A DNA stretch of 32,000 nt. It comes from Candidatus Saccharimonadota bacterium (lineage in GTDB: Bacteria > Patescibacteriota > Microgenomatia > UBA1406 > GWC2-37-13). Under the pieces are notes generated by a model that did no database searches, was not told the DNA's origin, and saw nothing but the letters and a program-made list of their open reading frames with translations. The position numbers and the translations under genes were made by a program. This document shows positions 1-32,000 of the stretch, one piece after another; the first letter of the stretch is position 1, and every line of letters starts with the position of its first letter. The stretch spans positions 780,001-812,000 of the forward strand of contig CP065004.1 in NCBI GenBank assembly GCA_016700135.1. The letters are read 5' to 3'.

Positions 1-731
1 GCTTCCATATCTCGATCCGGTGCATCTCCTCGAATTGATGCTCCTTCTTCACCAAGAGCTTCCCAACCTTCTGGAAGGCGTGTCTGTTGCGTGGTTTTTA
101 CTCGTAAACCACCATATTGTTGGTCGGCCCATCCTTGATTTTCTGCTCCAAGAACCTGCGCCATATCTTCAGGTGCTATACAACTTGTATCAAGCTGTTG
201 TGGCCATTGTTTATCATCAATCTGCCAGTAGGTAGCACTTAGTGCAGTTACCGATCCTTCGGTTGCTCGATAGGTGTCATCACAGTCCTTGGGCATGTCA
301 TTGACAAGAACAGGGTCACCAGAGGAATATTCTGCACCGCAGGACTCAGCATAGGAATCTACCGCTCCTCCTTCAGGAACGTGAAGCGTAAATGTTCCAG
401 CATCACCTTCATTGGGGCCTGTGACGACAAAGCCGGCATACGCCGATTTATGATCACATGACGTTATTTGCGGCCGAATTCTTGTGCTGGGTACACCAGC
501 GAGAACTGCTCCAAGAGCTTGAACTCCTTCGGTTGTCTGAGGGAATGTGGCTTGCAAGAACAAGCATTTTGCATCAGGATTGAGCAGATCTTCACCTGAA
601 GTTGTATCTGTTGGTTTTCCAGCCTCATCGCCGGTCTTAATGAGATCGTTTAGATTCGGCTTGGCACAGGCACTACTTACAACAGCCAGAAGTGCAAGAC
701 CCGCAATTCTCATCGCTACATTGCGATTCAT
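1..731 (-). CDS. putative lipoprotein; C-terminal part runs off the left edge (partial)
   Basis: My reverse-complement translation from the ATG at 731 stays open to position 1. It is absent from the ORF track because no stop lies in the window. It reads MNRNVAMRIAGLALLAVVSSAC/AKPNLNDL..., a hydrophobic signal peptide ending in a lipobox-like SSAC. Confidence 0.6.
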   Translation of the reverse strand, partial: MNRNVAMRIAGLALLAVVSSACAKPNLNDLIKTGDEAGKPTDTTSGEDLLNPDAKCLFLQATFPQTTEGVQALGAVLAGVPSTRIRPQITSCDHKSAYAGFVVTGPNEGDAGTFTLHVPEGGAVDSYAESCGAEYSSGDPVLVNDMPKDCDDTYRATEGSVTALSATYWQIDDKQWPQQLDTSCIAPEDMAQVLGAENQGWADQQYGGLRVKTTQQTRLPEGWEALGEEGASIRGDAPDRDME

Positions 732-817
732 CAGACGTTGAGGAGGACGTAGTATATCAATCATACTTATATAAGGACTTATAATTGAAGGTATTATACC
801 ACATGAGGCTCTAAATA

Positions 818-1900
818 TCAATATATTGTATGAGTTCCATACATATGGCACTCTTTAGGTAAAATAGATAATAGGTAATCCATAGGTGAAATATTGTTCA
901 GGCTTTTGTGAACTCGCTTTGTATTGTACCAGACGAGGTATTCAATAAGGTGACGATTGAATGATCCGATACCGGTCCACTTGGTATAGATGTAGGGGTT
1001 CATAAATTCTTCCTGGAGTGTTCTGTTTGCTCGCTCAATAAAGGCATTGATCTTGGGACATCTGGGGTAGATAAAGAGGTGTGGGATATTGTTTTCTTCC
1101 AGATAGTCATGGAAGTTTCCCAGATACTCGAGGCCGTTATCTGTTTGTATGGTTTTTATACCATCTTGTATTGGGTATACTAGTTCCAGTCTTCTCATAA
1201 AATCAGCACCGTTTCGGCTGTTGAGTTTTGAGTATCCGTAGGAGAACTGGAATTTGAGTTTGATGTCCACTGCATTGAAGACATACAGCTTGATTCCGTG
1301 TACAAACTTCGTGATGGTATCAATCTCAATGTATCCGGTATCTTCCACCTTGGGAGACCGCTTGACCTTCTGTCGGTACTTTACTTTCCGTTTTGCAAAG
1401 CCACTTGCTGGATTGTGATAGATCCGGTAGGTCTTGCGCTGCAGGTTGTGTCTTTTGATCACTTTTCCAATGGTTGACTCAGATATAGTTGAAATTCCTT
1501 CCTGTAGGCAATACTCATCAAGTAAGGGCTTGATCTTCTCCTTTCCCAAACAAAAGTATTGTTCTCGAATCTCTTTGATAAAGGATATGACCTTCGGGTG
1601 AGTCTCCATACGTCGGGGTGTCTTTGGCTTGGTTGTCTCTGGTATCAGGCTATCCAACTGCCCTTCTGAATCTCGCCGTCTCTTCCTCCATCGAAACAAT
1701 GTCCTTCGTGATATCCCATATGCATCAACTGCAGCTTGTATCCCGTACTTCTCTGCAAATGTCAGAACATCGTTTCTGATTTGTGCTACATCTGACTGAT
1801 TGTAGTCTGATAGAGATCGTATCTTTTTCATAAGATCTCTATTGTACTGCCAGTCATAACTCCTAATTACTCGAAGCTGATCTCCTCCCCATTTACTCAT
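818..1900 (-). CDS. DDE (rve/integrase-core) transposase, IS481-like
   Basis: 360-aa ORF. N-terminal HTH (ISRRTLFRWRKRRR...PKTPRR). Catalytic-core-like motifs are NAVDIKLKF, QTDNGLEYLG, NAFIERANRTLQEEF and YNTKRVHKSL. The single-ORF layout is typical of IS481. Confidence 0.85.
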   Translation of the reverse strand: MSKWGGDQLRVIRSYDWQYNRDLMKKIRSLSDYNQSDVAQIRNDVLTFAEKYGIQAAVDAYGISRRTLFRWRKRRRDSEGQLDSLIPETTKPKTPRRMETHPKVISFIKEIREQYFCLGKEKIKPLLDEYCLQEGISTISESTIGKVIKRHNLQRKTYRIYHNPASGFAKRKVKYRQKVKRSPKVEDTGYIEIDTITKFVHGIKLYVFNAVDIKLKFQFSYGYSKLNSRNGADFMRRLELVYPIQDGIKTIQTDNGLEYLGNFHDYLEENNIPHLFIYPRCPKINAFIERANRTLQEEFMNPYIYTKWTGIGSFNRHLIEYLVWYNTKRVHKSLNNISPMDYLLSILPKECHMYGTHTIY

Positions 1901-1939
1901 AGATGTTAGTTCCCTATGAGTGCCATATCTTTCGTAACT
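832..1939. mobile_element. IS481-like insertion sequence (approximate ends)
   Basis: An 11-bp perfect terminal inverted repeat, ATATGGCACTC (843-853) and GAGTGCCATAT (1918-1928), brackets the transposase ORF. Weaker matches (AGTT..C) extend outward. The transposase stop (818-820) lies just beyond the left repeat. Confidence 0.55.
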
Positions 1940-2097
1940 TATTCACATACGGTGCATGAGAGAGCTATCTAAGGGAAGCATGTATCTGCCTGTATATCCC
2001 ACATCCTTGTTGTTATTCATAAAAGAGGAAATGAGAGCCAAATGACAGTTAAAAAAGGATATATTGTGAACTGTCAGGATTCCTGACAATATTGAGA

Positions 2098-2664
2098 TCA
2101 CGCATCATACTCATAGGGAGATGGAGCTGATACCGGGTGTTCTTCAATCATCCCGAAAAGCTTTTGTGCCGTTACCTGATTGAGGATTGGAGTAATCAAT
2201 CGATCATCTTCATAGACTGAGCGTGTCATGGGAAGACTCAGTTCTGTTGCACGACGAATAGAAAGGGGAGATATTCCGGATTCCTGGAAATACCGTATGG
2301 CAAAAGAATCTGCTTCGGCAATGAGTTCTTGAAGGTCATCTGGGTGATACTTGCCGGCTAAAAGAACCTTGTCCATGAAATGAGCATGGATATCTTCAAA
2401 ATCAAGATGGGTTGCCTCGTCTCCGCCCAGGTTAATAGTAGTTTTCAGCGGTAGATGGGGATAGCGGATGAGCGTTTCTGCTAGCTGTTGCATGCGTTGG
2501 AGAGTAGCTGCAGGATTGCGCTTCAATGCCTCTGTAGCCTCAATGATGACAGGGTTATTTCCAAGAAAATCGACTTGTAAACGCTCTTTTGAACGTTAAG
2601 GCTTTTCTGTTCGGCGATTTCTGAGTAAATCACCTATTGCAATAGGTTGAGTATATTCTTTCAT
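2098..2664 (-). pseudogene. XRE-type HTH protein interrupted by an in-frame TAA
   Basis: ATG at 2664 gives MKEYTQPIAIGDLLRNRRTEKP, then TAA (2596-2598), then the same frame continues RSKERLQVDFLGNNPVIIEATEALKRNPAATLQRMQQLAETL... into the 142-aa ORF 2098-2526. The stop falls inside the HTH-like segment. Confidence 0.45.
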
Positions 2665-2747
2665 ACAGGGTTATTGTATCAGAGGAAAGAGCAAAGGAGA
2701 TACGACTATACGTAACTAATGTTCAAAAACAGGAGTATTAGTCTTTT

Positions 2748-3407
2748 TTATACTCTTTTTCTCAGAGCGATACCTCCGGCAAGTCCCAGAAGGTTGAGGG
2801 CTCCGATTATCAGAAGGGGAGCTCCGGCTTCAGGTGTTGCTGTCGGCGCAGTTCCTTCAGACGTGACAACCTGTTTTTCTACACAGAACTGTGACGTATC
2901 TTCGTCAGTTGCGTTATCAGCAGTTACGACAGCCTTATTGGTCATACACATAAGACCTTTGTCAGCAGGAAGCTGATTTTGAGGTTTTATCTGAGCGATA
3001 ACACGCTCAATTTTTTCCTCTCCGCTTTTCAGTTCAGAATAAGTCCACGAAATTGTTTTTGAATTGGCATCATACTCTCCGGGACCTTCGACTGCATCTA
3101 CAAATGTAGGCAGAATGTCCCGAACGGTCACATTTTTAAGCGTTACATCTGAAGTATTTTTCACCTTAATCTGAAACGTAACCTGAGTATTCGGTGCAAA
3201 TCGGGGATCAGAAGGTAAAAGGTTGTCGACAAATGTCTGTTGACCGCCTTTGGTTTTCTGACCTGTTGCGACCATTTTATCAACCATGATACTGCGCTCA
3301 GGAGCACCGCCGCCGTATTGGCCGTATTGACCATACTGACCGTTGCCTGCAGATACAGCAGGAGCAGTGATAAGCAAAAATGCGATTGCGATATAAATAT
3401 ATTTCAT
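2748..3407 (-). CDS. secreted surface protein with DUF11-like repeat domain and C-terminal sorting-signal-like tail
   Basis: Signal peptide MKYIYIAIAFLLITAPAVSA, then GQYGQYGQYGGG. The motif TFQIKVKNTSDVTLKNVTVRDILP resembles the DUF11 (conserved repeat) domain. The C-terminus is TPEAGAP + LLIIGALNLLGLAGGIAL + RKRV. Confidence 0.75.
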   Translation of the reverse strand: MKYIYIAIAFLLITAPAVSAGNGQYGQYGQYGGGAPERSIMVDKMVATGQKTKGGQQTFVDNLLPSDPRFAPNTQVTFQIKVKNTSDVTLKNVTVRDILPTFVDAVEGPGEYDANSKTISWTYSELKSGEEKIERVIAQIKPQNQLPADKGLMCMTNKAVVTADNATDEDTSQFCVEKQVVTSEGTAPTATPEAGAPLLIIGALNLLGLAGGIALRKRV

Positions 3408-3681
3408 AGTGATAAAATGTCTGTTCGGATCGTCAGTCAGCCAATGGCTGAAAGCCTTTATACGACCCGTAACATAAAAATAATTATCAATGGTGATATT
3501 ATATTATAGGATGTTTAATTTGTCAACTATAGGATAATGTTACTGTTTTAGCTTATTATACCAATATATTAAAAATAAATTAAGAACAATAAATAACTTA
3601 CATCATAATTTTATGATAATAAACCTGTGTAGCAAGAATGTGATAAGGGTGTAAGAAAAAGGTATTGATATAATAGGAAGT

Positions 3682-4275
3682 ATGGTAAAACTGAATTCAA
3701 AACAGCTTCGTGATATTCCTGAGACGGAAGCAGACGCGTTTCGGATTGACCTGAAAAGGAACCCTATCTATCTTATTGTCGAAAATGTATACGATACGTA
3801 CAATATCGGCGGTTTATTTCGGCTTGCCGACGGATTGGCTGTAACAAAGCTTTATTTGTGCGGAGAAATGGAAACTCCACCGCATCATAAGATTGAGAAA
3901 GCTTCAGTTGGGACGTATAAAATTGTTCCTTGGGAGTATAAGGAATCGGCGATTGAAGCTATTGAAGAACTAAGAGCTAAGTATCCAGTCATCCCGACCA
4001 GAGCGGAGGGATCCCTCGACGTTGCTCGGGATGACAAAAAAGGTGTTCAAATACTCGCAGTGGAGCAGTCCGATAACTCAAAAGTATATACAGAGGTGAA
4101 ATATGCGGCACCTGTTGCGCTTATAGTCGGGAATGAAACATTCGGAGTGACGGCAGAGACATTGGCAGCATGTGATCATACTGTTGAAATTCCCATGTGG
4201 GGAATCAATAAATCATTGAATGTCATCGTTTCGGCGGCTATTGTAGCTTTTCATGTGATGGAGAAGATACGCTGA
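3682..4275 (+). CDS. SpoU/TrmH-family RNA 2'-O-methyltransferase
   Basis: NVYDTYNIGGLFRLADGLAV (motif 1), LIVGNETFGVT (motif 2) and EIPMWGINKSLNVIVSAAIVAFHV (motif 3, the knot region). Confidence 0.9.
   Translation: MVKLNSKQLRDIPETEADAFRIDLKRNPIYLIVENVYDTYNIGGLFRLADGLAVTKLYLCGEMETPPHHKIEKASVGTYKIVPWEYKESAIEAIEELRAKYPVIPTRAEGSLDVARDDKKGVQILAVEQSDNSKVYTEVKYAAPVALIVGNETFGVTAETLAACDHTVEIPMWGINKSLNVIVSAAIVAFHVMEKIR
3988..4035. repeat. 48-bp palindromic repeat (fused L/R arms of the GTCATCCCGAC...GGGATGAC family) in frame inside the trmH-like CDS
   Basis: Sequence GTCATCCCGACCAGAGCGGAGGGATCCCTCGACGTTGCTCGGGATGAC. It has 10-bp terminal inverted repeats and a central palindrome GAGGGATCCCTC. Its arms match those at 6365-6393, 6687-6714 and 19999-20067. 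Confidence 0.75.
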
Positions 4276-4424
4276 GCCCGAAGGGGGAATCTCCAGGAGC
4301 CGACGATGGGAATCGAACCCACGACCTTCTTCTTACCAAGAAGATGCTCTACCACTGAGCCACGTCGGCAATCTATGACCTCCCCGCCAGCTGGCGGGGC
4401 GTTCTACCACTGAACCATTCGGGC
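4275..4424 (-). other. split Gly-like tRNA shell enclosing tRNA-Thr (disrupted tRNA or tRNA-like element)
   Basis: 5' piece (4424->4381): GCCCGAA/TG/GTTC-AGTGGTA-GAAC/G plus the perfect 18-nt palindrome CCCCGCCAGCTGGCGGGG plus AGGTC. 3' piece (4294->4275): ..GATTCCCCC/TTCGGGC/T. The acceptor strands GCCCGAA and TTCGGGC are 7/7 complementary. The T arm and anticodon loop are non-canonical. Confidence 0.4.
4298..4369 (-). tRNA. tRNA-Thr (anticodon GGU)
   Basis: Hand-folded cloverleaf: GCCGACG/TG/GCTC-AGTGGTA-GAGC/A/TCTTC-TTGGTAA-GAAGA/AGGTC/GTGGG-TTCGATT-CCCAT/CGTCGGC/T. No CCA is encoded. Confidence 0.9.
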
Positions 4425-4485
4425 ATTGTACTGACTTAAGTCACAATTTTACCATACCGGCACGCTGATTTGATATAGTTAAGGT

Positions 4486-4944
4486 ATGGACTACACAGAC
4501 GAAGATCTGGAGAAACTTCTTGAAAAGGAAAAAACACCTTTCAGCCTATATCTGAAAGTATTTTTCCTCATTGGGATGGTCTCTCTCGGTGCTTTATTTC
4601 TGCATATTTATTCACGAAAAGCACCGGAACCGACTGAAGAAACAGGCTCAAAAACTCTTGAAGCAGTGCTTGGTATGAAAGATCAGATCGTGGGAAATGA
4701 AAAAATTAGGGCACTCACCAAGGAAGTAGAGAACGAAGGTGTTTTTACTGCTCTCAATACAGTAAAAAACGAAGTGCAGGATGAAGCTACAAAAGCCGCG
4801 GATCAGACTATTGATAAAACCACGGACTCAACGATTGATTATATCTATGATAAGACAATCGTGCAGGTAATTGAAAAAATGATTCAAAGCCTTCCAGAGA
4901 GACAACGAGAACAATTCATCGATAGGATGTGCCGGCCTGAATAG
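4486..4944 (+). CDS. hypothetical membrane-anchored protein
   Basis: 152-aa ORF with one predicted TM segment (VFFLIGMVSLGALFLHIY) and a charged coiled C-terminal part. I recognise no family. Confidence 0.6.
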   Translation: MDYTDEDLEKLLEKEKTPFSLYLKVFFLIGMVSLGALFLHIYSRKAPEPTEETGSKTLEAVLGMKDQIVGNEKIRALTKEVENEGVFTALNTVKNEVQDEATKAADQTIDKTTDSTIDYIYDKTIVQVIEKMIQSLPERQREQFIDRMCRPE

Positions 4945-5105
4945 AAACACGACAAACATATTGATTCTTACCAAATTCTTCTTGACAAGCTGGCAGACTA
5001 TCTGCTAAACTGCTAATATAAGTTCGAAATAGCGGGACTTCCGCCTTCGCTATATACGTTTTGAGTTCTTCAGCCTCAAAAACGAAATATTCGCTTCGGC
5101 GGATG

Positions 5106-5148
5106 TTAGAAACAGTAAACTCGCTATTCATTCGTTAACAGTTTCTAA
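5106..5148 (+). promoter_or_regulatory. long inverted repeat directly upstream of the hsp20 Shine-Dalgarno sequence
   Basis: TTAGAAAC (5106-5113) and GTTTCTAA (5141-5148) are perfect 8-bp inverted repeats, extendable to 12/14. The repeat ends 2-3 nt before AAAGGAGGTG and the ATG at 5169. Confidence 0.35.
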
Positions 5149-5168
5149 TAAAAGGAGGTGAAAAACAT

Positions 5169-5606
5169 ATGGCAAATCTGAAACTATCTTCACCGCTTGC
5201 CCGTATGATGTTTCGACCGGTCTTTTCAGAGTGGGATGAAGATTGGCCGCAACCAGCTATGACAGAAGGGCTTGATATATATGAGGAAGATGATACAGTG
5301 GTCGTAAAAGCTGCTGTTCCTGGTGTCCCAGCAGAGAATGTTGATGTCGAGTATGAAAACGGGGTACTTCATATACATGCCAGATATGAAGAATCTCAGG
5401 AAGAGAAAGAAAAGAAAACTGTGGTATACCGACAGGATCGAGTTTCATCGTTTGATTACTCAACCACCCTTCCACGCACTATCGATCCGCAAACTATGGA
5501 AGCACACGTAGAAGACGGTGTTATTCGAGTGAGCGCCAAAGTAGCAGAGGAAGCCAAACGGAAACGTATTCCTGTCAAGGCGCTGGGCGGCGGAAGCAAG
5601 AAATAA
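5169..5606 (+). CDS. small heat-shock protein, Hsp20/alpha-crystallin family
   Basis: Alpha-crystallin-domain pattern (DIYEEDDTVVVKAAVPGV..ENVDVEYENGVLHIHA...F.YSTTLP..ID...MEAHVEDGVIRVS). Strong SD AAAGGAGGTG lies 7 nt upstream. Confidence 0.92.
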   Translation: MANLKLSSPLARMMFRPVFSEWDEDWPQPAMTEGLDIYEEDDTVVVKAAVPGVPAENVDVEYENGVLHIHARYEESQEEKEKKTVVYRQDRVSSFDYSTTLPRTIDPQTMEAHVEDGVIRVSAKVAEEAKRKRIPVKALGGGSKK

Positions 5607-5622
5607 CCCCTTACTCAAAGCC

Positions 5623-5652
5623 AGACGGTCCATCAAGGACCGTCTTTTTTTT
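5623..5652 (+). terminator. Rho-independent terminator after hsp20
   Basis: AGACGGTCC-ATCAA-GGACCGTCT forms a 9-bp stem, followed by T7-8. Confidence 0.8.
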
Positions 5653-5701
5653 GAGAATACAGTTGAATAAAACACGGCTTTTTGATATCCTCTTTACTAC
5701 T

Positions 5702-6352
5702 ATGGACATCAAATATCTTGGACACTCATCTTTCTTCATAAAAACCAAACAGGCAAAAATCGTGACTGATCCTTATAGCGCGGAAAGCACCGGTATGAAA
5801 TTCCCCAAAACTGAGGCAGATATCGTGACTGTTTCGCATGATCACAGAGACCACAATTATATTGAAGGCATAAAAGGGGAACCTTTGGTACTCACCTGGC
5901 CGGGAGAATATGAAAAAAATGAGGTGCGTATCACCGGTTTCAGTACCTTTCATGACGCAAAAGAAGGCACCGAACGCGGTGCAAACGTGATGTACAAATT
6001 CGAAGATAATGAGATTTCACTTCTTCATTGTGGAGATCTCGGTCATCTTCTAAATGATGAAATTACCGAGCAGATAGGGGCCGTTGATATACTTATGGTT
6101 CCCGTCGGTGGATTTTTCACGATAAATGCCGAAGATGCAGTCAAAGTCATAAACCAGATTGAGCCTTCCATGGTGATCCCGATGCACTACAATCATCCGG
6201 GATTGAATCAGGAGACATTCGCAAATCTTCAGGATCTTGCCACGTTTCTCAAAGCAATCGGAGCGGAAGATGTGCAACCGATAGATAAAATAACCGTAAA
6301 AAAAGACCAATTAAACCCCGAAAGTACTCAGGTAGTTGTGTTGAGTATTTAA
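5702..6352 (+). CDS. MBL-fold metal-dependent hydrolase (UPF0173-like)
   Basis: MDIKYLGHSSFFI..., HxHxDH motif (SHDHRDHNY), then HCGDLGH and PMHYN. I prefer the ATG at 5702 over the track start at 5651, which overlaps the hsp20 terminator. Confidence 0.85.
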   Translation: MDIKYLGHSSFFIKTKQAKIVTDPYSAESTGMKFPKTEADIVTVSHDHRDHNYIEGIKGEPLVLTWPGEYEKNEVRITGFSTFHDAKEGTERGANVMYKFEDNEISLLHCGDLGHLLNDEITEQIGAVDILMVPVGGFFTINAEDAVKVINQIEPSMVIPMHYNHPGLNQETFANLQDLATFLKAIGAEDVQPIDKITVKKDQLNPESTQVVVLSI

Positions 6353-6364
6353 TCGGTTATTTTA

Positions 6365-6714
6365 GTCATCCCGACCGTTAGTGGAGGGATCCCTTCAATA
6401 TGAAGAATTATTACGTCTACATCATGGCGAGTGGGTCCGGAACCCTGTATATTGGTATGACAAATGATCTTGAACGCCGGGTATATGAACACAAACATAA
6501 CATAATAGAAGGGTTTTCACAGAAATATTCATGTCACAAATTGGTGTATTATGAGCAATATCAGGAAGTGACAGATGCCATAGAGCGGGAGAAACAGCTC
6601 AAAAAATGGCGAAGATCAAAAAAGGAGTTCCTTATAAGTAAACAAAATCCGGCTTGGGTTGATCTGGGACAAGAATGGAAGTAAAAGGGATTCCTCGACG
6701 TTGCTCGGAATGAC
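6365..6714 (+). mobile_element. GIY-YIG ORF bracketed by inverted hairpin arms (candidate selfish unit)
   Basis: L arm GTCATCCCGACCGTTAGTGGAGGGATCCC (6365-6393) ends 6 nt before the ATG. R arm GGGATTCCTCGACGTTGCTCGGAATGAC (6687-6714) starts 2 nt after the TAA. The arms are imperfect reverse complements, and the same arms occur without an ORF elsewhere. Confidence 0.6.
6400..6684 (+). CDS. GIY-YIG nuclease-superfamily protein (small stand-alone type)
   Basis: YYVYIMASGSGTLYIGMTNDLERRVYEH...KLVYYE....A..REKQLKKW is the classic GIY-(x10)-YIG..R..E.N pattern. 94 aa. Confidence 0.9.
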   Translation: MKNYYVYIMASGSGTLYIGMTNDLERRVYEHKHNIIEGFSQKYSCHKLVYYEQYQEVTDAIEREKQLKKWRRSKKEFLISKQNPAWVDLGQEWK

Positions 6715-6764
6715 AGAATATTATTGTTAATTTTTTTCGGCATAATTTAATCTCTCGAATATCA

Positions 6765-15008: not shown

Positions 15009-16088
15009 ATGACAGAATCAACAGAATCATCACGAGTCGCAGAAACACTTCTTTTCCAAAACGAGCAGGATTGGCAGGGGAGGACAGTAATCAATCTCAG
15101 CGGGTATAACAGCTGGCAGGTTGAAGCGTTGGGAATCAGAAAATGGATACAGCCTATTCCTGCAGAACGTATGGTTCTTTTTCCTGATATCTCTCCAACG
15201 GAAACCGGACTTATTGTCCCGACGGGCGTGATGGCTGATTTTGATATGGCAAAAGTTCCCGAATGGAGAAAGTTTATCCGGGGTGCCGATATCGGATGTG
15301 GTATGCAGATGAGTACATTACCGCTTAAAGAAGAGGAATTTGTGAAAAATCAGAAAGCTCTCGATGAACTTTATGAACGCTTAGGACGTGAAGGGCTTCT
15401 TCAATGCTTCAGAGGAAATCATTTCATTAACTTTGCAAAAGATATTGACACGGGAAATATGCAGGTACTGGTACATACGGGTTCCTATGGTGATGCACAA
15501 AAGAAACTTTCAGCACTGGTTGATCATCCGGAACAGTATGATGCAGAGTATAAACGCACGATTGAATCAGGAAGAGATACCAGAAACAGAATTATGCATG
15601 TAATCGGGAAAGTGTACGGAGAGGGAGAATCATTTGATACGGTTCACAATACGGTTGAAATGAATGAAAAAACCGGAATTGCCCGTGTATATAAAGGTGT
15701 TGTAGCAGTCAAAAAGGAAGGGGAACGTCAGGTTTTACCCAGTTCATTAAACGGGATAATGGTCGTATATAACACAGGGAAAAAAGCGGAAGAAATCGGA
15801 GGAACATCACACGGCACAGGACGGGCTGTCAGCAGATCGGCAATCCGAAGAACTATAGATGAAATACGGGAACAATACCACGAAAAAGAACAGGACGGCA
15901 GAATTGATCCGAAGCAATTGCATATTATGACCCCGAGCGGTCTCCGCTGGCCGGTAACGGAGATAGATACCGCTTATCATTCTATTGACAGGTCATTAGA
16001 TCTTATGGAAGGAAGCGGGCTTATGAAACATGTTGATCAGCAGTTCCTTCAGCCTATAGCAGGTATAAAAAGTGGTTCGGAAGAGTGA
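15009..16088 (+). CDS. rtcB: RtcB-family RNA 3'-phosphate ligase (compact, divergent)
   Basis: The ordered RtcB signature motifs are present: GADIGCGM, RGNHFINF (GNHF), VLVHTGSYG (HSGSRG-like), VHNTVE (HN), YKGVVAV and SHGTGRAVSR (HGAGR-like). At 359 aa it is shorter than typical RtcB. Confidence 0.8.
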   Translation: MTESTESSRVAETLLFQNEQDWQGRTVINLSGYNSWQVEALGIRKWIQPIPAERMVLFPDISPTETGLIVPTGVMADFDMAKVPEWRKFIRGADIGCGMQMSTLPLKEEEFVKNQKALDELYERLGREGLLQCFRGNHFINFAKDIDTGNMQVLVHTGSYGDAQKKLSALVDHPEQYDAEYKRTIESGRDTRNRIMHVIGKVYGEGESFDTVHNTVEMNEKTGIARVYKGVVAVKKEGERQVLPSSLNGIMVVYNTGKKAEEIGGTSHGTGRAVSRSAIRRTIDEIREQYHEKEQDGRIDPKQLHIMTPSGLRWPVTEIDTAYHSIDRSLDLMEGSGLMKHVDQQFLQPIAGIKSGSEE

Positions 16089-17144
16089 TCACTTTTTTCT
16101 TTGATATCCAAGCTGCATTCGTGAACCGATGTCTCTCATACGTTCAGAAAGCAAAGCAGCAATACGCATACAATTTTCTCTTCCGTATTTTTTTTCAAGA
16201 AAGACCGCCGGATTTTCAGAGCCTGAGCCGGAAGTTTCCTTTTCCTTGGCAATTCGCTCACCAAGCTGTATTAAGTCACTCCATTCGGTGAGTGGTTGAG
16301 CGTTTACACCGCTCTTTTTTACAGAACCTTTCATCAATTCTGCAATATATTCTCCTAAAACAATATCAGAAACGGCAGGAGCTCCAAAATGTAATGTTGG
16401 GACATCATCTTTAAAGCTGGCCACCGCAATATCGCTAATCCAATTCGGATCTTTCACAAGGGATAGTAATGTAACTGTCATCGGTTCAGATGGTATTCTC
16501 TCTGTAGTTGGGGAAAGCGAATCAAGAACTGATTGCATATGTTTACCTGCATTCGTTCGTAACGTGATATCTGGTCTTCCGATTTGTTCCAGTGCTGATT
16601 TCAGTAATAGGGGTGTAGTCACACCGAGTGTCGTGCCTAGCTGGAGAGTATCATCCACGACGGCCAGATTGCCCGAACTGTTTTTTAATCGTTCAGCCAG
16701 AAAATCTACTGTTTCAAGAGCCTGCTTATCATGTTTTAACCATACTGCATATTGAGTAATATGCTCGTGATGGGGGAATTGGGGATTTCCTTTTATATCA
16801 AAAATGTCTAATGCAGCTTTAGGGTGATCTGTATGAAATCGATTATGAAATCTGCGGTCAATAACGGTTCTAAATTCTGTTCCCGTCGGAACATGAAGTC
16901 TTTGGAGTGCTGAATTAAGTGTCTGAAATGCTATCGGACCTGATCTTTCAAGCAGTAGGAATGATTGCGGCTGCGGAGATATTGGCTCTAATGTTTGTGG
17001 ATTTACAAAAAATCGAAGAGAGTTGTTCACTCCGGATTCTATGGAGTGTTGAATAGTATCAGGGATCACAAAAGGCGGTAAGTCCTGAACGGATTCAGTT
17101 TCTGTTCGTGAAGGCTGAAGGGGAGTATTTTCAAGTTCTGTCAT
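16089..17144 (-). CDS. hypothetical protein with phosphoribosyltransferase-like PRPP-loop motif
   Basis: 351-aa ORF. NLAVVDDTLQLGTTLG resembles the type I PRTase PRPP-binding loop (hydrophobic-DD-x-x-x-G-x-T). The rest is unrecognised. Confidence 0.55.
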   Translation of the reverse strand: MTELENTPLQPSRTETESVQDLPPFVIPDTIQHSIESGVNNSLRFFVNPQTLEPISPQPQSFLLLERSGPIAFQTLNSALQRLHVPTGTEFRTVIDRRFHNRFHTDHPKAALDIFDIKGNPQFPHHEHITQYAVWLKHDKQALETVDFLAERLKNSSGNLAVVDDTLQLGTTLGVTTPLLLKSALEQIGRPDITLRTNAGKHMQSVLDSLSPTTERIPSEPMTVTLLSLVKDPNWISDIAVASFKDDVPTLHFGAPAVSDIVLGEYIAELMKGSVKKSGVNAQPLTEWSDLIQLGERIAKEKETSGSGSENPAVFLEKKYGRENCMRIAALLSERMRDIGSRMQLGYQRKK

Positions 17145-17311
17145 ATGGTCATATTATACAGTGTAAAAAGTGTGCGGATTTTTCTCATAGTCGATAATTA
17201 TTTTTGGAATACATTGATTTTTTTATGACATAAGTGTATATTTTTAACTGAAACAACGCTTTTTCTTATAAATTTGCACATTTTACCTCATTTATAATTT
17301 AATTTTTATTT

Positions 17312-18066
17312 ATGCAAAAAAACAAGACTATGTAAAAGTCTCGTCGTATGAGGGCCGTAAGGGAGAAGTCAAGAAAGTTGTTCTTCTGTATTCAGGCGGA
17401 CTTGACACATCAGTGATGCTCAAATGGATTCAGGAAGAATATAATGCCGAAGTTGTGGCTCTTACTATTGATATCGGTCAACAGGCAGATGATCTTGAGG
17501 AAATCAGGAAAAAGCCCTGAAACTGGGTGCAGTGAAAGCCTTGGTTATTGATGCAAAAGATGAATTTGCCAATGAATATATCGCAAAAGGCATCAAGGCA
17601 AATGCCTCCTATCAGGGAGATTACCATCTCTCAACACCGATCGGACGTCCTCTTCTTGCAAAATGGGCAGTAAAAATCGCAGCGGCAGAAGGAGCTGACA
17701 CGATAGCTCACGGATGTACCGGAAAGGGGAATGATCAGGTACGTATTGAAGGAGTTGCATTAGCACTGAATCCCGATGTGAAAATCATTGCTCCTGTCCG
17801 TGAATGGGGGATGGGACGTGACGAAGAGCTGGAATACGCAAAAACACAATATTCCGGTGAAACAAACAGCGGCAAAGCCGTATTCATATGATGACAATAT
17901 GTGGGGAGTAACCGGTGAAGGCGGTGAGATAGAAAATCCTGGACTTATTCCGCCCTTGGCTGACATTCTGCAGGTTTCAACACTTCCGGAAAATGCAGTC
18001 GACAAACCGGAATTTGTCGAATTGGAATTTCTAGTTAATCCCGATCAAAGCCTTTGCAATATATAA
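17312..18066 (+). pseudogene. argG: argininosuccinate synthase (argG) relic: frameshifted and 3'-truncated
   Basis: ArgG motifs are spread over three frames: [18 protein letters not shown]..., HGCTGKGNDQVR..., and KPYSYDDNMWGVTGEGGEIENP...PEFVELEF. The frame changes occur at A-runs 17316-17322 (less certain), 17509-17513 and 17840-17844. Similarity ends near 18033, so roughly the last 40% of the gene is absent. Confidence 0.85.
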
Positions 18067-18196
18067 AAAGAGAAGAAAAAGGAAAGAGATTATAAGTTTA
18101 GTAAATCCGATGAAGTATTGATTCAGTATTCAAAAAACAACTATGCTACTATTTGTATGAATCTTGGGTATTTTTTGGTTTGATCAAGTATTCAGA

Positions 18197-18892
18197 CTAC
18201 TTCAGGACATTTTTCATATCAATGAGTCTTCCGATACGGGCTCTCAGATCTCCGTGCTGCTTGAATACATATTGCATCAGATTACGATCGGCGATCATGA
18301 TGTGCTCAGGTAACTGAAGAATAACAGATCCGTTCCGACTGCTAGTACATGCTGTAAGAGTCATGACATCTCTCCCATACGGTGATAGTTCCATCCACAA
18401 CTGAAGCATATTACTATCATCAGTTCGAATACCAAGACCGAGATTTGTAGGCTTTGCGAGAGCATCATGCGTGCGTCTGACCGGTCCGACATCTCCGAAC
18501 CGCTGCGATACATCGGTAATATCTCGTGATGAGATTGCGCGATAACCTCCGTAGGCATTCATTTCGATCCGTTCTCCTGACGGTGCTTTGAATTCACAGT
18601 ACACACCGGGATCCATACCCATTTCAACCATTTCTAGATTTTTTTGTGCAAATCGCTCATCTTTTTGTGCCACCTTTCGATCACGAAGTGTAAATAAGCT
18701 GTCCGGACGGGAAAATATTTCGGTTGCCTGATCGGCAGTCCGAATGATTTCCTGTGCATGTGCGGGCAGATATATACCTCCTGCCGGATCATCAAGAATT
18801 TGTGCATACACATAACTGAATTCAATTAATGTTTCCGTAAGGCCTTGACCTTCTGCTCTTACCTGTTCATTCGGTCGTAGATGTTCAGCCAT
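18197..18892 (-). CDS. hypothetical protein
   Basis: 231-aa ORF on the same strand as, and 92 nt downstream of, the cytosine-deaminase-like gene. I recognise no motif. Confidence 0.65.
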   Translation of the reverse strand: MAEHLRPNEQVRAEGQGLTETLIEFSYVYAQILDDPAGGIYLPAHAQEIIRTADQATEIFSRPDSLFTLRDRKVAQKDERFAQKNLEMVEMGMDPGVYCEFKAPSGERIEMNAYGGYRAISSRDITDVSQRFGDVGPVRRTHDALAKPTNLGLGIRTDDSNMLQLWMELSPYGRDVMTLTACTSSRNGSVILQLPEHIMIADRNLMQYVFKQHGDLRARIGRLIDMKNVLK

Positions 18893-18984
18893 AGAAAAAG
18901 AGAAAAGAATAATGAGTGGATATTATACACATACAATATGTATAAATCAAACCTGAAGATAATCTCTTTCTGTGTATATTCCGG

Positions 18985-19974
18985 TTATTCCAATCCCAAT
19001 ACTTTTCTTCCGTTTACTGTGGCAATTTTCACCAATTCATCAAGATCCATGAAACGGTTTCCGATTGCCATAAGTTTGAGTTCACTCCACATATCGCCGT
19101 CCGTGAAGGGGAGCATGTAGTCGGCGATATTGTCAGATCCGATCGCGACGGTGATACCGTGTTTTACCAACTCGTCAACAGGGGTGAGTGCGTTGTGAAA
19201 AGGCTGAAGATCTTCATGACGCGGAGCATCAATCCAGGCTGTAGGACAGCCGATCATCATGACCTGTGCTTCTCTCAACTTTGCATATACGTTTTTACGA
19301 TACTCCTTCGGATGGGCAGCAAGGGATATAGAGTGCACGGCAACAACCTTTCCCTGCATTCCGTGTTCGATCGTTTTTTCAGCTAACAGTTCGGTTTCTT
19401 TGTCCGACTGAGTGTTGAACTGATCGACATGTACATGAACCATTTTGCCGTGCTTTTTTGCCGTTTCAAGAAGGATATCCATATGTTCAGAGCCTTTTCC
19501 GTGATCACGTTCGTCCCGTTTGGGCAATCCGCCCACGATATCAACGTATTCCATAGCGCGGTCAAACCATTTTCTTGCCTCCGGTTCGATCACTCCTTTT
19601 AAAACCTGATTGATAAGAACGACTGAAATCTGGTCTTTGTACTGTTCTTTTGCGCGGACTGCCGCTTTTGCCGCACGGTCTTCCGCGACGGGATCAATAT
19701 CAATAAATGATCCGACAGCTGTCACTCCCTGACTGATCATCAGTTCAAGAGCCATCGAAATTCGTCGGTAATATTCTTCTTCTGATGCGTTTTTGACCAC
19801 ATCAACCAGATCCCATTTTTCTTCAAGCGTATGTTTTCGATAAATATCAAGACTTTCAGGGGTGATGGTAAAAGCCCGATCGATATGAGCATGAGAGTTT
19901 ACCCAGCCGCCGTTTTTCTTAATTTCTTCGATGAGAAGGTGCTGAAAGTTCCATTGTGGTGCCTGTTGTGACAT
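18985..19974 (-). CDS. amidohydrolase-superfamily deaminase, cytosine-deaminase (CodA)-like
   Basis: VNSHAHIDRAF (HxH), MVHVHVDQ, VVAVHSISL and GSDNIADYMLPFTDGDMW resemble CodA metal and active-site segments. I prefer the start at MSQQAPQ (19974), because the track's 40-aa N-terminal extension merely reads through the repeat at 19999-20067. Confidence 0.75.
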   Translation of the reverse strand: MSQQAPQWNFQHLLIEEIKKNGGWVNSHAHIDRAFTITPESLDIYRKHTLEEKWDLVDVVKNASEEEYYRRISMALELMISQGVTAVGSFIDIDPVAEDRAAKAAVRAKEQYKDQISVVLINQVLKGVIEPEARKWFDRAMEYVDIVGGLPKRDERDHGKGSEHMDILLETAKKHGKMVHVHVDQFNTQSDKETELLAEKTIEHGMQGKVVAVHSISLAAHPKEYRKNVYAKLREAQVMMIGCPTAWIDAPRHEDLQPFHNALTPVDELVKHGITVAIGSDNIADYMLPFTDGDMWSELKLMAIGNRFMDLDELVKIATVNGRKVLGLE

Positions 19975-19998
19975 AGTAGGTTTTGAATAAATAACATT

Positions 19999-20067
19999 GT
20001 CATCCCGACCGTTAGTGGAGGGATCCCTCATGATCAAAAGGGATTTCTCGACTTCGCTCGAAATGAC
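19999..20067. repeat. 69-bp ORF-less hairpin repeat (same family as the GIY-YIG arms)
   Basis: The L arm is 29/29 identical to 6365-6393. A 12-nt spacer TCATGATCAAAA follows. The R arm GGGATTTCTCGACTTCGCTCGAAATGAC matches 6687-6714 at 24/28. It fills the udk-to-deaminase intergenic gap. Confidence 0.8.
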
Positions 20068-20071
20068 AGCT

Positions 20072-20692
20072 CTAAACTGATAATCGCTTTTCAAGCGTGT
20101 GGATCAGGGTTGATACTGCTTTTTCGTTTTTTCCGCCACGCGGGATGATGATATCCGCAAATTCCTTGGTTGGCTCCACGAATTTTTCGTGCATCGGACG
20201 GGCAGTTGCGATATATTGAGCATAGACGGAATCAAGCGTACGCCCGCGTTCTTCAATATCCCTCTTGGCGCGACGCAAAATCCGGATATCCGCCGGTACG
20301 TCTACGTAAATTTTCAGGTTTATAAGGTCACGGAGGAGGGGATTATCAAAAATAAGAATACCCTCAATAAGAATAAGCGGAGCAGGAGAGACAGGTGTTG
20401 TTATATCTGTTTTTCTGGTATGTTGGGTAAAATCGTACTCAGGCACTTCAATAGTATTTCCTTTTTGTAGATCCTGAAGATGAGATATAAAGAGTTCGGT
20501 TTCCAGTGCATCAGGATGATCATAGTTTGTTTTGACACGCTCTTCCATTGATTTAGCTGACTGATCTTTGTAGTACCGGTCATGGGGAATATATACCGCT
20601 CGAGTTTTGAAATGTTCGTAGATTTTTTCGGCGATTGTGGTCTTTCCGGAACCCGTTCCTCCGGCAATTCCGAGAATTAGCTTGTTGTGCAT
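20072..20692 (-). CDS. udk: uridine kinase
   Basis: P-loop GIAGGTGSGKTT, YKDQS, NYDHPDA, EGILIF, R..RD..ERGR. Confidence 0.93.
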   Translation of the reverse strand: MHNKLILGIAGGTGSGKTTIAEKIYEHFKTRAVYIPHDRYYKDQSAKSMEERVKTNYDHPDALETELFISHLQDLQKGNTIEVPEYDFTQHTRKTDITTPVSPAPLILIEGILIFDNPLLRDLINLKIYVDVPADIRILRRAKRDIEERGRTLDSVYAQYIATARPMHEKFVEPTKEFADIIIPRGGKNEKAVSTLIHTLEKRLSV

Positions 20693-20747
20693 ATTTTTCT
20701 TATATTATATGAAAATTTAGGTAAAATGGAGAAAATTTATATAAATA

Positions 20748-20776
20748 TTGCTTATTTTTTCAAAAAATGGTATAAT
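20748..20776 (+). promoter_or_regulatory. sigma70-type promoter for the Urc1-like operon
   Basis: TTGCTT (20748-20753), a 17-nt spacer ending in TGG (extended -10), then TATAAT (20771-20776). It lies 64 nt upstream of the ATG at 20841. Confidence 0.55.
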
Positions 20777-20840
20777 ATTTCCTAATTTATAGTAAATAGT
20801 ATGAATAATACTATATTAGCATATTTCAAATAGAATTAAT

Positions 20841-22025
20841 ATGCATCACGCAGAACATGGTCATCAACCCGTTGAAGTTTCAGCAAACTATCAACAGGCT
20901 CTTGAAGGAATGATTGCCTATCAGGAGAAGGGTGTGACTGTTTTTCGCGGAGGTCCTCTTGATCTTCGTCACCATGGCATTGAAGATGCATGGTTGACTC
21001 CTATTATTGTTTCTGACAATGATAGCCACACAAGTTTTCATGCAATTCAAATAAACGGAAGCATTGGTGAGATGCAGGGGTCAGATTTCGAACTGAACGT
21101 GGCAAGTGATATTAAACTTAAGTTAGGTGATGTTGACTCTCCTCAGGTCGCGGAATTGAATAGAGTGCTTACAGAAGCCGGAGACGGGAGACCGCGTACT
21201 ATCATAAGACCGAGTATTGCCGGAAATATTGCATATCCCGTGATTTCTACACCAGCAACACTTGCTGAACCTCATTTATTGTTAGAACGGGCTCAAAAAG
21301 CAGCGGGAATATTCGGATCCCGATTGGTTGCCGACAATTGTGATATTTATCATTTAGAGCAGGAGGTTTTCGTACCTGCTATGTCGACGGGTGATCTCAC
21401 TATGGGGAAAGTACGACAGGTAAATGCATCTTTCGGAGACGTTTTTGTTTATCCGGTGCATGTAAACGGGGGAGATCCCTGGAAATACTACGAAGTAATA
21501 TCCGCTACACCGCTTGAAGATATCAGCAGAAAAGGTCCGATGACGATCCGTGTTGACTCAGGATGTGATATCGGACAGTGCTATCATGACGGAGGATGTG
21601 ATTGCCGAGCCCAACTGCACGATGCACTTATTGAAGCACAGAATACTGACGGACTGATTATTCACATCCCTTCGCAGGATGGAAGGGGATACGGCATGGC
21701 AGCAAAAATGGCTACTGAAGGCGGTAAACGAGGGATTGATGTCGGCTACAATGCCGGAAAGCCGCCGATGGATACGATAAAAGCAGCAACAGAACTACTT
21801 GGACCTAATTACGATATCCGGACATACGAGAGCGTCGGACAGATGCTTATGACACTGGGATTTTCACGCGTAACACTCCTTACTGACAGTCGCAAAAAAC
21901 TTACCGCTTTGGAAAAGGCAGGGTTGGAGGTAATCCGAAAACCGACCAATACACAAAACGGCAATCATCATGCACACGATCACGTTCAGGCAAAACACTC
22001 AACACCTGATTATTTTGCAGATTAA
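20841..22025 (+). CDS. GTP cyclohydrolase II homologue with a roughly 230-aa N-terminal extension (Urc1-like architecture)
   Basis: The C-terminal half matches the RibA pattern: IRVDSGCDIGQCYHDGGCDCRAQL (C-x10-C-x-C zinc site), QDGRGYGM, DIRTY, and LGFSRVTLLTDSRKK...GLEV. The N-terminal domain is unrecognised by eye. Confidence 0.75.
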   Translation: MHHAEHGHQPVEVSANYQQALEGMIAYQEKGVTVFRGGPLDLRHHGIEDAWLTPIIVSDNDSHTSFHAIQINGSIGEMQGSDFELNVASDIKLKLGDVDSPQVAELNRVLTEAGDGRPRTIIRPSIAGNIAYPVISTPATLAEPHLLLERAQKAAGIFGSRLVADNCDIYHLEQEVFVPAMSTGDLTMGKVRQVNASFGDVFVYPVHVNGGDPWKYYEVISATPLEDISRKGPMTIRVDSGCDIGQCYHDGGCDCRAQLHDALIEAQNTDGLIIHIPSQDGRGYGMAAKMATEGGKRGIDVGYNAGKPPMDTIKAATELLGPNYDIRTYESVGQMLMTLGFSRVTLLTDSRKKLTALEKAGLEVIRKPTNTQNGNHHAHDHVQAKHSTPDYFAD

Positions 22026-22028
22026 CTT

Positions 22029-22820
22029 ATGATAGAAACACAAATTGATACAATTGAAAGACAAAACGCACAGGCACTTTATGAGATGCAACAGCATTTC
22101 CAGAAAATGGATGCCGGATTCGGTATCGTTTCAGATATTGATGAAACGGTCGTTGATACCGTCGGACGACATGTAATGTTTGTCTCACGGGGAGCGAAAC
22201 TTGCAGGTTTTCAGGGAACTTTGCCGACTCTTGAAGAAATTAAAGCAGCAGGCGGCACAGCAGAGTATGCACGCGTGTTCGGCATGTCGGCCGATGAATG
22301 GGAAGAGATTATGAAACGGGTGCGTGAACGACAATTCGTCAACGAGAAAGCAAATCTGTATCATCCTAAGACTGTTAAGACACTCCTGAACGGGGGAGAA
22401 CTGCTGGGATTTGTCACTGCAAAGCCCGGTACGGAACGCACCCTGGCTGCGACCCAACGAGATCTTACTCAGCGTTTGGGTTTTCCTGAAAGACCGGTAA
22501 TTCTCAGACCGAATTCAGTTCCCCTTTCACAAACAGAGTGGAAAATAGAAACGCTTTGCGCCATTAAAGGCATTTCACCGAAGGGTATTGTGCTTGTCGA
22601 TGACAGTCTCAGTACTGCACGTGCAATTGCAGCGCACAATCAGGAGGCAGGGAAGTTAGATATTATGCAGATTCTATATAAAGGACCGCTGACAGTCCCT
22701 GCACTTGAATCCGGTAAATTCATTCCTGATGAATCACTCGGGATTTATGCTGCCGATTGGGATGAAATGCCCGAAGTATTTGATAGAATAAGAGAACAAT
22801 GTCACCTTACCCAAAACTAG
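22029..22820 (+). CDS. HAD-superfamily hydrolase (probable phosphatase)
   Basis: Motif I IVSDIDETVVDT (DxDxT) and late VLVDDS (motif IV-like). It starts 3 nt after the upstream stop. Confidence 0.65.
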   Translation: MIETQIDTIERQNAQALYEMQQHFQKMDAGFGIVSDIDETVVDTVGRHVMFVSRGAKLAGFQGTLPTLEEIKAAGGTAEYARVFGMSADEWEEIMKRVRERQFVNEKANLYHPKTVKTLLNGGELLGFVTAKPGTERTLAATQRDLTQRLGFPERPVILRPNSVPLSQTEWKIETLCAIKGISPKGIVLVDDSLSTARAIAAHNQEAGKLDIMQILYKGPLTVPALESGKFIPDESLGIYAADWDEMPEVFDRIREQCHLTQN

Positions 22821-23626
22821 TCATTATTGGCTACACCAACATTGACATCAATATTACCCCAAAATCTCAGAGTACCTTGCCCGGCGGTGCAGCATATTTT
22901 GTCGCATGTGCCGCGTCAATTCTCACTTCAAATGTCGGACTTGTGACCCGAATCGGTTATGATTTTGATCCTGAATTTTTACTGTCCCGTGTCGTAAAAG
23001 ACGGCGTTCATATCATCCCCGACAAAGAAACGGCAAAATCCATTCAGACGTATTTCTCATTGAATGATCCGACGGATCGTGATGTGGTTTTGAAAAAAGG
23101 TGTCGCTCAGGATCTCAACCCGAATGATATCCCGGAAGGGTGGATTGAAAATGCCGAGATCATTCATGTTGCTACAATGCCGCCTGAGTACCAGAAAGTG
23201 TTCATCGAATATGTGAAAGAAAACAAAGGTGAACACACACTGCTGTCTACAGATACCGAACTTTCATTTGTAAAGAATCCCCGGATGAAAAAACAAATAA
23301 TCAAAAACATGCAGTATCCTGATATGGTTTTCGTAAATCGACTGGAATATGAACTGTTGAAAGATGAAATGAAGCATATTGAGCATGTGATCGTGAAACT
23401 TGATAAAGACGGTGCCGTGTATCTGCATCAGGGGAAAGAGGAGTGCCGCGTAACTACAAAAAATACTGAAGCTGTGGATTCCACCGGAGCGGGAGATATT
23501 TTTGCCGGGACATTCCTGGCGTCACGTGTCAACGGAGATACTATTGAAACAGCACTTCAGAAAGGCGCAGACGAAGCAACTCATTCCATTGAGCAGGAAG
23601 GAATTATGCACTTATTCGAAGAATAA
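22799..23626 (+). CDS. PfkB-family sugar/nucleoside kinase (ribokinase-like)
   Basis: GGAAYFVA N-terminal motif and the C-terminal PfkB signature DSTGAGDIFAGTFLA. It overlaps the HAD gene by 22 nt. Confidence 0.85.
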   Translation: MSPYPKLVIIGYTNIDINITPKSQSTLPGGAAYFVACAASILTSNVGLVTRIGYDFDPEFLLSRVVKDGVHIIPDKETAKSIQTYFSLNDPTDRDVVLKKGVAQDLNPNDIPEGWIENAEIIHVATMPPEYQKVFIEYVKENKGEHTLLSTDTELSFVKNPRMKKQIIKNMQYPDMVFVNRLEYELLKDEMKHIEHVIVKLDKDGAVYLHQGKEECRVTTKNTEAVDSTGAGDIFAGTFLASRVNGDTIETALQKGADEATHSIEQEGIMHLFEE

Positions 23627-24439
23627 TCGGATTGTTTTTCGGTATTCTTCAACAACCTCATGTGATTTTTCTGCGAAGTCTTCTGCAGGTGATGCAAAAA
23701 TAACACTCCGTGAAGCGTTGACGACAAACCGATCTTTGTTCGGAAAAAGCTTTAGATCTTCGATATTTCCTCCTTGCGCACCCAATCCCGCGGCAAGAAA
23801 AAACTGATCATCAGGTGAAAGTTCGATGATTCGTTTCAATATATCAGGGTAGGTGAGAGGCCCTTCGACGAGAATGTTGCCAACTTTGTCCCAGCTCCCG
23901 ACTACCATTTTTGTGAGATATTCATACAGTTTTTCACCAGACTGCAATGTGACATCCTGCAGGTCTCCTGCTGACGGATTGGAGTCATGACAGAGGACAA
24001 ATACCGCTTTATCTTTATAATTCAAAAAGGGTTCAATCGTATCAAACCCAAACCACGGAGTCACGGTTGTGGCATCAAAAAGAAACTCATCAAACAGTTC
24101 TTTCGCGGCCAGTTCAGCTGTCCGCTTCATCTCACTTCGCTTGGAATCAACAATAATCTTTATTTCCGGATAGTTTTTTTTGATATATTCATTGGTTCTT
24201 TTAAGAGCTATAAGACCGTCTATCCCATATCCCGCATAGCAGACCATGTTCAGCTTATAAACAGGCGTAATATCCGCCGTCGCATCAATGATTTCTTTAT
24301 TGAACTGAAAAACGGCATCAGCGAGTGAACTATCTTTTTTGACGGACTCAGGAAGTTTCTCATAGTCCGAGTCCAATCCGACGCAAATATTGGATTGTTT
24401 TTTTGCTATTTGTTCAGATAATTGAGTTTTGAAGATCAT
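23612..24439 (-). CDS. pyrF: orotidine-5'-phosphate decarboxylase, type 2
   Basis: ICVGLDSDYEKLP, YKLNM..Y, IIVDSKRSEMKRT (DxKR), DATTVTPWFG, VFVLCHDSNPSA and AAGLGAQGG. Confidence 0.85.
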   Translation of the reverse strand: MIFKTQLSEQIAKKQSNICVGLDSDYEKLPESVKKDSSLADAVFQFNKEIIDATADITPVYKLNMVCYAGYGIDGLIALKRTNEYIKKNYPEIKIIVDSKRSEMKRTAELAAKELFDEFLFDATTVTPWFGFDTIEPFLNYKDKAVFVLCHDSNPSAGDLQDVTLQSGEKLYEYLTKMVVGSWDKVGNILVEGPLTYPDILKRIIELSPDDQFFLAAGLGAQGGNIEDLKLFPNKDRFVVNASRSVIFASPAEDFAEKSHEVVEEYRKTIRLFFE

Positions 24440-24448
24440 AGAGTAATC

Positions 24449-25309
24449 TTACCATTTCCCGTCCGGATGTACAGTGAAAAATACATACTCAGGCAAGTCC
24501 TGACGTTGTACGGGAAGACCGGGAAGTGAAAAATATTCACAGCGAATTCCTGAATTGTCACCGTTTGAGCTTTGCCAGTTTGATCCCGGCTTGATGACCA
24601 CCGAAGAGAGGTGATACAACGGATCATAATGATGTGTGATCAGTGTGAGATACATTTCGCCGAGGCTCACCGGTAGAGTAGAGGTGACTGCAAACGGGTG
24701 TTCGGCAGAATCCCCCTGAACGGGACGCAAAAACTGCGATACGGCTTTCCGTACGCTGCCGTTTTGGGGCATATGAATCTCGGGACCGTCGGGATCGACT
24801 TCATAGAATTCTTCTTTATTGATATGTATCCCGAGTAAATCATAGTGGTCAGTGCAGCAGGGTCTTTGTCCTGGTCTCCATTGTACCGCACCCCGTGAAT
24901 CAGCAATGACAAAACCGTTTCCCGATACTTCAATGCAATGCCTCACTGCATCAAGAAGCTGATCTCCATGAGCTGCAAGAGAAGGGTCAAAGAGAGTAGT
25001 GAAGGGCATGTCCTGATCAATATGTACAGGCCGAGGCCCGTGATTTATGACATGTCCGATAAAGGTATTATCACCATTGTTGTGGAGTCCGGTCATATTT
25101 AAACCGATCTGTGCAAACCGGCTGCGGACACTGAAAAGGGGAAGCTGTGAAAGACAGGGGTTTTCACCTTGAAGTAAAATACTTGCCGATTTGCCCGGAT
25201 TTGTTGAAAACGGTTCAAGAAGTGTCTCCTCACAAACGACAAGATCGTGCTCACCGTAACGGTATCCGGATTCCTGACGTGCCTGTAGTAATTGCTCAAT
25301 GCGGGTCAT
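24449..25309 (-). CDS. dCTP-deaminase/dUTPase-fold protein (long DCD-like), function uncertain
   Basis: VRSRFAQIGLNMTGLHNNGDNTFIGHVINHGPRPVHIDQDMPFTTLF aligns by eye with E. coli Dcd [52 protein letters not shown]. There is no obvious counterpart of the LEF glutamate. It lies 9 nt upstream of pyrF. Confidence 0.5.
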   Translation of the reverse strand: MTRIEQLLQARQESGYRYGEHDLVVCEETLLEPFSTNPGKSASILLQGENPCLSQLPLFSVRSRFAQIGLNMTGLHNNGDNTFIGHVINHGPRPVHIDQDMPFTTLFDPSLAAHGDQLLDAVRHCIEVSGNGFVIADSRGAVQWRPGQRPCCTDHYDLLGIHINKEEFYEVDPDGPEIHMPQNGSVRKAVSQFLRPVQGDSAEHPFAVTSTLPVSLGEMYLTLITHHYDPLYHLSSVVIKPGSNWQSSNGDNSGIRCEYFSLPGLPVQRQDLPEYVFFTVHPDGKW

Positions 25310-25400
25310 CTTTCACTCTTATTATACCTCAGACTGAACTCAAAAAATAGTAATTTTCTGCAGCGCCTTTGTTGCTTTTTTCGCTATAATAGCTATATCC

Positions 25401-27254
25401 ATGGCTGAAGATACATATTCAAATAAACAGGTAGCACGACTTCTTCGAAACATTGCAGCAGCATATACTCTTATAGGAGACCCCACTTCAAAAGACGGGA
25501 AAGTTTCCCGCTTCCGCATTATTGCTTACGAAAAAGCGGCAGATGCCATCGAACACCTTTCACGTGAGATTCGTGACATCTGGCAGGAAGGGAAGCTCTA
25601 CAAAGTGCCGGGTATCGGTCCCGGTATCGGATCGGCGCTCGAAGAATTTTTTGAAAAAGGGGAATCATCTCATTTTAATCAGGTGCTGAAAGGAATACCG
25701 CCATCCGTTTTTAAGCTGATGGATGTGCCCGGTATTGGCCCCAAGAAAGCATTCCGCTTGATGATGCAGTTTGGGATAACTGATGAAGAAACCGTGATCG
25801 GTGATCTTCGAAATATTGCAAAAACCGGACAGATAGCAGAACTTGAAGGTTTCGGTCAAAAATCTCAGGACGATATTATTGAAGCACTGGACGTGTATGA
25901 AAGACGCGATAGGAGAGAGGAGCGCATGCCGTTGCCGTATGCATTTGAAGTTTCTGAAGAAATCTCAAAACATCTTGCAGAACTGAAAGAAGTACAGCAG
26001 ATAGATTTATTGGGATCTTTGCGCCGACGGGTATCAACAATCGGCGATATTGATATTTCAGTTATGGCGGAGATAGATGACTCGAAAAAAATAGTGGATC
26101 ATTTTCTTAAGTATCCGGGTAAACGATCTATTGAAGGAGCAGGTGATCGCAAAGCCTCAATCCTTGCGGCGGGCAATGTCCGTATGGATCTTCGTGTGCA
26201 GGAAAAGGAAAGTTACGGTTCTATGCTTCAGTATTTTACGGGAAGTAAAGCTCACAATATCAGACTTCGCGAGTATGCATTGAAAAAGGGATATTCCTTG
26301 TCCGAATACGGTTTGAAGGCTGCCCGCGGTACGAAATTGGAAGCAAAAGGCGAAGGAGTCACCAAGTCAAAACATCCGGACGGAGAAGAAATTTTGACGT
26401 TTGAAACGGAACAATCGTTATATGAATTCCTGGGGCTTCAGTACATTCCGCCTGAGATGCGGGAGGACACTGGAGAGATTGAACAAGCTAAATCGAAGCA
26501 ACTTCCTTCAATCATAGAATTGGATGATATTAAAGGTGATTTCCATATACACGGCTCGTATGATCTCAAGCCTTCGCATGATCTGGGTATAAACGGTTAC
26601 GATGAACTGGTAGAGAAAGGTGTCTCACTGGGATATTCGTACATCGGTTTTGCCGACCACAATCCGAAACAAAGCGGCTTGTCATCCGAAGAAATAAGTA
26701 CTATTATGAAAGACCGAAAAGAACACATAGATCAAATTCTTTCATCATCAAAAATACCATATTTTATCGGACTGGAAGTGGATATTCTGCCTTCAGGAGA
26801 AATCGCACTTCCTGAAAAGGCATTTGAATATGTGGACTACCTGATCGTTTCAGTACATAGTTCGTTTAGGATGCCGACTGAGGAGATGACTGCCCGCGTG
26901 CTTAAGGCACTTTCGTATCCGAAAGTACGTATCTTCGGTCATCCGACAGGACGTCTTCTCGGTTCTCGAGAAGGGATCGACGTCAACTGGGATCAGGTAT
27001 TCCGACATGTAGTTGAACATGATATCGCACTTGAAATCAATGCCGGTCCTTCAAGGCTTGATCTGCCCGATACTCTTGTCAGAGAAGCACAAGAAATGGG
27101 TGCCAAATTTATTATTGACACCGATGCGCATGCTGCATCAAACATGGATTGGATGAAATACGGTGTGTATGTAGCGCGTCGGGGTTGGCTTTCACCTACC
27201 CGAGTAGTGAATACATGGCCGTATGAAAAGTTTAAAAAGTGGATCATGTCATGA
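25401..27254 (+). CDS. polX: family X DNA polymerase with C-terminal PHP domain (PolX)
   Basis: HhH motifs (VPGIGPGIG, VPGIGPKKA), Pol-beta nucleotidyltransferase motif GSLRRRVSTIGDIDI, and PHP motifs DFHIHGSYD, ADHNP, HPTGRL and IDTDAH. Confidence 0.92.
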   Translation: MAEDTYSNKQVARLLRNIAAAYTLIGDPTSKDGKVSRFRIIAYEKAADAIEHLSREIRDIWQEGKLYKVPGIGPGIGSALEEFFEKGESSHFNQVLKGIPPSVFKLMDVPGIGPKKAFRLMMQFGITDEETVIGDLRNIAKTGQIAELEGFGQKSQDDIIEALDVYERRDRREERMPLPYAFEVSEEISKHLAELKEVQQIDLLGSLRRRVSTIGDIDISVMAEIDDSKKIVDHFLKYPGKRSIEGAGDRKASILAAGNVRMDLRVQEKESYGSMLQYFTGSKAHNIRLREYALKKGYSLSEYGLKAARGTKLEAKGEGVTKSKHPDGEEILTFETEQSLYEFLGLQYIPPEMREDTGEIEQAKSKQLPSIIELDDIKGDFHIHGSYDLKPSHDLGINGYDELVEKGVSLGYSYIGFADHNPKQSGLSSEEISTIMKDRKEHIDQILSSSKIPYFIGLEVDILPSGEIALPEKAFEYVDYLIVSVHSSFRMPTEEMTARVLKALSYPKVRIFGHPTGRLLGSREGIDVNWDQVFRHVVEHDIALEINAGPSRLDLPDTLVREAQEMGAKFIIDTDAHAASNMDWMKYGVYVARRGWLSPTRVVNTWPYEKFKKWIMS

Positions 27255-28030
27255 TCAGATTTATTCACATCTCAGACACTCATATCGGTCCTTCAAAAGA
27301 CTTTACATTACAGGGAGTACAGACTTTTCACCCGTTTGAAAAAGTACTTGAGGCGATTTCTTCTTTGCCTTTTACACCTGATTTTATCGTTCATACGGGA
27401 GATATAGCTGCCGATCCGGATGAAAAATCATATGCCTTGTTTCAATCAACGGTTCAGAATATGTCGATTCCTTTTTATTATGTGGCGGGAAATCATGATG
27501 ACAATGTGATGGTCAGAACGTTTTTGAACATGGGTGAAAAGACAGATCTGATGGCAAATAGAGTCGTGTATCATTTTGAGAAAAACGGACAAAGCTTTCT
27601 GGTACTGGACGGCCGGGGAGCCAGGGAAATCGATCCTCACGGAACGATTTCTGATGAACAGATTGAGATTATTGAAAAGGAATTGTCAAAGGATCAGCCG
27701 ATAACGGTTTTTATTCATTTTCCGCTTCTGCCGATGGATTGTCCGTGGATCGATCGCGATATGCTCCTTTTTGAAGGGGACCGGTTACATCAGCTTTTTG
27801 CGAAATACAAAGACAGGATTAACGGTGTTTTTTTCGGGCATGTGCATCGGGGAACAACTGTCCTAAAAGACGGAGTAAGGTATAGTTCGGTGGCCAGTAC
27901 GTGTCTGCAGTTCGGTTTATTGCCCGGACAAGAGAAGCCGACTTTTGAAGATCACAAGAGGGGATATTTTAATGTGGTGACTATTGATGACGGGAAGATG
28001 ATTGTGAGAGAAGAGAGTGTGCAATTGTAA
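27239..28030 (+). CDS. calcineurin-like metallophosphoesterase (CpdA-like)
   Basis: ISDTHIG, HTGDIA, GNHD, H....GHVH. It overlaps the polX stop by 16 nt. Confidence 0.85.
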   Translation: MDHVMIRFIHISDTHIGPSKDFTLQGVQTFHPFEKVLEAISSLPFTPDFIVHTGDIAADPDEKSYALFQSTVQNMSIPFYYVAGNHDDNVMVRTFLNMGEKTDLMANRVVYHFEKNGQSFLVLDGRGAREIDPHGTISDEQIEIIEKELSKDQPITVFIHFPLLPMDCPWIDRDMLLFEGDRLHQLFAKYKDRINGVFFGHVHRGTTVLKDGVRYSSVASTCLQFGLLPGQEKPTFEDHKRGYFNVVTIDDGKMIVREESVQL

Positions 28031-28044
28031 TACAGATTTGTGAT

Positions 28045-28072
28045 GTCATCCCGGGCTTGACCGCGATCCAGC
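28045..28072. repeat. solo half-copy related to the GTCATCCCG hairpin repeat family
   Basis: GTCATCCCGGGCTTGACCGCGATCCAGC shares the GTCATCCCG terminus and an internal GATCC. No convincing partner arm was found nearby. Confidence 0.35.
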
Positions 28073-28298
28073 TGTATACGCTTGTAATCGAAAATTTGTT
28101 CAGAAGTGAACTCGCCGATTTTTGTCAGCTTGAACATCCACTTCATTCACAAATTTTGGATACTTCGCTACATCGATAGATTTACCGCGCACCTCCCAAG
28201 TCGCAAAAAAATCGCAGAACTCGCGCATTTCAGTCAGTTAGAAATCCAGCCTAAGAGATATCAAAAACTATTAATTTCGTGGTATGATGTAACCAAAT

Positions 28299-29219
28299 AT
28301 GGCAAATCTTTCAGTTAGTCTCGCCGGAATTTCTCTTCAAAATCCCACCATACTAGCCTCAGGAATTATGGGAGTAAGCGCTTCGTCATTGAAATTTGTA
28401 GAAGAACACGGTGCTGGAGCTGTGACGATGAAATCAATCGGGCCGACTGACCGAACGGGCCATAAAAATCCGACAGTGTATTCGTGGGGAGAGGGGATTA
28501 CGAATGCCGTAGGGCTTTCCAATCCCGGAGCAGAGGAAGGCGCAGCGCACCTTGAAGAAATGAAAAAAATTCTTCATATCCCGGTTATCGCGAGTTGTTT
28601 TGCCGATACGGTCGATAATATTGCTAAAGTGGCTGAAAAACTTTTAGAAAAAGAGCCGTTAGCACTTGAATTAAATCTATCCTGTCCGAATACTGAGGAT
28701 GATTTCGGTTGTATGTTTGCAATGGATCCTCGTGTCACTGAACGGGCGGTTACACTTGTGAAAAAAACCAGCGGCAAGACGAAAATTTTTGTGAAACTTT
28801 CACCTGATGCTTCGAATATTGTTACTGTCGCAAAAGCGGCGGAAGCTGCAGGAGCAGACGGAATTACAGCCATTAATACGCTGTCCGGGCTTATTATTGA
28901 TATCCATACTAAGCGACCGATTTTGAAAAATACATTCGGCGGTTTGTCGGGTCCAGCGATCAGACCGGTAGGTGTTCGGGCGGTTTACAATCTGTATGAA
29001 GCCGTTAAAATTCCGATTATCGGGACGGGAGGCATTAATACTGGTGAGGATGCGATAGAGTACATTATGGCCGGAGCAACGGCCGTCGGGATCGGTTCGG
29101 GAGTGTATTACCGGGGTATTGATGTTTTCGGAAAAGTGACTGAGGAGATGGAGAATTTTATGGATCAGAACGGTTATAAATCGTTGGAGGAGATGAGAGG
29201 GATTGCACATAAATGTTAG
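28299..29219 (+). CDS. pyrD: dihydroorotate dehydrogenase, class 1B catalytic subunit
   Basis: NPTILASG, GAVTMKSIG, LNLSCPN, ITAINT, GGLSGPAIRPV, IIGTGGI. Confidence 0.93.
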   Translation: MANLSVSLAGISLQNPTILASGIMGVSASSLKFVEEHGAGAVTMKSIGPTDRTGHKNPTVYSWGEGITNAVGLSNPGAEEGAAHLEEMKKILHIPVIASCFADTVDNIAKVAEKLLEKEPLALELNLSCPNTEDDFGCMFAMDPRVTERAVTLVKKTSGKTKIFVKLSPDASNIVTVAKAAEAAGADGITAINTLSGLIIDIHTKRPILKNTFGGLSGPAIRPVGVRAVYNLYEAVKIPIIGTGGINTGEDAIEYIMAGATAVGIGSGVYYRGIDVFGKVTEEMENFMDQNGYKSLEEMRGIAHKC

Positions 29220-29339
29220 GGCACGTTGTTGTGTTCCAGATTCCGCCCTCGCTTTATCCTCCCGCCAGTGCTCATTCCATTGCGCGCTGTCGGGAACCCT
29301 CCAGCTCGGCCACCTGTTCCGCGAAAATAAATCAAGTCT

Positions 29340-30155
29340 ATGAAAAAAATTGACAAACCATTAGCATTGCCGATACAAAAAATAATCACGGAAAGTGAGA
29401 GAGTGAAGACGTATGTTTTTGATTATGATTTTCCGGGAGAGCCGGGACAATTTGTGATGTGCTGGATTCCGGGTTTTGATGAGAAGCCGTTTGGCATTAT
29501 CAAAAAAGAGGGTAAGGGATTTCGGATCTCTGTTGCGGCAGTCGGCGACAGCACAAAAGCCATGCATATGATGGAAGAGGGAGATTTGCTCGGATTCAGA
29601 GGGCCGTACGGATCCGTATTTGTACTCCCTGAAAAAGGAAAACAGATCGCAATGGTTGCAGGCGGATACGGAATGGTGCCGTTGTCGTATTTGGCACAGG
29701 AAGCCCGGAAAAAAGAGTATAAAGTACATCTTTTCATCGGAGCCCGGAACAAACAGGAATTACTGTTTAAAGAGTGGATGGAGGAGATCGGAGTCCTGGT
29801 TCACGCCTCGACGGATGACGGATCGGAAGGATACAAAGGCTTCAATACCGATCTTTTCAAATCAAATGCTGAGAAAGAAAGTTACGACAAAGTCTACACG
29901 GTCGGTCCGGAAATTATGGAACTGAAGATCGCACAAATTTGCTGGGAAAAAAATATTCCGTTTGAAGTCTCACTTGAACGATATATGAAATGCGGATTCG
30001 GCATTTGCGGACAATGCAGTGTCGATCCCACAGGCTGGCGTATGTGTGTCGAGGGACCGGTAATTGACGGAGAGAAGTTGAAGAAGATCGAGGAATTCGG
30101 TAAATATCACCGGACAGCCTCCGGCAAGGTAGAGAAATATCCCTGGGTGAAATAG
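29340..30155 (+). CDS. pyrK: dihydroorotate dehydrogenase electron-transfer subunit
   Basis: FNR-like fold (PGQFVM, GPYG, VAGGYGMVPL) and the C-terminal 2Fe-2S motif MKCGFGICGQCSV. Confidence 0.9.
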   Translation: MKKIDKPLALPIQKIITESERVKTYVFDYDFPGEPGQFVMCWIPGFDEKPFGIIKKEGKGFRISVAAVGDSTKAMHMMEEGDLLGFRGPYGSVFVLPEKGKQIAMVAGGYGMVPLSYLAQEARKKEYKVHLFIGARNKQELLFKEWMEEIGVLVHASTDDGSEGYKGFNTDLFKSNAEKESYDKVYTVGPEIMELKIAQICWEKNIPFEVSLERYMKCGFGICGQCSVDPTGWRMCVEGPVIDGEKLKKIEEFGKYHRTASGKVEKYPWVK

Positions 30156-30206
30156 ACAGCGTTTTGATGTATTTGGGATACGCTTTCAGAGCATTATACT
30201 TACTTC

Positions 30207-31523
30207 ATGAAAATATACGGTGAACAAACGAACCATGCCCTTGAGAACTTTCCATTCGATGTGCCAAAAGTTTCACTTGAGCTGGTGTATGCGATCACAG
30301 TCATAAAAAAGGCAGCAGCGAGTGCTCATCATAAGGTGAATGAGCTTGATACGAAACGTAAAGATGCAATCATCACAGCCTGTGATGAGATACTGGCCGG
30401 GAAACACGATGACCAGTTCCCGGTATCCTCACTTCAGGGTGGAGCGGGAACTTCGATCAACATGAATGTGAATGAAGTGATTGCCTCAAGAGCTTCGGAA
30501 CTAGCTAAAACTTCCGTTCATCCGAATGATCATGTCAATATGGGTCAATCTACCAATGACGTCAATCCTACGGCTTTGCGGATTGTCTGTCTCGAGCTCT
30601 CCCATACATTGATGGAAAAACTGAAGAAACTTTCAAAAGCATATGATAAAAAAATAAAACTGTACGGTCATGTCAAAAAGCTTGCACGTACGCATATGCA
30701 GGATGCCATTCCGACCACGGTCGGTTCAGAAATCGGAGCGTGGAAGGGGACTGTTGACCGCGATATCCGCCGGCTTACCGAGTTTCAACCCTATTTGTAT
30801 GAAATACATTTAGGCGGTACGGCAATCGGAAGCGGTATGAATGCCTCACGCCAATTCAGGAGAGAACTGTATAAAGAACTTAATAAATTGGTGAAGGATT
30901 CGGGCATCCGATTTAAACCGGCCGAAAATATGTTTTCCTTCACCTCTACAACGTCTGATTTTGTCCATCTCAGTAATCTTATTACACTTCTGGCCGGTGA
31001 TCTGTCAAAAATCGCACATGATATTCGTTTTTTAACCAGCGGACCCCGCGGAGGAATAGGGGAATATATATTGCAGCCTCTGCAAAAAGGATCTTCCATT
31101 ATGCCGGGGAAAGTCAATCCTGTCATACCTGAAGTTATGAATCAAATTTATTACCAGATATCAGGCAAAAATCTGGCGGTGCAGATGGCCAATGAGACTT
31201 CGGATCTTCAGCTTGCCGTCATGTTCCCGACTGTTGCTGATTCAGTGATAACTTCTTTCAAATTGCTTATTGTAGGCGTGGATCAATTCACGGAAAAGTG
31301 TATCAGGGGGCTCACAGTAGATCCCGAAACCTGTCGGAACCATCTTGAAAGCTCGACTGCCTATTCGACGCTTTTAGTGCCGATCCTGGGGTATGACAAA
31401 GTCGCCGAAGTCGTAAAGAAAACGATACAATCTGGAAAAGGTTTCAGACAGGTGCTGCTGGAAGATAAGATTATTGGAGAACGGGAACTTGAGAACCTCT
31501 TATCGGGCTTCACGGTAGAATAG
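30207..31523 (+). CDS. aspA: aspartate ammonia-lyase (fumarase/aspartase family)
   Basis: QGGAGTSINMNVNEV, NPNDHVNMGQSTND, RTHMQDAIPTTVG, and the signature GSSIMPGKVNPVIPEV. The VIPEV variant matches AspA rather than FumC. Confidence 0.82.
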   Translation: MKIYGEQTNHALENFPFDVPKVSLELVYAITVIKKAAASAHHKVNELDTKRKDAIITACDEILAGKHDDQFPVSSLQGGAGTSINMNVNEVIASRASELAKTSVHPNDHVNMGQSTNDVNPTALRIVCLELSHTLMEKLKKLSKAYDKKIKLYGHVKKLARTHMQDAIPTTVGSEIGAWKGTVDRDIRRLTEFQPYLYEIHLGGTAIGSGMNASRQFRRELYKELNKLVKDSGIRFKPAENMFSFTSTTSDFVHLSNLITLLAGDLSKIAHDIRFLTSGPRGGIGEYILQPLQKGSSIMPGKVNPVIPEVMNQIYYQISGKNLAVQMANETSDLQLAVMFPTVADSVITSFKLLIVGVDQFTEKCIRGLTVDPETCRNHLESSTAYSTLLVPILGYDKVAEVVKKTIQSGKGFRQVLLEDKIIGERELENLLSGFTVE

Positions 31524-32000
31524 ATTTTTCTGAATATTCTGCTTGAGTACAAAAGATTCTTCATTCGTCAAAAATCCGTCTTCGAGTGTCGTTAGATCTC
31601 CGACGATCGTGGAACAGCTTTCAGATGTTCCCGGCATGTTGTTTTCGTCATAAAACAGCATCCTCAGCTGCTGCATATTTCTCAGTTCGGGATCCTGCAT
31701 GGTAACGATTGAAAATTGTGTACGTGCAGGTAATTGTGACTCCCTCCGGGGGCTCGAATGGAAGGCGGCAACCCCGAATGATTCATGGTAATCAGTCAGC
31801 ATAAGGCCGGAATAGACACCCGTATAATCGAACGGACAAAATAATTCGGTTTGTTGAGGGACATACTTACCGTTTTTTGGTATGTAGAGCTGCCCTTTGT
31901 ATATACCGACATCATCCAATAAACACTGTTCATGAGCGACTGTGGCAAGATTGTACAGCAAAGGTCCGATCCCCTCCATTGTGTGAAGTGCCGGTGCCAC
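31500..32000 (-). CDS. hypothetical protein; N-terminus probably off the right edge (partial)
   Basis: The ORF is open to the window edge and overlaps the aspA stop by 24 nt (convergent). I recognise no motif. Confidence 0.55.
   Translation of the reverse strand: MAPALHTMEGIGPLLYNLATVAHEQCLLDDVGIYKGQLYIPKNGKYVPQQTELFCPFDYTGVYSGLMLTDYHESFGVAAFHSSPRRESQLPARTQFSIVTMQDPELRNMQQLRMLFYDENNMPGTSESCSTIVGDLTTLEDGFLTNEESFVLKQNIQKNLFYREAR

What the first reader, a model, noticed from the sequence alone, without database searches (positions are those of the whole stretch)
4275..4424. Second nested case: tRNA-Thr(GGU) sits between the halves of a Gly-like tRNA shell
Upstream of the canonical tRNA-Thr, on the minus strand, lies GCCCGAA-TG-GTTC-AGTGGTA-GAAC. 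That acceptor-plus-D-arm pattern is typical of tRNA-Gly. It is followed by the perfect 18-nt palindrome CCCCGCCAGCTGGCGGGG, where an anticodon arm should be; this gives a 7-bp stem with a 4-nt loop, or an 8-nt loop without U33. AGGTC follows. Immediately downstream of tRNA-Thr lies ..GGAGATT-CCCCC-TTCGGGC-T, which looks like the distal T loop, the T-stem 3' strand, and an acceptor strand 7/7 complementary to GCCCGAA. AGATT is directly repeated on both sides of the inner tRNA. The outer T-stem 5' strand is missing, so this shell is more degraded than the one at 11787-11971. Two independent tRNA-in-tRNA arrangements within 32 kb argue for a recurring mechanism rather than an accident. The outer 3' end also overlaps the stop codon of the convergent trmH-like gene.
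Basis: seen in the sequence. Interest (0 to 1): 0.7.

Follow-up and report, generated by a model that had tools for sequence, protein, structure and literature searches.

The report
Overwritten tRNA-Thr gene with replacement inside
The "shell" is the broken remains of this bacterium's own tRNA-Thr gene, with a foreign working copy of the same tRNA sitting inside it; relatives show the same layout still carrying a tiny nuclease gene, so it looks like the scar of a selfish DNA cassette that overwrites tRNA genes.

Summary
The sequence features are all real at 4273-4424 on the minus strand. The shell is not Gly-like. Its 42 bases that can be scored position by position are identical to the intact tRNA-Thr(GGU) at the same site in the closest relative, a Candidatus Roizmanbacteria genome. 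Its anticodon arm was replaced by the palindrome CCCCGCCAGCTGGCGGGG. The 5' half of its T arm was replaced by a second tRNA-Thr(GGU) allele.

That inner allele matches 71/72 bases of an inner tRNA nested at a different position in a more distant relative.

Ten of 55 related species carry tRNA-Thr relics around or beside an intact tRNA-Thr(GGU). The window's Leu(CAA) nest has the same design.

Six related clusters of an ~80-aa single-domain GIY-YIG nuclease all show this layout: intact tRNA-Thr, then the nuclease ORF, then a tRNA-Thr relic whose anticodon arm is a CCCCGCC..GGCGGGG hairpin. Other clusters show it with tRNA-Gly and tRNA-Glu, and probably tRNA-Ser.

The window's nest aligns end to end with such a cassette once the ORF is removed. 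Best reading: a nuclease-less remnant of a cassette that invades tRNA genes. The shell is a dead relic, not an intron-bearing or split tRNA. I found no prior description.

The parts
4418..4424 (-). Outer (resident) tRNA-Thr relic: acceptor 5' strand GCCCGAA.
   Evidence: Identical to the intact tRNA-Thr(GGU) of L039 at the same syntenic site.
4400..4417 (-). Outer relic positions 8-26: TG, D arm GTTC AGTGGTA GAAC, then G26.
   Evidence: Together with the acceptor strand, 25/25 identical to L039.
4382..4399 (.). Perfect 18-nt palindrome CCCCGCCAGCTGGCGGGG. It takes the place of the 17-nt anticodon arm CATTCTTGGTAAGAATG of the resident tRNA. It is a foreign hairpin module.
   Evidence: Hairpins with the same stems sit at the same tRNA position in L034, L201-L208 and L214, next to a GIY-YIG ORF.
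4377..4381 (-). AGGTC in the variable-loop position. It could come from the resident gene or from the donor; the two cannot be told apart.
4370..4376 (-). Linker ATAGATT. It stands where GGGGGTTCG (the T-stem 5' strand and the first T-loop bases) stood in the resident gene.
   Evidence: Alignment with L039.
4296..4369 (-). Inner, intact tRNA-Thr(GGU) of a foreign allele (acceptor GCCGACG/CGTCGGC), plus an encoded CC. It is presumably the working gene.
   Evidence: ARAGORN. Rfam 73 bits. 71/72 identical to the inner tRNA of L009 and only 61/72 to the resident type.
4291..4295 (-). Junction TGGAG. It resembles the conserved right end (..GGAG or ..GGAGG) of the T-loop insertions seen in relics of other genomes.
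4276..4290 (-). Outer relic 3' part: T-loop ATT, T-stem 3' strand CCCCC, acceptor 3' strand TTCGGGC.
   Evidence: 17/17 identical to L039 when the next two bases are included. 7/7 complementary to 4418-4424.
4273..4275 (-). Discriminator T plus CA of the outer relic, which is also the TGA stop of the convergent SpoU/TrmH-like gene. The overlap is ancestral, because L039 has it too.
4426..4434 (-). A 9-nt insertion (TCAGTACAA) relative to L039, just upstream of the outer relic. It creates a TACAAT hexamer. Its role was not tested.
   Evidence: Alignment. The simple sigma-70 scan called no promoter here.
3988..4035 (+). ORF-less pair of inverted hairpin repeats (GTCATCCCGACC..GGGATCCC..TCGGGATGAC) inserted in frame in the TrmH-like gene. 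It is absent from L039 and L001. It shows that this genome's GIY-YIG elements leave ORF-less palindromes behind.
6365..6714 (+). Single-domain GIY-YIG nuclease gene (ORF 6400-6684, 94 aa) flanked by inverted ~30-nt hairpin repeats of the same family. The layout is the same as the published hairpin-ssnA-hairpin (Ssn) layout.
   Evidence: Pfam PF01541, E = 7e-15. Flanks. Ssn paper PMC11893778.
11787..11971 (-). Second nest. The resident tRNA-Leu(CAA) occupies 11971-11952 and 11840-11787. A foreign tRNA-Leu(CAA) occupies 11938-11855. It sits between the clamps CCCACC-GAAATAT and CATATTTTA-GGCGGG.
   Evidence: The outer pieces are 19/20 and 52/52 identical to the tRNA-Leu(CAA) of L001.

Best explanation
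What it is. The outer shell is what remains of the resident, single-copy tRNA-Thr(GGU) gene of this Candidatus Roizmanbacteria genome. Everything between its D arm and its T loop was replaced by foreign DNA. That foreign DNA has three parts: a GC-rich hairpin where the anticodon arm used to be, a short linker, and a complete tRNA-Thr(GGU) gene of another allele. The inner gene now does the job. It is most likely transcribed from the old gene's upstream region and cut out of the transcript by the normal tRNA end-processing enzymes. The outer pieces are then just leader and trailer.

How it most likely arose (inferred). The foreign block belongs to a family of selfish cassettes found in these bacteria. 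A full cassette has a complete tRNA gene, a roughly 80-aa single-domain GIY-YIG nuclease gene that starts right at the tRNA's 3' end, and a truncated copy of the same tRNA whose anticodon arm is a CCCCGCC..GGCGGGG hairpin. tRNA-derived sequence lies on both sides of the cargo, so the cassette carries its own homology arms. It can therefore be copied into the matching tRNA gene of another strain or species by homologous recombination. That could follow a nuclease-made break or happen during natural transformation. The resident gene's outermost ends survive as a shell. Only a cassette that brings the same isoacceptor can replace an essential single-copy tRNA gene, which explains why inner and outer identity always match. 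Repeated rounds give onion-like layers.

In the window the nuclease ORF, and the relic segment that follows it in complete cassettes, are absent and presumably deleted, which leaves a 152-nt nest.

Shown: the identity of the shell, the foreign origin of the inner allele, the recurrence across genomes, and the association with the nuclease and the hairpin.

Inferred: that the window's copy once carried the ORF, that the nuclease drives the spread, and the recombination route.
For: The shell is the resident gene.
- Its outer pieces match the tRNA-Thr(GGU) of L039 at 42/42 positions. L039 shares 83% TrmH identity and nearly identical flanks.

The inner allele is foreign.
- It is 71/72 identical to the inner tRNA of L009, a genome with only 65% TrmH identity, where it sits in the D arm instead. 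It is only 61/72 identical to the resident type.
- L004 and L008 have flanks about 97% identical but different tRNA-Thr alleles. Alleles therefore do get swapped at this locus.

The pattern recurs.
- Ten of 55 species loci that hold a tRNA-Thr(GGU) carry relics of the same isoacceptor.
- The Leu(CAA)-in-Leu(CAA) case lies in the same window.

The nuclease link.
- L034 and five homologous protein clusters (P0003, P0006, P0009, P0011, P0012; 68-73% identical to the L034 protein) come from independent assemblies. All have an intact tRNA-Thr(GGU) with the ATG 0-4 nt after its end. In all, the ORF's stop codon TAG lies inside the relic's D arm, and the relic's anticodon arm is replaced by CCCCGCC(AT/AC/TT)GGCGGGG.
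- L205-L208 and L214 show complete onions, with 5' relics upstream and 3' relics downstream.
- The same design occurs with tRNA-Gly(CCC), with tRNA-Glu(UUC), and probably with tRNA-Ser(GGA).
- After removing 307 nt in silico from L214 (the ORF, relic positions 8-56 and most of the T-loop insert), the remainder aligns end to end with the window's nest. The alignment includes the hairpin and the junction CTCC-GGAG-ATTCC.

ORF loss happens in this genome.
- The window holds a GIY-YIG element with inverted hairpin repeats at 6365-6714 and an ORF-less copy of those repeats inside trmH.

The hairpin elements act at the DNA level.
- The 36-nt D-loop hairpin of L015 is 100% identical to that of L091 but lies in the opposite orientation relative to the tRNA.

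Published precedents.
- Single-domain GIY-YIG Ssn nucleases bind and cut hairpin repeats in single-stranded DNA, are flanked by those repeats, and modulate natural transformation (PMC11893778).
- T4 SegB is a GIY-YIG homing endonuclease that recognises the T-arm motif of tRNA genes (PMC2330249).
Against: - No nuclease ORF, and no recognisable remnant of one, lies inside the window's nest. Only 5 nt separate the inner tRNA from the outer 3' piece.
- Among the 55 species loci only L034 has the ORF next to tRNA-Thr. Most relic-bearing loci lack it.
- The donor of the exact hairpin-linker-tRNA block was not found.
- The tRNA-linked nuclease is closest to UPF0213 proteins of unknown function. It is not demonstrably a member of the characterised Ssn subfamily, and it has no DNA-binding domain. 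Cleavage of tRNA genes is therefore unproven.
- It is unclear how the intact tRNA of a cassette would escape a nuclease that targets tRNA-Thr genes.
- The window's 5'-side relic, with native positions 1-26 fused to the hairpin, needs a donor that already had such a 5' relic (as L206 and L214 do), or else a second event.
- The T-loop junction motif GGAG is only 4-5 nt long.
Confidence: 0.6

Rival explanations
1. The relic and the foreign replacement are as in the best explanation, but no nuclease cassette was involved. Foreign DNA carrying a tRNA-Thr gene was taken up and inserted into the resident gene by illegitimate or microhomology-mediated recombination. Hairpin repeats of the genome's palindromic element family then landed independently in the now redundant copy. 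The nuclease genes seen in other genomes are passengers that also like tRNA or hairpin sites.
For: There is no ORF in the window's nest or in most relic-bearing loci. AGATT is repeated at both junctions in the window and ATTT in L009. Hairpin elements occur in both orientations, in intergenic DNA and inside coding genes, so they behave as independent mobile repeats. L004 and L008 show a clean allele swap with no relic and no nuclease.
Against: A hairpin with the same stems sits at the same tRNA position in every cassette that carries the nuclease, while the nuclease proteins themselves have diverged to about 70% identity. The window's nest is colinear with an ORF-deleted cassette. Breakpoints cluster at the same D-loop and T-loop positions rather than at random microhomologies. 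Nine of the eleven nuclease clusters for which DNA was seen touch a tRNA gene.
Confidence: 0.25
2. The remnant of an integrase-mediated insertion. A genomic island or phage integrated into the tRNA-Thr gene, carried its own tRNA copy, and was later almost entirely deleted. That would leave att-like tRNA fragments.
For: tRNA genes are classic integration sites. L043 has tandem repeats of the tRNA-Thr 3' end, and L006 and L013 have 3' remnants after tRNA-Leu.
Against: No integrase or island genes lie near any nest. The relics include 5' halves and internal replacements, not just duplicated 3' ends. Breakpoints lie in loops and are filled with hairpins. The insert is only about 90 nt. Scans of viral contigs for the inner tRNA found nothing, and scans for the two hairpin patterns gave 13 hits I read as chance and 4 I did not inspect.
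Confidence: 0.05
3. An RNA-level design. The outer tRNA is a functional intron-containing or split tRNA (or a tRNA-like RNA). Its intervening sequence, which holds another tRNA, is removed after transcription, as in archaeal multi-intron or split tRNAs or bacterial group I intron tRNAs.
For: The insertions sit in the D, anticodon and T loops, as archaeal non-canonical introns do. The outer stems that remain are perfectly complementary. The outer genes of L015 and L033 would give a perfect tRNA-Thr if their insertions were removed, and a hairpin inside that insertion covaries between the two. The predicted fold keeps the outer acceptor helix.
Against: The window's shell has no anticodon and no T-stem 5' strand, so no excision can produce a tRNA. 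Most other shells also lack the anticodon arm. There is no bulge-helix-bulge geometry: the junctions sit directly at helix ends or in a symmetric internal loop (read). Rfam finds no intron or ribozyme family, and ARAGORN in intron mode finds nothing. The same hairpin occurs in both orientations. The T stem of L065's outer gene has decayed.
Confidence: 0.03
4. A chance resemblance, or a decayed tRNA-Gly pseudogene that happens to flank tRNA-Thr.
For: GTTCAGTGGTAGAAC-type D arms also occur in tRNA-Gly genes of many bacteria (from general knowledge, not tested here).
Against: 42/42 identity to the syntenic tRNA-Thr(GGU) of L039. The same D arm occurs in the tRNA-Thr(GGU) of L001, L010, L013 and L056.
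Confidence: 0.01

Closest known systems
Ssn nucleases with their hairpin repeats (NTS/SRM), as in Neisseria SsnA; PMC11893778
   Same: Both involve small single-domain GIY-YIG proteins (79-94 aa) flanked by 20-50-nt GC-rich hairpin repeats, with ORF-less copies of the repeats scattered through the genome. The window's element at 6365-6714 has this layout. Its repeat GTCAT(C/T)CC...GG(G/A)ATC resembles the published NTS consensus CGTCATTCCCGCG..GCGGGAATC. The known link of Ssn to natural transformation and single-stranded DNA fits the exchange of tRNA alleles seen here.
   Different: The paper does not mention tRNA at all. Here one flank of the nuclease gene is a working tRNA gene and the other is a truncated copy of that tRNA with the hairpin in place of its anticodon arm. 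The tRNA-linked proteins match UPF0213 structures best. Whether they belong to the characterised cd10448 subfamily was not tested. No duplication or replacement of a host gene has been described for Ssn.
Free-standing GIY-YIG homing endonuclease SegB of phage T4; PMC2330249
   Same: Both are GIY-YIG nuclease genes embedded among tRNA genes. SegB recognises the conserved T-arm motif of tRNA genes and drives preferential inheritance of itself and the neighbouring tRNA genes. Here recurrent breakpoints lie in the T loop, and tRNA alleles move together with the nuclease gene.
   Different: SegB is a larger protein in a phage (size and domain make-up from my own knowledge, not checked here). It does not create nested or truncated tRNA copies. 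The present system is in cellular genomes, is specific to one isoacceptor, and leaves shells.
Homing-endonuclease ORFs in fungal mitochondria that bring a duplicate of part of the host gene and displace the native part as a downstream pseudogene (for example Allomyces atp6). Recalled from memory; only related titles were seen.
   Same: The layout is the same: a hybrid or replacement functional gene, then the nuclease ORF, then the displaced native fragment. There is cross-species transfer, and GC-rich double-hairpin elements occur in the same genomes.
   Different: Those are protein-coding host genes in organelles. Here the host gene is a 72-nt tRNA, the relic carries a specific hairpin substitution, and multiple layers accumulate.
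Archaeal tRNA genes with multiple non-canonical introns, and split or permuted tRNAs (Thermoproteales, Nanoarchaeum, Caldivirga); PMC10714607 summary, PMC4390854
   Same: The interruptions lie in the D, anticodon and T loops, and the interrupting sequences behave as mobile elements.
   Different: Those are spliced at bulge-helix-bulge motifs into functional tRNAs. Here there is no such motif and the exons cannot make a tRNA. The organism is a bacterium, and the interruption holds a complete tRNA of the same identity.
REP/RAYT elements, Rickettsia palindromic elements and other miniature palindromic repeats (from general knowledge; REP and IS200/IS605 are discussed in PMC11893778)
   Same: All are short imperfect palindromes found in either orientation, sometimes in frame inside genes (as in trmH here), and related to an ORF-bearing parent element.
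   Different: Those are not known to target tRNA gene loops systematically, or to be coupled to delivery of a replacement gene.

Membership tests
Functional bacterial tRNA gene (inner element) | Cloverleaf with a 7-bp acceptor stem, D, anticodon and T arms, and a score above the family threshold. | tested here: met
   ARAGORN calls tRNA-Thr(GGU) at 4296-4369. Rfam RF00005 scores 73 bits against a gathering score of 29.
Functional tRNA gene (outer shell) | Presence of an anticodon arm and both T-stem strands. | tested here: not met
   The anticodon arm is replaced by an 18-nt palindrome and the T-stem 5' strand is absent. Neither ARAGORN (with or without introns) nor Rfam detects it.
   42/42 identity to the syntenic tRNA-Thr(GGU) of L039.
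Archaeal-type (BHB) tRNA intron or split tRNA | A bulge-helix-bulge motif at both junctions: two 3-nt bulges separated by a 4-bp helix. | tested here: not met
   Checked by reading the sequences. The junctions abut helix ends directly. In L015 and L033 they face each other across a 4x3-nt internal loop next to an 11-bp helix.
Archaeal-type (BHB) tRNA intron or split tRNA | Removing the intervening sequence restores a complete tRNA. | tested here: not met
   Not possible for the window, L009, L046, L065 or L079, which have no anticodon arm. It is possible only for L015 and L033.
Archaeal-type (BHB) tRNA intron or split tRNA | A splicing endonuclease (EndA) and a ligase in the genome. | not tested
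   Only 32 kb of the genome is available.
Group I intron in a bacterial tRNA gene | A match to a group I intron covariance model, with an intron of 200 nt or more in the anticodon loop. | tested here: not met
   Permissive Rfam scans of the window nest and of the L015 nest return only the inner tRNA. The inserts are about 90-170 nt, including the 72-nt tRNA.
Free-standing homing endonuclease cassette | A nuclease ORF next to, or inside, the target gene. | tested here: inconclusive
   Not met in the window's nest, which has no ORF. Met in L034, L201-L214, L237, L239 and L240. The window's nest is colinear with an ORF-deleted cassette.
Free-standing homing endonuclease cassette | Patchy distribution among close relatives, with co-transfer of flanking markers. 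| tested here: met
   L039 lacks both nests. Only 1 of 55 species loci has the ORF, and 10 have relics. The foreign inner allele lies between native outer ends. L004 and L008 show an allele swap.
Free-standing homing endonuclease cassette | Site-specific cleavage of the allele that lacks the element. | not testable with these tools
   This needs biochemistry or genetics.
Ssn-type single-domain GIY-YIG nuclease with hairpin repeats (PMC11893778) | A single-domain GIY-YIG protein of about 80-100 aa. | tested here: met
   Pfam PF01541 covers residues 3-75 of the 94-aa window ORF and residues 1-67 of the 79-aa L034 ORF. No other domain was found.
Ssn-type single-domain GIY-YIG nuclease with hairpin repeats (PMC11893778) | The gene is flanked on both sides by 20-50-nt hairpin-forming inverted repeats that also occur elsewhere in the genome. 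| tested here: met
   For the window element: repeats at 6365-6395 and 6685-6714, with further copies at 3988-4035 and 19999. For the tRNA-linked ORFs: the tRNA on one side and the CCCCGCC..GGCGGGG hairpin on the other.
Ssn-type single-domain GIY-YIG nuclease with hairpin repeats (PMC11893778) | Membership of CDD family cd10448, and cleavage of single-stranded DNA next to the hairpin. | not testable with these tools
   No CDD library or SsnA sequence was available. The nearest solved structures are UPF0213 proteins 1zg2 and 1ywl, at E = 2e-6 and 9e-6.
Miniature palindromic repeat (REP- or MITE-like) for the hairpins | An imperfect palindrome found at several sites, in both orientations, and related to an ORF-bearing element. 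| tested here: met
   L015 and L091 carry the identical hairpin in opposite orientation. Sequence modules are shared between D-loop, T-loop and intergenic copies. The trmH copy matches the flanks of the GIY-YIG element.

The most novel reading that the evidence does not exclude
A previously undescribed class of selfish elements in Patescibacteria. Each is a minimal single-domain GIY-YIG nuclease cassette specialised on one tRNA isoacceptor. It carries a replacement tRNA gene plus a truncated, hairpin-marked copy of it as built-in homology arms. It spreads across species by overwriting the essential resident tRNA gene. The result is onion-like nested tRNA relics and rapid turnover of tRNA alleles. 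The conserved CCCCGCC..GGCGGGG hairpin would be the nuclease's recognition or immunity element. This would also give uncharacterised UPF0213-type GIY-YIG proteins a first biological role.
Probability: 0.45. Interest if true: 0.85.

Novelty: new variant of a known kind. Interest (0 to 1): 0.72.

Why it matters
- It shows how an essential, single-copy tRNA gene can be invaded: the invader brings a working copy of the same tRNA, so the host survives and then depends on the incoming allele.
- It explains why tRNA-Thr alleles in this clade do not follow the species relationships. Very close relatives carry different alleles.
- It gives a concrete, testable target, tRNA genes and a defined hairpin, for a very abundant family of tiny GIY-YIG proteins that have no known role.
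- It extends the recently described biology of Ssn hairpin nucleases to tRNA genes and to Patescibacteria.
- It has a practical side. tRNA finders see only the inner gene. The shells can be mistaken for introns, split tRNAs or pseudogenes, and the nuclease ORFs run into tRNA relics or even into working tRNA genes.

Tried and rejected
- ARAGORN with introns of up to 300 nt and a lowered threshold found no outer tRNA at locus 1. At locus 2 it gave only a spurious antisense call.
- Permissive Rfam scans of the window nest and the L015 nest found no intron, ribozyme or other family.
- I looked for a bulge-helix-bulge motif by eye and found none.
- The simple promoter scan found no sigma-70-type site near the nest.
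- The palindrome is not followed by a T run on either strand, so it is not an intrinsic terminator.
- Viral contig scans for the inner tRNA found nothing. The D-arm-plus-hairpin pattern gave 13 hits, which I read and judged to be chance. The 18-nt palindrome gave 4 hits, which I did not inspect.
Nearly all of its hits were chance. Only L091, L165 and L181 were real.
- An exact-protein look-up of the window's TrmH-like protein found nothing on record.
- I considered retro-insertion of a mature tRNA, because L009's inner tRNA carries CCA between ATTT repeats. I set it aside because the inner allele is foreign and many ordinary genes of the clade encode CC or CCA.
- I considered homology-facilitated illegitimate recombination with a single anchor. 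Neither junction in the window lies inside a long homologous tract.
- tRNA-His genes in the same loci show no relics.
- Ten literature searches found no description of nested tRNA genes or of tRNA-linked GIY-YIG genes in these bacteria.
Full report
**Observation**

On the minus strand the window reads as follows:

GCCCGAA TG GTTC AGTGGTA GAAC G | CCCCGCCAGCTGGCGGGG | AGGTC | ATAGATT | [tRNA-Thr(GGU), 4369-4296] | TGGAG | ATT CCCCC TTCGGGC T CA

ARAGORN and Rfam find only two tRNA genes in the 32 kb: Thr(GGU) at 4296-4369 and Leu(CAA) at 11855-11938. The two outer acceptor strands are 7/7 complementary. The last three bases of the shell are the reverse complement of the stop codon of a SpoU/TrmH-like gene.

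**Identity of the organism and of the shell**

Relatives of the TrmH-like protein place the window in Candidatus Roizmanbacteria (Patescibacteria/CPR). They also gave 80 syntenic loci, one per species.

In the closest one, L039 (83% TrmH identity), the flanks are almost identical to the window's. An ordinary tRNA-Thr(GGU) sits there:

GCCCGAATGGTTCAGTGGTAGAACGCATTCTTGGTAAGAATGAGGTCGGGGGTTCGATTCCCCCTTCGGGCTC

The window's outer pieces match it at 42 of 42 positions scored. The shell is therefore not Gly-like. It is the resident tRNA-Thr(GGU) gene. Two parts of it have been replaced:
- The 17-nt anticodon arm gave way to an unrelated 18-nt perfect palindrome.
- GGGGGTTCG, which is the T-stem 5' strand plus the start of the T loop, gave way to ATAG plus the inner tRNA plus CCTGGAG.

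The second nest is built the same way. Its outer pieces are 19/20 and 52/52 identical to the tRNA-Leu(CAA) of L001. The inner gene is another tRNA-Leu(CAA), held between the clamps CCCACC-GAAATAT and CATATTTTA-GGCGGG.

**The inner gene is foreign**

The inner tRNA-Thr is only 61/72 identical to the resident type. It is 71/72 identical to a tRNA-Thr nested in L009, a genome with only 65% TrmH identity. In L009 it lies in the D arm of that genome's own relic, and that relic's anticodon arm is also replaced by a hairpin with a 7-bp stem and a 4-nt loop.

L004 and L008 have flanks about 97% identical, yet their tRNA-Thr alleles differ at about 17 positions. tRNA-Thr alleles are therefore exchanged horizontally at this locus, sometimes cleanly and sometimes leaving shells. 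The gene also changes orientation relative to trmH among relatives.

**Recurrence**

Ten of the 55 species loci that hold a tRNA-Thr(GGU) carry fragments of a second tRNA-Thr around or beside the intact one: L009, L015, L020, L033, L034, L043, L046, L053, L065 and L079. A metagenome scan added L091, L165 and L181.

In every case the inner and outer genes have the same anticodon. The breakpoints recur at three places:
- in the D loop, after AGTGG;
- at the anticodon arm;
- in the T loop, after GTTC or GTTCGA and before ATTC.

The breakpoints are filled with GC-clamped hairpins of 16-64 nt. Most shells lack an anticodon, and some have decayed stems (L065). They cannot be functional tRNAs.

**RNA-level explanations fail**

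- Permissive Rfam scans detect no intron or ribozyme family.
- ARAGORN in intron mode finds nothing.
- The junctions do not form bulge-helix-bulge motifs.
- The 36-nt D-loop hairpin of L015 is 100% identical to that of L091 but lies in the opposite orientation relative to the tRNA. Sequence modules are shared among D-loop, T-loop and intergenic hairpins in either orientation. These are DNA-level palindromic repeats.
- The predicted fold of the window's transcript keeps the inner cloverleaf inside an outer leader-trailer helix. That follows from the sequence and is not evidence of function.

**The nuclease link**

In L034 an intact tRNA-Thr(GGU) is followed immediately by an intact 79-aa GIY-YIG ORF (Pfam PF01541, E = 2.5e-17). 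The ORF is followed immediately by a tRNA-Thr relic that starts in the D arm. The relic's anticodon arm is the palindrome CCCCGCCATGGCGGGG, nearly the same as the window's.

I searched the large protein collection with this ORF and fetched the DNA around eleven homologous clusters; no DNA was held for one of them, P0036.

- **Clusters at 68-73% identity (P0003, P0006, P0009, P0011, P0012).** These come from independent assemblies and all show the same layout: tRNA-Thr(GGU), the ATG within 0-4 nt, the stop codon TAG inside the relic's D arm (..GTAGTTTAG|TGGTAAAAC), then A, then CCCCGCC(AT/AC/TT)GGCGGGG, then the variable loop, T arm and acceptor 3' strand.
- **L202.** It has a second, older 3' relic behind the first one.
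- **L205-L208 and L214.** These are complete onions. They have 5' relics upstream, some carrying the same hairpin in the anticodon position, and 3' relics downstream. The outermost halves pair with each other.
- **Other tRNAs.**
  - P0010 follows an intact tRNA-Gly(CCC) and reads through a 31-nt, 100% identical relic of that tRNA.
  - P0032 lies between a hairpin-bearing 5' relic of tRNA-Glu(UUC) and the intact tRNA-Glu, with its stop codon in that tRNA's D loop.
  - P0030 lies between a probable Ser-like 5' fragment, which carries a CCCCGCC...GGCGGGG hairpin, and an intact tRNA-Ser(GGA).
- **Two clusters at 60% identity.** These are not directly next to a tRNA.

**The window's nest is this cassette without the ORF**

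I removed 307 nt from L214 in silico: the ORF, relic positions 8-56 and most of the T-loop insert. The remaining sequence aligns end to end with window 4424-4273. The order is 5' relic, hairpin, variable loop, spacer, intact tRNA ending CTCC, GGAG, then ATTCCC.. and the acceptor 3' strand.

Loss of the ORF is plausible in this very genome. A 94-aa GIY-YIG ORF at 6400-6684 is flanked by inverted ~30-nt repeats (6365-6395 and 6685-6714). An ORF-less pair of the same repeats sits in frame inside the TrmH-like gene at 3988-4035, 240 nt from the nest, and is absent from L039 and L001.

**Comparison with what is known**

- **Ssn nucleases.** Single-domain GIY-YIG proteins were recently shown to be site-specific single-stranded-DNA nucleases. 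They bind hairpin repeats (NTS, CGTCATTCCCGCG..GCGGGAATC), are flanked by those repeats, and modulate natural transformation (PMC11893778). That paper does not mention tRNA. The window's element at 6365-6714 fits the described layout, and its repeat resembles the NTS consensus.
- **UPF0213.** The tRNA-linked ORFs are closest to UPF0213 proteins of unknown function, with weak similarity to SLX1.
- **SegB.** T4 SegB is a GIY-YIG homing endonuclease located among tRNA genes. It recognises the T-arm motif and promotes inheritance of the surrounding tRNA genes (PMC2330249).
- **Fungal mitochondria.** Nuclease ORFs there that bring a duplicate of part of the host gene, and displace the native part, are a layout analogue. 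I recall this from memory and did not check it.
- **Archaeal introns.** Archaeal multi-intron and split tRNAs resemble the nests only in where the interruptions fall.

I found no description of nested tRNA genes or of tRNA-linked GIY-YIG cassettes in the searchable literature.

**Mechanism: what is shown and what is inferred**

Shown:
- The shell is the resident gene.
- The inner gene is a foreign allele of the same isoacceptor.
- The pattern recurs for at least Thr(GGU) and Leu(CAA), and, with the nuclease gene present, for Gly(CCC), Glu(UUC) and probably Ser(GGA).
- The hairpin that replaces the anticodon arm is a conserved part of the cassettes that carry the nuclease.

Inferred:
- The cassette spreads by recombination through its tRNA-derived arms, after a nuclease-made break or during uptake of single-stranded DNA.
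- The window's copy lost its ORF.
- The same-isoacceptor rule reflects the lethality of destroying a single-copy tRNA gene without replacing it.

Unexplained:
- How the cassette's own intact tRNA escapes the nuclease.
- Why the hairpin's stem sequence is conserved. It could serve recognition, immunity or transcript stability.
- How 5'-side hairpin relics form.

**Verdict**

The best explanation is a nuclease-less remnant of a GIY-YIG/hairpin cassette that invades tRNA genes. I put it at about 0.6 overall. The relic-plus-foreign-replacement core is about 0.95.

It is a new variant of known kinds of selfish nuclease elements. It should interest people working on tRNA, mobile elements and CPR genomes.

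Noticed in passing
window 6365-6714: A 94-aa single-domain GIY-YIG ORF (6400-6684) is flanked by inverted ~30-nt repeats: GTCATCCCGACCGTTAGTGGAGGGATCCCTT on one side and AAGGGATTCCTCGACGTTGCTCGGAATGAC on the other. This is the hairpin-nuclease-hairpin layout published for Ssn. It lies between an MBL-fold hydrolase gene and dnaB.
   Followed up: partly
window 3988-4035: A 48-nt palindromic pair of the same repeats is inserted in frame in the SpoU/TrmH-like gene. Together with the diverged residues beside it, the window's protein is 18 aa longer than those of L039 and L001 (the stretch ..YPVIPTRAEGSLDVARDDKKG..). The protein presumably tolerates it.
   Followed up: yes
window 19999-20028: A further solo copy of the same repeat (GTCATCCCGACCGTTAGTGGAGGGATCCCTC) lies near the boundary of the ORFs 18985-20094(-) and 20072-20692(-). 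I did not examine its context.
   Followed up: no
window 12001-16000: G+C rises to about 0.51, against about 0.43 elsewhere. The region holds a 694-aa ORF (12791-14875) rich in Pro-Thr repeats. It may be horizontally acquired or a compositionally odd surface protein.
   Followed up: no
L004:6497-6769 versus L008:10481-10753: The flanks are about 97% identical, yet the tRNA-Thr(GGU) between them is a different allele. About 17 positions differ, including compensatory changes in the stems. This is a clean allele replacement with no relic.
   Followed up: partly
L001 to L080, just downstream of trmH: The tRNA-Thr(GGU) next to trmH is on the same strand as trmH in some species (L001, L002, L004, L008, L031) and on the opposite strand in others (window, L039, L003, L009, L010). 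The gene behaves like a cassette that can invert.
   Followed up: no
L043:10698-10800: Three tandem copies of the tRNA-Thr 3' end (CCCGCTTCGGGCTC) are each followed by a ~40-nt spacer that contains a hairpin. This is a different kind of relic array.
   Followed up: no
L239:701-1027 and L240:701-1014: The called GIY-YIG proteins are extended by translation through tRNA sequence. In L239 the ORF reads ..RGRRFESGPPLS.. across a tRNA-Gly relic. In L240 the last 25 nt of the ORF overlap the 5' part of the apparently functional tRNA-Glu(UUC).
   Followed up: partly
L061:12931-12944 and L036:1326-1339: The palindrome core of the window, CCGCCAGCTGGCGG, recurs as TCCGCCAGCTGGCGGA. In L061 it lies right after a tRNA-Leu(CAA). 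In L036 it lies in an unidentified GC-rich intergenic stretch, after ..CTCGAA.
   Followed up: partly
L015:11317-11397 and L033:6343-6406: An insertion in the anticodon loop of the outer tRNA-Thr has an 11-bp terminal inverted repeat (TCCCAGAAGTA / TACTTCTGGGA). It also holds a hairpin that covaries between the two species and a conserved 23-mer, ACTTCGGGATCCCGTAGTTCTAA. These two are the only shells whose exons are still complete.
   Followed up: partly

What the first reader, a model, noticed from the sequence alone, without database searches (positions are those of the whole stretch)
6365..6714. GIY-YIG nuclease ORF sits exactly in the loop of a dispersed hairpin repeat
The 94-aa GIY-YIG ORF is bracketed by arms that are imperfect reverse complements of each other. 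L is GTCATCCCGACCGTTAGTGGAGGGATCCC and ends 6 nt before the ATG. R is GGGATTCCTCGACGTTGCTCGGAATGAC and starts 2 nt after the TAA. The identical L arm and a 24/28 R arm recur at 19999-20067 separated by only 12 nt, and a fused version occurs at 3988-4035. The nuclease gene therefore occupies the loop position of a repeat that also exists in ORF-less form. The 12-nt spacer of the empty copy (TC-ATG-ATC-AAAA) resembles the junctions of the full copy (..ATG...TAA-AA). This is compatible with an ORF deletion or with an empty homing site. The pattern suggests a small selfish element with MITE-like derivatives, or an endonuclease that targets the hairpin. That relationship is my inference.
Basis: partly seen in the sequence, partly recalled or inferred. 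Interest (0 to 1): 0.7.

Follow-up and report, generated by a model that had tools for sequence, protein, structure and literature searches.

The report
Ssn hairpin-cutting nuclease with its repeats
This is a Candidate Phyla Radiation example of the Ssn system published in 2025: a tiny GIY-YIG nuclease gene bracketed by copies of the DNA hairpin repeat that family members cut as single-stranded DNA. It is a known kind of system, but this copy was gained recently.

Summary
A 94-aa GIY-YIG ORF (6400-6684) lies between two inverted 28-29-nt repeats (6365-6393, 6687-6714). ORF-less pairs of the same repeat lie at 19999-20067 and 3988-4035.

It is not a new kind of element. The protein is 51% identical to Neisseria SsnA, the founding member of the Ssn family of site-specific single-stranded DNA nucleases (Chenal et al. 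2025, PMC11893778). Each "arm" is one complete unit of the family's hairpin motif: GTC, then a palindrome, then C. The published family shows the same repeat-gene-repeat layout.

What my checks add:
- **Variant motif.** This variant escapes the published search pattern.
- **Arrangement near the gene.** In 67 metagenomic loci the units are 28-fold enriched next to the gene and almost always convergent.
- **Arrangement elsewhere.** Away from the gene the units occur mostly as convergent pairs, as REP sequences do in REPINs.
- **Self-folding units.** Each unit folds on itself, shown by compensatory changes. The ORF therefore sits between two hairpins, not in the loop of one.
- **Recent gain.** All three repeat loci of the window, including the whole 350-nt gene module, are missing at the same sites in a sister genome (92% identity in dnaB).
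- **In-frame copy.** One pair sits in frame inside a SpoU methylase gene.

Verdict: new member of a known kind. Whether it moves is suggested but not shown.

The parts
6365..6393 (+). 5' Ssn-related hairpin unit (GTC + ATCCC...GGGAT + CCC), forward orientation. It ends 6 nt before the ssn start codon. Its 3' half contains GGAGG 12 nt before the ATG, a possible Shine-Dalgarno sequence (inference).
   Evidence: An identical 29-mer recurs at 19999-20027. The strain variant L001 has one G->A change in the stem.
6400..6684 (+). ssn gene: a 94-aa single-domain GIY-YIG nuclease of the Ssn family.
   Evidence: Pfam PF01541 E=7e-15. 51% identity to the N. gonorrhoeae SsnA orthologue, E=7e-29. Y7, Y17, R27, H31 and E64 are invariant in the alignment. 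NCBI names it GIY-YIG nuclease family protein, Candidatus Roizmanbacteria.
6687..6714 (-). 3' Ssn-related hairpin unit, reverse orientation (reads GTCATTCCGAGCAACGTCGAGGAATCCC on the minus strand). It starts 2 nt after the stop codon.
19999..20067 (.). ORF-less convergent pair: + unit 19999-20027, 12-nt spacer, - unit 20040-20067. It lies between the uridine kinase stop (20072) and the amidohydrolase start (19975), both on the minus strand.
   Evidence: Folds as ssDNA at -14.4/-16.3 kcal/mol, z -3.0/-4.0. Absent at the same site in the sister genome L206; a pair of a different subtype is there in the outgroup L207.
3988..4035 (.). ORF-less overlapping pair (+ unit 3988-4015, - unit 4008-4035), 48 nt, in frame inside the SpoU/TrmH methylase gene 3682-4275. 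It encodes VIPTRAEGSLDVARDD.
   Evidence: The closest orthologues (179 aa; the six closest 84-91% identical outside the gap, P0129 79%) lack 18 residues here. The DNA alignment shows a 54-nt gap.

Best explanation
The ORF encodes an Ssn-family nuclease. Ssn proteins are monomeric, single-domain GIY-YIG enzymes. In the characterised members they recognise a specific hairpin repeat only when the DNA is single-stranded, only on one strand, and nick a few nucleotides 5' of it.

The two 'arms' are two copies of that cognate hairpin unit (GTC, a palindrome AT-YY-C...G-RR-AT, then CCC). They are placed convergently, so the unit reads GTCAT... on the top strand upstream of the gene and on the bottom strand downstream.

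By analogy, the enzyme would nick the top strand just left of 6365 and the bottom strand just right of 6714. That is at the two outer edges of the 350-nt module.

The ORF-less copies at 19999-20067 and 3988-4035 are convergent pairs of the same unit, comparable to REPINs or Neisseria NIMEs. They are further substrates of the enzyme, and possibly non-autonomous derivatives that it spreads.

**Shown here:** the homology, the conserved catalytic residues, the unit structure and its covariation, the enrichment and orientation around homologous genes, the predominance of pairs, and the presence/absence difference with a sister genome.

**Inferred:** that this protein cuts these units, where it cuts, and that cutting leads to movement rather than, or as well as, a host function such as trimming incoming or exposed ssDNA.
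For: **(1) Family membership.**
- tblastn of the protein finds one place in N. gonorrhoeae (E=6e-19, 94% coverage).
- That place is a 94-aa ORF surrounded by NTS repeats.
- Pairwise BLASTP gives 51% identity, E=7e-29. This passes the paper's criterion of E<1e-10 and 75% coverage.
- Nm SsnA is also 94 aa, and Y6A, Y17A or E64A each abolished its nuclease activity while ssDNA binding remained. The matching Y7, Y17 and E64 are invariant in alignment A1.
- The nearest solved structures are UPF0213 proteins at only 30 bits.

**(2) Motif.** NTS is CGTCATTCCCGCG-MAV-GCGGGAATCYRG. The window's six units share the GTC, the AT-started palindrome and the C after it. Those are the positions the paper found critical for cutting and binding.

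**(3) Association, tested independently on 67 metagenomic loci of homologues.**
- 37 have at least one strictly defined unit within 120 nt of the gene.
- 20 have exactly '+ upstream, - downstream'. None has the opposite arrangement.
- Unit density is 4.35/kb near the gene against 0.157/kb beyond 300 nt.

**(4) Dispersal.** None of the 120 8-kb loci returned carries an ssn gene. 72 of 100 close unit pairs are convergent, with spacers mostly 12-60 nt.

**(5) Intra-unit pairing.**
- 151 of 158 hits are Watson-Crick paired at both variable stem positions, against about 53 expected.
- Within the window, the R unit beside ssn (ATTCC..GGAAT) and the R unit in SpoU (ATCCC..GGGAT) have the same loop and differ by a compensatory pair.

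**(6) Recent gain.**
- dnaB is 91.9% identical between the window and L203, and about 82% to L204.
- Both relatives have a 45-nt Lactamase_B-DnaB spacer where the window has 412 nt containing the module.
- The sister also lacks the SpoU and uridine kinase pairs.
- 26 kb of sister sequence holds no genuine unit, against 6 in the 32-kb window.
Against: - The published degenerate SRM pattern HGTCWYN(0-2)YYVSBRHN(0-5)WNVSBRGN(0-2)RNCYNB finds nothing in the window. All six units have CCGA(S)C where the pattern needs YYVSBR.
- Single units here fold weakly as ssDNA: -1.5 to -4.3 kcal/mol, no better than shuffles. The Neisseria NTS folds at -11.2, z -4.3. Recognition may therefore differ, or depend on non-canonical G.A pairs that the energy model ignores.
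- The orientation differs from N. gonorrhoeae. There the unit abutting the stop codon is forward and the nearest upstream unit is reverse.
- No target-site duplication is visible at any of the three loci. The non-coding flank to the right of the module does not align with the sister beyond chance, so precise insertion is not proven.
- Another Roizmanbacteria Ssn (P0092) sits in a single genomic context in all 21 contigs read that carry it. The window's protein has no relative at 90% identity or more in the protein collection (P0001, cluster of one). Both fit a stable single-copy gene better than an actively copying element.
- No biochemical data exist for any CPR member.
Confidence: 0.85

Rival explanations
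1. Autonomous mobile element. On this reading SRM-ssn-SRM is an IS-like transposon that moves through a single-stranded intermediate, using the GIY-YIG nuclease as its transposase. The ORF-less pairs are its non-autonomous, MITE/REPIN-like derivatives. This builds on the best explanation rather than excluding it. It differs in claiming that movement is the function.
For: - The whole module and both ORF-less pairs are absent from the same sites in a sister genome with 92% identity in dnaB. By parsimony against the outgroup, the module and the SpoU pair were gained in the window's lineage.
- The L unit beside ssn and the L unit at 19999 are identical, 29 of 29.
- The convergent orientation would place the predicted nicks at the outer ends of the module.
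- Pairs of different subtypes have entered the same SpoU loop independently in other Roizmanbacteria.
- Different pair subtypes occupy the same uridine kinase spacer in the window and in the outgroup.
- The paper's authors note the IS-like architecture.
Against: - There is no target-site duplication, and the junction with the sister is not alignable.
- A nuclease alone does not explain rejoining or copying.
- ssn appears to be single-copy here, and P0092 is fixed in one context across 21 contigs.
- None of 120 repeat-bearing loci in other genomes carries ssn. That resembles the single-copy, domesticated RAYT pattern.
- Presence/absence could also come from recombination between genomes.
Confidence: 0.35
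2. Domesticated host function. On this reading the nuclease and its dispersed hairpins serve the cell, as proposed for Neisseria. They trim single-stranded DNA that carries the repeats during uptake, recombination or replication. That modulates which incoming DNA is integrated. The repeats beside the gene are incidental, or autoregulatory.
For: - In N. meningitidis, deleting ssnA raises transformation with NTS-bearing DNA about 5-fold, and mutated repeats abolish the effect.
- The single-copy, context-stable gene in P0092 fits this.
- The family is large and old: 4,637 cluster representatives at E<=1e-10.
Against: - It does not explain why units flank the gene convergently, within about 5-15 nt of its start and stop, in a third of loci.
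- It does not explain why gene and flanks appear together as one indel relative to the sister.
- Natural transformation has not been shown for this organism.
Confidence: 0.4
3. Generic REP-type transcription terminators or mRNA stabilisers that merely happen to lie next to a small nuclease gene.
For: - The pair at 19999-20067 begins 4 nt after the uridine kinase stop codon and folds strongly.
- The units are mostly intergenic.
Against: - No terminator-like site was called at any unit.
- Units are 28-fold enriched next to ssn homologues, with a strict orientation rule.
- One pair sits inside a coding sequence and is translated.
- The conserved GTC and trailing C lie outside the stem and give the unit a polarity that a terminator does not need.
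Confidence: 0.05
4. Homing endonuclease with an empty target site. On this reading the GIY-YIG protein cuts the ORF-less pair as dsDNA, and the gene is copied in by repair.
For: - The geometry fits: the ORF lies where the ORF-less pair has a 12-nt spacer.
- GIY-YIG homing endonucleases exist.
Against: - At 94 aa, the GIY-YIG domain match spans residues 3-75, leaving no room for a separate DNA-binding domain. Its only NCBIfam match, to group I intron endonucleases, is far below cut-off at 17.8 against 56 bits.
- Tested family members do not cut dsDNA.
- ORF-less pairs are common, yet none of 120 repeat-bearing loci holds the gene.
- The sister's empty site holds no pair at all, so the module did not enter a pre-existing pair there.
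Confidence: 0.04

Closest known systems
Ssn nucleases with NTS/SRM hairpin repeats (SsnA of Neisseria meningitidis; Chenal et al., Nat Commun 2025, PMC11893778)
   Same: - A 94-aa single-domain GIY-YIG protein, 51% identical to the Neisseria orthologue, with the same catalytic Tyr/Tyr/Glu.
- Repeat units with GTC, an AT-started palindrome and a trailing C.
- The repeat-gene-repeat layout.
- Many ORF-less repeats elsewhere.
   Different: - The unit variant (CCGASC stem, 5-bp outer stem, weak predicted fold) is not matched by the published search pattern.
- The flanking units are strictly convergent and abut the start and stop codons. In N. gonorrhoeae the gene sits between whole pairs, with a forward unit at the stop.
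- The host is a CPR/Patescibacteria lineage, a group the paper's main text does not name.
- There are no biochemical data for this member.
REPIN-RAYT systems (REP doublets and REP-associated tyrosine transposases; Bertels & Rainey 2011, PMC3116915)
   Same: - A single-copy gene flanked by inverted copies of a short hairpin repeat.
- The same repeat dispersed mainly as convergent pairs with a short spacer.
- Recognition of ssDNA hairpins.
   Different: - The enzyme is a GIY-YIG nuclease, not an HUH/Y1 transposase, so the chemistry is unrelated.
- No rejoining activity is known.
Neisseria intergenic mosaic elements (NIME) bounded by dRS3 repeats
   Same: Short spacers bounded by inverted dRS3/NTS units. 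The pairs at 1303-1405 and 1875-1981 of L002 look just like the window's ORF-less pairs.
   Different: NIMEs are described as arrays with repeated spacer families (own knowledge). Here there are isolated pairs with short or no spacers.
Rickettsia palindromic elements (RPE)
   Same: A short palindromic repeat inserted in frame in a conserved protein-coding gene and translated. Here that is the 48-nt pair in SpoU. The Ssn paper lists Rickettsia among SRM-rich genomes.
   Different: RPEs are about 100-150 bp (own knowledge). Sequence relatedness to these units was not tested.
GIY-YIG homing endonucleases (I-TevI type)
   Same: The catalytic fold.
   Different: No DNA-binding domain and no intron context. 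Family members act on ssDNA only.

Membership tests
Ssn nuclease family (cd10448; Chenal et al. 2025) | Single-domain GIY-YIG protein of about 90-150 aa | tested here: met
   94 aa. Pfam GIY-YIG covers residues 3-75, E=7e-15, and there is no other domain.
Ssn nuclease family (cd10448; Chenal et al. 2025) | BLASTP hit to Neisseria SsnA with E<1e-10 and at least 75% coverage (the paper's operational criterion) | tested here: met
   Tested against the N. gonorrhoeae orthologue (L002:1513-1797, 94 aa, the only hit in that genome, flanked by NTS). 51% identity over 85 of 94 residues, E=7e-29 pairwise. tblastn E=6e-19. The exact query CAX49033.1 was not available.
Ssn nuclease family (cd10448; Chenal et al. 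2025) | Catalytic residues equivalent to Y6, Y17 and E64 of Nm SsnA | tested here: met
   Y7, Y17 and E64 (plus R27 and H31) are invariant in the 26-sequence alignment that includes the Neisseria protein.
Ssn nuclease family (cd10448; Chenal et al. 2025) | Top CDD hit is cd10448 (GIY-YIG_unchar_3), not cd10456 (UPF0213) or another subfamily | not testable with these tools
   No CDD library was available. Indirect evidence: 86 bits to Neisseria SsnA against 30 bits to the UPF0213 structures 1zg2 and 1ywl.
Ssn nuclease family (cd10448; Chenal et al. 2025) | SRM on both flanks within 500 bp, as defined by the published degenerate pattern | tested here: not met
   The pattern HGTCWYN(0-2)YYVSBRHN(0-5)WNVSBRGN(0-2)RNCYNB gives 0 matches in the window on either strand. 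All six units carry A at the pattern's S position (CCGASC).
Ssn nuclease family (cd10448; Chenal et al. 2025) | Flanking hairpin units with the functional features of NTS: GTC 5' of the palindrome, a paired stem, C directly 3' of it, and a defined polarity | tested here: met
   Units lie 6 nt before the start and 2 nt after the stop. The stem covaries, 151 of 158 against 53 expected. The same arrangement is seen in 20 of 67 homologous loci, with 28-fold local enrichment.
Ssn nuclease family (cd10448; Chenal et al. 2025) | Strand-specific binding of the repeat as ssDNA and cleavage a few nt upstream, with no activity on dsDNA or RNA | not testable with these tools
   This needs purified protein and oligonucleotide assays.
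REPIN-RAYT | Associated gene encodes an HUH/Y1 (IS200/IS605-like) transposase | tested here: not met
   The gene is GIY-YIG. The resemblance is in architecture only.
REPIN-RAYT | Gene flanked by inverted repeat units, with the same units dispersed as inverted pairs | tested here: met
Insertion sequence / MITE | Terminal inverted repeats plus a target-site duplication, and multiple identical copies | tested here: inconclusive
   The inverted ends are present. No duplication is visible at the three loci. The gene has no relative at 90% identity or more in the protein collection. The sister genome lacks all three insertions.
GIY-YIG homing endonuclease | Nuclease domain joined to a DNA-binding domain, in an intron or free-standing phage context, cutting dsDNA | tested here: not met
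   At 94 aa there is no second domain. The NCBIfam group I intron endonuclease match is 17.8 bits against a cut-off of 56. The gene lies in a chromosomal intergenic site between Lactamase_B and DnaB.

The most novel reading that the evidence does not exclude
SRM-ssn-SRM may be a still-active mobile unit: a previously unrecognised, GIY-YIG-based class of ssDNA-hairpin transposable element, the counterpart of IS200/IS605 and RAYT with unrelated chemistry. On this reading its ORF-less convergent pairs are non-autonomous derivatives that can even settle in frame inside essential genes. This Roizmanbacteria lineage would then record a recent invasion, with the gene and at least two pairs gained since the split from a sister whose dnaB is 92% identical.
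Probability: 0.3. Interest if true: 0.7.

Novelty: new member of a known kind. Interest (0 to 1): 0.33.

Why it matters
The finding rediscovers, from raw sequence alone, the Ssn/SRM system published in 2025. As a discovery it is therefore not new.

It still matters in two ways.

- **Reach of the published pattern.** It extends the family into Candidate Phyla Radiation bacteria, with a repeat variant that the published search pattern misses. Published counts of repeat-flanked ssn genes (42% flanked on both sides) and of repeat-rich genomes may therefore be underestimates.
- **A handle on the open question.** The paper leaves open whether the repeat-gene-repeat module is, or was, a mobile element. 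The comparison with a sister genome that lacks the module and both ORF-less pairs at the same sites is a clean natural before/after case. The strict convergent orientation adds to it, because it places the predicted nicks at the module's outer ends. Together these make the question directly testable by genome census and by read-level searches for excision products.

Ssn enzymes are also being developed as sequence-specific ssDNA-cutting tools, so a new enzyme/site pair has practical value.

Tried and rejected
- **Rfam.** The scan of the window at gathering thresholds found only two tRNAs and nothing at the repeats.
- **NCBIfam.** Gave no family name, only a sub-threshold match to group I intron endonucleases.
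- **PDB by sequence.** Found only UPF0213 structural-genomics entries and no Ssn structure.
- **Published SRM pattern.** No match in the window. I therefore used my own unit definition: GTC[AT][CT], at least 5 perfect outer stem pairs, palindrome of 14-39 nt, trailing C. This is strict, so the association figures are lower bounds.
- **Genome-wide census in the source genome.** The copy number in the 1.45-Mb genome is therefore unknown.
- **Multi-copy test.** P0092, seen on 21 contigs, turned out to sit in one context in many samples.
- **Insertion junction.** Alignment of the non-coding flank to the right of the module with the sister scored no better than shuffles. The exact junction and any target duplication could not be defined.
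- **Terminator reading.** Rejected after the scans found no terminator-like site at any unit.
- **Spacer as an ORF remnant.** Rejected as unsupported, for the reasons given in the full report.
- **Paper supplements.** The SRM alignments and genome lists were not held.
- **Not run.** Structure prediction and fold search, because the fold and family were settled by sequence.
- **One Pfam call failed.** One search used a wrong frame, and I did not repeat it.
Full report
**1. The observation**

- The 29-nt L arm GTCATCCCGACCGTTAGTGGAGGGATCCC is at 6365-6393 and ends 6 nt before the ATG at 6400.
- The ORF 6400-6684 encodes 94 aa.
- The 28-nt R arm is at 6687-6714 and starts 2 nt after the TAA.
- The ORF matches Pfam GIY-YIG (PF01541) at E=7e-15 over residues 3-75.
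- The identical L arm recurs at 19999-20027. It is followed by a 12-nt spacer and a 24/28 R arm at 20040-20067.
- At 3988-4035 the two arms overlap by 8 nt.

A pattern covering all arms, GTCATYYCGASC-N5-7-GAGRRATCCC, matches six times in the window as three '+ then -' pairs. It matched never in 100 shuffles.

**2. What the surroundings are**

The window comes from a Candidatus Roizmanbacteria genome (Candidate Phyla Radiation) with a 1.45-Mb contig.
- The nuclease gene lies between a Lactamase_B-fold hydrolase gene (ending at 6352) and dnaB (starting at 6765).
- The pair at 19999-20067 lies between the stop of a uridine kinase gene and the start of an amidohydrolase gene, both on the minus strand.
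- The 48-nt overlapping pair at 3988-4035 lies in frame inside a SpoU/TrmH methylase gene and is translated as VIPTRAEGSLDVARDD.

**3. Identification**

A literature search led to Chenal et al. 2025 (PMC11893778). That paper makes these points:
- SsnA of Neisseria meningitidis is a 94-aa single-domain GIY-YIG protein (CDD cd10448).
- It binds the hairpin repeat NTS (CGTCATTCCCGCGMAVGCGGGAATCYRG) only as single-stranded DNA and only on one strand.
- It cuts a few nucleotides upstream of the repeat.
- The three bases before the palindrome matter most for cutting. The C just after the palindrome matters most for binding.
- ssn genes across bacteria are flanked by such 'Ssn-related motifs' (SRM): 71% have at least one and 42% have them on both sides.
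- The authors note that NTS-ssnA-NTS looks like an insertion sequence, and they compare it with RAYT/REP.

I tested membership directly.
- tblastn of the window's protein against the plasmid collection hit a mislabelled N. gonorrhoeae chromosome once, at E=6e-19 over 94% of the query.
- That place is a 94-aa ORF embedded in NTS repeats.
- It is 51% identical to the window's protein, E=7e-29. This passes the paper's own criterion.
- In an alignment of 25 homologues plus the Neisseria protein, Y7, Y17, R27, H31 and E64 are invariant. Y6, Y17 and E64 are the residues whose mutation abolished nuclease activity (ssDNA binding remained) in the paper.
- The nearest solved structures are UPF0213 proteins at only 30 bits.
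- The family is large, with 4,637 50%-identity cluster representatives at E<=1e-10.

**4. The arms are SRM units, of a variant type**

All six units have GTC, a palindrome starting with AT, and C right after it, as NTS does. The published degenerate SRM pattern nevertheless matches none of them, because they read CCGA(S)C where it requires YYVSBR.

Each unit pairs with itself.
- The genome-collection scan did not constrain the two Y and two R stem positions. Of its 158 hits, 151 are Watson-Crick paired at both positions (TC/GA 64, CC/GG 52, TT/AA 31, CT/AG 4). About 53 are expected from the column frequencies.
- Within the window, the R unit beside ssn (ATTCC...GGAAT) and the R unit in SpoU (ATCCC...GGGAT) share the same loop and differ by a compensatory pair.
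- The L and R arms of one pair mismatch each other at these positions in two of the three pairs.

So the gene sits between two inverted hairpin units, not in the loop of one hairpin.

One caveat applies. With standard DNA energy parameters the single units here fold weakly, at -1.5 to -4.3 kcal/mol and no better than shuffles. The Neisseria NTS folds at -11.2 (z -4.3), and the pairs here fold at -13 to -16 (z -3 to -4) through inter-unit pairing.

**5. Is the association systematic?**

I fetched 80 metagenomic loci encoding homologues. I then searched them for strictly defined units: GTC[AT][CT], at least 5 perfect outer stem pairs, and a trailing C.

Of the 67 loci with at least 120 nt on both sides:
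- 37 have a unit within 120 nt of the gene.
- 20 have exactly '+ upstream, - downstream'.
- 1 is (+,+), 3 are (-,-) and none is (-,+).
- The units typically end 5-15 nt before the start and begin 0-12 nt after the end of homology.
- Unit density is 4.35/kb beside the gene against 0.157/kb more than 300 nt away.

It adds an orientation rule that I did not find stated in the paper's main text. N. gonorrhoeae differs: its gene lies between whole pairs, and a forward unit abuts the stop codon.

**6. The ORF-less form**

The genomes span Binatia, Chloroflexota, Verrucomicrobiota, Acidobacteriota, Patescibacteria, Bacteroidales, Clostridia and others.
- None of the 120 loci returned encodes an Ssn homologue.
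- Among close neighbours (150 nt or less), 72 pairs are convergent, 18 divergent and 10 tandem. Convergent spacers are mostly 12-60 nt, most often about 30.

The dispersed form is therefore a convergent pair, as in REPINs and in Neisseria NIMEs.

- The shared AAAA belongs to the conserved 3' extension of the unit; both R units read ATCCCTTTT.
- Spacers elsewhere are unrelated.
- A similar short spacer occurs in an unrelated Patescibacteria pair (L077).

**7. Gain relative to a sister genome**

Contigs of two relatives keep the gene order CLIPPER-SpoU-(152 aa)-[HSP20]-Lactamase_B-DnaB. dnaB nucleotide identity is 91.9% between the window and L203, 82.0% between the window and L204, and 81.3% between L203 and L204. 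L203 (GCA_964504235.1) is therefore the sister and L204 the outgroup.
- Both relatives have a 45-nt Lactamase_B-DnaB spacer with no ssn and no unit. The window has 412 nt containing the 350-nt module.
- Both lack the 18 codons in SpoU.
- The sister has a 26-nt uridine kinase-amidohydrolase spacer without a pair. The outgroup has, at that site, a convergent pair of a different subtype.
- In 26 kb of sister sequence there is no genuine unit, against six in the 32-kb window.

By parsimony the module and the SpoU pair, and probably the uridine kinase pair, were gained in the window's lineage.

Other Roizmanbacteria SpoU orthologues (P0138, and P0155 = L219 5304-5360) carry in-frame pairs of yet other subtypes in the same loop. 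Entry into this tolerant loop has therefore happened more than once.

There are limits to this evidence.
- No target-site duplication is visible.
- The flank to the right of the module does not align with the sister beyond chance.
- Another Roizmanbacteria ssn (P0092) is fixed in one context in 21 contigs.
- The window's protein has no relative at 90% identity or more in the collection.

This matches the RAYT picture of one stable gene and many repeats as well as it matches an autonomous transposon.

**8. Mechanism proposed**

*Shown:*
- The protein is an Ssn-family GIY-YIG nuclease with an intact active site.
- The flanks are polar, self-pairing units of the family's motif, arranged convergently.

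*Inferred from the characterised homologues:*
- The enzyme binds each unit when that strand is single-stranded and nicks a few nt 5' of GTC.
- That places one nick left of 6365 on the top strand and one right of 6714 on the bottom strand, at the outer ends of the module.
- It would nick likewise at the outer ends of each ORF-less pair.

*Open:* whether these nicks lead to excision and copying, or serve a host role as in Neisseria transformation control.

The simple terminator scan found nothing at the units.

**9. Novelty and score**

This locus is a new member, in CPR bacteria, with a repeat variant outside the published search pattern.

The parts I did not find in the paper's main text are:
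- the convergent-orientation rule;
- the predominance of pairs;
- the in-frame SpoU insertion;
- the before/after comparison with the sister genome.

These bear on the mobility question the paper leaves open. I found no other paper linking GIY-YIG nucleases with REPIN-like repeats. Interest is modest (0.33). The mobile-element reading is the most novel one not excluded, at a probability of about 0.3.

Noticed in passing
window 3988-4035 (inside SpoU ORF 3682-4275); L219 5304-5360: A 48-nt repeat pair is inserted in frame in a SpoU/TrmH methylase gene and adds about 16-18 residues. The closest orthologues (179 aa) lack it. More distant Roizmanbacteria orthologues (P0138, P0155) carry in-frame pairs of other subtypes in the same loop. 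This recalls Rickettsia palindromic elements. The Ssn paper reports only 2% of NTS inside genes.
   Followed up: yes
L206 3119-3149 (sister genome, uridine kinase-amidohydrolase spacer): This stretch of the sister, which runs from the 26-nt spacer into the amidohydrolase start, contains GTCATTACCAATTTTTTTTAGTTATGAC. That string begins GTCAT and ends ATGAC, where the ATG is the amidohydrolase start. It could be a footprint of a lost pair or chance.
   Followed up: partly
L207 3128-3199 (outgroup relative): At the same intergenic site where the window has its ORF-less pair, the outgroup has a convergent pair built from two other unit subtypes: ATCCCCGA...TCGGGGAT, and the NTS-like ATTCCCAC-GAAA-GTGGGAAT. 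This suggests repeated occupation of the same gene-end spacer.
   Followed up: partly
window 12791-14875 (GC 0.57-0.61 at 13000-15000 against about 0.43 elsewhere): A 694-aa ORF with an N-terminal hydrophobic segment and long Pro/Thr-rich linkers (PTATPT... repeats; direct-repeat family at 13478-13575) accounts for a sharp local rise in GC. No family search was completed for it.
   Followed up: no
L001 6848-6876 (Logan contig of the same locus, SRR31558899): A strain variant carries a G->A change in the stem of the 5' unit (GGAGGGAT becomes GGAAGGAT), breaking one pair. The ORF is identical.
   Followed up: no
homologues P0361-P0510; P0007, P0041 and others: Many Ssn homologues are called as 100-180-aa proteins with N- or C-terminal extensions. 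These are probably ORF calls that run through the stop-free flanking repeat units, giving tails such as VIPSEA.../...RDD. This inflates apparent length diversity in the family.
   Followed up: no
L002 = NZ_CP119140.1 (PLSDB): A 2.17-Mb Neisseria gonorrhoeae chromosome is filed as a plasmid in the plasmid collection. It was useful here, but it is a database mislabel.
   Followed up: no
window 4296-4369 and 11855-11938, minus strand: tRNA-Thr(GGT) lies directly downstream of SpoU, and tRNA-Leu(CAA) is also present. Neither is adjacent to a repeat unit.
   Followed up: no

What the first reader, a model, noticed from the sequence alone, without database searches (positions are those of the whole stretch)
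18985..25309. Divergent operon pair resembling a bacterial URC-type pyrimidine-nucleoside breakdown and salvage cluster
Leftward from the AT-rich region 20693-20840 run udk and a CodA-like deaminase. Rightward, from a near-consensus promoter, runs a tightly coupled trio with a 3-nt gap and a 22-nt overlap. The trio is a GTP-cyclohydrolase-II homologue with a long N-terminal extension, a HAD phosphatase and a PfkB kinase. Converging on them are a dCTP-deaminase-fold protein and pyrF. The only well-known GCH-II homologue acting on pyrimidines is Urc1 of the yeast URC uracil-catabolism pathway. That pathway starts from UMP made by a PRTase and has ribosylurea as an intermediate. Here udk or the deaminase could feed UMP to the Urc1-like enzyme. 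The HAD enzyme could then dephosphorylate a ribosylurea-phosphate-like product, and the PfkB kinase could recapture ribose. No riboflavin genes are nearby to suggest a RibA role. Such a route would matter for a reduced genome that scavenges nucleosides. The pathway assignment is inference from gene content.
Basis: partly seen in the sequence, partly recalled or inferred. Interest (0 to 1): 0.65.

Follow-up and report, generated by a model that had tools for sequence, protein, structure and literature searches.

The report
Orphan cyclohydrolase-II homologue coupled to OMP decarboxylase
A tiny-genome (candidate phyla radiation) bacterium carries a conserved gene cluster in which an uncharacterised relative of the riboflavin enzyme GTP cyclohydrolase II is coupled to a second type of the UMP-forming enzyme OMP decarboxylase (the two are fused into one protein in other organisms), which points to an undescribed step in pyrimidine-nucleotide metabolism rather than to riboflavin synthesis.

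Summary
Udk, the PfkB kinase and the GTP-cyclohydrolase-II (GCH-II) domain are solid. The 'HAD' and 'dCTP-deaminase-fold' calls rest on weak evidence. The 'CodA-like' protein lacks CodA's catalytic Glu.

The GCH-II homologue (GCH2L) is neither RibA nor Urc1-type. It scores far below the RibA cut-offs, and RibA Tyr105 is an invariant Glu. Its 180-residue N-domain matches no Pfam family (including GTP_CH_N) and no PDB fold.

It belongs to a small family from the candidate phyla radiation (CPR) and DPANN archaea. Its near-universal partner is not HAD or PfkB. Elsewhere the two are fused into one polypeptide, once together with a guanylate-kinase-like domain. The GCH2L-HAD-PfkB trio occurs only in the window's sub-lineage, in 6 loci reaching down to 39% identity.

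So a pyrimidine-nucleotide role is well supported, and a Urc1-like ring hydrolysis of a uridine nucleotide is the best guess. The URC salvage scheme itself is unproven, and no URC4, upp or urea genes were seen.

The parts
18985..20094 (-). Amidohydrolase-superfamily protein of the uncharacterised PRK06886 family. It is cytosine-deaminase-like only at subfamily level, and the likely true start is the ATG at 19974.
   Evidence: NF005365 scores 493 bits against a cut-off of 340, and the CodA models reach only about 100 bits against cut-offs above 400. Identity to E. coli CodA is 22%. The metal ligands HxH/H/H/D are kept, but CodA Glu217 is Gln, and the CodA N- and C-terminal extensions are absent. 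Orthologues lie next to the module in L001, L032, L042 and L002.
20072..20692 (-). Uridine/cytidine kinase (udk).
   Evidence: TIGR00235 scores 254 bits (cut-off 220) and NF004018 scores 276 bits. It is conserved divergently from GCH2L in L001, L032, L033 and L042.
20693..20840 (.). AT-rich divergent intergenic region with an extended -10 (TGgTATAAT, 20768-20776) facing the GCH2L operon.
   Evidence: Read directly from the sequence. The -35 is weak and the element was not picked up by the consensus scan. Promoter function is inferred.
20841..22025 (+). GCH2L: a 394-aa protein with a novel N-terminal domain (about residues 10-180) and a GTP-cyclohydrolase-II-fold Zn hydrolase domain (about 180-394).
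   Evidence: PF00925 scores 73 bits on residues 227-366. The AF2 model has pLDDT 90.9. In Foldseek only the C-terminal half matches RibA structures 4rl4 and 2bz0. The C-x2-G-x7-C-x-C motif and the Arg327 equivalent of RibA Arg128 are invariant, and RibA Tyr105 is an invariant Glu293.
22029..22820 (+). p263: a probable HAD-superfamily phosphatase, restricted to this lineage.
   Evidence: DxDE (36-39), T130, K172 and DDS (191-193) are invariant in six orthologues. There are sub-threshold Pfam hits to APP1_cat (E 0.0023), HAD_2 (0.0086) and Hydrolase (0.036). The profile has no PDB sequence hit. It is present in 6 of 41 long-type loci.
22799..23626 (+). PfkB-family sugar or nucleoside kinase of unassigned specificity.
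   Evidence: PF00294 scores 113 bits. The best NCBIfam matches are ribose-1-phosphate kinase (70 bits) and ribokinase (66 bits), both far below their cut-offs. Orthologues lie next to GCH2L in 9 loci, and in each the OMPDC is W-type or carries the W-clade Glu motif.
23612..24439 (-). OMPDC-W: a divergent type-2 OMP-decarboxylase paralogue (motif DSKRSEM instead of DAKRGDI). This is the conserved partner of GCH2L.
   Evidence: TIGR02127 scores 188 bits, against 229-251 bits for the canonical copies present in the same genomes as W or S copies (L002, L015). It forms a separate clade in the NJ tree. The catalytic and binding motifs are retained. An OMPDC-like gene lies within 6 kb of GCH2L in 35 of 41 loci. 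It is fused to GCH-II homologues in P0148, P0162, P0174, P0183 and P0185.
24449..25309 (-). p286: a lineage-specific protein, possibly with a dUTPase/dCTP-deaminase-like beta-barrel.
   Evidence: It has no Pfam, NCBIfam or PDB sequence hit. Only 9 relatives exist among 5.8 billion proteins. The AF2 model has pLDDT 67.5. The best high-probability Foldseek hits are dUTPases (TM about 0.5 over about 100 aa), but all have E>=0.05.

Best explanation
The region is one lineage's version of a conserved CPR/DPANN pyrimidine-nucleotide module. Its core is a Zn hydrolase of the GTP-cyclohydrolase-II superfamily (GCH2L), which is neither RibA nor Urc1-type, working with its own OMP-decarboxylase paralogue.

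Most likely mechanism:
1. OMPDC-W makes UMP from OMP, and Udk makes UMP from uridine.
2. Nucleotide kinases raise UMP to the triphosphate. Elsewhere these kinases are encoded in the module as guanylate-kinase-like or UMP-kinase-like genes.
3. GCH2L binds the uridine nucleotide and expels pyrophosphate through the conserved Arg (RibA Arg128 equivalent).
4. GCH2L uses its Cys3-Zn site to hydrolyse the pyrimidine ring. This is a Urc1-like reaction, probably a single hydrolytic step because RibA's Tyr105 is replaced by Glu.
5. In this lineage the HAD-like phosphatase and the PfkB kinase then process the ribosyl-5'-phosphate product.

What is shown:
- gene content and order;
- conservation of the catalytic residues;
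- non-membership in the RibA and Urc1 families;
- conserved linkage and fusion with OMPDC and kinases.

What is inferred: the substrate (uridine rather than guanine nucleotide), the ring-opening chemistry, the order of the steps, and the roles of HAD, PfkB, the amidohydrolase and p286.
For: **Catalytic machinery.** C-x2-G-x7-C-x-C and the DxR[TS][YF] Arg are invariant in 19 family members. Their roles in RibA are given in PMC10366380.

**Not RibA.** All RibA/RibBA NCBIfam models score 61-75 bits against cut-offs of 148-764. Tyr105 is Glu, and there is an insertion of about 13 residues. No rib genes occur in the window or in six annotated contexts.

**Partners.**
- OMPDC-like genes lie within 6 kb in 35 of 41 long-type loci, and 3 of the 6 misses are contig ends.
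- Single-chain fusions exist: GCH-II+OMPDC (P0148, P0162, P0183, P0185) and GCH-II+OMPDC+guanylate-kinase-like (P0174). OMPDC+GK-like is fused after GCH2L in L050/L051.
- Archaeal-type UMP-kinase genes flank GCH2L in L035, L036, L048 and L003.
- ThyA-like genes occur in 18 of 41 loci.
- Udk occurs in the window clade.

**Distinct OMPDC copy.** Every OMPDC-like group keeps the OMPDC catalytic and binding motifs. L002 and L015 also hold a canonical pyrF, so the linked copy is a distinct paralogue.

**Parallel with the URC system.** There the GCH-II homologue URC1 works with a UMP-forming enzyme, URC6 (UPRT) (PMC7530994).

**Trio.** GCH2L-p263-PfkB is conserved down to 39% identity (L043).
Against: - No biochemical data exist for any family member, and the literature searches found nothing.
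- There is no Urc1 N-domain and no URC4, upp or urea genes.
- A dedicated de novo-type OMPDC feeding a catabolic route is odd.
- The guanylate-kinase-like partner and the fold itself could equally point to a guanine nucleotide.
- The short-form relatives rarely have an adjacent OMPDC (2 of 43) and carry Leu rather than Glu at the Tyr105 position.
- HAD and PfkB are absent from most of the family, so their proposed roles are lineage-specific guesses.
- The census used HMMs built from the loci themselves, on 6-frame ORFs. A few loci are duplicates (L019/L046, L050/L051).
Confidence: 0.38

Rival explanations
1. GCH2L still uses GTP. It would be a RibA-like or GCH-III-like cyclohydrolase that stops at a ring-opened or formylated diaminopyrimidine nucleotide. 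That product would feed an unknown, non-riboflavin pathway. The guanylate-kinase-like partner would supply GDP/GTP, and the OMPDC-like protein would act on the ribosylamino-pyrimidine 5'-phosphate product.
For: - The only detectable homology is to GTP cyclohydrolase II.
- The Zn site and the Arg for pyrophosphate release are intact.
- A guanylate-kinase-family partner occurs in 23 of 41 loci and in the triple fusion.
- L035/L036 carry a second copy that is closer to RibA (131 bits).
- From memory: replacing the RibA Tyr in a Streptomyces coelicolor paralogue gives a GCH-III-type product.
Against: - All other partners are pyrimidine enzymes: OMPDC paralogue with intact uracil- and phosphate-binding motifs, Udk, UMP-kinase-like, ThyA-like.
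- The guanylate-kinase match is weak (39-58 bits), so its specificity is open.
- No downstream riboflavin or pterin genes were seen in any context.
Confidence: 0.2
2. GCH2L is a non-orthologous nucleotide-interconversion enzyme, for example a Zn/Glu-dependent (d)CTP deaminase-pyrophosphatase or a dUTPase analogue. It would yield (d)UMP for the ThyA-like enzyme and the NMP kinase. On this view the module is biosynthetic housekeeping (UMP, dUMP, dTMP, dTDP) and not ring cleavage.
For: - A ThyA-like gene lies directly upstream of GCH2L in the Saccharibacteria-type loci, with the catalytic Cys and the uracil-specifying Asn read by eye.
- An NMP-kinase-like gene lies downstream.
- The invariant Glu293 next to a Cys3-Zn site resembles the Zn+Glu chemistry of nucleotide deaminases (inference).
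- The module sits next to pyrD, a PRTase and pyrF in L002 and L015, and next to pyrD/pyrK in the window.
Against: - The window clade has no ThyA-like gene and already has a possible dUTPase-fold protein.
- Short forms carry Leu, not Glu.
- This reading does not explain why OMPDC in particular is fused to the GCH-II domain.
Confidence: 0.15
3. This is simple co-location of pyrimidine housekeeping genes. The window's 'pyrF' would be the ordinary OMP decarboxylase of the de novo pathway (pyrD and pyrK are 4 kb away), and GCH2L, HAD and PfkB would be functionally unrelated neighbours.
For: - OMPDC-W passes the NCBIfam pyrF cut-off.
- pyrD and pyrK lie at 28299-30155.
- No second pyrF is visible in the 32-kb window.
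Against: - Covalent GCH-II/OMPDC fusions exist in at least five 50%-identity clusters.
- The adjacency holds across 29-90% GCH2L identity and several phyla.
- L002, L015 and L021 have two OMPDC genes each, and the divergent one always sits next to GCH2L.
Confidence: 0.05

Closest known systems
RibA, GTP cyclohydrolase II (E. coli 2bz0, H. pylori 4rl4)
   Same: Same fold for residues about 180-394 (Foldseek TM 0.75-0.84 normalised to the target). It has the same C-x2-G-x7-C-x-C Zn motif and the same Arg used for pyrophosphate release.
   Different: About 25% identity, and below all RibA cut-offs. Tyr105 is replaced by an invariant Glu, and there is an insertion of about 13 residues after the 'KMxTE' segment. 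It has an extra 180-residue N-domain of unknown fold. There are no rib genes nearby, and its partners are pyrimidine enzymes.
Urc1/Urg1 of the fungal URC uracil-catabolism pathway (and the bacterial PRK07198-type proteins)
   Same: It is a GCH-II homologue with a long N-terminal extension that is genomically tied to a UMP-forming enzyme: OMPDC or Udk here, UPRT (URC6) there (PMC7530994). This is the only precedent for the fold acting in pyrimidine metabolism.
   Different: The N-domain does not match GTP_CH_N. NF005536 scores 16 bits against a cut-off of 403. No URC4/DUF1688, UPRT or urea amidolyase partner was found. The identification of PRK07198 with the Urc1 type is from memory and was not tested.
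UMP synthase and other OMPDC fusion proteins (OPRT-OMPDC, NF004034)
   Same: OMPDC is covalently fused to the enzyme of an adjacent pathway step. In the GCH-II+OMPDC fusions the GCH-II domain occupies the N-terminal position that OPRT has in eukaryotic UMP synthase.
   Different: The partner is a Zn hydrolase and not a phosphoribosyltransferase. Genomes such as L002 and L015 also keep a separate PRTase and canonical pyrF pair.
Non-carboxylating pentose bisphosphate / nucleoside-ribose salvage kinases (PfkB ribose-1-phosphate kinase plus HAD phosphatase in Halobacteria)
   Same: The best NCBIfam match of the window PfkB is an ATP-dependent ribose-1-phosphate kinase (70 bits). A HAD-like phosphatase lies next to it.
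   Different: The score is far below the cut-off of 330. No R15P isomerase, nucleoside phosphorylase or aldolase is in the cluster. The comparison rests on memory of that pathway.

Membership tests
RibA (GTP cyclohydrolase II, riboflavin pathway) | Score above the curated RibA/RibBA model cut-offs | tested here: not met
   NF001591 scores 75 against 148, TIGR00505 scores 68 against 206, and the RibBA models score 61-69 against 486-764.
RibA (GTP cyclohydrolase II, riboflavin pathway) | Cys3 Zn motif (C-x2-G-x7-C-x-C) and the Arg128 nucleophile | tested here: met
   C242, G245, C253, C255 and R327 are invariant in alignment A1. The motif definition comes from PMC10366380.
RibA (GTP cyclohydrolase II, riboflavin pathway) | Catalytic Tyr105 (its role in the second hydrolytic step is recalled from memory) | tested here: not met
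   It aligns to an invariant Glu293 in the long forms and to Leu in the short forms.
RibA (GTP cyclohydrolase II, riboflavin pathway) | Occurs together with ribB, ribD, ribH and ribE | tested here: not met
   None appears among the annotated window ORFs or in contexts L032-L037. Whole genomes could not be inspected.
Urc1/Urg1-type GCH-II homologues | N-terminal GTP_CH_N domain (PF12471) | tested here: not met
   No hit in any of 19 family members at E<=1.
Urc1/Urg1-type GCH-II homologues | Match to the bacterial full-length model NF005536/PRK07198 (assumed to be Urc1-type, from memory) | tested here: not met
   16.4 bits against a cut-off of 403, and on the catalytic domain only.
Urc1/Urg1-type GCH-II homologues | Linkage to URC4/DUF1688, UPRT and urea amidolyase | tested here: not met
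   None of these families appears in the Pfam listings of the neighbourhoods or in the window scans.
Urc1/Urg1-type GCH-II homologues | Phylogenetic placement with Urc1 sequences | not tested
   No Urc1-type sequence could be obtained. The plasmid tblastn gave only RibA types.
Orotidine-5'-phosphate decarboxylase, type 2 (pyrF_sub2) | Score above the TIGR02127 cut-off, with retention of GLD, the Lys, DxKxxD, SNP, GxGxQGG and SSR | tested here: met
   188 bits against a cut-off of 110.6. All motifs are present except that the second Asp of DxKxxD is Glu (DSKRSE). It forms a separate W clade beside the canonical copies. Activity is untested.
HAD superfamily phosphatase (p263) | Motifs I (DxDx[TV]), II (S/T), III (K) and IV (DD) in order, plus a family-model match | tested here: inconclusive
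   The motifs are invariant in six orthologues (L043 has DKDEM). Only sub-threshold Pfam hits were found: APP1_cat 0.0023, HAD_2 0.0086, Hydrolase 0.036. There is no PDB sequence hit and no structure model was made.
PfkB carbohydrate/nucleoside kinase | PF00294 above the gathering score | tested here: met
   113 bits against 25.8. No equivalog cut-off was reached, so the substrate is unassigned.
Cytosine deaminase CodA | CodA model cut-off and the catalytic Glu217 | tested here: not met
   The CodA models score 74-103 bits against cut-offs of 403-483. Glu217 aligns to Gln in the window, L032 and L002. The protein belongs instead to the uncharacterised family NF005365.
dUTPase/dCTP deaminase superfamily (p286) | Beta-barrel fold match and conserved nucleotide-binding motifs | tested here: inconclusive
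   The model has pLDDT 67.5. dUTPases dominate the high-probability Foldseek hits, but all have E>=0.05 and TM about 0.5 over about 100 residues. There is no sequence-level hit.
Uridine kinase (Udk) | Equivalog model cut-off | tested here: met
   TIGR00235 scores 254 against 220 and NF004018 scores 276 against 180.

The most novel reading that the evidence does not exclude
GCH2L, its dedicated OMP-decarboxylase paralogue and a nucleotide kinase would form a previously undescribed pathway of CPR bacteria and DPANN archaea. These are fused into bi- and tri-functional proteins in some lineages and are often joined by a small CxxC...CxxC zinc protein and a ThyA-like enzyme. The pathway would convert a uridine nucleotide, made from OMP, into a ring-modified product that these organisms need. 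On this reading it is a new branch of pyrimidine metabolism catalysed by a new reaction type of the GCH-II fold, and not a URC-style nitrogen-scavenging route.
Probability: 0.3. Interest if true: 0.8.

Novelty: new variant of a known kind. Interest (0 to 1): 0.6.

Why it matters
CPR bacteria and DPANN archaea have minimal metabolism that is poorly understood. Any module they conserve across phyla, and even fuse into one protein, is likely to matter for their parasitic lifestyle.

A GTP-cyclohydrolase-II fold enzyme hard-wired to OMP decarboxylase has no described counterpart. Automatic annotation calls the pair 'ribA' and 'pyrF'. That falsely suggests riboflavin capacity and hides a paralogue.

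Working out the reaction would do three things:
- define a new activity of the GCH-II fold;
- possibly clarify the still uncharacterised Urc1 chemistry;
- correct metabolic reconstructions of these lineages.

Tried and rejected
- **Is the N-terminal extension a degenerate RibB domain, as in RibBA or PRK08815?** Rejected. Foldseek aligns RibBA structures (4i14, 6mnz) only through the GCH-II half, and no PDB fold matches residues 1-180 at E<1e-3.
- **Getting Urc1-type sequences for a phylogeny.** A tblastn of the catalytic domain against plasmids gave only RibA-type proteins. The phylogenetic test was therefore not done.
- **Sequence-profile searches of p263, p286 and the small Zn protein against the PDB.** Nothing was found for p263 or p286. 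The Zn protein gave only non-significant eS27, Mis18 and LGP2-CTD hits.
- **Anti-phage defence reading (nucleotide-depleting system).** No PADLOC family matched apart from a trivial P-loop hit for udk.
- **Literature.** Eight searches found no description of this family, of a GCH-II/OMPDC fusion, or of a URC pathway in CPR.
- **ThyA-like, GK-like, Zn-protein and NTPase_1 partners in the window.** A tblastn found none.
- **First structure job for p286.** It was rerun with 8 rows.

Full report
**1. The observation**

The seven ORFs are present exactly as described:
- amidohydrolase 18985-20094 (-);
- udk 20072-20692 (-);
- a 394-aa GCH-II homologue 20841-22025 (+), called GCH2L here;
- a 263-aa ORF 22029-22820 (+), 3 nt after GCH2L;
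- a PfkB kinase 22799-23626 (+), overlapping the 263-aa ORF by 22 nt;
- an OMP-decarboxylase-family gene 23612-24439 (-);
- a 286-aa ORF 24449-25309 (-).

The 148-nt divergent spacer is AT-rich. It carries a perfect extended -10 (TGgTATAAT, 20768-20776) with a weak -35. The consensus scan did not list it.

Domain scans confirm four of the calls:
- Udk, TIGR00235 254 bits;
- PfkB, 113 bits;
- a GCH-II domain confined to residues about 196-387 (PF00925, 73 bits);
- a type-2 pyrF-like protein (TIGR02127, 188 bits).

- *The 'CodA-like deaminase'.* It belongs to the uncharacterised family NF005365/PRK06886 (493 bits) and is 22% identical to E. coli CodA. It keeps the metal ligands but has Gln at CodA's catalytic Glu217. 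It also lacks CodA's N- and C-terminal parts. It probably starts at Met41, the ATG at 19974.
- *The 'HAD phosphatase'.* It has no above-threshold family hit. Six orthologues keep DxDE, T, K and DDS in the correct HAD order. Sub-threshold hits to HAD-type Pfam models appear in three of four orthologues.
- *The 'dCTP-deaminase-fold protein'.* It has no sequence relatives outside nine close homologues among 5.8 billion proteins. A medium-confidence model (pLDDT 67.5) retrieves mostly dUTPases, all at non-significant E-values.

**2. The organism**

The window's DnaB is 87% identical to a Candidatus Woesebacteria protein and 70-77% identical to Roizmanbacteria proteins. A 94% relative sits on a 940,728-bp contig. 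The window therefore comes from a small Microgenomates (CPR/Patescibacteria) genome.

Locus L001 is the closest public relative (GCH2L 90%, DnaB 97%). It is labelled 'Gammaproteobacteria' in its record, and that label is evidently wrong.

**3. What the GCH-II homologue is not**

*Not RibA.* It scores 61-75 bits on every RibA/RibBA model, against cut-offs of 148-764.

A profile search of the PDB and a Foldseek search with a confident AF2 model (pLDDT 90.9) both match RibA structures. Both do so only over the C-terminal half.

The Zn motif C-x2-G-x7-C-x-C is invariant, and so is the Arg that in RibA attacks the alpha-phosphate to expel pyrophosphate (roles from PMC10366380). RibA Tyr105 aligns to an invariant Glu (E293), followed by an insertion of about 13 residues.

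*Not Urc1-type.* The N-terminal 180 residues hit no Pfam family in any of 19 members, including GTP_CH_N. They have no significant PDB fold match and are not RibB-like.

The model I take (from memory) to represent bacterial Urc1-type proteins, NF005536/PRK07198, scores only 16 bits.

No riboflavin, URC4/DUF1688, upp or urea-handling genes were seen in the window or in any annotated neighbourhood.

**4. The family and its real partners**

An exhaustive HMMER search of 1.84 billion cluster representatives finds only 108 clusters at E<=1e-30, of which about 70 are full length. Named members are Saccharibacteria, Shapirobacteria and Parcubacteria. Shorter GCH-II-only relatives occur in other CPR groups and in DPANN or other archaea.

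I collected 84 loci from GTDB genomes, from metagenomes and by exact-protein look-ups. I then counted neighbours using HMMs built from the loci. The table gives counts among the 41 loci with a full-length GCH2L.

| Neighbour within 6 kb | Loci (of 41) |
|---|---|
| OMPDC-like gene | 35 (3 of the 6 misses are contig ends) |
| Small CxxC...CxxC protein | 23 |
| Guanylate-kinase-like protein | 23 |
| Short ThyA-like protein (PF00303, 35.5 bits) | 18 |
| PfkB orthologue | 9 |
| HAD-like p263 | 6 |
| Udk | 5 |
| p286 | 5 |
| Amidohydrolase | 5 |
| Archaeal-type UMP-kinase-like genes | 4 |

**5. Fusions**

Among the representative hits there are several single-chain fusions:
- P0148, P0162 and P0183 carry GTP_cyclohydro2 + OMPdecase, and P0185 does too.
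- P0174 (782 aa) carries GTP_cyclohydro2 + OMPdecase + Guanylate_kin.
- L050 and L051 encode an OMPDC+GK-like fusion directly after GCH2L.
- Five clusters fuse the small Zn protein to the N-terminus of a short GCH-II domain.

These fusions make a functional coupling of the GCH-II homologue with OMPDC and a nucleotide kinase very hard to dismiss as neighbourhood inertia.

**6. The OMPDC paralogue**

The linked OMPDC genes form clades separate from the canonical type-2 pyrF.

| Clade | Motif | TIGR02127 score | Where found |
|---|---|---|---|
| Canonical (C) | DAKR[GA]DIG | 229-251 bits | L002, L003, L015 |
| Window-type (W) | DxK[RK]xE | 146-188 bits | window clade, L002, L021, L035/36 |
| Saccharibacteria-type (S) | DGKF[AG]DVGHT | 165-189 bits | Saccharibacteria-type loci |

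L002 and L015 each have a canonical copy, next to a pyrD-like gene and a PRTase, in addition to the GCH2L-linked copy. L021 has both S and W copies in the module.

All groups, including the fused domains, keep the OMPDC catalytic and phosphate/uracil-binding motifs. They probably decarboxylate OMP or a very close analogue.

In every PfkB-bearing locus whose OMPDC was typed (eight of nine), the OMPDC is W-type or carries the W-clade Glu motif; L042 also carries the Glu motif DSKRSEMKRT.

The window also has pyrD and pyrK 4 kb away but no pyrE. Whether its genome has a second, canonical pyrF could not be determined.

**7. Mechanism: what I commit to**

Four lines of evidence point the same way:
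- the catalytic apparatus for pyrophosphate release and Zn-activated hydrolysis is intact;
- the RibA-specific Tyr is gone;
- the partners are UMP-forming enzymes (OMPDC, Udk), nucleoside-monophosphate kinases, a ThyA-like enzyme and a possible dUTPase-fold protein;
- the only precedent for this fold in pyrimidine metabolism, Urc1, likewise works with a UMP-forming enzyme, URC6/UPRT. The steps from uracil to ribosylurea and 3-hydroxypropionate are still uncharacterised (PMC7530994).

I therefore think the most likely reading is that GCH2L acts on a uridine nucleotide. That nucleotide would be supplied by OMPDC-W and Udk and raised to the triphosphate by kinases. GCH2L would release pyrophosphate and hydrolyse the pyrimidine ring. 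In this lineage the HAD-like and PfkB enzymes would then process the ribosyl-phosphate product.

My confidence that the substrate is a pyrimidine nucleotide is about 0.55-0.6. My confidence in Urc1-like ring cleavage specifically is about 0.3-0.4. The proposed HAD and PfkB roles are weaker still.

The rivals are:
- a GTP-using cyclohydrolase arrested after the first hydrolysis (0.2);
- a (d)CTP/dUTP-processing interconversion enzyme feeding the ThyA-like protein (0.15);
- unrelated neighbours (0.05, contradicted by the fusions).

A point against a purely catabolic URC-type reading is that the module owns a de novo-type OMPDC. That suggests the product, rather than nitrogen or ribose recovery, may be the purpose.

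**8. Verdict**

'Not RibA' and 'pyrimidine-linked' hold. 'Urc1 family member' and 'the HAD/PfkB trio is the core' do not. The salvage chemistry is untested.
- The family is uncharacterised and is mis-annotated as ribA plus pyrF. Its fusion with OMPDC is, as far as the searched literature shows, undescribed.
- I rate it a new variant of a known kind (the GCH-II superfamily and Urc1-like logic). There is a real chance (about 0.3) that it marks a new pathway.

**Caveats**

- The census HMMs were built from the same loci and applied to raw six-frame ORFs.
- A few loci are duplicates (L019/L046, L050/L051, L058-60).
- The taxonomy labels of several MAG records are unreliable.
- No Urc1 sequence was available for a direct phylogeny.

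Noticed in passing
L002:3571-9805 (minus strand); compare window 17532-20094: In the Parcubacteria locus L002, one same-strand run encodes six genes in order: an ArgG-MGS fusion, a DDAH/ADI-like amidinohydrolase, the PRK06886 amidohydrolase (48% identical to the window's), a DHO_dh-like protein, a PRTase and a canonical pyrF. This suggests a possible non-canonical route to carbamoyl-aspartate and dihydroorotate from argininosuccinate or citrulline, with the 'CodA-like' protein acting as a dihydroorotase analogue. This is speculative.
   Followed up: partly
window 17532-18066: Only fragments of argininosuccinate synthase remain. There is a 119-aa piece matching Pfam positions 55-158, then a frame change. 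L001, L032 and L002 have an intact ArgG-MGS fusion of about 550 aa at the equivalent place. This is probably a pseudogene or a sequencing frameshift.
   Followed up: partly
window 16089-17144 and 18197-18892 (both minus strand): These two ORFs (351 and 231 aa) have no Pfam, NCBIfam or PADLOC hit and no counterpart in the 37 loci held when they were searched (L001-L037). They flank the broken argG and look like lineage-specific insertions.
   Followed up: partly
window 12791-14875: This 694-aa ORF lies in a block of 57-61% G+C, against about 43% elsewhere. It has an N-terminal hydrophobic segment and long Pro/Thr-rich linkers (PPTSTP repeats, with a 27-nt tandem repeat at 13427-13497). It has no Pfam hit and is probably a secreted or surface protein.
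   Followed up: partly
window 818-1900 (minus strand): An IS-type transposase (rve_3 integrase core plus HTH domains). A similar one lies between pyrF and the module in L015 (6906-7949).
   Followed up: no
L005:12702-13079, L022, L024, L029, L034-L037; proteins P0136, P0154, P0160, P0188, P0198: A protein of about 125 aa with two CxxC pairs and a YQKDG.G.L.R.Y.DRI motif accompanies GCH-II homologues in 36 of 84 loci. In five clusters it is fused to their N-terminus. It has only weak, non-significant similarity to eS27, Mis18/Yippee and the LGP2 C-terminal domain. It is absent from the window.
   Followed up: partly
L035:2715-8337 and L036:5781-11410: These loci carry two GCH-II homologues. One is the long GCH2L. 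The other is 239 aa, closer to RibA (131 bits), and has C-x10-C-x-C but Asn in place of the motif Gly. Two archaeal-type UMP kinase genes and the PfkB orthologue lie around one OMPDC.
   Followed up: partly
L001 (CAYMVU010000001.1), L003, L011, L018: These records are titled Gammaproteobacteria, Pseudomonadales or Paenibacillaceae but carry CPR-type gene content. L001's DnaB is 97% identical to the window's, whose nearest named relatives are Woesebacteria and Roizmanbacteria. The taxonomy labels look wrong.
   Followed up: partly
window 28299-30155: pyrD (class 1B type) and its pyrK electron-transfer subunit lie 3 kb from the cluster. No pyrE, pyrB or pyrC is in the 32-kb window. The same pyrD neighbourhood occurs in L001, L032 and L033.
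   Followed up: partly
window 15009-16088: This 359-aa ORF matches only the C-terminal third of the RtcB RNA ligase model (profile positions 274-425, 46 bits). It may be a truncated or very divergent RtcB.
   Followed up: no
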